Position numbers and translations under genes: made by a program. A stretch of DNA of 54,053 nucleotides, filler included, from Sluysia triapertura (taxonomy: Eukaryota): NCBI GenBank assembly GCA_046118255.1. It is 4 parts of 4 records of this genome, joined end to end, with 100 filler letters (N's around TTAATTAATTAA, not from the genome) between each part and the next. Parts side by side here need not be neighbours in the genome. Positions count along the whole stretch, not along the records: positions 1 to 12,937 come from JBJNIA010071283.1; 3 more parts are not named here. One strand, written 5' to 3'. Numbering within the stretch: the stretch's first letter is position 1; each line of letters begins with the position of its first letter. The notes under the pieces are model-generated. The model was given only the letters and a program-made list of their open reading frames with translations, had not been told where the DNA came from and did no database searches. Shown here piece by piece: positions 1 to 54,053 of this stretch.

Positions 1-76
1 AAAAAACTTATTTGGAAAACCGTGTAAAAGCGAAAACGTGTAAAACAAGTACCGTGTAAATCGGGGGATAGGTGTA
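1..76. mobile_element. Probable end of a Tc1/mariner/pogo-type DNA transposon or MITE
   Basis: CGTGTAAA occurs three times, ending CCGTGTAAATCGGGGGATAGGTG|TA, the layout of a TA-flanked TIR with subterminal repeats. The partner end is not in the window. Confidence 0.4.
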
Positions 77-139
77 TACTAAAACCAATTTTATATTTAA
101 ATCGTTCGCTTTTCAATATAATATCAATTTACACAAGCC

Positions 140-2777
140 CTTACCGACGATCCTATTTCATGATATGTACACACGAAAATATTTATTCAATCAGTTTCTA
201 ACATGTCCACGTTTTTCTGACGATATTTCAAAATATATGTTAAGAGGAATATTATTATAGATTTTAATAATTTTATCAGCAGCACAAATATGTAACAATT
301 AAAACAGCTTAACGATCTTTTTATAGATAAATTTTTATAGATAACCTATTGTCGAACAATCACTGGAATCGTACACAGAATTTGTAACAACTCTTCTGTC
401 TAATAAATGTTCAATTTGGCTTGGATCTAATGACATAGGATCCGGAAGTCCAAGTATTAGCGGTAAATTGCTTGTATTGTCCATACTGGTAAGAGCAAAG
501 ATGTTATTTTGTTGTTGGGTGTACAATGATGATGGAGATGAAACTGATAATCTCGATATTTGACTAAATTAATCCCATTGTTATTTGAAATATTATTATC
601 ATTATTATTATTATTATCATTATTATTATTATTATTATCATTATTATTATTATTATCATGTATACATTTACTTGGCATTAGAAAGGAATTTTTTCATTGT
701 TTCCCAACGGAAAACAATTTTGTAGCATAATTTATCTATTCGATCTTGGTTTGTGCTTGGTAGCTGAAATTATTAAAACATTAATATTTGAAATACAATT
801 ATCTTTAATACGTATGTTTACCACTTTTCAGGAAATAGCACATTATGTAGTTCGATTATGAAAATTTACATTTAATTACTTTGTACAAAATTCTTATTTC
901 AGATGTTTGTCTGTTTACCGATCTACTCAAATAAATACAAAACCGCTTGCTTTTAATTGGAGAAATAAATTGAATGTTATCAAAAGTAAAAAAACTACTT
1001 ACTAAACTAATAACTTATAGCGGTTAAAAAATCAGGTAAAAGTCAATAAAAATTGAACAGTATCGATGAATATAGTAATCCTGAGAAACAAGTTGTTGAA
1101 TTAATTTCTAAGAGCATTCTACTTATATTTTATCAGCTGCTAGTTTGAGCTAATTATTCGACTTATACAATAAATTACATTATGCAAGTGTATCAATCAC
1201 ATGTATGAATACAAAATTTTCTGAATAAGTTAAAATGACGTTATTTAAAATCTCACTATCATTTTATCTTGATATACTTCAGTATATTAATGTTGTTACT
1301 ATTTAATTGGTTTAAATTTTTCAACCAATCACATTTGTTAATTTAATGTGCGCGTGATTTCATTATTTAAATATCTTGTTTTAGTTAATATATTATATTA
1401 CAATTACGAATTTGTTTCCATGTGAAACGATGTCTGTCCAACTGTACCCATAAACAAACCATACTTACCGAAAAGAATCGAATTTTGGTGATATTTGGTT
1501 TAAATCAGGTTGGACAACACATCGACTCATACAAGTTACAAAATATTTAAATAACAAAAAAACATTTTATTTTTTTCGATCCAGAATTCACATTCTATAA
1601 ATTTTATAGAATAATCGTTAATTTTCAAATTTTGAATGTTTCGACAGAAAAAAATACATATAGAGCTACTTGTGGCTCTACAACCACGGATTTCTGATCA
1701 TCTGTTTAAATCTTTGATGCCGTGTTACGTAAATATTACGTAAGTAGTTTAAAGTTGATAATTATTTGATTTAAATCAATTAATCTAAGAATGATAATTT
1801 CTATATTTAGCACAATCAGACTCTAAACTGTACATTGAAATATTATGAACGAAAATTTACGGAGAAATTAAATGTACAACAATGAAGCTTTTATTCGTTG
1901 TCATGACGAAATGATTATGTATAGTGAAGCAGTGGAAAAACGATTCAAAGCGATCAATCTTGCAAGAAATCTGACTTATACTAAAATATAAATAATAACT
2001 AACACATCTTCTGGTACAATCTAATAAAATCTCCATACTTGTTTCATCAGATAAATTCATGGGATTCCACAAATTAACCAATAATAATTTATTAAAATCT
2101 TTCAACAAATCAGTATGCAACAATTGTTTCAACAAATAAAATTCTTTATTTATCATTAAATATTCTATCAAATTTAATAATATATTAACGAAACCATTTT
2201 TATTGGTCAATAAAATCAGCCAACCAAATTGAGATATTTCTTCATTAATTTCTGATTGAAAAGTTAACAGATTTAAACACAAATATCTTTCATCAGTTAC
2301 TGACCACTCTATACTCGTAACAGTATTACAATTGTTCAATTTTTCTTTATTAAATTTTTCATTAATAAAACGAATAAAAAAACGTTTTAAATGACAAAAT
2401 ATGTTTTGTGTTATTTCAATGCTTTGTTGAGGTATTATTTCGTATAGAATATGCTTAATAAAACAACGATATTTTGTTACATTACTTATCAACAAATCAC
2501 AGAATTCTGTTGATAAGTCTACACCAAATTTGGAAAAAATCAATAATAAATCCGACCAATTATAATTTTTATTTTGAAATAATTTTATTATTGTTGGAAA
2601 AATCGATTTGTAAGTGGAAGTAATTTGTAATTTATTATGTGTATTGCTGAACGGATACAGTAATTTGAATAACTGAATTGCCAGATAAGGTTTATCTGTG
2701 AAAACAGTGGTAAATTGTTTTATGAAAGTGGATATATCTGGTAAATTTGTGTTGAAATAGACGCATTCTAAAATTTT
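140..2777 (-). pseudogene. Multi-exon locus resembling the N-terminal helical region of ZFYVE26/spastizin, with disabled small exons
   Basis: Long open exon 2777-1861 (TTTCAG acceptor, GTAAAT donor, about 305 codons) containing ILLTNKNGFVNILLNLIEYLMINKEFYLLKQLLHTDLLKDFNKLLLVNLW. Downstream exon-like pieces (KCFLLFKYFVTCM near 1.5 kb; QDRIDKLCYKIVFRWETMKKFLSN at 763-672) fall in the order recalled for ZFYVE26. Several pieces between 800 and 1830 have stops in all frames. Family call is from memory only. Confidence 0.35.
591..658. repeat. (ATT/ATC)n microsatellite inside an intron
   Basis: Directly visible; lies between a GTAAAT donor (about 671) and an AATTTAG acceptor (about 564) on the minus strand. 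Confidence 0.9.
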
Positions 2778-5365
2778 CTGAAATTATTAATACATAATTA
2801 TTATTATTAATTATTATTATTAATTTATTATTATTAATTAATAATAATTATTATTAATTAATTATTATCAATTATTAGATATGTATGTTAAAAACTACTG
2901 GAATTTCGAACTTTAATTTACTGTATTGTTTTTTACTTTTATTATTTTATTGACACACATTCATTACAAGTATGTTTCTTTTCCATTTATTCAAATTGAT
3001 TTATTTCGTTCTAAAAATTAACTTAGACCTTGCTACCGGCAAAAGCTTTTATTCTAAATACTACGATTACATTACAATTTACATCGTCAATTCGTCTCTG
3101 GCAATACAGTCAAAATATTTATCTACACGAAAAATTAAAATATCATTATATCATTTGAATTAGTTGTTTCAGTTGATACCAAAATGCTATTTTAAATATT
3201 CAATATTGATCCTAAAATAATAATTCAACATATACACATAGGAATACTTATTTTAAAACAAATATAGCCGATAAATTCTTCAATTTTGTAAAGTTATAAT
3301 TTGTATATATATAATTATTCACGTTTTATTATAATTTATTATTTATATTTAATATTTTATGTTTTTATTTTTTATATTTTATAAAAAATTAAAATATTAT
3401 TAAAAAACATAAATTATTATTATTTTAAAAATTATAATAAAAAATTACATTAAAAATTATAATTAAAAAATTAAATTAAAAAAAAGATTCGAGAAAATTT
3501 GTTTTTATTAATTAAAATATTTTAATGTCTTTGTCACAATTATTAGTATATAAACAAAGACACAAATAAAGTTAACGCCATAATTGATAAACAAAGACTA
3601 CACGACAGACTAATAAAGCTCGCGGCAGAAAAATAAAGTCAGTCAAAAATAAAGCTACAATCAACGTCCAAATAAAGGAATAAAGTTAACGAAAATATAT
3701 AACAAAGATATATACGCAGCATTCAACAGCAATTTCAAGAAGCTGATATCAAGACGCAGTAGCACATATCCATCGATTTTATCCAATAATTAATATATTG
3801 AAATCATTTTTTGCAAGTAGTAAGTCTAATTTTTATAGATTTGAACTTCAATAGAGCCATATAATCTTACTTAAAATATTCCATTTCCGTTGGTCCGTAA
3901 GGCCAATGATAAAATCATTTTTTAACTAATTAAAATCCATGGCCGAGTCTCTAGTAGACTAGATCTCTTTAAAGAAAAAATATTGTAGTATTGTTATTAT
4001 TACTTTGATTATATTATTATTAAATTAATTGAATTTTGGATATTTAGTTGTAAATTAAACATTTATTTTTACGTTATTATTGTTATTTTAGTATTTTTAT
4101 TATAGATAATCAACATTAAAGATTTTATTATTTAATTTTGAATAATTAACAAGTTAATATTTTGAGCAAAAAAGTTCAGGATATTGCTTATTTGAGACAA
4201 TAATTTTTGATAAAGATAACGTTTAGCATAATGTGAATGTATAGAATCTAAAAATAAAAATATAAAAATAGCTGTATATAAAAATCTAAAAATTGTGTGT
4301 ATAATAAAATGTTATGTGTAAATTTATAGAATCTAAAAATATCTAATTATCAATTTTTTGTAAATAGAATTTTGATTTTTGTTTTAAATGGTATTATTAT
4401 TATTGTTATTTATTTAAAATCATTATTAATATTATTTTTTTAAAAAATTAAATAACATTTCTTTAAACTGATCAAAAAATATATAGGTCAAGGTGACCAT
4501 TTTTTCAATATAAGAATTGCAAGTCAGCACAATAAATCACAATAAATTTTTCGTGGATTTCTACAAATCTTTGGTGAAGTTTTTCACCAATTTTTCTCGG
4601 AACAATCACTTTATTTTGGAGCTTGAAAATTATCTGGTAAAAATCCGTTAGTTTGTTAATCGTAGGTTTATTCATTTTTTACTGATAGAAAATTAAAGAC
4701 ACTTTAATTAAATGTTTTTCGAAAACCCCTTTTTTAAGAAGGTGGTAATTATTACTTGAAAAGATTATAATCTTGTTAAAAGTGTATGTATATTTTGCTT
4801 ATATACAGTAATTTTTATATTGTACAATAATTATTTCATTAATACACTTTTCATTTTTATTTAAATTTCATTGAATAACTAACCCTAAGGTCTCCGATTT
4901 TAATCGGTGGTAAATTCCACGAAAAATCATAAATCAATTTGATAAGAGAAAATTAAGGTACGCGTTTTTACACGGTCGAAAAATCCAGGTAAAATATTTT
5001 TGAAGTTCTTTGATATTTTTAATAATTTAAGCTATCTTTTAGCGAATCGATTTTAAATTAACATTTACCTAAATTTGTTGCCTAAATAACATTCAAGAAG
5101 AATTTGTTACATTTTTAAAGAACTTATATAAGTATAATTGATTGCTGTACCTAATAGATTAAGCATAAAGCAACGTCATTTAAAATTTAATTGTCAAGCT
5201 TTCCACGTTATATTATCATTGAGAAGAATCTGATTGAGTACCTCCATAATTTCTTTTAAGATACTGCCTATAACTTAGCCCTTAAGTGCGTAATTGCACA
5301 TAAATAAAAGGTATAATTTTAAGAGAAAACTTTTACATTAATAAAGAGATTATTTATTGTCAAAT

Positions 5366-5413
5366 TCTGTAGCTACGTCTACTATACGTTCTAAATCGTA
5401 GACTACAGACGAA
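5366..5413 (+). ncRNA. Candidate structured element, copy 1 (12-bp stem, bulged A, 19-nt loop, followed by CGAA)
   Basis: TCTGTAG-CTACG-[TCTACTATACGTTCTAAAT]-CGTAG-A-CTACAGA-CGAA; covaries with copy 2. Confidence 0.45.
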
Positions 5414-5878
5414 CCCATTTAAATCCTATAATTGTTATAAGATAATTATTTTAAAATCATAACAATAAGATAACTCTAATAATTTCAGCTTTAAAATCTA
5501 TACTTATTTATTAAAATCTTGATCAAATTTGTACTAACAAAAAGAAATTGTTTCTTTTTGTTCAATTTATTATTATTATTATATTTTTTATTTTTCTTGT
5601 GAAAGAATCTTAGTTATTTAATAAATTAATTCATTGTTAATTCGTTATTATTTTACATTAAATAATAATAATAAATTAAAAGTTTGTATACACGATATGC
5701 AAAAAAGAAAAATCTTAAGTCATTTAGGAATAGTTATAATTCAATAGTTGTACTATGAAAACATATTTAAAAAAAGAGAAATAAACTAAGAGTAACATTA
5801 ATACATTTTAAAAGACCCAACATTAAGTAATTTGTAATCGCATTTTCAAGAGTAAGGAAAATTCTTTCGTAGCAATTT

Positions 5879-5926
5879 TCTGTGGATACGTCTACTTTAC
5901 GTTATAAACCGTATACCGCAGACGAA
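5879..5926 (+). ncRNA. Candidate structured element, copy 2
   Basis: TCTGTGG-ATACG-[TCTACTTTACGTTATAAAC]-CGTAT-A-CCGCAGA-CGAA; same geometry as copy 1, and all stem substitutions keep pairing. Confidence 0.45.
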
Positions 5927-8275
5927 GCCGTTTTTAAAATTATAATTATTAAGTTAAGAAAGTAAAGAAAAAACTAACAAGTCATTCAAAGAGAATTTAA
6001 AATTTTATTTGCACTTTCATCTCTTACATCAAAGACAAGCAAGAACTACAATTTTATACATAGAACTGTTTACATTAAGGTTTTAAAATCATTTAATATT
6101 AGTTAAATGAGAATAATTTTTAAAGAATTAAAATAAAATTTTTCTAATGCTTAAAGTTTAGTAATAAGTTTAAAGTCAACAAGTCTAATTCAAATAAACG
6201 ACTAATTCTCATTAAAAGTTAATTTTAACAATAATAAAATAAAAACAATAATGTAATAATATAATAGAATAATAATATAAAAAATAATAATTTTATAATA
6301 ATATACCAATAATATAGTAATGTAATATTATTTTGCTAAAATAATTTGATTTATATACGAAATAATAATATAAAATCATAATAATAATATTTTAAGTTAC
6401 AAGAAATATAATGCAACATATTATTATAATAACAAAAATAATTATTACCTTCGAAATTATATTCGAAATTATTTTATAATTGTATTCAAGATGGTTGTGA
6501 TTTACTTTTTTCTTTTAACTGAATTAAGATTTAAAAATTATTAGCGTTTATATTTATAATAATTGTTAAACAAAAAATTTACAAAGAAAATTAATATCAA
6601 GAAATAACACAAACTATTGAAAAATAAAATGTAAGTGTAAATTACATTATTTCACTTCGTTTATATAGTTTTTATTCTTAGTATATTATTTGCAATAAAT
6701 TATGTGAGGAAATTTATATAATTTACAATTTTATTTTTAATGATTTTGTAAACATTTTTCTGTTCTTTAATTAATTACATGTTTATTTATATTTACTGTC
6801 TATAAATTAAATTACTATATTAAAATTTATTGACAGTTTTTACCTAAACTAGAACAATGACATTAATCCATCTCTCTAGTTGCCTTGAAGATTTGATATA
6901 CTCTTATCTATATATTTACAATAATAAATATTCCAGAAAACACAGTCCATTAAATTAGTTAAGATTTTTTCAACATTGAATTCTGAAGTGATTACTTAAA
7001 TATGAAAATAATAAGCTGTTAAGTACGTTTTACGATAATTTCCAAATTAAAGCTTATTTAATTTCGATATGTCAAGCTTTTCCTTTAAAATTTGTATTAT
7101 AACATTTATAATACCAAGATTCTTTTACTCACCTGAATAAAATTTTAGGTTTTATTTTTTATACATTACTTTATTTATTAAATTTCATATATTATTGTTA
7201 TCCGTTTGCTATTATTTTCCTATGAAAGGAATTATAACGTTAATCATCGTCAGAAATTATATTAACAATTTAAAGTTTTTAAAACTAACAATGACTATTG
7301 TTGAAAAGCGTTTAAATTAATCAAAGAATAATTACTTAAATTATTTTCATTGTTTGTATCATTACTTTTACTTTTTATTATCAGAAATATATGAATATTG
7401 TTTATTATAAAAGAATTATATGACAGTTCAATTTGAATATTATTGTTTAGTTTATAATTATCGGGTGGCAGTTTCTGTAACCCACATATTTATATTTATA
7501 TTATTTTGAAATGTGTGAAGCAGGCACGGTCTATCAAATAAGTTCCCAAAAACTAAGAATATAAGATGCCCGACTTTAAGTACTTTTAGTATCATTTAGA
7601 GAAGTTTTTAAATATTAATTTTGTGTACGAGATTGTACACCTAAAACTAAATGTGTATTTTCATTATTTTATCAAAATGTAAAGATTAAGCTCAAGTCGC
7701 AGGCAGAATTTGTTTGTAAGTTACGCTGTTTACGTTTCGATTGTAGTTTCACCAATAGTAATGAATTTTTAATAGACATTTTTATATATGAACAATCGTG
7801 TGATCATATTGCAGAAAAATTGTTGACAGATAATCATGACCTTTTTATATTTAAATTATCATCGCAACCATCTAAAATAATTAAATTTGACAATAGAAAT
7901 CATTTAAAATAGGTTATTTCTATAAAAGAAAATTATTCTCCAAAAACTAAATTAATTTTCTAAAAGAAAAACTTATTTTCTAAAAAAGAAAAAATATTTT
8001 TAAAAACAGAAAATCCGAAGAAAGAACAATCCATTAATTTTGATTGTCTGATAACTAGTATATATACTAGCATCAGTGTAAAAAACAATTTTTTTATTTT
8101 AAAAAATTTTTAATGCACTGACTATAATTAAATTAATTTTTTCAAAGATACGGCATCAAGTTATTTATTCAGTTGGATAATGGACAATTATTTGATTTTT
8201 GTAAGTCTGTTTGGTTCTTGTGGTCAAAATACTATAGTTTAATTTTCCTTCTTCGATTTGTTAAACTTCGTAAAA

Positions 8276-8346
8276 TGGACTGACCGGGGATCGAATCCGG
8301 GGCCATCGTCTGCCCAGTCGATGCTGTACCACTGAGCTATCAGCCC
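8276..8346 (-). tRNA. tRNA-Ala-like pseudogene or tRNA-derived repeat (defective anticodon arm)
   Basis: GGGCTGA TA GCTC AGTGGTA CAGC A TCGAC TGGGCA GACGA TGGCC CCGGA TTCGATC CCCGG TCAGTCC A, followed at once by TTTT. It has a 7-bp acceptor stem with G3:U70 and A/B-box-like motifs, but one mismatch each in the D, anticodon and T stems and a 6-nt anticodon loop. Confidence 0.7.
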
Positions 8347-9739
8347 CGTCTAACAATTTCATTTTTATTATATACAATTTTATCAAATGGCACTTTTAGG
8401 CCTTTTACCCCAACAGATTTAATGAAGTGAAAAATTGATATTTAAAATTAAATAAGAATCATAATTAAATCCCTGAAAGGGTTTTAATTATAAAATTATA
8501 ATTGTTATTTTTTGCTTTTCTTATATCATATTTGAGTTTCTTTAATTGTTTATTAATAAACTTTGAAAGGTTTTGGATATTGTAGTGGGTTCTATAACTA
8601 TTATGTTATCTTTATTATATTGTAATAAAATCATTAATTTTGTCTAAAATAATCCTGATATTTAGAAATTTGTTACAATTTAGATTACCAATTATTTTTT
8701 TCTTATATTAATAAAATTTTAATTCTTGTCAAGTTTAGTTTCGATTAAGGTCGTTTGCACAACAAAATATTGAAATTGTAATTAAAACTTATTCAAACAA
8801 AACAAAGTAACAAAAGGGAAATTTTATATTAAATACGTAACAGTAAACATAAAACGATAATAACAGTCTAATAACACAAAACGTTTTACCTATAACAAAT
8901 ATACAGCTAGTATTCGATGTCATTAATTCATCGTAATTAGATAGTGGTAGCGATTGACGTTCGGTTTTGACTTTGACAATCGTAATAAAAACATTAATGC
9001 ATGTTTCAGATAATTCAGCATTATTAATTATTAATTAAACGTTATTAATGTTATGGTTTCACTAATATCAAGCAATACATATTACAAAAAGAAGTACTCA
9101 ATCGAATATTTAAAATTTGAGTTTTTTCTTACTAAATATATTAATTATATTATTTGAAGAAATTTTCACATGAATCAAAGCATAGGTACCACCATATTCA
9201 ATTAATAATTTATCAAACACTTTACTTTCATTGATAAAAACAGAGTAAGTATTCGAATTAATTTTAAATTAACCTTTACTTGTGTGTGAAAATTTAGACA
9301 ATTTGAAAACTATTAATTCGTTTTGTATTTTTTGCAAAACAGTATTTATTTTATAATTAACATGTAACAATACATTATCAAAACAATCACGACATTTTGT
9401 AAATTAAATGATTAAAATAGGTGAATAAACGTCAAGTGCCATTCCATCAACTACTATAATAATTTAACTTTTAACTTTATCAGTGAGGTTTTTACTAGCT
9501 TTACTAATAGTCATGTTATTATTGCCTGTGGTTCGTTCATTTACCAGACGTATTTAAATTGTAAGTTTTTAAAACAAATACGTTGTACATTATGAGCGTG
9601 AGTATATTTAGTATCAAAATCTGTTTTAAATTTAACATCTAAACTTTTCACAATTTGCATATGTATACGATTTCAATGCATGTCTAAAATTTAAATAAAG
9701 ACAATGTATTTATTTGACGAAAATTTCTTTTAACGAAAT

Positions 9740-10265
9740 AAATCTAGTTATAAATATGGCATTAGAAGTACGTGGAACATCTGATTCAAAATCTGCAAGA
9801 CTGATTCTGAGCGCAATATACCAATTGCATTGAATAGGAAATTCATCAGAAGTAATTTTATTGATGATATTTTAAATAATTTTTAAATATTTAAAAATTA
9901 TTTAAATTATCGTGATATCGATAAAAATGCAATGGAAAGAGTATTAAATTATTACAACATTGCTTTTGAGAGATACTCTAAAATAAAACAATAAAATAAA
10001 CATTTACAACATGCTATTCCGGTTATAATACGGAATGATTATGAAAGATTGATAAATATGTACGACAAAGTTCCTATCGAGACTATTAAGTTGAATTGCT
10101 AATGTTAAATATAATGTTAAATTACTGAAAAATTATAAAATATTTAAAAGGGCAAAGTTCTTTCTGTTTCAGAAATATTATAATATATGCTTTATTTTGA
10201 TTACTTGTTTTACAGTATTTACAAGGAGGATATAGTTCTTTCTATTTCAGAAACATTATAATGAG
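9740..10265 (+). mobile_element. Decayed 3' end of a CR1/L2-like LINE
   Basis: Degenerate ALEVRGTS motif (compare YGxExWG). Tail ATTACTGAAAAATTATAAAATATTTAAAAGGGCAAAGTTCTTTCTGTTTCAGAAATATTAT is shared with 33390-33453. Confidence 0.35.
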
Positions 10266-11779
10266 TTATATTTCAAGAAAGTTTGAATAATTATTTCATT
10301 GAAGAAGTGGCAGTAGTGAAAATAATAATAATAGTGATAATAATACACATGTACATATAGAAACGTTCGTGTGTACAAAGTTTTGCAACGGCAATAATAA
10401 TATGCGACATATAAACAATTATGATATTATCAGGACTGTGCTTATGTTTAGTACTTAATGTGCGGCAGTTTAATATATTGTAGTTTACTTAATAACTGGT
10501 TTAATTTATGTTGGTGTTTGCTTGTGATTATTATAAGTTGATCTGGAGTTCACCACACTTATTAATTTAAGTTTAATTAAATTCCGAAATCATTAGTGAA
10601 GTGCGTGAATGATTACAATAAATTTACCAAGAATATAATTTTGATTAGATTACCTCGAATCATAGATTTAAGTTTTCAAGCATAAGATACGATGACCAAC
10701 TTGTAATTCATAATTTTGTCAATATGACTTCATTCAAATTGTCTTCCCAACACAAATGTACAATCTTTAAATAAATCACATGATACTATAAACAATCATA
10801 TTCAACAATTCGTAAAACCCATCACAGAACACAACAAGCACTTAATATTTTCAGAAAACTCAACTCACCAATAACAACTCATTTAAACAACCTAATATTA
10901 AACACTTCAATATATATTTCCAGCAATTTCAAACATTTAACTTTTAACATTGGCAGCAAATTAGCATAATATTATATTTTACCATCATAACCAAATAAGA
11001 AAAATTGTGTTACACCATTTTATACATAAATTCGAGTCAAATTTGAAAATTATAAATTGCAAAATCATTCCACAAGTTTACCAATTCTTAACATATCAAA
11101 TTATTTGATAAACTCAGTACCTTGATTGTTCCAAATATTTCATTGTAACACTTCTATATTTTCAAATCAATCCTTCCACGATTTGTTTACTCAAATATCC
11201 TTCGAACATCTCAATTTTAATACATTATTTCCACGAAAATATGCATAAACGTATTTATACATTTTCATCCGAAATTTTTGAGTTGTGTTCTCAAGATCCC
11301 AAGAAAGGGAAGAAGAAAAAAGAAAGAAAAAATTATAATTTAATATTGATAATAATGACAATAATAAATTTTTTAATTAAATTAAAATAATAAATATTTT
11401 AATTAAAATTACATAAGAAAATTTTACTGGCTGTCAAGCCAATTACTACTACACACTTTATCATCTTGCATTGTGTGCAAATAATCGGCCGGCATGGTTA
11501 GACACAAAGTTATGTACTTAAACATTGTGCATTTATAAAGATTAGAAAAAAATTGATTAGTGTAACACAAAAAAATTGCATTATCTTTGAAATTACACAA
11601 AAATCAGTATAGATAATCCATTATTGTTTATCACTATATCGTCATCATGTCGGAATAAAGGTTATAAATAAATCCCGATTACCAATGTCATCAAATGGAA
11701 CAGGATCAATTACAGATATACCGGTTAGAGCCATCCGTAAGATGTAAGAAGTCAAAAATGTTATTTATAACTATCAAGA

Positions 11780-12230
11780 AACAACAAAGTCACAGTAGTC
11801 TTAATGATCCTGCACCTTTCACATGGTCAAATCAAGTTAGAAATGAACGGTTGATCCATTTCCTCTTGATTTAACATTAAGTGGATCGTAACTGTTCAGC
11901 ATTTTACCAACACAAGCCGTAACATGTAAAGCTGTTCAACTGTAAAACGTCTTTTACTTCCAAATCTTCTGCCAATTATGCACCACTTTTTTGAAAATAA
12001 ACATTCTCAATTTCATATTTGTCCGCCTTATACCATTTCTCCAACCATACTTACGATAAAAAAAACATAAATGAAACGATGGACAAGTGGCTTAAAGCTG
12101 CGTGGAATTCTTTTAGCAAGAAACTTGTTGAAAAACGTTTTTTTATCATCGTTCCTCGGTTGGAAAGGACCCGAAAGTTGCATCCAAGCTTTTTAAGCTG
12201 TATAGGAATCAGAAGGAACGGAATCTGACA
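11780..12230 (-). pseudogene. Decayed ankyrin-repeat fragment
   Basis: Reads KSGA*LAEDLEVKDVL..TALHVTACVGK across a stop and a frameshift, matching the ankyrin GAD...D..G.TALH.A pattern. Confidence 0.35.
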
Positions 12231-12937
12231 TTCTCGATGAATAAAAAATAATTGATACTTGATTTATTGACGGAAAATAACTGTTTCAAAAAAGTTAAAA
12301 TTTATATAGTGTAGAAATTGTATTTGGCATTGTTATTAATAGATTTTCACGTTGTTATTAGATTTTGTGCATATCTAGTTTGAACACAATAAATAAATTA
12401 CAAATAAATAAAACTCCGTTTCAAGAATTAAAGTTAACATTAGATTACCTATTGTATTTGATCTGGTCCACTTGTGACATCATCTTAGAAGATTTCACAC
12501 GTACTTATTAGTTCAAATTTTTGACAAAGCTATCCGAACTTACATCTTAAAAGTTGATCCGAATAAATTCGAAATCTTGTAGCCTCGTCTTCTATTAGGA
12601 TATAAATGGTCGATTACAGGCGAACCCATAATAATAAACTATATTTGCAATAAAGTTTAATCGTAAATTACACAAATACATAAGTTGATATTATGAATGT
12701 GCTTACTGAAAATTATAGGTATTATTGTATAGATTCCTGGATTATATTTTGTTATTTAAGTGTTTCTTATTACTTTTGGTGTTTCAGAAGATGTTTTGAG
12801 AGCTGTTAACAATTTTTTAGTTTAAAGTGAATATTCATGGAATTTTAGACATATCCAGACATCGTAAAGTAAATACAATAAAATTTTATTTAAAATATTT
12901 TTACATTAAATCATTTACAAAAATGTTTTGTAAATAA

Positions 12938-13037
12938 NNNNNNNNNNNNNNNNNNNNNNNNNNNNNNNNNNNNNNNNNNNNTTAATTAATTAANNNNNNN
13001 NNNNNNNNNNNNNNNNNNNNNNNNNNNNNNNNNNNNN
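12938..13037. other. Artificial 100-bp join: N44-TTAATTAATTAA-N44
   Basis: Identical spacers at 26148-26247 and 38848-38947; the 12-mer gives stop codons in all six frames. Confidence 0.95.
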
Positions 13038-13818
13038 TCCATTTTACTTTTTAAGTTAAGAAAATCCAACGGTTGGCCATTCAGTTTGTAAGTCCAATAC
13101 GTTGGTGAACTCACCAGTTTTAAGTTTTATTCTACACACTTCATACTTTTCTTACATACATACATACATATATATATTTTTCACTCAACATAAATCATGA
13201 ACATCAATTTATCCGAAGGATGCAAATATTAATCTAATTTTGTACAAATTTACAAAAATTCATCAGGCATATTATTGATTATTTTTATTTAATTTTAATA
13301 ATTAAAAATATAAAATTAAAAAATAAATCTAAATGTAACAAAACCAGCAATTAGGTGTTCACGAAGGTTTATCTGTACTACTCACTACACAATAAAGATG
13401 AGTAATTTGTTCAATGAGCCAAATTTTCATAAGCACCAGAAATAGTAAATCATATAAAAAGTATCAACATAACAAAACAAAAAATTTTAAAAATGGCGTA
13501 CATTAATAATATCTTACATTATTAGCACTGAAATATGCATTGTAAGGCATTGCAAATGACCTTTAATATAACTTCTAATTACAATATTACAATTTTAAAA
13601 ATCAAAGGTTACATTTAAACATATGCAATTCGTACACTAAGTTACAAATTACATATAATTTCACATCAATAATTTATTGACAATGTAACTTATAATAAAT
13701 ATTTTTATATGATGCGACCTCTGACATAATTTAACATAAATATGAATAAAAGTAAATAAATAATTACATCAATCAAAATTACGTTGTCAATCATATTAAT
13801 ATTATTCTAAAAATTTAA

Positions 13819-14765
13819 CTAGCCTTTTTCATGCGACAGTTGCACTTCAACGTTTACCATCATTTTTGAAAGTTCATCCAATAATTTAGGACTTATTGTA
13901 AGATCATCGCAACCACACAAACCAATAATTTGGTTCACATTGCGAAACGAGGCACCCATGATCTATTAAGAATACTTAATAAATAAAAAATGATCTAACT
14001 TCAGTTTTGTAACCATGTTTTTTATAATAATTATAAATATTTGTAACTGAAATCACTCCAGGATCTTCTAACATAGGATATTCACGTTTACCGTATTTGC
14101 TGATATGCCAATCATATATTCGACCAACAAAAGGCGATATTAAAGTAACACCGGCTTCGGCACATGCAACTGCTTGACAAAATGCAAACATAAGTGTTAA
14201 ATTACAGTGTATCCCAAATTTAGATTCCAATTCTGCTGCAGCTTGAATACCTTCCCATGTTGAACTGAGCTTTATCAAAACGCGTTCTTTACTAATTCCA
14301 GCTTTTTCATAAAGTTCAATTAATTGCTTAGCTTTTTCGATTTGAGCATTTTTATCAAAAGATAGCCTACAATTAAGTTTAAACGTATGCAAAGCACTAA
14401 CCTGGCATCCACTTCAGTTGATACTCTTCCGGGGATTATTTTAAGAATTTCACAGCCAAAATTAACACATAACTTATTCATAGCTAAATCCACTTTATCA
14501 TCTAAATTACTATAATAAATCTTAAAATTAACATAGCACTAACTTTCCATTTTCTTTAGCATATAATATGGCATCATCAATTAATTTCGCATATTCTGGA
14601 ATTTTTGCTGCAGCGAGAATTAAACTAGGATTTGTAGTTGAGTCAGTTGGACAAAATGTTTTAATAGCTAAAAAGTAGTTTAGAAAATTAATACCTACAA
14701 TTAAAATCGCCTGTATCAGCAACAACTTTAGTATATATTTTTATTTGGTCTAAGGCTGATGTCAT
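13819..14765 (-). CDS. TALDO1: Transaldolase, 3'-incomplete
   Basis: Exons 14765-14699, 14667-14544, 14509-14402, 14366-14000 and 13962-(13824 or stop at 13819) join in phase through GT-AG introns of 31, 34, 35 and 37 nt. Motifs present: [44 protein letters not shown] (Schiff-base Lys), [35 protein letters not shown]. The C-terminal ~50 aa are not found. Confidence 0.96.
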
Positions 14766-15887
14766 CAAGTGTAGTTACGTAAATAAAATTGAATAACCTT
14801 ACTTGTATTTATAAAAGAATTAAATTTAGTTAAACAAAATGTTTCAAATTATCAGGACATTAAAAATTATTTGTTTCATTACATGTATATTCATAAATCA
14901 ATACATATTATTCATTTGTTGATGTCAATATGCCACATTTTTTAATTAAAAGCTAAATCTTTGTATTTTTGTGATAAAAATGTGTTTTGCATTAAAAAAG
15001 TAAAATCTTAATGCATCATGTGTCATAATCCAAATGATATGCTATAAAATCTTGTGTATAAGCCAGACCTATAAATTTTTTTGAAACGATCTTTTTCTGT
15101 GGATAAGTTACGGTTTACTCATGAAAACTTAAATATATCGGAATTTTTTTAGCATCATTTTAATTTTCATTTATATATCAGTTTAATGATTCTTTTAACT
15201 TTATAAAGGTCACCATATTAAATCTTTATTTACAAATTATGTTAAGCTTCATTTTTTTCACAAAAAAGTTGTTTTTTTGTTTTAAAATCCCATGTATAGG
15301 TCACAGTACAGATTTCAAAAAAACTTTTTTTCTTGGATAAGCTGCGACTTAAACACGGGATTTTACTGTAGTTTTAATTACTTTTTAAAATAATTATTGT
15401 AATTTTAAGAGATATAATTCTGATTTATTTTAATTCCACAATTTGTAATGCAAAATTTAAGTTGAATTTAAAAATTTAGTGCAAACAGTTAACATTATGT
15501 AGTTTAAAAGGTTTAAATTTTTGGTACTATTTTCAATTTTAATTAATTCTTTAAATAAATGTAATTTCAAATTGTCTGAAATTTGCTTATTTTAAATTTA
15601 ATTTTTAGTTATTTAGTTCTAGCAAAATATATAAATTTTTTTAAAAGTATTTAATCTTTATTTTAAAAAATAATTAATAATACATCCCTTTATTTATAAA
15701 TTACGAATAATAATAAAATATAGCAAGAGAGATGAAATATGAAAGCATTTTTATTATTTTAAATTTTGAAAGTATAAGAAAAATATTTTTATTTTATAGT
15801 TAAATTAGAATCCAAAAAATTTAGTTTAAATTAAACAAGTTAAGAAAATATATTTTATTGAATTATTAGAATGTCTATTTAGTTTCA

Positions 15888-18800
15888 ATGAGTATTTATT
15901 TTAGCAATACAAAGTTTTTATCATTTCAAGCGTACGATCAACGATTTAAGGATAATGTTGATTTGAATTTTGGCGGAAAAAGTATATAAATTTAATGTTT
16001 TTATAGTTGAATTTTTATAGTTGTTTTGCCGCACAAATGTCTTAATGAAATCGGTTTGTTTTTATGTGGATTCTTTAAAATTTTATAATCTGAAAGAAAT
16101 TATAAAAAGTAATGTTAAAATTATATTATGTAAAAATTAAAATTTTGAAAGCATTTATAATAACTTAAAATATAAAATTTAAGATGTTCGATGCACTTAT
16201 TATTTTTCTGTAGTTTATTATACTGGATTTTAACATGATGGGTGTTTAAGATATTAAAATTTTATAGCAATTTGTGGAGAGTCTGTACTTGTTTTTAAAG
16301 AGTAATTGATATTAGGCGAACAATTACTAATGTTTTTCTTTCTAATTTAAATGTAAAGATGTTACACCCATATCATTTTATTATTATTTTATTTGTTAGA
16401 GGCGTCACTAATATTATTATTAATTCATTTTTAGGTCGTGATGACTCCTGATTTGACAATTTGTTTTTTAGTAAGAATTATGGTAGACTAACTTTTCCTT
16501 TGGTTAAGCAAATTTTAGGGAGAACCTCTGAAGGTGTATTAAAAACCAGTAAATGAATCGTGGAAACGAAATACATAAAAGATATATTAACAGTTTTGGA
16601 AAAGCAGGAGTCGTTAAAAATTTATTGTAATCGGTACATTATACTCTATTCAACAAGCAAAAAAGCGAACAAATTTAACCAAACTAAAAATTTACTATAC
16701 GATGTTTAATGAATTGGTTTTGTTAGAGTTAAATCTATTATTAAAAAAGCTACCAACTTCATAAGGTCTAAATTTTGAATTGATCATTTAAGTTGAAAGC
16801 TCGTTTATGATTTCCTAAAAATTTGTCTTTAAAATAGCTTGTATTTTCATTTACAAGAAATCTTAATGTCAGCTTCTTTACTAAGGTTAACCTTTTGTGC
16901 TTTATTAACTTTTTAGTAGCCTATATTTCCTCCTTTGCACAAGCTTTAATGTATAAAAATAACTAAATAATCTAATTAGCCTGATTGTTTATGATTCTTT
17001 CAAAATAGTTATTGATTCGGTGCACTAACTTGTAATAGTAATGAACAGCATACATTTATATAATCTAGCCTTTCAAATATGTCTCTAAGGTTTATGAACA
17101 TGCTCTTAAATGTTATGTTGACTTTATTAATTTGATTCTTATTATTATAACTATAATTATTAACAATTGCAGCATAATTTATACTTTGCAGCTTTGAATT
17201 AAAATTTTGTTAAAAGTACATGATGTTTCATTAACCTTAAGTTGTTTTTCGAAAATTAAACTTTATCAAATAATAATTCAAACAAATTAGATAAATTTTA
17301 ATTGGCATTTTTGTATCGTCAATACATACTCCACTTTTAAATGTTCTCTAAAATTATCAGTAGTTTTATTTGGTTTTGAGTTCCCATCAACATCATTTTC
17401 AAGATTTTATAAAAGTATTGATAAACTTTTACTAAATGCATAATTTCATTTTTGACTCTACACTGTATAATATTGTGTCTTCCATGATTATTACCAGATT
17501 TAACGCAATTTTTTCATCCTTTAAAAGATTGCATGTCTTCTTAATGCATCAATTTATTATATCCGCTTTACTAGTTACTGCCTTTATATCACTTTCATTA
17601 GATTCAGAAAAATTTTCAATCATTATGATATTCAAATCTGATGTATAATGTTTAAGCAATAACTCATGTCCAAGTATTGACAAAGGATCAAACATAGGCG
17701 ATACCAGCATTCTTAACTCGTGTTTCCTGTGGCAATTTTGAAAATTTTGAGATGAGATGAGAGAAACCGCTTTAAATTTAGAGGAAATGCAAATTAACCT
17801 TTATCATGAAGCACAAACACGTGAACACGTTACGTAATGTGTTAAGATCAAAATATACTTTTACTTTAATATATGTGAATTAACATCAGAAAAATAATCT
17901 CAAATGGGTAAATTTTAAATTATATTTATTTTCAATAGTTTTGCAATATGGAAGACGTTCATCTGGATCACTTTATCTCTAGGGATAGAGATTCGATCAG
18001 AATATATAGAAGCCAGAAATGCACTGACAGAGGTAATGACAGTCAGAAATGTCTTGATGGCTTATTCAAACTCTTGCTATAGTCTGAAATGTCCTGCTGA
18101 TGTTCCACAGATATTAACTAATAAGATATCTTGGATGTTGCAAGCCATTGAAAAATTAAAAAGTTAGACATGGATATCACATCAACTTAGTGATTTACAA
18201 AAATTATGAAGATATATGTTAGTATCTTCCACTGTGGCGGGAGGATGATCAAAATTGAGTCGTTTTGCAACATGCGACGGAAAGTGCAATAATTGGCTCA
18301 TTAATGAAGATGAACCTAAGTAAATATAGTACATCAGAAGTGTATTTAGTGATCAGCAGTTTGTAATGCACATTATAACTTCAAACCTTGGTGAAACTAT
18401 AGATTCTGAAACTAGACTCTGAAGCTTAATCAACATCGACCTGAAGCAATACTTCATCTTTCTTACTCTTCAGACTTTGGAAGAAAGTTATTTCTGTATT
18501 TTTAACATCTGGATCAGTTTCTTCTTAAATATGTCAAAAATTCCTTGAATTTCTTGGATTCAAGGACTCCATAGTTACATAAAATTGGAATAAAGAAACG
18601 TTTACATGAATAGTATCAAAGTATTGAAATATCTGGCTTTCATTTGATTAAATAAAACCAATTTTTGATAATTTTGATTTTTCATATAAATTTATATGTT
18701 CTGATTAAATTATTTTCTTTATTAGGTTCTGAGTTACTTAATGTTTATACACAGTTTTGATAAGCAACTTCTTTGAATCTATTTTTATATTTAATTTAAA

Positions 18801-21167
18801 TTATAAAGCTATTTTAATTTTAATTTAATATAATTAACAGAAATATTGTCATTTTTATTGTATTTAGCATCTCGTTATCAGGGTGAAATTCCAAATCCAA
18901 TGTTATTTAAATTAACAAATAAGAGAAACAATAAATTTACTCATTGTGGAGTTTTTGATTTTTCGAATTCTGTGAATGGTTATGTGCCGGAATGGGTTAG
19001 TTTGGGTTTCTTATAACAATAATTATAAATAAAACCTTTTTGATTAATTAAATTTAAATGTTTATTTTCTGATCTTGTGAAATTGCAATGTTTTGTTTAT
19101 TTATGCACAGAAAAGTATCTGCAGACAAGGAATAATATATTCGACTGACAAAATTAGAAAGTCTAGTCCTTATTAAAAGTGAGCATTTTATACAGAAAGT
19201 ATTTCGATAACTTTTGAAATAAGTGTAAGCTTAACTTTAACATAATGTAAGGATGGAATATGAATTCTGTGTAATGATTTTTAAGACTTGATTCTAGGTT
19301 GTTCTTATTAATAAAGATAATGTGATCTTATAAATTTCTGAATTTTGGTTATATTGATAATGTTTATTTTCGGGTTAAAACTTAGAGTAACATTATAAAG
19401 GTAGTTTTCGTGATTCTTTATAAGATAGATGGTTTCATTAGTTTGTAGCTGCGTGACTTTAATATAGACAGTATTTTCTATTAAGTTACTATTAAGTGTA
19501 TTTTCAACAATTCATGCACATAATTTCTCTTAAGATGCATATTACTTTTGATGATTAATTATAAAAATAATGCTTTATTTTGCTTAAATGAGAATAAATA
19601 ACTTTACGTTGAACATCATCACATTTCTCTATTAAAACTGTAACTTTTTATCCTTTTTGAGATTGATATCTACTGCTTCTCATATATCATTAGTTGTATG
19701 ATTTGCAAATCTCCAAGTAACATAGTTAACCTTAGTCATATTCGAGTTTTGGAATAGAATAGTTAAGACAGACATTTATAATAGATTCGCTAAACTTTTA
19801 ATTAACTTTTGTTTACTAAAGTTTAAATTTTGCCAATTTATAATATATCACAATTTTTAATTAGGTAGCTAATGTATCCAATTCTCATTTCATTGGATTA
19901 GCAACAAAATTTATTAATTTTCAAGTAAATTAAATTTAATGAAATTGTCACAATGGTGACAAATAATTAAATTGTTCTTGACAATAATGAGGAGTATATT
20001 GATTTNNNNNNNNNNNNNNNNNNNNNNNNNNNNNNNNNNNNNNNNNNNNNNNNNNNNNNNNNNNNNNNNNNNNNNNNNNNNNNNNNNNNNNNNNNNNNNN
20101 NNNNNNNNNNNNNNNNNNNNNNNNNNNNNNNNNNNNNNNNNNNNNNATTAATAAATTATCCTATCACTTGTTTTAAAGAATTACACAATTTTAATTTATT
20201 TTAAAAATAAACATAATGTTAAACTTTTTGAAGTTTTGTAGACTATCAGAATAAAAGTTATGAGAATTATGAAATGTTTTAATATCTCTTTAAAGATGAT
20301 TAGTACGATGAAATGAGAAGTAATTCTAACATCGACAAATATAATTTAGAATAAAATTTTTCAAAGTCATTATAAAAGATGGCGATAATGACATATTCAA
20401 AGTTCTTTTATTTTATGAATATTCTAGCCTAAGATTTAATATCGAGCTCTATGAGGAGTAGTATAAAGTAAAAAGATGTATGACTTTTAGTATGTTTGAG
20501 AAGAAAATAACCTTTTTGTGTAATATGTTATAATTGAATGGAATAAAAACAAAATGCTTTAATGAGTAACGCTGTGTATAAATAGTTGCATATAGATTGG
20601 AACTCAGAATGTAAACAGGAATTCTCGCGGCTACTAAATCTGAATTTGAGATTTTCCATTCCTATTTCTATTATGTATTGATTTTTTATATCATTGAAGC
20701 TGTTTTTATCTAATTTTTAACATTTTATTTAATATCAACATTTTTAACGCATTCAAATAAAACTTCAATAATTTTCATTACATCTTCAGTAACAAATTTC
20801 ATTTTATTCTCACAGTTAATTTCTGAAACATTTTATAATTTTGTCTGTAAATTTAAAATTCCTCATTAATTCGGGTATCACATCATCAAAGCGTTTTATG
20901 TAATCCCTAATAGAATCATTAGACTACTTATCGAATAAATTTAAACCATTAACAACTCTATATTCACGTAATATTACGATTAATTTGTTCATATCTGTCT
21001 TACAAAACTTTGCGAAAACTTCATAAATATGCTATATTATAGCCAATGGCTATTTTTATACAAATAAAAGGTGACCAACATAATATAAAATCTCATGTAA
21101 TCTCAAGTGACTTTGAAGATCAATACAACACAAAGATTTATTAATAGTAATTATAACAACAATAATA

Positions 21168-21230
<63 letters not shown>

Positions 21231-24200
21231 TAATAATAATTAATAATGACTTATTCTAATGTTGTACTCAACTTTTCATAAGAAATTTCAAAAGCACACG
21301 ACAGTAACTAAATTTTTAACAGTCCATATAAGGTTTTGTGAATATAAAGTTGAGAAATGAAAAATATAATGTAAAATATTGTTTAACAAAATATATTGTA
21401 TTTCCTTGGACACTGTAATTTCGATACCTATGAAGAATCTATATGTTGAAGTATCAACAAAAATATTCACCTCTGAATTCACTTATATAATATTAAGTTG
21501 ACAAGGAAGAAATTTGTATTTAGTAATATTCCAAATTTGTTGGAAAGTTATATATATCGTCTCTTTATAGAAATCATGGTAATCTCTAAAACTTAAAAAT
21601 TAATTTTGTTGAAAATGGATGGTCTGACTTATGAAATATGAGTTCTTACGTGGAACTACGGTACCACAGACTACACGAAACTCAACTGATAGTATCAAAT
21701 TGGTTCGCCAAATTTCATAAGGTAACTCTGACTACAAATTATCCAATCTGTCGTCCAGAATCAATGTCTATTCTATCTATTCCATCTATTCAATCCATTC
21801 CATCTCAGAATACCCATGAATAATCCTTGAAGTTTTGTGTTAGCAAACAACCAATAGTAACTCATTTAGCTCAAATCGATAAAGTGAAAAATTGGATAAG
21901 TGAGTTCTAAATAAACTGAATGAAAAACAGAAACAAAATCGTTTGGAAGCATGTTTGAATTGTCACTTATGATGAGAAATGGATCCAAAAGGACAATCGT
22001 AAACGTATAACACAATGGTTGGACAAGAATTAATAACCAAAACACATTCCAAATCGCAATATTCATCAAAAGAAACTGGTGGTGAATGTTTGGTAGTCAA
22101 CAGATTGATTCCAATCTTATTAAACGATAATACTAGGCCACACACTGCACAGATAACTGTGGCAAATCTACAGGAATTTGAGTTGGAACTTCATTATCTT
22201 CGATACTCGCCAGACCTAGCCCATTGATAACCACTTTGTAATTTAATTCCAACAGTGCTGTAAAACTGCTTTCCAAGAATTCATTTATTCTCGTCAGAGT
22301 TTTATATCATCGGCCTGAGCAGCGTGTTGATTAAGTGGCAAAAGTGTCCATATAATGTGTGCATACTTTGCTGAATAAAATAATTCCTTACATTTGTAAG
22401 TTATCAACCAACTTTGTCTTTTTTCAACAAATTCACTTTTATTTATTAGGATGCCTCATAAGTGATGTACTTTTTTGTAATGTCTTAAGCATTAGAAATA
22501 TTCAACTTTTTTTCTAAACATTATGCCATTTATTGATGGTGTTCTATGTTTTGTTTTAACACTTCAATTTAAATTTAATGAGGATTAAAAAATTGTACTA
22601 AGTAGCTGCTTGTTCAGGATTTATTGGAAAAAGGAGTCACAACAACATATGCGAAGTAGAAGGCACTCTAGAAAATTTAATGGTTAAGGTTAGAGATTAA
22701 AGACGAAAATAGATCTGGTTAGCCAAGTGAGAAAAAAAGAACAAAAAGAAAGTGAGAAAGGCATATTTGGTTAGCCGGTTCAAAAGTCGTAATTTGCGTT
22801 TGAATAAATTTTGAAGTTATAATTTGCTCGAATTGATTTCCGATTGTCAATCAACTATAATTTATGTTGCATTCAGAAAAATATACTTGAAGTTATTATG
22901 ATTTATTTTTATCCAAAATTAATCAATAGATAGTGCCCAAAAACCAAGAAATTAATAGATAATCTAGATTGATCTTGTTCTTTCGGACTATTACTTGTTT
23001 TGATCAATTACTCTATTCTTAAAAAACAGGACTTTCAATAACAACATAAAAAGAAAGGATTGATATTTAAATGGTTAGCAAAACTCTTTAGAACAAGTTG
23101 TATTATATTTTGGATACTAAATACATCGCATATTACTTTCGGGACATATACTCCACCATAGCATAACTCACGATGTCATATCGGTATGGCTCACAATAAC
23201 AGAATGTGACTTTTAAAGTTCATTTCTTGTAGTTGCAGCAAAATTTTCTAAGCTGTTAATTGTAATATTATTTTAATTGTTTCTAAAATTCAGGCTTATA
23301 TATTGTTGATTTCAATATTATTTTTGTAAGTATTTTTAGTAATATAATATGATCTATTTCTACCACAATTTTGTGTATACCTATTTCGACCAAAAAGTGT
23401 ATATTTAGATCTAGGGTGAGCTGAAGGAAAATTATACCGCTATATAAATTTAACAATTATTATTCTGAGAGTCAGAAATGGTTAAACTTAGAAAATAATT
23501 TCAAATTAGAATGTTAAAATGTTTCTTTTGACTCCTTTGGTAGAAATTGTGTTAATTATTTGTGAAAGAATATTATCAAATTCAAATCATGAAATTACAA
23601 TACTCTTATGTAAAAATTTCAAAATTAAAAAAAATAAAAATCGTTTTAAGAAAAGTCCAAATAGTCCAGATGGAACTGCCAATAAATTTTTCACGATGAA
23701 TTATTTAAATAATATTATAAATATCAAATATTCAAACATATTTTCTGAGTTATAAAAATGCAATGTTATAGTTGAATATCATCTTTATGAGCTTGTCTAG
23801 TCAACCTACTGCATGATTGAAGTAATGATTTTTATAACTTAAAAAGGTCTTATTTGTTCTTGGAAGATGTTTTTTAAACATTTATTGTAATCATTCACAT
23901 TAATTTATTATGTACTAATGATCTGTTTAGAGATATAACTTTGTTTAAATCGTTATTAACTCTGGAAATTAAATTCAAATGCGTTGTTTTTCATCTTAAA
24001 AGTAAAATGGATGTTAGTTGCTTCATATGATATTCAAGAATTTGTTATAATTTCTTTTATGTTACTTTTTTAGCATTGTATGATTTATTTTGCTAAATTT
24101 GTTTAAACCAATTTATAATTTAAACCAGTTCTGGACTTAAATAAATCATTGTATTTTTAGCTGGATTTGACGCTATTAAAATCAAAAAATTTATATTTAA

Positions 24201-24361
24201 AAGTTTAAAAATAAATTATTTCATAAACAGGTTCAAACAGAATTAGAAATTACTGATCAAGATGAACTTCACACTGAACTAATTTCATTACCAGTGGGTC
24301 GTTATGCATGTTTGAAACCTATGAATAAAGAATTTAAAAATATTGCAGAACCAATTGTTGT
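15888..24361 (+). CDS. UFD1: UFD1-like ubiquitin-fusion degradation protein (divergent), N-terminal four exons
   Basis: Exons 15888-15981, 16021-16053, 18868-18995 and 24231-24361 join in phase to give MSIYFSNTKFLSFQAYDQRFKDNVDLNFGGKIVLPHKCLNEIASRYQGEIPNPMLFKLTNKRNNKFTHCGVFDFSNSVNGYVPEWVQTELEITDQDELHTELISLPVGRYACLKPMNKEFKNIAEPIVV. This matches the UFD1 motifs GGKI.MP, PMLFKLTN, THCGVLEF and LP.W. Absent from the ORF track; later exons not found before the 26148 join. Confidence 0.88.
21164..21248. repeat. (AAT)n microsatellite
   Basis: Directly visible. Confidence 0.95.
21600..22460 (+). mobile_element. Mariner (DD34D-type) transposase remnant inside UFD1 intron 3
   Basis: Frameshifted pieces NEKQKQNRLEACL, ILLNDNTRPHTAQIT (HDNARPH motif), YSPDLA, AVKTAFQEFIYSR and KWQKC; internal deletion and many stops. 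Confidence 0.85.
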
Positions 24362-25281
24362 GTTAGTAAAAATATAATTGTAAATTATTTTTCTGTAAAA
24401 TGTTGATAGTACTTCCCAGACAATTTTCTCAAGATCATATCTTAGTGAACAAAAAACTCGATACTACATTTAGTTGAAATTTACTCTTCTTTTGGAGTTG
24501 CAAAGTTAATTTTTAATATTCCAAATAGTACTTTCGTTCGCAAGTTTATAAACTTATTTGGTATTTAAAGGTAAGAACGTAGGTCAAGTTGTTTCTTGAA
24601 GATGCTTTTTAATAATAAATCACATCGGACTGTATTCAAGTCTTTATTCAGCATGTCACTTATATTTCTCCGTCTTCAATGAAGAAATTTTAGGGAGAAC
24701 GAAAAGTAAACAATTTCAACAATTATAATTAGACTAAATTTAGCGTAAATGATGAAAGATTTGAACATAAAATGTTTTATTTTGTTTTTCATAAAATTTC
24801 TATGTAATGTTAATGAGATTGGTAATGTATTTATTTTTAAATCGAAGTTGTCGCATTTATTAAAGTTAAAGTGATAACATTTCAACTTTGAACTTTATTT
24901 CAAACTTTGAAAGAACATTTCATAAAATAAAGGGACAAAATTGGATAAAAAATTTAAAATCTACTTGAAAAGTTAATAACTTGTTAGCTAAAAGTCCTAA
25001 TCTGGAACATTTACAGTAATTATTAGACCATCATTATTTATTTTCTTCGTGAATCATGACTTCTATTGTGTTAGAATAAATATAATTTCCGTCATTCTAA
25101 ACTAAAAAACATTTAAAATTCTTTTGATTTGATTTTCTTTTCGGATACATATTTAACTTGAAGTTTAGCTATTCGATTTAGATCGTTTCGTGATGTGATT
25201 GTCTTAGTGATATACAAACCGATAAATCACTAGTTGGTTTGAGAAAAATAATGATTATATTAGAAACAGTGACTGTTTGAC

Positions 25282-25658
25282 CACTGTTGTAGCAAACATA
25301 ACTGGCTCCGGAGCACAAAACGTTATTAGTGGTCGCAATAGTTATAGTTCGACCGCTAAATTAATAATAGTTCAAGGTCGAAGTGCATAAAATATAGCAA
25401 AAGACTATAGTGTATTGTTGCTTATTTTATTTTCTTTAAAAAAATTAAAATATATCATTATTTTAGAAATATAAGGTGTTCAGATATTTGATTGATTTAC
25501 TGCAAAAATTATTTATTACATATTTTATCAAACAAATCAAGAAACTAAATAATTATGTTACGATGATATTAATTTAAAATATATTTCAAAATAACAATTT
25601 AAATTTTCTGGTGCCCAGGGCTTGATGAAACCCCATTACCATTTTTGCTATGCTACTG
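25282..25658. mobile_element. hAT-like MITE
   Basis: Flanks TGTTTGAC (25274-25281) and TGTTTGAT (25659-25666) form an 8-bp TSD with one mismatch. Ends CACTGTTGTAGCAAA and TTTGCTATGCTACTG are imperfect inverted repeats (10/15). Confidence 0.5.
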
Positions 25659-26247
25659 TGTTTGATTCTTGAAGGCATAGATTTTCTTTTCATCTATAGT
25701 TGCAAATCTTTCATTAATTTGGTATTCTCTTGCAAAAATGCTACCGTTATTTAATGAAAAGTGATTATTTAAATATGAAGCACTAAACAATTTCTTAATT
25801 TCCATTCGAATTTTCAAACTTATTATTAAATGAATCGTTTTACCTTACTACAATCTATCTAATATATTCTGCAGTTAATAATAATAATAAAATAACTTCT
25901 TTTCGAATCAGTTATCCTTCCAATGATTCTTTATATAAACGAGGTGAAAATCGATGACATTCAATCAAAAATATGAGAGCAGGAATTTATCAATTTGAAT
26001 TGCACTACATTATATAGCTTTGTGTAGTACTCTATAAAAACACAAAATGGACAGTGAAATTCACCTTTTTTTCTATTTCTTAATTTTTCTATTTTCCACC
26101 TTCGTTGTTTCATGCTAGAACTGTGATCAGCCTATGACTCTCCATTANNNNNNNNNNNNNNNNNNNNNNNNNNNNNNNNNNNNNNNNNNNNTTAATTAAT
26201 TAANNNNNNNNNNNNNNNNNNNNNNNNNNNNNNNNNNNNNNNNNNNN

Positions 26248-29200
26248 AACATCTTTGTATTTATAATTCACTCAAAGTATGTTTTATTGTAATTAAAATT
26301 TTATTACTCTAATCTTCAGCATCCCAAATTATGTATTTGTTTAATTAAATTTTTATTATTCTAATCTGTTGCAAAAGAAATTTCTAATATTTTTAACATT
26401 TTCCCTACAAATGATCGTGACAATGAAAATAACAATGCTTGCGGCTGTCAAACACCGAAATAGCTCCAAAATCCAATATGGTACATATTTCGCTTGTTTA
26501 TGGTATTGACCTGAACAAAATCGGATTTATACTACTGTCGATGGCTGTTTTGAGGCAATTTGTTTAGACATTCTGTGATGTTTTGGTTATTAATGTGCCA
26601 TTTGTGGCGAAACTTATGATTTATAAGAACAAATAATGCATCAGTAAGAATATGTGATGTTTGGTGAAATTTATAGAGTAGATTCATAAAAGATGACTCC
26701 GTTAATGATGCATTGGTTGTTTAAGTGTCGTTAGGTGGGTTGTTGATGATGTTACCAGGGTCTCAGTGCTAATTTGAAATATTTCTAACTGCAAAATCAA
26801 CATGGTACATATTTCGCTAAATTGTTTATGGTATCAGAACTGAACAATATCTGATCCATAGCTGTTTTGAGGCAAGATTTAGAAGTAATTAAACTAATAT
26901 CAAAATATAAATCTGCGCTGATATATAAAAACAAAGTATCGTATTTAAAATATTTCTAGTTTTATTTAAAATAGAAAGGAAACACTTCTCTTCATAAAGC
27001 AGCAAAATCAAATTGTCTTAAGTACGCCAATGTATTTTTAAAACAAAATTAATGTAAACGAAAAAATTATAACGGTGATACACCACTTCATTTGGCTACT
27101 TCAAATGGTTACCATATAACGGTTTGATGCACTAGGTGTTTTTGAAAATAAAGAGTCAATCTATTTTAGAATCACCGTGGAAGCAAAAATAAAAATTTTA
27201 AGAAAACATCTTTGTATTTATAATTCACTCAAAGTATGTTTTTGTTTAATTAAAATTTTATTATTCTAATCTATTGCAAAAGAAATTTCATATCTTAGTT
27301 TAATAATTCAAATTGAAGTGATTATTTTATATTTAATTCAGAGAAAAATCTTTAATTTATTTAAAAGCCTTATTTCATAAGTTAATATTTTCCCTACAAA
27401 TGATTGGGAAAATGAAAATAACATGCATTAAATGTGAGTGTCAAATGCCAAAATAGCACCAAAAATCAAATTAATTTAGAATATTTAAATGCGGTAAAAG
27501 AAATGAATGTGGAGAGCTCCAAGAATTAATTAAATGAAATATTTAGCTAAACTGGTTATGGTATTAGAGCTGAATAATATCGGATTGACACTACTATCAA
27601 CGGCTGTTTTAAGGCAAGATTTAGAAATAAATAAAATTTCAAAAATAACAATGGAACACTTACGAGACGAACTCAAACATTAGAAATTCCAGCTTTATAA
27701 AAGGTAACTACTGTAAAATCCCGAGCATAAGCTGCAGCGCGTATTAGCTGCAGAGAATGTTTTTATGAAAGTGCTCTTGAAATTGAAGAAAATGAAATGA
27801 ATGGAACGAGTCTGATCCAAACATTTCAGTTTTTCATGACCTTGTAGAATTACTAGAAAATTTCACTTTTATTGACAATGAAAAGTGTGCTGTTGAAAAT
27901 TGAAATAAATAAATAATCTTATCTTCAATTTGATTTGCTTTTTAGTTGTATAAGCTGCACATCATATTAGCTGCAATTCAAAAATGTTGCCTTTAAGTAC
28001 GCATTAGCTGCAGTTTATGCTCGGGATTTTACAGTATTTATAACTTTAATGATTCATTTGTAGAATGATTTTTAAAGAGGTATCTAGGTATTTTGACAAT
28101 GTTTAATAATATTTCTAATATTTTCCCTACAAATGATCGTGACAATGAAATTACTAATGCATTTCATGTCGCTGTTAAACACCGAATCATTTTAGAATTT
28201 TTAAATACGGTAAAAGAAATGCTATTGGAATAAATAATTCATGTTCGAGACAAACAATGATGGTAAAACATTTGATCGATTTTGTAGAATATGGGTAGTA
28301 ATGACAAATCAATGTAGAATATTTAAATGCGGTAAAAGAAATGGATGTGGAGAAGCTCGAAGAATTAAAAGAATTGAAATCTCAACGTTATAAAAAGTAA
28401 CTATTTATAATTTTAATAATTTATTAATTTGTAGAATGATGTTTTTACAGGTATGAAGGCATTTTGTAAAGATTCAATTAGAGCATCAAAAGTCAACATG
28501 GTACACATTTCGTTAAATTATAAATCTGCGCTGATAAGAAAAACAAAGTATTTAAAATAGAAAGGAAACACTTGTCTTCATATAGCAGCAAAAAATATTG
28601 TTAAAACATAAAATTAATGTAAACGAAAGAATTATAACGGAGATACAACTTCATTTGGCTATTCCAAATGGTCACCATATAATGGTTTACATGCTTAGAA
28701 CGAAATTCAGAGCCAAAATTAATATTTCAAATAATAAAATCAACAAAATCAATTTAGCTTATTTAAATTTGTAGAATGATTTTTTTACAGGTATCAAGGT
28801 ATTTTGACAATGTTCAATAATATTTCTAATATTTTCCCTACAAATTACTAATGCATTTCATGTCGCTGTTAAACACCGAAATAGGACAAAAAATCAATTT
28901 AGAATATTTAAATGCTGTAAAATAAATGAATGATTTATTAATTTGTAGAATGATGTTTTAATGATGATGTTCAATAATATTTCTAATATGTTCCCTACAA
29001 ATGATCGTGATAATGAAAATACCAATGCTTGTGGCTGTCAAACACCGAAATAGATCCAAAATCCAATATGGTACATATTTTGCTAAATTGTTTGTGGTAT
29101 TAATCCTGAACAATATCGGATTGATATCAATTTTTATTTAATGTGATATTTTATTTTCATTTTTATTTGAAGTTTATTTTACAATGACAAATTTTGATAT

Positions 29201-29370
29201 CGTCTAATAGTGGAGCAGAATGTGAATAGATTTGAGTATATTTGTTTAGATATTCTATGAAGAAACTTATGATTTAGAAGAACAAATAATTCTTCGGTAT
29301 GAATATGTGATGTTTGGTAAAGTTTATCGAGTTGATTCAGAAAGAGATGACTCTGATTATGATATATAGA
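26248..29370 (+). pseudogene. Patchwork tandem array of decayed ankyrin-repeat gene segments
   Basis: KGNTSLHKAAK/NGDTPLHLA (about 26975-27100) and KGNTCLHIAAK (about 28560). Module TTCCCTACAAAT recurs near 26400, 27390, 28123, 28833 and 28991. Block GAAACTTATGATTTA...GATGACTC occurs at about 26610 and 29262. Confidence 0.65.
27711..28034. mobile_element. pogo/Tc2-type MITE, 324 bp, TA target duplication
   Basis: TA|CTGTAAAATCCCGAGCATAAGCTGCAGC ... GCTGCAGTTTATGCTCGGGATTTTACAG|TA (28-bp TIR, one mismatch). Empty paralogous site GTAACTATTTATAA at about 28397; related solo end at about 15335-15370. Confidence 0.9.
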
Positions 29371-29983
29371 TTGTTTATGTGTAATTAATTATATATCTTT
29401 ATGTTTGCATGAACTTTTATTTTATTTTGTCTTCATATTAAATCTAACAACAACGATCAAACATCCCCTTATTTAAATAAATTAATACCATTCTATTTAC
29501 TTATTATTAATGAACAACGTGTTCTCTTAATTGATTTCTATAGTATCTAAATCTTATTGGGCATTTAGTTAAGTGCATAATTGAAATCTTAGTGTTAAAT
29601 CATGTTAATTACACACTCTGAAGTGTTTCTTGAGAAATGATGTTTTTTTCAAATTTGTTAATGTTTTTATTTATTTTCTAAATTTTTAATTATTGATCAT
29701 CGTATATTTCTAGCTTTACCAATATCTATTATTAGTTTGGTTTGTGATTGTACTTATATAGACTTCTATTTTATTTTCCGCTGATACTATACCATGTCCA
29801 AGAAATATTTTACCACCTGTTAGTTTTTAAGTTTAAAATCTAATGTTATATAACCTTTATAACTATTATGGATACATTATTTACTCAACATGAAACATTT
29901 AGAATTACAAGTTAATTTAGTTGTATACACTTTATATAAATAAATAATCAACTCATAACTAAAAACAAAACTTTTATTTGAAT

Positions 29984-31244
29984 TTAAAATGTAAAATAGT
30001 GATTTTGTCGTCGTATCTCCGTGCACGTCACTCTGCCTAACTTTAGAACGGTCATCTAAACAAAAATAAAGATATAATTTATAAAAGATTTGAATAATAG
30101 AAAAATATACGTTTTTTGATTCTAGGTCACCAACATTGAATTTGATTTCTTTTCCAATTAAATACATTTTGTATGCCTTTGGTAATTGTAGAGATGAGCG
30201 AATAATTTTAACATTAACCTTGTATTCTGTCTTGATATCACTCGGTTTATTATGATCATTCTGAACATACTCACGATACAGTTCTAGTAAAATCACGAAA
30301 TCGTTGTTTGATGAATATATGGAAGAAAATCTTTTTAATTGTTGAGTATTGCACAAACTTGTGAATAACTCCACACATTTATGAAGTGGGACGATAAGTG
30401 TACGTCGTAGTATTAAACATACTGCATGTAAGAATCTGGTTAATGAAGTTACTTCCATACAATCAATACGACACGTTTTTAAATATTCATTACCGTAACT
30501 TCTAAAATCATCATTACTTTGAATTAATTTGATAATCTTTAATTTTGGTTCTGGCATCTGAACTCTAAATTAATTTTAACACGTAAAAGTGATTCATAAT
30601 GATACTACGGATTAAGCATATGAGCCCATTGATGTGAAGCTAACTGAACAAATAGAATACATTCATATACTTATTAGGTTTTTTAAACAAATTATACTTT
30701 AATTTCTGAATGTAACTTAATAGGTACAATTGTAAATTCGTGGTATTAGATCGATTATTGTAACTAGACTTTAATAGATGTTCACATAGAGAAATAGGTT
30801 CTATTATATTTGTGAAATTGTAATCATTTGAAATTGAAGCAGTTAATATGATCAACTTAATCAGTTCTACATTGAACTCTAATCTTAATTTCTGAATTCC
30901 GTTATAATTTCCAATGGATAAATCATTGTGGCTATTAATGTTGATTTATAATCTTTGAAACGTTGGTCTTCTAACAAAATATTAGCAGCAGCAGTAAAAG
31001 GTTTTTGCAGCGGTGCATACACTACTTAAATCATTAAACCAGAACGTTTCATAAGATTCGATAAATAAAGTATCACTGAAATACTGGCTGATTTCCAATA
31101 GATTGGATAAATTATAATTATCACATCACTTTTGAAATTGAATTTACTATCAGATGTTGCATTCTTCGTAAGTCGTAATTCGGACCTCATACTACAAGCT
31201 GTAGTACATTTATTTGGTAAAAAAACAAATTGTAAATCAGTCAT
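29984..31244 (-). CDS. Unknown spliced gene; 5' half disrupted
   Basis: Exons 30564-30111 and 30055-29984 join in phase via a 55-nt GT-AG intron, ending MTVLKLGRVTCTEIRRQNHYFTF*; upstream 44-nt intron at 30608-30565. Region 31244-30640 is coding-like but cannot be joined without stops or frameshifts. Confidence 0.45.
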
Positions 31245-33339
31245 ATAAACAGGTATTAGATGAATGAAAATATAAGAGGTATATTTATTAGCAGCGTTTT
31301 ATTAATTGAAATTATGAATTATTCAAAATTTATTTTTGTCTATTTGAGACTAGATGACCGGTGATTGGTCATCCAACCAGAATTGTTTGTCTGAAAAATA
31401 ATGAATTTTATTCTGGCGGGATGGCCAGTAATATGAGTGAAAATTTTACAGCATGATTTAATAGTACAATTATACTGAGTGATTAGCCATCATCAGTGCT
31501 GACATAAATCCGTTAACAGAAATGAACGATGTCAGCAGTGGTCATTGTAGAAACAATTTTGTTGCATTAATAAAATTTTATCAATAATGACAATAACTGT
31601 AATGATAAAATTGGTAATAATAATAACAACGGCAATATTGTTATTATTATCAATGTTAAAAAGAAAACGCATAAACTTCTTGTAATAACTATACACGATC
31701 TAACTCTTTTGAAACTAAGAATCTTTAAGTAAAGATTAGTTTAAATGAATTTATGTGTTTGATTAACATCTCAAGGTATGATAGTAGTTCTATGTCGTCT
31801 AATGAAATGGAGAATGTTAGAATGAATTCTTAGATGGTGATTTAGGTTCTTCATTGAGAACGACATTTGATCATTGGAAGATCGTGAATAAAAGACCTAT
31901 TGAGAAGAGTGTGGTTTGGTAAATGTGAAAAGGTAAATTATAATACAACTCTTGGTATATTTAAAAGGTTAATGTCCAATGTTTTATGTGATTTGTTTAT
32001 TTGTTGTTTTTAAGTGATTGTATTTTGTGTTGGCGATTATGTGATGAAAAATGCCGAATTTAAGGTGTTGTAATTGATTCGAAGGTGTAAAGTGGATAAT
32101 TTCAAATGTGGTTATTATCTGATTGTTGTGAATGTCGAGTTACATGTTTTTGATGGATTGTTGATGTAAATTGGTAGTATTGGTTGTAAATGTGATGTTT
32201 AAGCTATAAGATTTTGAATAAAATTTAACTTTGACAGATGAATTGTTCTATGGGTGTAGAAAAGATATGTGAATATTAGAATGTTTAGGGTTATTTTTAT
32301 CAAATTTTAATAATATTAAGGGTTGACTACCACACTTTCCTCCTAATCGCCACTTTTGGGAATTGGAAAAATGTGGCTGTATTTAGTAAGAAAAATAATA
32401 AAGAAAAATCAAATGAAAATTTTATTATTTTAACTTTCAATATTTTATAACCATTCCTAAAATTTTTACATACTGATTTAGGCGGAATAAGTTTGTAAAA
32501 TATGCCTTTTTCATCTGATTTTTAGGTCTATATTCTTCAATTTTAGATTTAAATTCATTTGAAAAACTTCAGGTTGTATGGTTGAGACATGGCATGTGTG
32601 ATTCACCGTGTAGATTTCTTAACTTCAACAAATTTCTTTCCTTAACAATTCTTGACATCCAATTTGAAGATTTAATATTTTGTATGCCACTTAAATTACT
32701 TATTTGAACTTATTTTTCTTTTATTATATTATCCGTAATGATAGCACCTCTTCAAGTCTATCATCAATCTATGGGGACAATTCTTTGTCTAAAACATTAA
32801 ATTTAAAAACTGGAATTAGCCATTCACTTTTGTTTACAAGATCAGCTTTTTGAATCAAAAATCTTTGTTTCTTCTGATATGGTATCCTGATGATACATGA
32901 ATTAGATTTAGTCGTTGAAAGAGAATGTTTGTATATTTATGGAATCACTGGAATACGATCCTATTGAGCACAGATATTGGTCTGCTATTAGTGATGTACA
33001 ACTTTTATTTGGTTAGATTATTATTTTTCGAGCATATGCGATAAGTAAAAGTAAGGTAAAGAAAATCTTTATTTTATTTTGCAAGTTCTTCCTAAAAGAA
33101 TATTTTTTATACTTTTTAACGTCTGCTTCGTTATTTCAGTATAGACAATTGATCTATATTTAAAATTAAATATTGAAATTTGTTCCTTTTGATCATACGA
33201 AAAGTTTAAAGCGCGGGGGAAAGTTTTATTAAAAAATAACACATAGTTCAAAAGTAGTTTTGTACATGAATTAGCGAGAATGGGCAGTTTCTTTTTATAA
33301 TAAATTGTACAATTATTATTTTAATGTATGTAGATTCAT

Positions 33340-33460
33340 GATTATATGGCCAACTGCTTAACATACAACCAGTTACCGGAGAACGTCAAATTACTGGAAG
33401 ATTATGAAATATTTAAGAAAGAGGCAAATTTATTTCTGTTTCAGAAATATTATCGTGAAT
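33340..33460 (+). mobile_element. LINE ORF2 C-terminal remnant
   Basis: TYNQLPENVKLLEDYEIFKKEANLFLFQKYY matches the WN.LP..IK....FK..LK end of CR1/L2-group ORF2; related copy at about 10120-10180. Confidence 0.5.
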
Positions 33461-33749
33461 GATTTACCTTAAGCTCTTTTGACTACTTACGCGCAATAGA
33501 TATGGGCGCAATATATATTATTATATTATTATTATCAATTAATTAACAATAAGTTTCTTTACCAATACATTTTCGAATATGTGATATTTTATTTAATTGA
33601 TATTTACACGTTTTAACAATATAATTAATATTTTCTTCCATGTTCATTTTCAAATCCATGTAACACTACCTATATTTCGATTTATTCTTAAAATAGTCGT
33701 TTCTGTTGAGTGATAGGCTATACAGGCTGATTAATACATTAAAAAAATT

Positions 33750-34150
33750 TTTGTATCTACGAACTTTGACAATTGTTGCAAAACTACTTTCAATCAATTT
33801 TCATAAGAATGTTATATTTGATACAGGCCTATAATTATTTAAAATAAATGGATCACCATGTTTCAGATGAGTTAATATAACGGATACTTTCCACTTGAAG
33901 GGTATTTTAGACTGTATAATGAATTGTCAATAATTTTCAATAAAATCGGAATAAAATCAAATTATGTTTCAGAATTTTATTTGGTAATGGGTCAATAAAA
34001 CTTGATTTTGACATTTACAACATAATCTGCATTAAATCATCCTTAGTTATCTTCTTTATTTCAAATTCGTTTATATTACTGTTTTGCATTTCTAATTTAA
34101 TATTTGACCTATTTCGCATACTTTCCACTGTTGGAACAAAAACTTTTAAA
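33750..34150 (-). mobile_element. L2/CR1-group reverse transcriptase N-terminal fragment
   Basis: SKSSFIDPLPNKILKHNFDFIPILLKIIDNSLYSLKYPS..KVSVILTHLKHGDP..YRPVSNITFL*KLIE, typical RT domains 0-1 (NYRPIS motif), with stops and frameshifts. Confidence 0.75.
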
Positions 34151-34486
34151 ACATCTTTTGACGTAAAATTTATGTTGAGGCACCCCTGGTTGTGATTTGT
34201 TTTTAGAGAGTAATTTACGTTACAAATGATAATTTATAATATTGTTGTAGTGAATAATTTGTCTTTTGTTATAAAGAGTACTTTGTATCGTTGTTATAAA
34301 GAATAATTTATATCTTTTGGTTATAATTTTTTTGATAATTCAAAGAATATATCGACATTCTGAATTTGTTTAATTATTGAGTTTTGATTAATATTTTTGT
34401 AAAATAAAAAAGGTATAATACGTAATTATGCAATAATACGTAAGTGTAATATATTAAAGTTTATATTTAATTGATGCTCATAGAGA

Positions 34487-34577
34487 TTGTTGAGTTACAG
34501 GTCTAAAGTGCCATTTAGATTAATGATAATGTAATTGACTATAATAATCTAAAATTGTTAGACGGGGCTCATAGCTC
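34487..34577 (+). repeat. Second, truncated copy of the tRNA-like repeat (upstream flank plus first ~13 nt of the tRNA)
   Basis: TGTTGAGTTACAGGTCTAAAGTGCCATTT...AAATTGTTAGACGGGGCTCATAGCTC matches the reverse complement of about 8334-8415 (TGTTGGGGTAAAAGGCCTAAAAGTGCCATTT...AAATTGTTAGACGGGGCTGATAGCTC). Confidence 0.8.
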
Positions 34578-35053
34578 TAATCCCTTCTACACGTGCTCTG
34601 TCTATGTCCTCACACAAGCGCAGCCAGAACAGTCCGGCAAACAAAATCCTTAACTACCTAGTGGATAAAACGACCCAGAAGGTATTCTCGGTCATCAAGT
34701 ATTCGCCTAAGCCAATAATTGGTGAAACTCGACTCCCACTGTACTTCCTCATTGCAACTGTTCTTGACTGATGTCAAAACTCCCACGGACCTGAAGAAAA
34801 ACCTCGAAATAGCCAGAACCACCAATATTGCGAAGAATGCTGATCTCCCGGGCAAACTACAGGAACAACTGAAGTGCACGGTGTCTCTGGATACATTCGT
34901 CGTTGAGCCTTGGGATTATGGGATCCCGAGAATGACAAGCTTCTCAAGGCACTTGGCTTCCACAAGACCGAAATCAAGACCCTGGAACGACTGTGTGTAC
35001 GACTAGCTGTGGAGTCCTCGAATAACACATACCGCGACCATGTCCCTGAATAG
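34578..35053 (+). mobile_element. 5'-truncated NeSL/Utopia/R5-group non-LTR retrotransposon: CCHC knuckle end plus restriction-like endonuclease
   Basis: With three frameshifts it reads SLLHVLCLCPHTSAARTVR/NKILNYLV ... LFLTDVKTPTDLKKNLEIARTTNIAKNADL...VSLDTFVV/..LWDPENDKLLKALGFHKTEIKTLERLCVRLAVESSNNTYRDHVPE*. This matches the HVL..C...RHN, DV..P, FVVGALGSWDP.N and S..IY..H signatures. GC content is well above the flanks. Confidence 0.8.
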
Positions 35054-35054
35054 A

Positions 35055-35767
35055 AGAAAGAAGAGACCAAAACTATTTTATTAATATCATGTCGCGCCCG
35101 TGTAAAGATATCGTCGGTAGAATAAGAAATGAGGTTGTGATTGGACAAGTTCATCACATCTCGCAACCATCCAAAGGGAATGTCCAATGCATCTATGATA
35201 AAACGAGGGAGAAGGAAAACCAAGATTTTATTATTTAGAAACCCAAAAAGATACGGCCGGACATCGTCTATGACCTTGGCCTCTCTAAGTTCAACATCGG
35301 AAATATCTTGAATATTTCTTAAGAAATTTTTGATTCTACACAGGGGTTTGACCCTTGCCTCTAAATGAAATTGGCGATTAAAAGGTGTGCAAGCTATTCC
35401 GGTGAGGTGAGGCTTATCAAAGAAATCGAAGGCATATTGATATGCCACAAAACAAGACGATCTTCGTCTTCGGTAGAAAGGGGTGGAACATGGGTGAATG
35501 ACGTCCCGCTGTTCCAACGATTTATGTTCGCGGAGTCCCCATAAAAAGGGTTTGGAAGTGAGGAAGGAAAAGGAGCTGGCGATTGAAGTCGGATACTCCA
35601 GAGCTTCAATGCTGATATCACACTGGGTATTTAAGGATGTATATTAAGGATGGACCTTCTACACGTAAAAGCAATGGGGAATTTTTAATAGAAAGTGATT
35701 TTTACGACACCACGTGCAACGGCTAAATAAATAGTATCAAAATTTTTTGGTACGTCAGACAGACATT
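35055..35767 (-). pseudogene. Intronless orphan ORF, lightly disabled, 3' end interrupted by the RLE fragment
   Basis: One frame is open from about 35642 through 35055 (about 195 codons). Removing a 4-bp duplication, one homopolymer A and a 13-bp duplication extends it to an ATG near 35767 (MSDVPKNFDTIYLAVARGVVKSLSIKNSPLLLRVEGPSLNTQCDISIEALEYP...). No family recognised. Confidence 0.45.
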
Positions 35768-36144
35768 TTAAAGATATTTGCGGGTTAGTTAGAATTAGAG
35801 GAAAAACGTGGGTTGCTACGTTTTGCGTTAATTCACTTTTCAACTTACAATCCGTTGAAAAGGAATTACGAAAAAATGTGGGAGCGTTCTTATCTGCGCA
35901 AAAATGATCAAGTGAAATGTAAAAGGATTTTAATTGTGATATTATTCGTGCTTGTGGATGTTAAGATTGTGTGGATTTTGGAATTAGCTGAAGATTAGGA
36001 ATAAATGGTAAGAAAACAAGATAAGGACAAATCATACAAAAATAAAAATGACCGAAACAAGATTTTATATTTCGCTTTTGTTTTTTCCATTAAACGGTAT
36101 AATAAATGATAATATTTATAAAAGATTATTTTTATTTCCTTTTA

Positions 36145-36621
36145 TTATTTCTTTTTGAGAAAAGGGTTATTACATAAGTTGGCGTTTTGCTTATAGAATT
36201 TTCGTAATTCACGTCTCCTATAATTTTGTTTTTGAGACTTGGTCAAACCTGGTGGATAATCAGGCTTTGGCACCTGAAATCCATTATACAAGATACGAAC
36301 CCTTTTTAATAGAGGTCGAGTAATGTCAATACTAGAATTTTCTTGTAACTCATTTGTAGTTGATATAGAAGATGAACCAGGTTCGACGTAATCTACGGTG
36401 AATTCATATGATCTTCTAAACTTTTTTCTGTAATAAATGTCACATTCTTTAACTAAAGTACGGCACATAGGGCAAGAAGTAAAATGTGTCGGAGCAGATT
36501 CAAACAGAAAGTAGATACAACGAAAGTGGAAACGATGCTTAAAAGGAGTAGTTAAGGAACAATATTTTCTAATTGGTCGACGACAAATAGCGCAGATTGT
36601 GAAACGTAATTGAGTAAACAT
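36145..36621 (-). CDS. Small intronless RING-H2-like zinc finger protein (158 aa)
   Basis: CAIC-x11-FKHRFHFRC-x14-CPMC; the third metal ligand is Phe instead of Cys; basic C-terminus. The ATG lies 6 nt after a TTCTTTCTTTTCAG acceptor-like site. Confidence 0.65.
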   Translation of the reverse strand: MFTQLRFTICAICRRPIRKYCSLTTPFKHRFHFRCIYFLFESAPTHFTSCPMCRTLVKECDIYYRKKFRRSYEFTVDYVEPGSSSISTTNELQENSSIDITRPLLKRVRILYNGFQVPKPDYPPGLTKSQKQNYRRRELRKFYKQNANLCNNPFLKKK

Positions 36622-37149
36622 GATCGACTGAAAAGAAAGAATATAATACAGTAACAATTTTCTAAAAATACTTTAAAATTTAAATTATACAGTACTATTA
36701 ATAAAGTATTATAAAGTTTAATATAGATTAAATAGAAAATAAGATAAAATATGTTATACAGCAACCTAACTAATTAAGAAATACAACAAGGTAAAATATT
36801 GAACTATTCAACATCACCCTCTCGCTACCGATAATGGATAGTTAACAGCCATCGCATATGGTCAGCGGTCAGGAGATGTCTCAACTCATATTTTAGGTGA
36901 AAATTTTATGCTTTAATAAAGAGATGATTCCTATGCCTAATTAACAGATAGAACTTATGAATTTGACAAGCAATGTGCACTATTGATGTAGTTAAAAGAA
37001 AACACGTTATAACATAATAAAAGAATATAGATTGATAGAGTCTTAATATAATATCCTCCGTGGAATTTTTACATGAGTAATTTTGGAATTGTAAACTTAA
37101 ATTTTTATTTAACTTAGTAGTATATGTTAGATTTTTAGTATTTTGTACT

Positions 37150-37960
37150 AATGTCATTTCCTCCTTATTTAGCTTATGCGGATGACATTGCACTAATTTC
37201 TACCTCACACGGGACTTGTAGCGCATGCTTAATTATATTGTTGAGCATACAAAGTCTGTTAATTTGATCTTCCGCCCTTTCAAATGTTTTTACTTTCACA
37301 ATATTCTGGACACCAACTCCAATCTTTCTCTTCGCATTGATAACACTTCTATTATCAATATGAAGAATGGTGACTATACAATGTATCTAGGGGTTCCTTT
37401 TGGTGAAAGCGCAAAATAAGTGATCTCCTTGAAGAAAACTTAGCGCTCATCGAGAAAGTGAGAGATTCTACTCTATATTGTTGAAACAAATTACTCATGT
37501 TTCGCAACTTCAACCACTCGCGCGTACCATTTCATATGCGCAATCTCAATAAAAAAAACTCAAACCCTTTTCAGTCCTCACGCTAGACAATCCTAAAACC
37601 TTCCGCAATCTGTCGGGCATGATGGAAAAATCAAACATTTCTTCAGGACCTTCTTAGGTTTGAAAAATTTCCCTCTTAACAATGCCTTTTTCTTGTGCAC
37701 AAAAATTACGGAGGTTTAGGCTTGAACACTTTCTACGACGACTACATATGCCAGAATATAATCTGTGCTTTCCGACTTTTCAATAGTCGTATAGACCTTA
37801 TGCGTACCCTTTCCTTTCATGAAATTGTCCGAGTTGCTATTAATAGACTGAATAAAGTAGAAAATTTATCTGATGCTCTATCATGGTTGAATGGAAGTAA
37901 ATCTGATCGGCGCGCACGTCTCCAAACTTGGTGGATCAAAATTCGGCGGTCTATCCTAAA
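37150..37960 (+). mobile_element. NeSL/R5/R2-type non-LTR reverse transcriptase and thumb fragment
   Basis: LAYADDIALIS, NLIFRPFKC, YLGVPFG, HKNYGGLGL, AFRLFNS, WLNG and TWWIKIR occur in the expected order, with stops and frameshifts. Confidence 0.85.
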
Positions 37961-38947
37961 TACAGAATTTTTTTTCCTTCTTTCATTCTGTAAAGTATTT
38001 TTATGTTTTTTATGTTTTTATTTTGAAATGTTTTTTTATTATTAATATTATTATTATTATAAATAAAATAAAATAATTTTAATAAAATCAAATAAAATAA
38101 AAGTAAATAAAAAACTATTTTAAATAATTAATTTTTAAAAAGAAATTTGTTTAACTATATCAAAAAATTTTAAAAATAAAGAAATTTGTTTTTTAATCTA
38201 TTTTTAGAATATTTGGGTAAAATTTAATTATTTAATTATTTTTTAGAATTTTCAGAATATTTAGAATATTTAAAAATTATTAGTTTTTAAGAAAAATAAG
38301 AAGAGTAAATTAATATAAATAGAGTAATAAAATTTTAGATCGAGACAAGAAATAAGATAGCATAAATTTAATAGTATAAAGAAGGAATTTGCATTGTTTG
38401 GATCCTGAGATATATAAAATTCTTCAATGTCCATGTTACAAAAATTAAAGTAATTTTTTTGTGTCTAAGGTTTTTAATATCATCTTATTAGAGATATTTT
38501 AAATTCATACGTAAATTATAATACTATTTTTCTATCAACACCTTAATCGATAAAGGGTTGAGAAACTTTTAATATTTAAAATTCAAATAATCAAACACCG
38601 CGTTGAATTAGTTAACGTGTATATTTTTATTATATAAATTCATTTTGTAAGGATTTAGTATTTTGCGAAATAAAATTTTAGAGAGTTAAACAGTTTTCTG
38701 TTTTTTAGAGAACCTAATAAAGTGATTGGAATAGTACAACTAAATAAAAATATTAAAATCTATTTCATTTAACACCTTAATTTAAAGAAGGGTTGTGTAA
38801 AATCATAAAATCACATTTTTCATACAACATCTCATTAAGAGAGTTGTNNNNNNNNNNNNNNNNNNNNNNNNNNNNNNNNNNNNNNNNNNNNTTAATTAAT
38901 TAANNNNNNNNNNNNNNNNNNNNNNNNNNNNNNNNNNNNNNNNNNNN

Positions 38948-39014
<67 letters not shown>
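38948..39014. repeat. (ATT)n microsatellite at a contig end
   Basis: Directly visible. Confidence 0.95.
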
Positions 39015-39827
39015 TTAAGTTATAGTTTGAATTTTTCGACTCTGTAGCACGTGCTACTTAATTTCGAAGAAGTTATTTTGTGCTTCTGAAATGCTGTTGA
39101 TTTTACATATTTCTTAAATTGTTTTCTAAATATTTCAGTTCATATTTTTATTTCTACTACCATTCATATTTTGTTGGTTATATACAGAGTGTCTCAAAAT
39201 GAAATTTGCAATCGCACCTGCATCTGAATCCTTGTGCATATAATACGAAAATCAATTAAACAATAACTTATTAATCTATGGATGCATCATTTAAAATTAT
39301 AAAAATGACGATAAATTATTTGACTGGAATATCAAGAAATTATATATATTTCAAAATTATCATTAAAAATTACCTAACTGTTAAATGCTTATAAATGTCC
39401 AAATTCAAATGATAATAAATAAATTCTACTTTATAATTTAATTTAATTTAAAATTAATTTCTTATTTTATGAACGTTACTTCTGAAATTGTCCCTGTTCG
39501 TAGAGGTGGAAGGGCAATATTTTAGAATTTCTCGAATTAAAAATTATTTAAAAATTAAATTTATTTTATTATATAAATATTATTATTGATACATTAGAAA
39601 TATTTTCACACTTTTCTATTTCTACATTTGTTTTTATTTGAATTTAAATTTAATTTATTTTACCTTTATAAATTTTGATTTGGTTATTATACTTACATAT
39701 TCAAAAAATTTATCCAGCAAAATTATTCAAAATAATGTTACCAAATTGTGGTGGTCAACTTCTTCACACAAAATTTTAATACATCACAATACACCAAAGG
39801 TTATACTTCTGCAACACTTTATTACAT

Positions 39828-39938
39828 CAAAAATCATTAAATTTGTATTTTAAATTTAAAAATAATAATTAATTAAAAATCATTACATAAAAAATCATTA
39901 AATTTGTATTTTAAATTTAAAAATAATAATTAATTAAA
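39828..39938. repeat. Short near-tandem duplication (about 49-bp identical core)
   Basis: AAAAATCATTAAATTTGTATTTTAAATTTAAAAATAATAATTAATTAAA occurs twice, about 61 bp apart. Confidence 0.85.
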
Positions 39939-40691
39939 TGGAATTTCCTTTAACACTTTTAACTTTGTCAATTCTCTATCACAACTCTCTTTCATACTTT
40001 TTATATATTCCTTTCTTTTTAATTTTCACATTATTCTTCTTCCACATACTACTCTTACTTGCGCTCAATTCACCTTACAAACTGTATTGCTACAAGAAAG
40101 ACAAAACGTATTAGAAGCTCCCGAACATACCACTTCGAATGAAACAAGCTTTTAGTAATTCACAAAAGAAATAAGAAGAAATTTATGTTTGAGACAGACA
40201 TTTATGTTTATGTATATTTTTATTGTTTATTTTATTTTATTATTAGTATTAGTATTTTAATTAAACGATTTTATTTTTTATTATTTTTATTATTATTACT
40301 ATTATTACATTTTACTGTTATTATTATTAGAATTAATAATTATTATTATCATTGTTATCATCATTATTATCGTGCTGTCAATTTTGACATCTTTTCATTA
40401 GTTAAACAATTTATCTACTGTCGCCATTGGACAGTTTTATTTGTACTAAAATTTAAAATTAAAAATTGCATAGCAACAAAATGTTGCTTTAATTGACTAA
40501 ATAAAATACAATATGAAGACAATAATGAGCACAAATCAATCTCAATTCATTTATTCACAATTTATTTTTCGGTCAATTTTTAAAAACACAATTAATGCAT
40601 TCACAGTTTTTATACAATTTTCGATCACAATTTAGACAATCACGATTCAATTTTAAAAAATGAACTGTTTATGTTTCTAACAATAAGCACT

Positions 40692-41358
40692 ATGTCATCG
40701 TATTCATGGCTTTATTTATTCAAGAATGAAGATTTAGATTTGCTTTACAAGATTTTATTTCTTAAATGAAGTTTTTCTTCAAATTGATTTCGCTGTCAAT
40801 GTTAATTTAAAATTATCAGATTCAGATCAACACGAAAATAGTTCTAAATAAAATTCTCATTCGGCTATTAATAATTTTACTGTTCTATGATGTCGAATAT
40901 CCGATCGAAATAATCAAATTAGATGTTTAAAAGTTGTTAACAACATTTACACCATCATATCAGTTATTAATAATACCAATAATAATCTGCTACATTCAAA
41001 ACAATCATCTGGCAAAATAATTATTTTTGAACTAGCACAATCTAAAGAGCTGCGTAATGACTTAGATCATTTAGTCTATCAAGGTGACAAATTATCAGAA
41101 GTATGACTCAAACTAAGTGATGAAATCCGATATACTTGTTTGTTAAGAAATGTAGTTTACTGTCTACAAAGATTACTGTATCGACTAGAACAAAATGTAC
41201 TAGACAATGAAAGTTTAACAAATGAAATCAGAGAAATAAACAATTATCAAATTAGTTATGAAGTTATATGTCACACTAGTGTTCACAGAGTACTCAAGCT
41301 TTATTTGATTAATCCAGCTGCAGGATATATGAGGCAAGATCAAATTTTAGATGCGTAG
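40692..41358 (+). pseudogene. Decayed ORF of unknown family
   Basis: Frame 40974-41358 is open apart from one TGA (GKIIIFELAQSKELRNDLDHLVYQGDKLSEV*LKLSDEIRYTCLLRNVVYCLQRLLYRLE...); coding-like fragments lie upstream. Confidence 0.25.
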
Positions 41359-42376
41359 GTTTTAATGTTATTAAAGAAATATTTTACTTCTATTATTATA
41401 ATTAACAATAATAAAATTACTTCTAATTTAAATATGAAAACAGTTGATATTAAAAGGGTCACTGTATTTTAATACATTTAAATCCAAAGTTTGTCGTTTA
41501 ATCTCAAATTTTTCTTTGACAAAATATTTTGTATTAAGGCAAAGTAAAGTTGATAAAAATGAGAATATGCTCATCATAATCCGTTATATAATTTCTCTAT
41601 CTAATCATCTGTTATCATATGTTAATATCTGTAATATTTATAAAACATAACATTTTCTTCAAATATATTCTATCGGTGTTCATATATATAAACTTCTTAT
41701 ATCAAATTTGTATAAACGAGTCAATTGATTTCTTACTTCTTAGCAGCACGCGGCTACACTGATCCATATTTTCAAGATCAACCCAAATCTCGTAGATTCA
41801 TTCTGTAAATAAAGAAACAGCCTATTTATCTCAAGTATTGTATTTTGATTACATGTGTCATTTATTATTAGTAAAATGTTTTAAATTCTATCCTCACGTA
41901 TATTCAGGCATACATCAAGGACTTATGTCTTTACTATTTATGTTTAATAAATCATTTTCGTTTGAAACTTTAGTTATAATTTCTTTAACGTATTTAATTA
42001 ATAAATTTCTCCCATGTTATCTTGATCATTTGTATATTAATGAAGTTAATTTAATTTACATTAATTTTGGTGATAATGTTGATAAATTTAATCTCATAAA
42101 TGAATCTGATAAACCTTATTTCAATAAACTTTAATTAAATAAACATAAAAATACCAACACCTCAACACGAAAAGGCAAACATTAAACTTACGTGACGTTT
42201 CGTTTGATAGATATGATGAAACGAACAAAGTGATACGAAAGATACTAAATAACAATGTAAATAATTTTGGAAAAACGATACAATTATAACAAATCACAAT
42301 TAAAAGTGATCACAAAAATAAGTCCGATAATGAAATTAATATCACAATTAATCAAAAAATTTCCATAATCATTAAA

Positions 42377-45300
42377 TTATTTCAAATTTAAATCATGTAT
42401 AATTTTTCTTAAATTCATATTTGGTATCAAATTATTATTTGGTAGAATTTCATTGGTCATTGGGCTTCTAACTTGACCTGTGGTACTATTACTAATCCAG
42501 TTATAAATAACTTCACGTTCATAACTGTGTCCATCGGCCGCAATAACCGGATCTCGCATTATTTCATGTGATATAGGACAGTAGACTTCATTTGGTATTG
42601 ATTCACTCCCTAAAATAAAAATAGAATCATTTTCATCATTTAAAATCACATTATAATCACATGCATTTTAAAATTATTTTAAGTCAAAACAAAAAAACGG
42701 TTTAATATAGAATTGTTGAAAACTTCACCTATATAACTAAATTATAATTAAAAGTATCTTTAATGTTCCTTAAAATATTTTTATTTCATAATTTACAACA
42801 AATAAAAATTTATTTAATTTTTGCATTTTAAAATTATCAAATAACCATGTATTCACCTTCTACATAAGAAATGGTACATGGACTTTTGAGTGAGATTAAG
42901 TTGGCTTTTGACACACCAATTTAAAGATCTATAGATATTGTACCAATTTACTAGTGTACGAGTACATATATAAATTGTCAGTGATAAAGATTGTATTACA
43001 ATTTTATTTATGAAAATTACAATTAATTTTATTCATTTTTATAAAAAGCAGAGGGCGTTGTAAAAATATGACATTGTAAAGTATAATTTAGCCTAAAACT
43101 CTGCTTAATTCATTTTGACAAAAACTTAGAAATTTTAAAATAAATTCTTTACAAAATTTTTACAATTAATCTGTTTTTTATAAGAAAATTGTTAGGGGGA
43201 CCCGGCGTGAAAAAACAAAAAATAAAGCTTTAATATTCACACCAAATTTGAAATAACCATGCAAAATTCGAATCATACAAAAAATTACTTTTACTATAAA
43301 TATTGAACATGAAATATTCTTTATTATTATCGCGGACATTGTCAAAAACGATTGCCGACATTCGAATATCTAGCAAGTATTTCTCTAATACCACAAAATA
43401 ATAGCTTTTTAATATACATTTCTGAAGAATGCGTCCACAGACCATAAATCTGTTTACTGTTGCATTGTGTTCGCCGCAATAGAATTTCGGTAGCACGATA
43501 ATGACACCATAGTGTAATAACATGCTGATTTAATTGAGAATTTGTAACTTCAAATATTCCCATACGATCATAATTAGAATTGAATCAGAAAATCGTATGT
43601 GAATTCAATTACCTAATTGGCTGTGCTCTTCCAAGATCAGCTATCTTTCATTCAATTACTATTAATGTATAAAGAGATTACTTTAGCATTGTCCAGTGTA
43701 ATTCCTATCAACAATGGTCTGCACACATAATGAAAACAATGGGGTACGATGACTATATGGTGCATTTTACCGATTAATAAACGATTAATAGATTTCAAGC
43801 CTATGATCTAAAATTAGTTTTATTGAAGCGAATTATATCTTCCAATAATCATTATATCGATCAAATTTTTTGTTCTCTATCTGCATTACGAACAATATTC
43901 ATATATTTGAATTATTCCTTAAGTTCTTGAGCTTGAATTGGTATAATTAGATATGTAAATAAAATTAAAATTAGGATTATTTTTATAAAGAACGAAGTTT
44001 ATGCACTTTTCTTTGCATTAGTTATACTGTGATGGTTAGAACCAATACCAGATGAGTCTGAATTTTCTTCTAAAGTTATTGACTTTGAAGATTCAGATGA
44101 AATATCTGGGAAATGAAAAGAATGAAGTTCTGAAGGTGAAGGTGTTGACATTGTATCTGTGGCTAATACTGATGCTGAACTCAAAATTGGTGGAAGAATG
44201 ATTTGTGGCATTGTATCTGTTACTCTGGTGGTATTCTCATAAAACCATATTTACTATGAATTACTATATCGTCAAGTTTGTTGATAGCATCTAATCCTAT
44301 TATGAGTTCAAATGGACTGTCATCCCAGACATTTATAGGTATGTTAAAGTGTCAGAAAAATGACATAATTAAATGTAATTTATGTTAATAATTAATATTA
44401 AATGCTAAATAGATAAAGAGTCTCCTTTTGACCTCCAAATCTCGTTCCAATTACTTCATTTTATCTTTCGCTGACACCTAGGAGTTGGCCTTTAAATGTG
44501 TAAGACCAATATCGTATGAGACTCACAAAGCAAAAGCAAATAATTATAATTCAAAATACAAACTTAAAACCCTCACAGGTATAATGTCACATTTGCTCAT
44601 ATGGCATAATAATGTTCGGTTGATATTTATTGGAGTATGATTTATATTTTATAATAGTGCTTTTGGTGGGTCCATCATTATTAATTCCCATGCATTTAAG
44701 AAATTATAATGAACAACTAATGTTGTTGCCCCGTATCGATTATAGCTTTTATCCATCTACCATTAAAACGTACGTTTAGAAATATGACTTTGAATATCTA
44801 ATGTCGTGTTCAACATCAGTAGTAGTTGTTTATTAAGAATGAGTGAACCGAAGGTAGTTTATCACGGTCCTTATTTTTTGGTTTGACCTTTAATATTGTT
44901 TTTCTATCTTTCTATTCCTTAGGTGCTGGTTTATGTCTATTCACATGTACCACGAATATCTCTGCATTTATTTTTTCGGATTCTTAATAAATAAATTTGC
45001 GGATGTTGTTTTCGTGACATCGTGTGGTCATTTAAAAGGTTTATGTAATTTTGGTGACTGACCAACTTTAGTCAATGTATAATCCACTAACACCTTATCA
45101 CCAACTTGAAAATTATAGTCCTTATAGGATTCTTCAGAATATCTTATTGTAATTCCGCACGTCCCAAAGCATCTTGTAAATTTTCTGACATTGCGAAATT
45201 CTGTGTTTAGAGAGCATACATTAAAATTACCAAGCATTTTGAAGACTATTGCCCATTACTCATATCATCTATTATTCGTATTGTACTGTCAATATTCGTA

Positions 45301-48300
45301 TCACTAGTGGCTCTATGCTCTAGATTCTTTGCTTATAGTGATGTGAGTATTGTTATATATTTTTTATATTTTATTGTATAAATAAAATCTCAAATTTTGT
45401 CATTTTATTAAACTCGGTACTTTTTAAAGGCATTAGGCCTAGTTCATTGATAAAAAAATTTTGTATTTCACTAATTGTTTTTAAATTAAGGTTCGATGGT
45501 TTTTTGTCAATTAAATTCTTAAATTTTTTTAATACATATTCGAAAATAATTAGAATTAAACATAATTTATTAAAATTAAACAGAACTAATTATAATTTAT
45601 TAGAATTAAATTACTTGACGCCCTCCACACAGGTACCATTATCGTCAGAGTACCAAATGAGATGAAAAATAATATAATATGAATACAAACCTCTTGCTGT
45701 TTCTGAATGAGAAATTTTCTTCAAATTTTCAATAATTTTAATTATTAATTTTCGGTGTCCAAACGTATCTACAAATAATATTATAATATTAATTAAAAAG
45801 TTTAATTCATTTTGTGTAATTTATTATGAGAATTAATACGATAATTTTTTGATTATCGTTATTTAATTAAATATATTTTGTTTAGTCATATTTGAATATT
45901 CAAATAAATAAAACTTACCACTGCGTTGCCCACTATAGAGGTTTACAGAATCAAGATTCAACTGCTTCAATGACTTTTGTTTTCGTAAGGCACAAAACAT
46001 TTATTAAGGAATAAATTTTAATATGTTGATTATGGTTCTAAAGTTTAACTCGTTACGGTCCACTGTTCCGTGTCACTGGACACATTTATTGACATATTCA
46101 TAAGGGTCCTTTTAAATTTCACTCCCCCATTTATAATTTCAAACTCATTTGTTATCATTAATAGACCACAAAAGGTTAATACATATTAAAGATTTTATTA
46201 GATATTTTGTATTTTAAATTATATTTTAGTATTTTTCAGTAGGAAAAAAGATACTAAGAGATTAAGTTTTAAAATTTTTGAACAAAATGATATCTTCTAT
46301 CAACAGTAAGGTAAACCTTGGAAAATCAAAGGAATCAAAAATTTAATTCTTAAAAATATTCAAGAATTTATTTTCACTATTATAAACATATTTTTGTTTA
46401 CTTCAATGAAAGACTAATAGTAATTAAATTTTCAGCCAGAATAATGTATAGACGTTATTTCCTTTCTGTTGTTTTTAATGGTTCAAAATTCATTGAATGT
46501 ATTTTAGTTGTTTATTTAAAATAATAAATAGGAAAAAGAAATTTAAGAAAAATAATATTTTCTTAAATATGAAACTTTAATTGAAAACTTTAATTTTTTA
46601 AATTATTTTCATAACAAATATTAAAACATCTAAATTCGATTATTTTATAATAATAATCACTTGGTCACTATCGCGGCTATCTATCTTTGGAACAACGATT
46701 TTTAGTTTAATTAAGTTGATTATTTCGTACAACAATATGTGATTCAATTGTGTGTATGTGTGTGTTATGAATTTAGATAATAATTTTATATTCTAAAATG
46801 AAGTTTAGAGTTTTAAGTGGTGTTTTATGATCATCACATGTTGAACAATTTAAAAATACCTTTAAAAAACATGCTTAATGTGATAAAAACTAACTAATAT
46901 TCATATTATTTTGTAATTCATGATCAGTAAGTGTTAAAAATACTGCGCCATTTACACCGTGTACATGCCACGTATGATTATAAATTGATAGATTGGTTTG
47001 AGCTGATATTAAATAATTGATTAATTGATCAGTAGTCCAAGATTCCGGTGAAAACGTCGGTATGTGAATTCTATCAGAACAAGATTTTAGTGATACAGAT
47101 AATTCAGAGGTGACCTTATCCATTTTATTGCACGCTAAATATAAATATTACAATGTAATATTCATCATAACTTACATTAAATTCATTGCAATGTTCATGC
47201 TTTGCCCTAAAAACGATTATTTTGTAAAGCTTATGTAACTCGCTTAGTAGTAACTCAGAAAACATTCGATGTATAAAAATTTGAAGGCAAAAATAAAAGT
47301 AAAATAGTAGAATTATCAAAATCTGTTTATTTCAAAGAAATTTGAAAACTTTAAAATTCTTCACTAATATAAATTATGCATTATTAAATAATTTAAAGTA
47401 GTTGATTGACATTAAATTTAGTATATAAAAAGCAAACTCTCTGTCACAATACACAATTAGATAATATAATTCTTAATAACAAAGCAGAAAATTAATTTTA
47501 AAGTTACTCTTGATTTAATTTAAAATTCTTCGAGTACTAGCACTAAAATTTAAATTATTTATTGAAGAATGGAAGTACAATCGTTAAATCTAGAATCTTA
47601 GTGGACTAGTCTTCTATTATTGGATATGTAAGCTTTATATTTTCGCTTGGTAATAATAATGGTTATTCTTTTTAACGTTAAGTAGTTGTTATAGAAACAA
47701 ATCAAAAGAAATTTAGATATAAATCAACACTCGAACAACTACTTTACTTGATCGACTTACAATGACAATTTCTCGTGTTATATATATTGTAGAGCTTATT
47801 CGAACTTTGTCTGGAGGTGCAGATTCAAGTACTGGTTTCGATAGTCTGAATGAAAGTGCTAATTGAGTTATCTCTTGCGAGTTTATAACTCAAGATATTT
47901 ATCTATCAGTACTTTGAATTTCTATTTTTCTTTATCTTATCTTATGCAATATTTTAGTGTCTGTGTGTGTTGATCAGCTTTCAACCCATTTTAACAAACA
48001 ATTTAAATTTTATTTCTAATACAGATTACATGACGTTTACAGTTTTATTAATCATACCTTATTTAAATAAATAACAATGTTACACAGTGTTAATAAATTT
48101 ATTAATTACTCAATTTAGGTAAATACGGAAATTTTAAACTTAAATTCAGACTAAATTTAAATTCAAACTTATTATTAATTCAAGTATTTCCAAAATATTC
48201 GTATATTTCACTAAAGTCCTAAGACACATCAATTGTTCCTCGCTTCAATACGTAAATCACATATAATCTATTGAGATGTAATCCACTTATCAAGCTTCCA

Positions 48301-50520
48301 AGTTAGATTTTCCAATAAAACAACTGTAATTAAACTTTCAAAATTCTTCATGTATACAATTTAGAAGTATACAATTTTAGAACCAAACTATTTAAACTGT
48401 TGGGATTATATCGTTGTAATTACAGTTATAAGTTATATTATTAATTTTAGTCTGAATTATACAGTAAAAATTATAAATGCAGTAAAATTATAGTTACAAA
48501 TAAATTACAAGTTTTTGTTAATTTTTATCTAAAGTATGGTATTGCATTTTGGCTTCATATTATTACTATTATTTTTATTCGATCAATATGCTTTTAAATT
48601 TTCATATCACATTATTCTTTCTATTTTGCTTAATCTTTAATTTAAACTAATTTTTATCGGACATATTTTTAAATTTTGATTACATATAACTTCTATCTAT
48701 TCTGTCTAATCTTTATTTTAAGTTAATTTTGATTGAATTTTATGCTCTTAAGTTTAATTTCATATTATTGATTCTTATTTGTAAATGATTTTACTAATTA
48801 TAATTGTAAGGTTTGATGTTTATAAAGTTTACTTTAATATTGATTGTTATTTGTTACTAAATTTTGAATTAATATTAACTCTATGTAATCTCACTTTAAT
48901 TTAAAATAAAAGCATTATCATCTCAGTAATTTTTATAATTTTAAGATTATAATTGAAAATGAGCATAATTTTTTATAATTAAAAAAGGTTTAAAAAATTT
49001 ATAATTATAAAATGAAAATAAGAAAATTAGTATTATTACAGATAGAAAGACATTACTATGCATATTTTAGTATTAGTTTTATATATATTATAAATGTGGA
49101 ATAGAATATAATTATCGATGTTGTCTTTTGTTATTGATTGATAAAACAAGTAAACTCATCATATTGTGCGAGGAACAATATAACTCATGTTAAAAATTGA
49201 ACAAGTCACTTACAATAGCATAAGTATTATTTTATTCTATGGATTAATTCTTGTTAATTTCACAACCATATAGAGTTAACTTAAATTAAAGTTATATAAT
49301 CAGATAACTATTTTTCACATTTCTTTATTATCTACAAATTTAAAACAATAATTTAACAGTGAGATAAAATATCACATCAATAAATCAAATTTATTTTGTA
49401 TTTTATTTTAATATATAATACATTTCATTGTGTTCAATACACACTTGTTTACTCGACTTTGCACGTGTATAATTAGTGTGCATATTATACATTATTAAAA
49501 TGTTTATATAAATTCTTAATCAAAAGTAAAGATAAATATAATTTATTTTAAAAATTAATAAAATGCTTATTATACTTAATAAAATTATTGTCACAATAAA
49601 TAGTGTTTATTTAAAGAGTTTAGTCAGCTCCGTGGTTCATATTCCTTATCCCTTAATACGAAGATCTTTAATACACTCGATTAGCTCGACCTCTAACTCA
49701 GAATAATGTGACTTTTACTACCCTAACCCTAACACTTTCTGTTTTTGCCTTTGTTGTATATTGACTTTATTGACGCCGCACTCTCGCTGTAAGGCACCAC
49801 GTATATCAGGAAATGAAATAATGCGTAACTAATCTTAAGCATTAAATAACCGTCTTAATTCACTTATTTTGGAATACGAAATATTGTTTAATAAAATTGA
49901 TATTTATTACACTTAAGCAATTAATAAAAAGTCAACTTAATTTTTCATGATTTCAGAAATTAAATGAGAATGCCTATTATGTACACAGTAATATATTACA
50001 TGTGACTAACGTATTCCTATATAAATTTAAAAATTCAAAATATTCGAGATTTGCGTTCATTTTAATATGAAATACTTTCTATTTATATTACGTAACAAAA
50101 TAACTACGAATATGTTATTAAAACTTACTACGATTAGATACTACAGTTATAAATGTTATAATATATTGTAAATTTTTAAATATATATATTCATTAAAAGT
50201 AGTAGAATATGTTGTATAAAAAAACTAACTAGAAATATCATCTATTAACAAATTTGTAGATGGTTTTTCGTAATTCAATGACCAAAGTTTAATAACAGGT
50301 CCATTGCCACCAGTGGCAATTAAAGTATTGTCCCAAGAAATAGAACAAGTACTTGCGTAACTAAATATAATGGTAATAATTATTATTATGATTATATGAA
50401 AAAATTTTCCAAGAATGTTAGAAATAATTTAAAATAGAAAAAATAAATTAAATAACATGTCAGCAACTTCAACAGAAACAAGTGCTATTCCCATATCCTG
50501 AAATTTAAAATAAAGCTTAA

Positions 50521-50581
<61 letters not shown>

Positions 50582-50699
50582 TTTCACGAATCCAATATAT
50601 TAATTAATAGCATGAAACTCTAATTACATGTATATATACTCTTTAATAAATATTTGAAAACCAACAGCATCCCATATAATAAGATAGTGGTCCATTGAT
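42377..50699 (-). CDS. WDSUB1: WD repeat, SAM and U-box domain protein 1, 3' six exons
   Basis: Exons 50699-50666, 50497-50457, 50360-50230, 47134-46895, 45768-45691 and 42609-42377 all join in phase at GT-AG sites. WD40: SMDHYLIIWD...YASTCSISWDNTLIATGGNGPVIKLW. SAM: WTTDQLINYL...VNGAVFLTLTDHEL..NTFGHRKLIIKIIENL. U-box: IPNEVYCPISHEIMRDPVIAADGHSYERE...SPMTNE..LIPNMNLRKII. The domain order is diagnostic; 5' exons not located. Confidence 0.92.
44000..44345 (-). mobile_element. Possible LTR-retrotransposon protease-end/linker remnant in a WDSUB1 intron
   Basis: VWDDSPFELIIGLDAINKL resembles the ILG.D.L end of retropepsins; followed by a Ser/Thr/Pro-rich open stretch. Confidence 0.3.
44920..45320 (-). 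mobile_element. Ty3/gypsy integrase C-terminal (GPY/F) remnant
   Basis: NFQVGDKVLVDYTLTKVGQSPKLHKPFK*PHDV...VVHVNRHKP matches F.VGD.V...KL...F.GPY.V...VH.NRLK. Confidence 0.75.
50519..50580. repeat. (ATT)n microsatellite in a WDSUB1 intron
   Basis: Directly visible. Confidence 0.95.
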
Positions 50700-52868
50700 C
50701 TAAAATTAAATATTTTAATAAACATATTTATATAAATAATATTAATATTAAACATTAAACAAATTAAATGAAATGAAATGTGATAACAAATAAATCAGAG
50801 ATAAACAAATAGTTCAAATTTAAATGCATTTATTTCTAGGTTTATACAAGTCAAAGTTCGTTTAATGAAATTTATTTAAAAGTTACAATTATTCAAATAT
50901 TTTTATTGTGAAATTTTAAAAATGCAATAGAATTTAAGTATAATTTTAAATAAATTTAAAACTATCTCAATCTGATAATTGATAATTTAAATTTTTTACT
51001 AATTTCAAAATAAACTAAATTAAAAAAATAAAAATTGGATATAAGTTTTCCCAATTAATTAGCAAGTCAACAAGATTACAAATTAACTGGTAATAAATTA
51101 AATTAAATTAAAATAAATTAAAATTTTACTAGTGTAAATAAAGAAATGAATACTAATAAGCACAAACGAACAAATAACTAGAAAATGAATATACGTGAAT
51201 GCATAATCAAATTATGTGGTGAGGTAAATGTTTTAGTAAAAAAATTAATTTACAGAAAAAATTGGACGTAACATCAGGATAATATGTAGAATGAAATTAA
51301 TTAACCACAGAAAGATATTGACTATATAATAAAATAAGCTTCAGGAAGGAGTTAATTTTAGAATGTTCTGGAATGAAACTAAGAAATTAATTGGCAATAC
51401 AACACACAAACTAGTATAAAAACTACCCCCAAATGAATTCAAGATAAAATGGTTTATAATTTATTCATTAATCTTCTTGAACATTTGATAATTCATTGAG
51501 AAGCTTGCGTTTCTTCTTTTTCTAACACTTACCCAATTTATAAAATACAAATATGGTCCGCCTACAATACACAGTTTAAGCCTTAGGCGACGTATTCGTA
51601 GGAAAAATATAACTTCAAGAATTCCTTAACTTTGATGAACTTCTAAATGGTCTTTTCTGAGAGTTAAGTTTCTTAAATCTCAATTATCCTATTAATCACA
51701 AATCACCGTAACCCTAACTATGGAGGATTTATATTATATACTAAATAATATAATATAAATTCACTTTCTTTTGTAATTTGAATTTAGCTTCTTTTAAATT
51801 CTTATAATGTAATTCCAAAATTGCAGCCTATAAAATGAGTATAAATCGATTAACTAAACTTATTTCTGACTTCTTGCACTTAGTTATTAATTTATGTAAC
51901 TTAGTTCTTCAATACTCTTTCTATTATCTTCAGTTTAATCTACCTATTCTATAATTCGTCAGTACCAATTAACTTTATTCCTCAATTGATCCTTATACTT
52001 TAATACTTTTAATTCTTTTAAAGCTTTTAATTAATAATTTCACTTAGGCAATTATGTTTTCTGTAACTCAATAAATGACTCAAAAAATCTATTAACAGGT
52101 GTTATCCTTAGATTTTTTAAACAAAATTTTCTTTAATTCCAATTAATTTTTATCAATTCGACAATAAAAGAAGTCAAATAAAGACACGAAGGAATATTAA
52201 AAAAAGAAATGTGATAAAATTCTTATAAAATAATATAAAATGATGAATATAAAATATTGTAACTAGAGTTACCTCTAGAAATATTATGAAATTTTAGAAT
52301 TTAAATTGTCTAGCGAAAAATGATTTTAAGTGAAAGTTATTTTTCCGTTAACAGAAAAAGAACCTTAAATACAATTAACGTACTGATAACTCAATTAACA
52401 GAATTGCAGAAAGGTTAAAATCAAGTGTTTATTGTGATCCAATATCCAATATCAAATCTGTCTTCATATCAAAATCTCGTAATTAAATCTCCTTCAGAAT
52501 CAAAATAATCGAATCTCTTTGAGAATCTAAATCACGCTTATCTAAGTGAATTAAATGGGTTCCACTAATTCACGGTACTACCAGAATTTTGTTACGACGC
52601 ACAACACGAAACATCGAACTATTACCGAATCACAAAAATAAAGTGCCAAAGTTTTTGTACAACTATTATTATTATGATTTAATGTAATAATCCTGATTTT
52701 ATATATTATTTTATTGAGTCATCAGTAATTATTATAATATTTCACATATTAATTAGTTTATTTTAAATAAAATTTTATATTTATTTTTTCTAAATATCAG
52801 GTTAGAATCCTCATAAATAATTTTTAGATAATTTCAGATAATTGTAAACCCATGTGTTAGATATTAGG

Positions 52869-52880
52869 ATTATTATTATT

Positions 52881-52933
<53 letters not shown>

Positions 52934-52940
52934 TATTATT
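52869..52940. repeat. (ATT)n microsatellite
   Basis: Directly visible. Confidence 0.95.
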
Positions 52941-54053
52941 AATTTACTTTCTGACAAAGATTTTATGATTAATTTTAGACATCAGTTTAAGAGATAATTG
53001 GTTTCATTCAATAATTTTGAATATTTGTGATTCATTGATATTTAGTGTTAATTTATGAACATTACATAATTCGTTGATTTAATTTATCATCTGACATTTT
53101 CGTTATTATTCATACGTTCGATAAGCATTAATTCAACAAAGATACAATGGATGAAACTTAATTTATTTGATCATTTACACTAATTTCGATATTTGATCGA
53201 ACTTTATTATTAAATTAAATTATATAATTAAATTAAGAAACATAAACCAAAAATTATCAGAGTTTATAAATGTAACAAAATATTCAATTTTTCATTTTTA
53301 ATTTTTTAATTATTTTAATTTTCAAAACTTATTTAATTTAAATTTATTCAAAAAATAAAATTATTTCGAAATAAAATTAAAATCATTTTCATTAAGATTA
53401 TAATGCTTTATATTACTTTAAAATAAGATTTGATAGAGTTTGTATATATTCAAAATTTAATAACAAATAGTAACTAATTTTAGATTGAAATTAAATAAAT
53501 TGAGAATCCATAAAGAGAATGTAAAATCCAAGTTTAAAAACATGAAATCAAATAAAAATCATTTTAATACGTAAATCAAAATCATTTTAAATTGAGATTG
53601 AACAAAACTTATAAGTAATTAAATATTAGTAACATTATTCTCGATTATAATTAATTTAAATTAAAGATTATGCAGAATAGATAGAATAATGTTAAACTAA
53701 ATTTAAAAGCATTATAATCAAGAAAAATTATATTAAAATGAGAATAAATAAAATGTATATGTAATCAAAAGTTATTAACATATTGTTGATATGTGAAGAG
53801 TTTGGAGTTTAAACCTTTTTTAATTTTTTAACGTGAGTCCCTTATAACCTTAGACTTATACACTTAAGGGCTAAAATTATAGGCAATATTAAGAAAGGTA
53901 GTGGAGGTGACAGAATATTTCGTAACTTTGTGGTATAAATTCAAGTAAAATATGTAAATTAGTGTGACAAGTCAAGAAATGCAATCCTTTTTTGGTTATT
54001 ATTATTTTGATATTCAAAATTTTAATCTTTAAAGTTTACGTCGATTTTACGTC

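What the first reader, a model, noticed from the sequence alone, without database searches (positions are those of the whole stretch)
5366..5935. Two copies of an unrecognised hairpin that differ by compensatory base changes
Seen: copies 513 bp apart in otherwise featureless AT-rich DNA share a 7+5-bp stem with a bulged A, a 19-nt loop and a 3' CGAA. All five stem differences keep pairing: A-T to G-C, C-G to A-T (both double changes) and T-A to T.G. The wobble only works on the plus strand, which hints at RNA. A conserved alternative pairing CGTCT/AGACG also exists. Inference: selection on structure, so a small ncRNA, ribozyme-like or cis-regulatory element, or a transposon terminal hairpin. 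I do not recognise it as tRNA, snRNA, SL RNA, hammerhead, HDV or twister.
Basis: partly seen in the sequence, partly recalled or inferred. Interest (0 to 1): 0.7.

Follow-up and report, generated by a model that had tools for sequence, protein, structure and literature searches.

The report
Conserved hairpin in retrotransposon LTRs
The two hairpins are real and under selection for structure, but they are not free-standing RNA genes: each sits near the end of a long terminal repeat (LTR) fragment of a very abundant, tRNA-Lys-primed LTR retrotransposon lineage, about 60 bases before the primer binding site.

Summary
Observation confirmed and extended. Hairpin 1 (5366-5409) and hairpin 2 (5879-5922) have the 7+5 bp stem, bulged A and 19-nt loop described, and all five stem differences keep pairing (chance about 7e-4).

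They are not in featureless DNA. Each lies about 55 nt before the 3' end of an LTR fragment (A: 5283-5464; B: 5466-5979) from dispersed families with hundreds of copies.

Evidence for LTR identity:
- Complete copies run TGTAAAT...YNYAACA.
- Four of four complete B copies have exact 4-bp target-site duplications.
- At 123 places the LTR end is followed by ATTATT plus an 18-nt primer binding site. That site is exactly complementary to a tRNA-Lys(UUU) 3' end encoded in this genome.
- A gag-like ORF with a CCHC knuckle follows.

Sixteen such junctions were found through the internal leader, not through the hairpin. Fifteen carry the hairpin at the same place, one of them with a deleted 5' arm. At least eight families have different stems. 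Ten of 12 pairs show compensatory double changes, 92.6% of cells pair, and the bulged A is kept.

It is therefore a cis-acting R/U5 leader stem-loop of retrotransposon RNA. It is a new member of a known kind. Its exact role (reverse-transcription initiation, poly(A) hairpin or packaging) is inferred, not shown.

The parts
5283..5464 (+). 3' fragment of an 'A-type' LTR (R/U5-containing part), ending in the LTR terminus CATAACA (5458-5464)
   Evidence: 30 genomic copies are 81-94% identical over about 5283-5464 and share a sharp 3' end. Longer copies are about 1.3 kb and run TGTAAAT...ATAACA. The 5' limit is approximate, because an unrelated repeat ends at 5293.
5366..5409 (+). Hairpin 1: arms 5366-5377 with 5397-5401 plus 5403-5409, bulged A at 5402, 19-nt loop 5378-5396
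   Evidence: It scores 76.6 bits with covariance model R1.
5428..5436 (+). Conserved U5 box ATAATTGTT. In intact 5' LTRs it is complementary to the LTR end plus spacer (AACAATTAT).
   Evidence: 96.7% of cells pair across 17 LTR-PBS junctions, but the columns are almost invariant, so pairing is not proven.
5466..5979 (+). 3' fragment, about 514 bp, of a 'B-type' LTR, ending in ACTAACA (5973-5979). It lacks roughly the first 700 bp of full copies.
   Evidence: 29 genomic copies are 70-92% identical with a common 3' end at 5979/5980. Full B copies are about 1.2 kb with 4-bp target duplications.
5879..5922 (+). Hairpin 2: arms 5879-5890 with 5910-5914 plus 5916-5922, bulged A at 5915, loop 5891-5909
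   Evidence: It scores 69.5 bits with R1.
12571..12629 (+). Third, decayed copy of the same hairpin, from another LTR family remnant. It is followed by CGAACCC and a U5-like TATATTTGC box.
   Evidence: R1 scores 34.6 bits, E 4.5e-7, and several stem pairs are broken.
4950..5293 (+). Unrelated high-copy repeat ('X') that abuts and overlaps the start of the A fragment. It is not part of the LTR family.
   Evidence: There are 666 candidates. In 34 of the 39 other places listed the match ends at query position 344, which is window 5293.

Best explanation
Each hairpin is the conserved stem-loop in the R/U5 portion of an LTR. The LTRs belong to a multi-family LTR-retrotransposon lineage, probably Ty3/gypsy-like, that primes reverse transcription with tRNA-Lys(UUU).

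The window holds two truncated LTR fragments lying head-to-tail, of families A and B, plus a third decayed one at 12571-12629.

In the element's genomic RNA the stem-loop lies about 60 nt 5' of the primer binding site. The order is hairpin, (A/G)CGRACCC, a U-rich box, the LTR end ..AACA, ATTATT, then the PBS. If the hairpin lies in R, it is also present at the 3' end of the RNA.

These points are shown:
- LTR identity.
- Position of the hairpin relative to the PBS.
- Structural conservation through compensatory change in active lineages.
- Neutral decay of the stem in inserted copies.

This is inferred. The hairpin acts in cis in the plus-strand RNA during replication. My preferred reading, about 40% given the LTR identity, is a leader element that helps place or activate the tRNA primer, or helps minus-strand strong-stop synthesis and transfer. 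That would resemble retroviral U5 stems and the A-rich loop of HIV-1. The loop's near-invariant UAAA could touch the CUUUUAA anticodon loop of the primer.

Other roles remain open:
- About 30%: an R/U5-border 'poly(A) hairpin' presenting an AUAAA-like signal.
- About 20%: a Gag-binding packaging or dimerisation signal. The invariant bulged A and fixed loop motifs fit protein recognition.
- The remaining 10% or so covers roles not listed.
For: Repeat status:
- BLAST of either copy finds more than 430 candidates at 86-97% identity.
- A pattern spanning both arms hits 207 times, against 0 for the reversed control.
- With model R1, all 150 scored places reach 61 bits or more.
- Summed contig depth is about 6,000-11,000 at the hairpins against about 15-60 in the single-copy flank beyond 6421.

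LTR identity:
- Full copies are 1.2-1.3 kb, TGTAAAT...YNYAACA. The 3' end matches the published integrase-recognition consensus YNYAACA; only TGT matches the 5' consensus TGTTRNR (PMC3601003).
- Four of four complete B copies have exact 4-bp target duplications: GATA, CAAT, GTAC, ATAT.
- In L064 the LTR end is followed by ATTATT and TGGCGCCCGAATTGGGAC. A leader and a gag-like ORF with a CCHC knuckle follow.
- This junction occurs 123 times at 1 mismatch or fewer.
- The PBS is the exact complement of GTCCCAATTCGGGCG+CCA, which ends a tRNA-Lys(UUU)-like sequence in this genome.
- The gag piece matches P0121 (E 1.1e-8), which carries Pfam Retrotrans_gag PF03732.

Structure:
- 16 junctions were found through the internal leader, so they were ascertained independently of the hairpin. 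Fifteen show the hairpin at the same place, one of them (L112) with a deletion in its 5' arm. Stems differ, for example CTCGAAGCAACG/CGTTGACTTCGAG.
- On alignment A3, 92.6% of cells pair and 10 of 12 pairs have double changes. None of 500 shuffles reach this, and slid controls give 27-50%.
- RNAalifold predicts the same helix apart from its loop-closing pair, 11 of the 12 pairs.
- 7 of 8 further family members fold into it on their own.

Strand: there are 11 G.U cells against 1 A.C cell between families. Private changes within families are symmetric, 17 G.U against 16 A.C.
Against: - No pol gene and no pair of LTRs flanking one internal region was seen. The one internal piece fetched, L116, is non-coding.
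- The U3/R/U5 borders are unmapped and no RNA run is on record. Whether the hairpin is in R or in U5, and whether it is transcribed at all, is therefore inferred.
- Target duplications are clear for only about 1 of 5 complete A copies.
- Many copies look 5'-truncated with intact 3' ends. That is unusual for solo LTRs. I attribute it to unrelated U3 regions among subfamilies, and partly to deletions, but I did not prove this.
- The loop motif is AUAAA-like in only about 12 of 18 sequences and is never AAUAAA.
- Loop-to-anticodon complementarity is only 4-5 A-U pairs in AT-rich sequence.
Confidence: 0.85

Rival explanations
1. The hairpin is the 3'-tail stem-loop of SINE-like or non-autonomous non-LTR retroposons. 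A partner LINE reverse transcriptase recognises it, as in 'stringent' LINE/SINE pairs such as eel UnaL2/UnaSINE1. This was my own first reading.
For: - All copies share a sharp 3' end while 5' extents vary.
- Different 5' bodies share one 3' module of about 100-175 nt.
- There are no ORFs beside most copies.
- The A fragment's exact 3' end abuts a truncated B fragment in the window, which could be a template jump.
- A head-to-head pair of 3' modules occurs in C240871.
Against: - 123 copies are followed by a spacer and an 18-nt tRNA primer binding site, then gag.
- Full copies have TG..CA termini and fixed 4-bp target duplications.
- No LINE carrying this tail was found among the 30 best RT loci, though their flanks reach only 1.5 kb either side of the RT match.
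- The hairpin is about 55 nt from the end and no terminal repeat follows it.
Confidence: 0.04
2. The inverted repeat acts at the DNA level. It could be a protein-binding palindrome in the LTR, such as a promoter or enhancer site or an integrase or host-factor site. It could be a hairpin in strong-stop DNA. It could be a subterminal hairpin of a rolling-circle (Helitron-like) or other DNA transposon.
For: - In family A each arm contains the palindrome GTAG(A)CTAC.
- Most copies lack obvious target duplications.
- The hairpin is subterminal and strand-specific, as in Helitrons.
Against: - Family B and the six other families break the short palindromes but keep the long stem.
- Wobble pairs are tolerated on the + strand only, 11 G.U against 1 A.C.
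- There is no 5'-TC or 3'-CTRR terminus and no A|T or T|T insertion site. The flanking bases are random.
- There are no terminal inverted repeats beyond TGT/ACA.
- A double-stranded DNA binding site would conserve sequence, not complementarity.
Confidence: 0.06
3. It is a free-standing small ncRNA or self-cleaving ribozyme gene that has been multiplied in the genome.
For: - The stem covaries.
- The loop has conserved motifs.
Against: - There is no Rfam family at E<=10, including hammerhead, HDV, twister, pistol and hatchet.
- The hairpin always sits at one fixed position inside an LTR, between conserved U3-proximal sequence and the U5 end and PBS.
- No promoter-like unit travels with it on its own.
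Confidence: 0.02

Closest known systems
Retroviral 5'-leader stem-loops upstream of the PBS: the HIV-1 poly(A) hairpin and the HIV-1/HIV-2 U5 stem with its A-rich loop that contacts the tRNA-Lys3 anticodon loop
   Same: - It is a plus-strand RNA hairpin in R/U5, tens of nucleotides 5' of a tRNA-Lys PBS.
- Structure is kept by covariation while sequence drifts.
- The loop carries an A-rich, AUAAA-like motif.
- The primer has a U-rich anticodon loop, CUUUUAA here. HIV data are from PMC3185550 and PMC5961354.
   Different: - The host element is a retrotransposon in an AT-rich eukaryote, not a lentivirus.
- There is no canonical AAUAAA.
- An invariant 1-nt bulged A splits a 5-bp and a 6-7-bp helix.
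- The loop is 19 nt with a UCYUC motif.
- The distance to the PBS, about 60 nt, is larger than for the HIV-1 A-rich loop.
- No function has been tested.
General LTR architecture of animal Metaviridae and retroviruses (Benachenhou et al. 2013, PMC3601003)
   Same: - The TG...CA short inverted repeats are present, with a YNYAACA 3' end.
- An AATAAA-like motif is followed by a T/GT-rich stretch near the 3' end.
- R/U5 is more conserved than U3.
- That paper links residual conservation in long R regions to stem-loops.
   Different: - That work modelled sequence motifs. It did not describe this hairpin or this lineage.
- The 5' end here is TGTAAAT rather than TGTTRNR.
3' stem-loops of 'stringent' LINE/SINE pairs (from my own knowledge; not checked in a paper here)
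   Same: It is a conserved stem-loop near a precisely defined 3' end, shared by families with different bodies.
   Different: These elements have LTR termini, 4-bp target duplications, a tRNA PBS and gag. No LINE partner was found.

Membership tests
LTR retrotransposon (LTR) | Terminal TG...CA short inverted repeats | tested here: met
   Full A and B copies begin TGTAAAT and end (C/A)(A/T)TAACA. The 3' end fits YNYAACA from PMC3601003.
LTR retrotransposon (LTR) | Short target-site duplication of fixed length flanking the LTR or element | tested here: met
   4 of 4 complete B copies have exact 4-bp duplications: L047 GATA, L055 CAAT, L059 GTAC, L049 ATAT. The chance per copy is about 0.01. The result is weaker for A, with about 1 of 5 clear.
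LTR retrotransposon (LTR) | Primer binding site complementary to a host tRNA 3' end just inside the 5' LTR | tested here: met
   ..AACA+ATTATT+TGGCGCCCGAATTGGGAC occurs at 123 places and in 16 of 16 fetched junctions. It is the exact complement of a genomic tRNA-Lys(UUU)-like 3' end plus CCA.
LTR retrotransposon (LTR) | Internal gag (and pol) genes | tested here: inconclusive
   A decayed gag-like ORF with a CCHC knuckle lies downstream of the PBS in L064 and L022. It matches P0121, which carries PF03732. The gag pieces themselves gave no direct Pfam hit. Pol was not seen, and L116 is non-coding.
LTR retrotransposon (LTR) | Two direct LTRs flanking one internal region; polypurine tract before the 3' LTR | not tested
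One possible PPT, GATGGGGAAG before the LTR in L026, is anecdotal.
Ty3/gypsy (Metaviridae) | pol domain order PR-RT-RH-IN and a gypsy-type RT | not tested
   Only indirect evidence exists, from similarity to Retrotrans_gag. AT-rich gypsy-type RT loci exist in the genome but could not be linked to these LTRs.
Lentivirus-type poly(A) hairpin | Canonical AAUAAA/AUUAAA presented in the hairpin at the R/U5 border | tested here: not met
   The loop has (A/C/G)(U/C)AAA(U/C/A). About 12 of 18 sequences have AUAAA and none has AAUAAA or AUUAAA. The R/U5 border is unknown.
Any Rfam family (hammerhead, HDV, twister, tRNA-like and others) | Covariance-model match | tested here: not met
   cmscan at E<=10 over 1-12937 finds only a tRNA-like match at 8276-8346.
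Helitron / Helentron 3' end | 5'-TC, 3'-CTRR, hairpin 10-12 nt from the end, insertion at A|T or T|T | tested here: not met
   The ends are TGT.../...AACA, the hairpin is about 55 nt from the end, and the flanking bases are random.
LINE-mobilised SINE tail | The same tail at the 3' end of an autonomous LINE; variable-length target duplications | tested here: not met
   No hairpin was found in the 30 best RT loci. Over all copies, flank matches barely exceed those of mismatched flanks, 4.24 against 3.72 nt, and the complete B copies have a fixed 4 bp.

The most novel reading that the evidence does not exclude
The hairpin is a second primer-docking site. [quoted passage not shown] This would be an independently evolved counterpart of the HIV-1 A-rich-loop/anticodon contact, in an ancient retrotransposon lineage. 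It would be kept across at least 8 families that share only the PBS, the U5 end and this structure.
Probability: 0.15. Interest if true: 0.6.

Novelty: new member of a known kind. Interest (0 to 1): 0.4.

Why it matters
For genome annotation, this explains a 'mystery' covarying hairpin as part of LTRs. Covariance model R1 marks the LTR 3' ends of a whole lineage. All 150 places it scored in this genome reach 61 bits or more, even where U3 regions are unrelated.

For retroelement biology, well-supported RNA structures in the leaders of non-retroviral LTR retrotransposons are, to my knowledge, few. Here ten of twelve pairs covary across families, with a fixed bulged A and fixed loop motifs next to a tRNA-Lys PBS. 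That gives a clean natural system for asking which leader structures LTR elements need.

It is not a new class of RNA.

Tried and rejected
1. tRNA, tmRNA and Rfam scans gave nothing at the hairpins.
2. SINE/LINE tail hypothesis. I looked for ORFs upstream of 60 copies and for the hairpin in 30 RT loci, and found none. I dropped it once the PBS and gag were found.
3. Helitron, MITE and TIR readings. The termini, flanks and inverted repeats do not fit. The 157-nt foldback in C240871 is a single case.
4. A generic target-duplication test over all copies was barely above the null, 4.24 against 3.72 nt. Only copies with exactly defined 5' ends gave clean 4-bp duplications.
5. Empty-site or polymorphism search with the one public run, contigs of the same organism, gave no informative joint.
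6. Organism identification. A gypsy pol search gave at most 45% identity and no close named relatives, so the organism remains unknown.
7. Pol classification:
   - The internal piece L116 is non-coding.
   - The gag pieces have no direct Pfam hit.
8. Relatives elsewhere. Two metagenome scans with the PBS found nothing with the spacer, and only chance bacterial matches with the PBS alone.
9. Alternative pairing CGTCT/AGACG is complementary in 84% of cells but shows no covariation; 255 of 500 shuffles do as well.
10. A second stem, U5 box with LTR end plus spacer, pairs in 96.7% of cells but is invariant, so it is unproven.

A per-column majority of the 44-nt hairpin was used inside only as a counting reference; the script's output printed it, but it is not reproduced in this report.
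Full report
**1. The observation**

The window is AT-rich, at 15-31% GC. Two hairpins lie on the + strand, 513 bp apart, at 5366-5409 and 5879-5922. Each has a lower helix of 7 pairs, a bulged A on the 3' arm, an upper helix of 5 pairs and a 19-nt loop, followed by CGAA.

The five stem differences are A-T to G-C, C-G to A-T and T-A to T.G. All keep pairing. ViennaRNA returns this hairpin as the minimum-energy and centroid structure for both + strands. On the - strand copy 2 folds into something else.

I placed eight random substitutions on the 42-nt hairpin in a simulation. At least five stem changes with every pair kept occurred at a frequency of 7e-4.

The phrase 'otherwise featureless DNA' does not hold. 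The two copies are alike for about 100 nt.

**2. Both hairpins sit in high-copy repeats**

The genome has 619 Mb in 263,945 contigs.

| Measure | Result |
|---|---|
| BLAST of copy 1 | 437 candidates, 92-97% identity |
| BLAST of copy 2 region | 430 candidates, 86-94% identity |
| Pattern anchored on both arms | 207 hits; reversed control 0 |
| Summed contig depth at the hairpins, one public run of the same organism | about 6,000-11,000, against about 15-60 in the single-copy flank beyond 6421 |

All copies share a sharp 3' end...CATAACA in family A and ...ACTAACA in family B. In the window these ends are at 5464 and 5979. At least four families (A, B, C, D) share only the last 100-175 nt.

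I first took this for a LINE/SINE-type 3' tail. I found no ORFs beside the copies and no hairpin in 30 RT loci.

**3. They are LTRs**

- Complete A copies (about 1.3 kb) and B copies (about 1.2 kb) begin TGTAAAT and end YNYAACA. The 3' end is the integrase-recognition motif reported for animal Metaviridae and retroviral LTRs (PMC3601003).
- All four B copies with an exactly defined 5' end have perfect 4-bp target duplications: GATA, CAAT, GTAC, ATAT.
- In locus L064 the B-type LTR end is followed by ATTATT and then TGGCGCCCGAATTGGGAC. A leader of about 240 nt follows, then a decayed ORF with the motif ...KFNGNEEELCDFLFKYDIVAEANGWSEIEKIK and, further on, a CCHC zinc knuckle.
- A piece of this ORF matches protein P0121 (E 1.1e-8, 40% identity), which carries Pfam Retrotrans_gag.
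- The internal leader is itself repeated, with 309 candidates.
- The junction 'LTR end + spacer + PBS' occurs 123 times at one mismatch or fewer, against 0 for the control.
- The 18-nt site is the exact complement of GTCCCAATTCGGGCG+CCA. That sequence ends a tRNA-Lys(UUU)-like sequence found eight times in the genome at one mismatch or fewer, five of them exact, with anticodon loop CUUUUAA.

Pol was not seen, and no two-LTR element was seen in a single contig.

**4. The structure is conserved by covariation across families**

I fetched sixteen LTR-PBS junctions that were found through the internal leader, so their choice did not depend on the hairpin. Fifteen carry a hairpin at the same distance from the LTR end. 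One of these (L112) has a deletion in its 5' arm, and one junction (L100) has lost the hairpin altogether.

The stems differ widely. Examples are CTCGAAGCAACG/CGTTGACTTCGAG, CCTATAATTGCG/CGCAAATTATAGG and CCTGTGAGTACG/CGTGCATCATAGG. All have a single bulged A. In one family the bulge sits one position over.

| Measure on the 18-sequence alignment A3 | Result |
|---|---|
| Cells forming a standard pair | 92.6% |
| Pairs with changes on both sides | 10 of 12 |
| Shuffles reaching the observed values | 0 of 500 |
| Cells paired when the 3' partner is slid 1-3 columns | 27-50% |
| RNAalifold consensus | same helix, 11 of the 12 pairs (all but the loop-closing one) |
| Further members folding into it on their own | 7 of 8 |

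A more distant family in L022 keeps the architecture with a 12-nt loop.

The loop keeps a 5' UCYUC and a near-invariant (N)UAAA(Y). (A/G)CGRACCC follows the stem.

Between families there are 11 G.U cells and 1 A.C cell. This points to the + strand, which is the sense strand of the element.

Within families A and B, private changes are all one-sided: 17 in A and 36 in B. G.U and A.C are balanced among them, 17 against 16. This is the neutral decay expected of dead insertions.

**5. Other pairings**

A U5 box (ATAATTGTT, window 5428-5436) is complementary to the LTR end plus spacer (AACAATTAT) in 96.7% of cells. The columns are almost invariant, so this second stem next to the PBS is possible but unproven.

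**6. Local anatomy of the window**

- An unrelated repeat with 666 candidates ends at 5293.
- The A fragment runs from about 5283 to 5464.
- One base follows, A5465.
- The B fragment runs 5466-5979 and lacks roughly the first 700 bp of full B copies.
- Neither fragment is followed by a PBS.
- Model R1 finds a third, decayed hairpin at 12571-12629, at 34.6 bits.

I cannot say how the abutting fragments arose. Nested insertion followed by deletion, or recombination at microhomology, are both possible. The X/A junction shares the sequence TAAG.GC.TAAT.

**7. How it probably works**

This much is shown: the hairpin is a structure-selected, sense-strand element at a fixed place in R/U5, about 60 nt 5' of a tRNA-Lys PBS. 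The role below is inferred by position and by analogy with retroviral leaders.

- Support for primer placement, initiation or strong-stop transfer. [quoted passage not shown] Here the loop UAAA faces a primer with the loop CUUUUAA.
- An R/U5-border poly(A) hairpin. In HIV-1 the AAUAAA in the 5' poly(A) hairpin loop regulates both RNA production and packaging (PMC5961354). Here the loop motif is only AUAAA-like, but it is followed by a T/GT-rich box, as in generic LTRs.
- A Gag-binding packaging signal. The fixed bulged A and loop motifs fit protein recognition.

No RNA data exist for this organism in the runs on hand. The choice among these roles is therefore open.

**8. Verdict**

The finding is real, and the inference of structural selection is right. 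The element is a cis-acting leader stem-loop of an abundant LTR-retrotransposon lineage. It is not a new ncRNA or ribozyme, and it is not a DNA-transposon palindrome. It is a new member of a known kind, and interest is moderate.

Noticed in passing
window 8258-8415 (-): A repeat of about 160 bp with at least 2,493 candidates in the genome. It consists of about 70 nt (TTGGGGTAAAAGGCCTAAAAG...) followed by a tRNA-like sequence (Rfam tRNA 42 bits at 8276-8346, which ARAGORN did not call). The same repeat is inserted into hairpin-bearing LTRs in L010 and L061. The tRNA part is at the 3' side, which is unusual for a SINE.
   Followed up: partly
L117, L118 (G000:C221106:1555-1660, C244732:2320-2425): The loci that match the PBS hold only the 3' part of a tRNA-Lys(UUU), from about position 27 to the acceptor end, followed by a T-run. 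Both are preceded by unrelated AT-rich DNA and followed by the same flank (TTAATTT.TGCACAT). ARAGORN finds no complete tRNA in the 106-nt pieces. The 5' half may lie further upstream, or these may be half-tRNA repeats.
   Followed up: no
L066-L071, L077, L078, L084, L088 versus L072-L095: The assembly holds two kinds of RT-bearing contigs. One kind is AT-rich (28-34% GC) with gypsy-type RT. The other is GC-rich (45-58% GC) with LINE and gypsy ORFs whose C-terminal motifs look vertebrate-like to me, for example ...FKKSLKTHLF.... This may mean DNA of a second organism, such as a host, in the assembly.
   Followed up: no
L040 1501-1827 (G000:C240871:5118-5444): Two B-type LTR 3' fragments lie head-to-head, with 157-nt arms that are 88% complementary and a 13-nt spacer. 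Both LTR ends point outwards. The origin is unexplained.
   Followed up: partly
window 4950-5293, 4392-4443, 6220-6305: Further dispersed repeats surround the finding. One family, with 666 candidates, ends sharply at 5293 and shares about 10 nt with the start of the A fragment. Short AT-rich repeats at 4392-4443 and 6220-6305 recur in several loci and show high contig depth.
   Followed up: partly
L013 and L037, upstream of the short LTR copies: An A-type and a B-type 'short' copy share the same upstream sequence (..TAATGATTATGAGTGTTG(A/C)CCACTAC). This suggests that apparent 5' truncations are partly mosaic or alternative U3 regions rather than true truncations.
   Followed up: no
window 1857-2543 (-) and 457-678 (-): The only long ORF in the piece (228 aa) has no Pfam match. 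A 73-aa ORF encodes a poly-Asn/Asp run, which is typical of very AT-rich genomes.
   Followed up: partly
one search list: C13205, C31117: Two copies with different loops share a double change, G to T in both GTAG motifs of the arms. It breaks two adjacent pairs around the bulge. This is probably a subfamily marker and is not compensatory.
   Followed up: no
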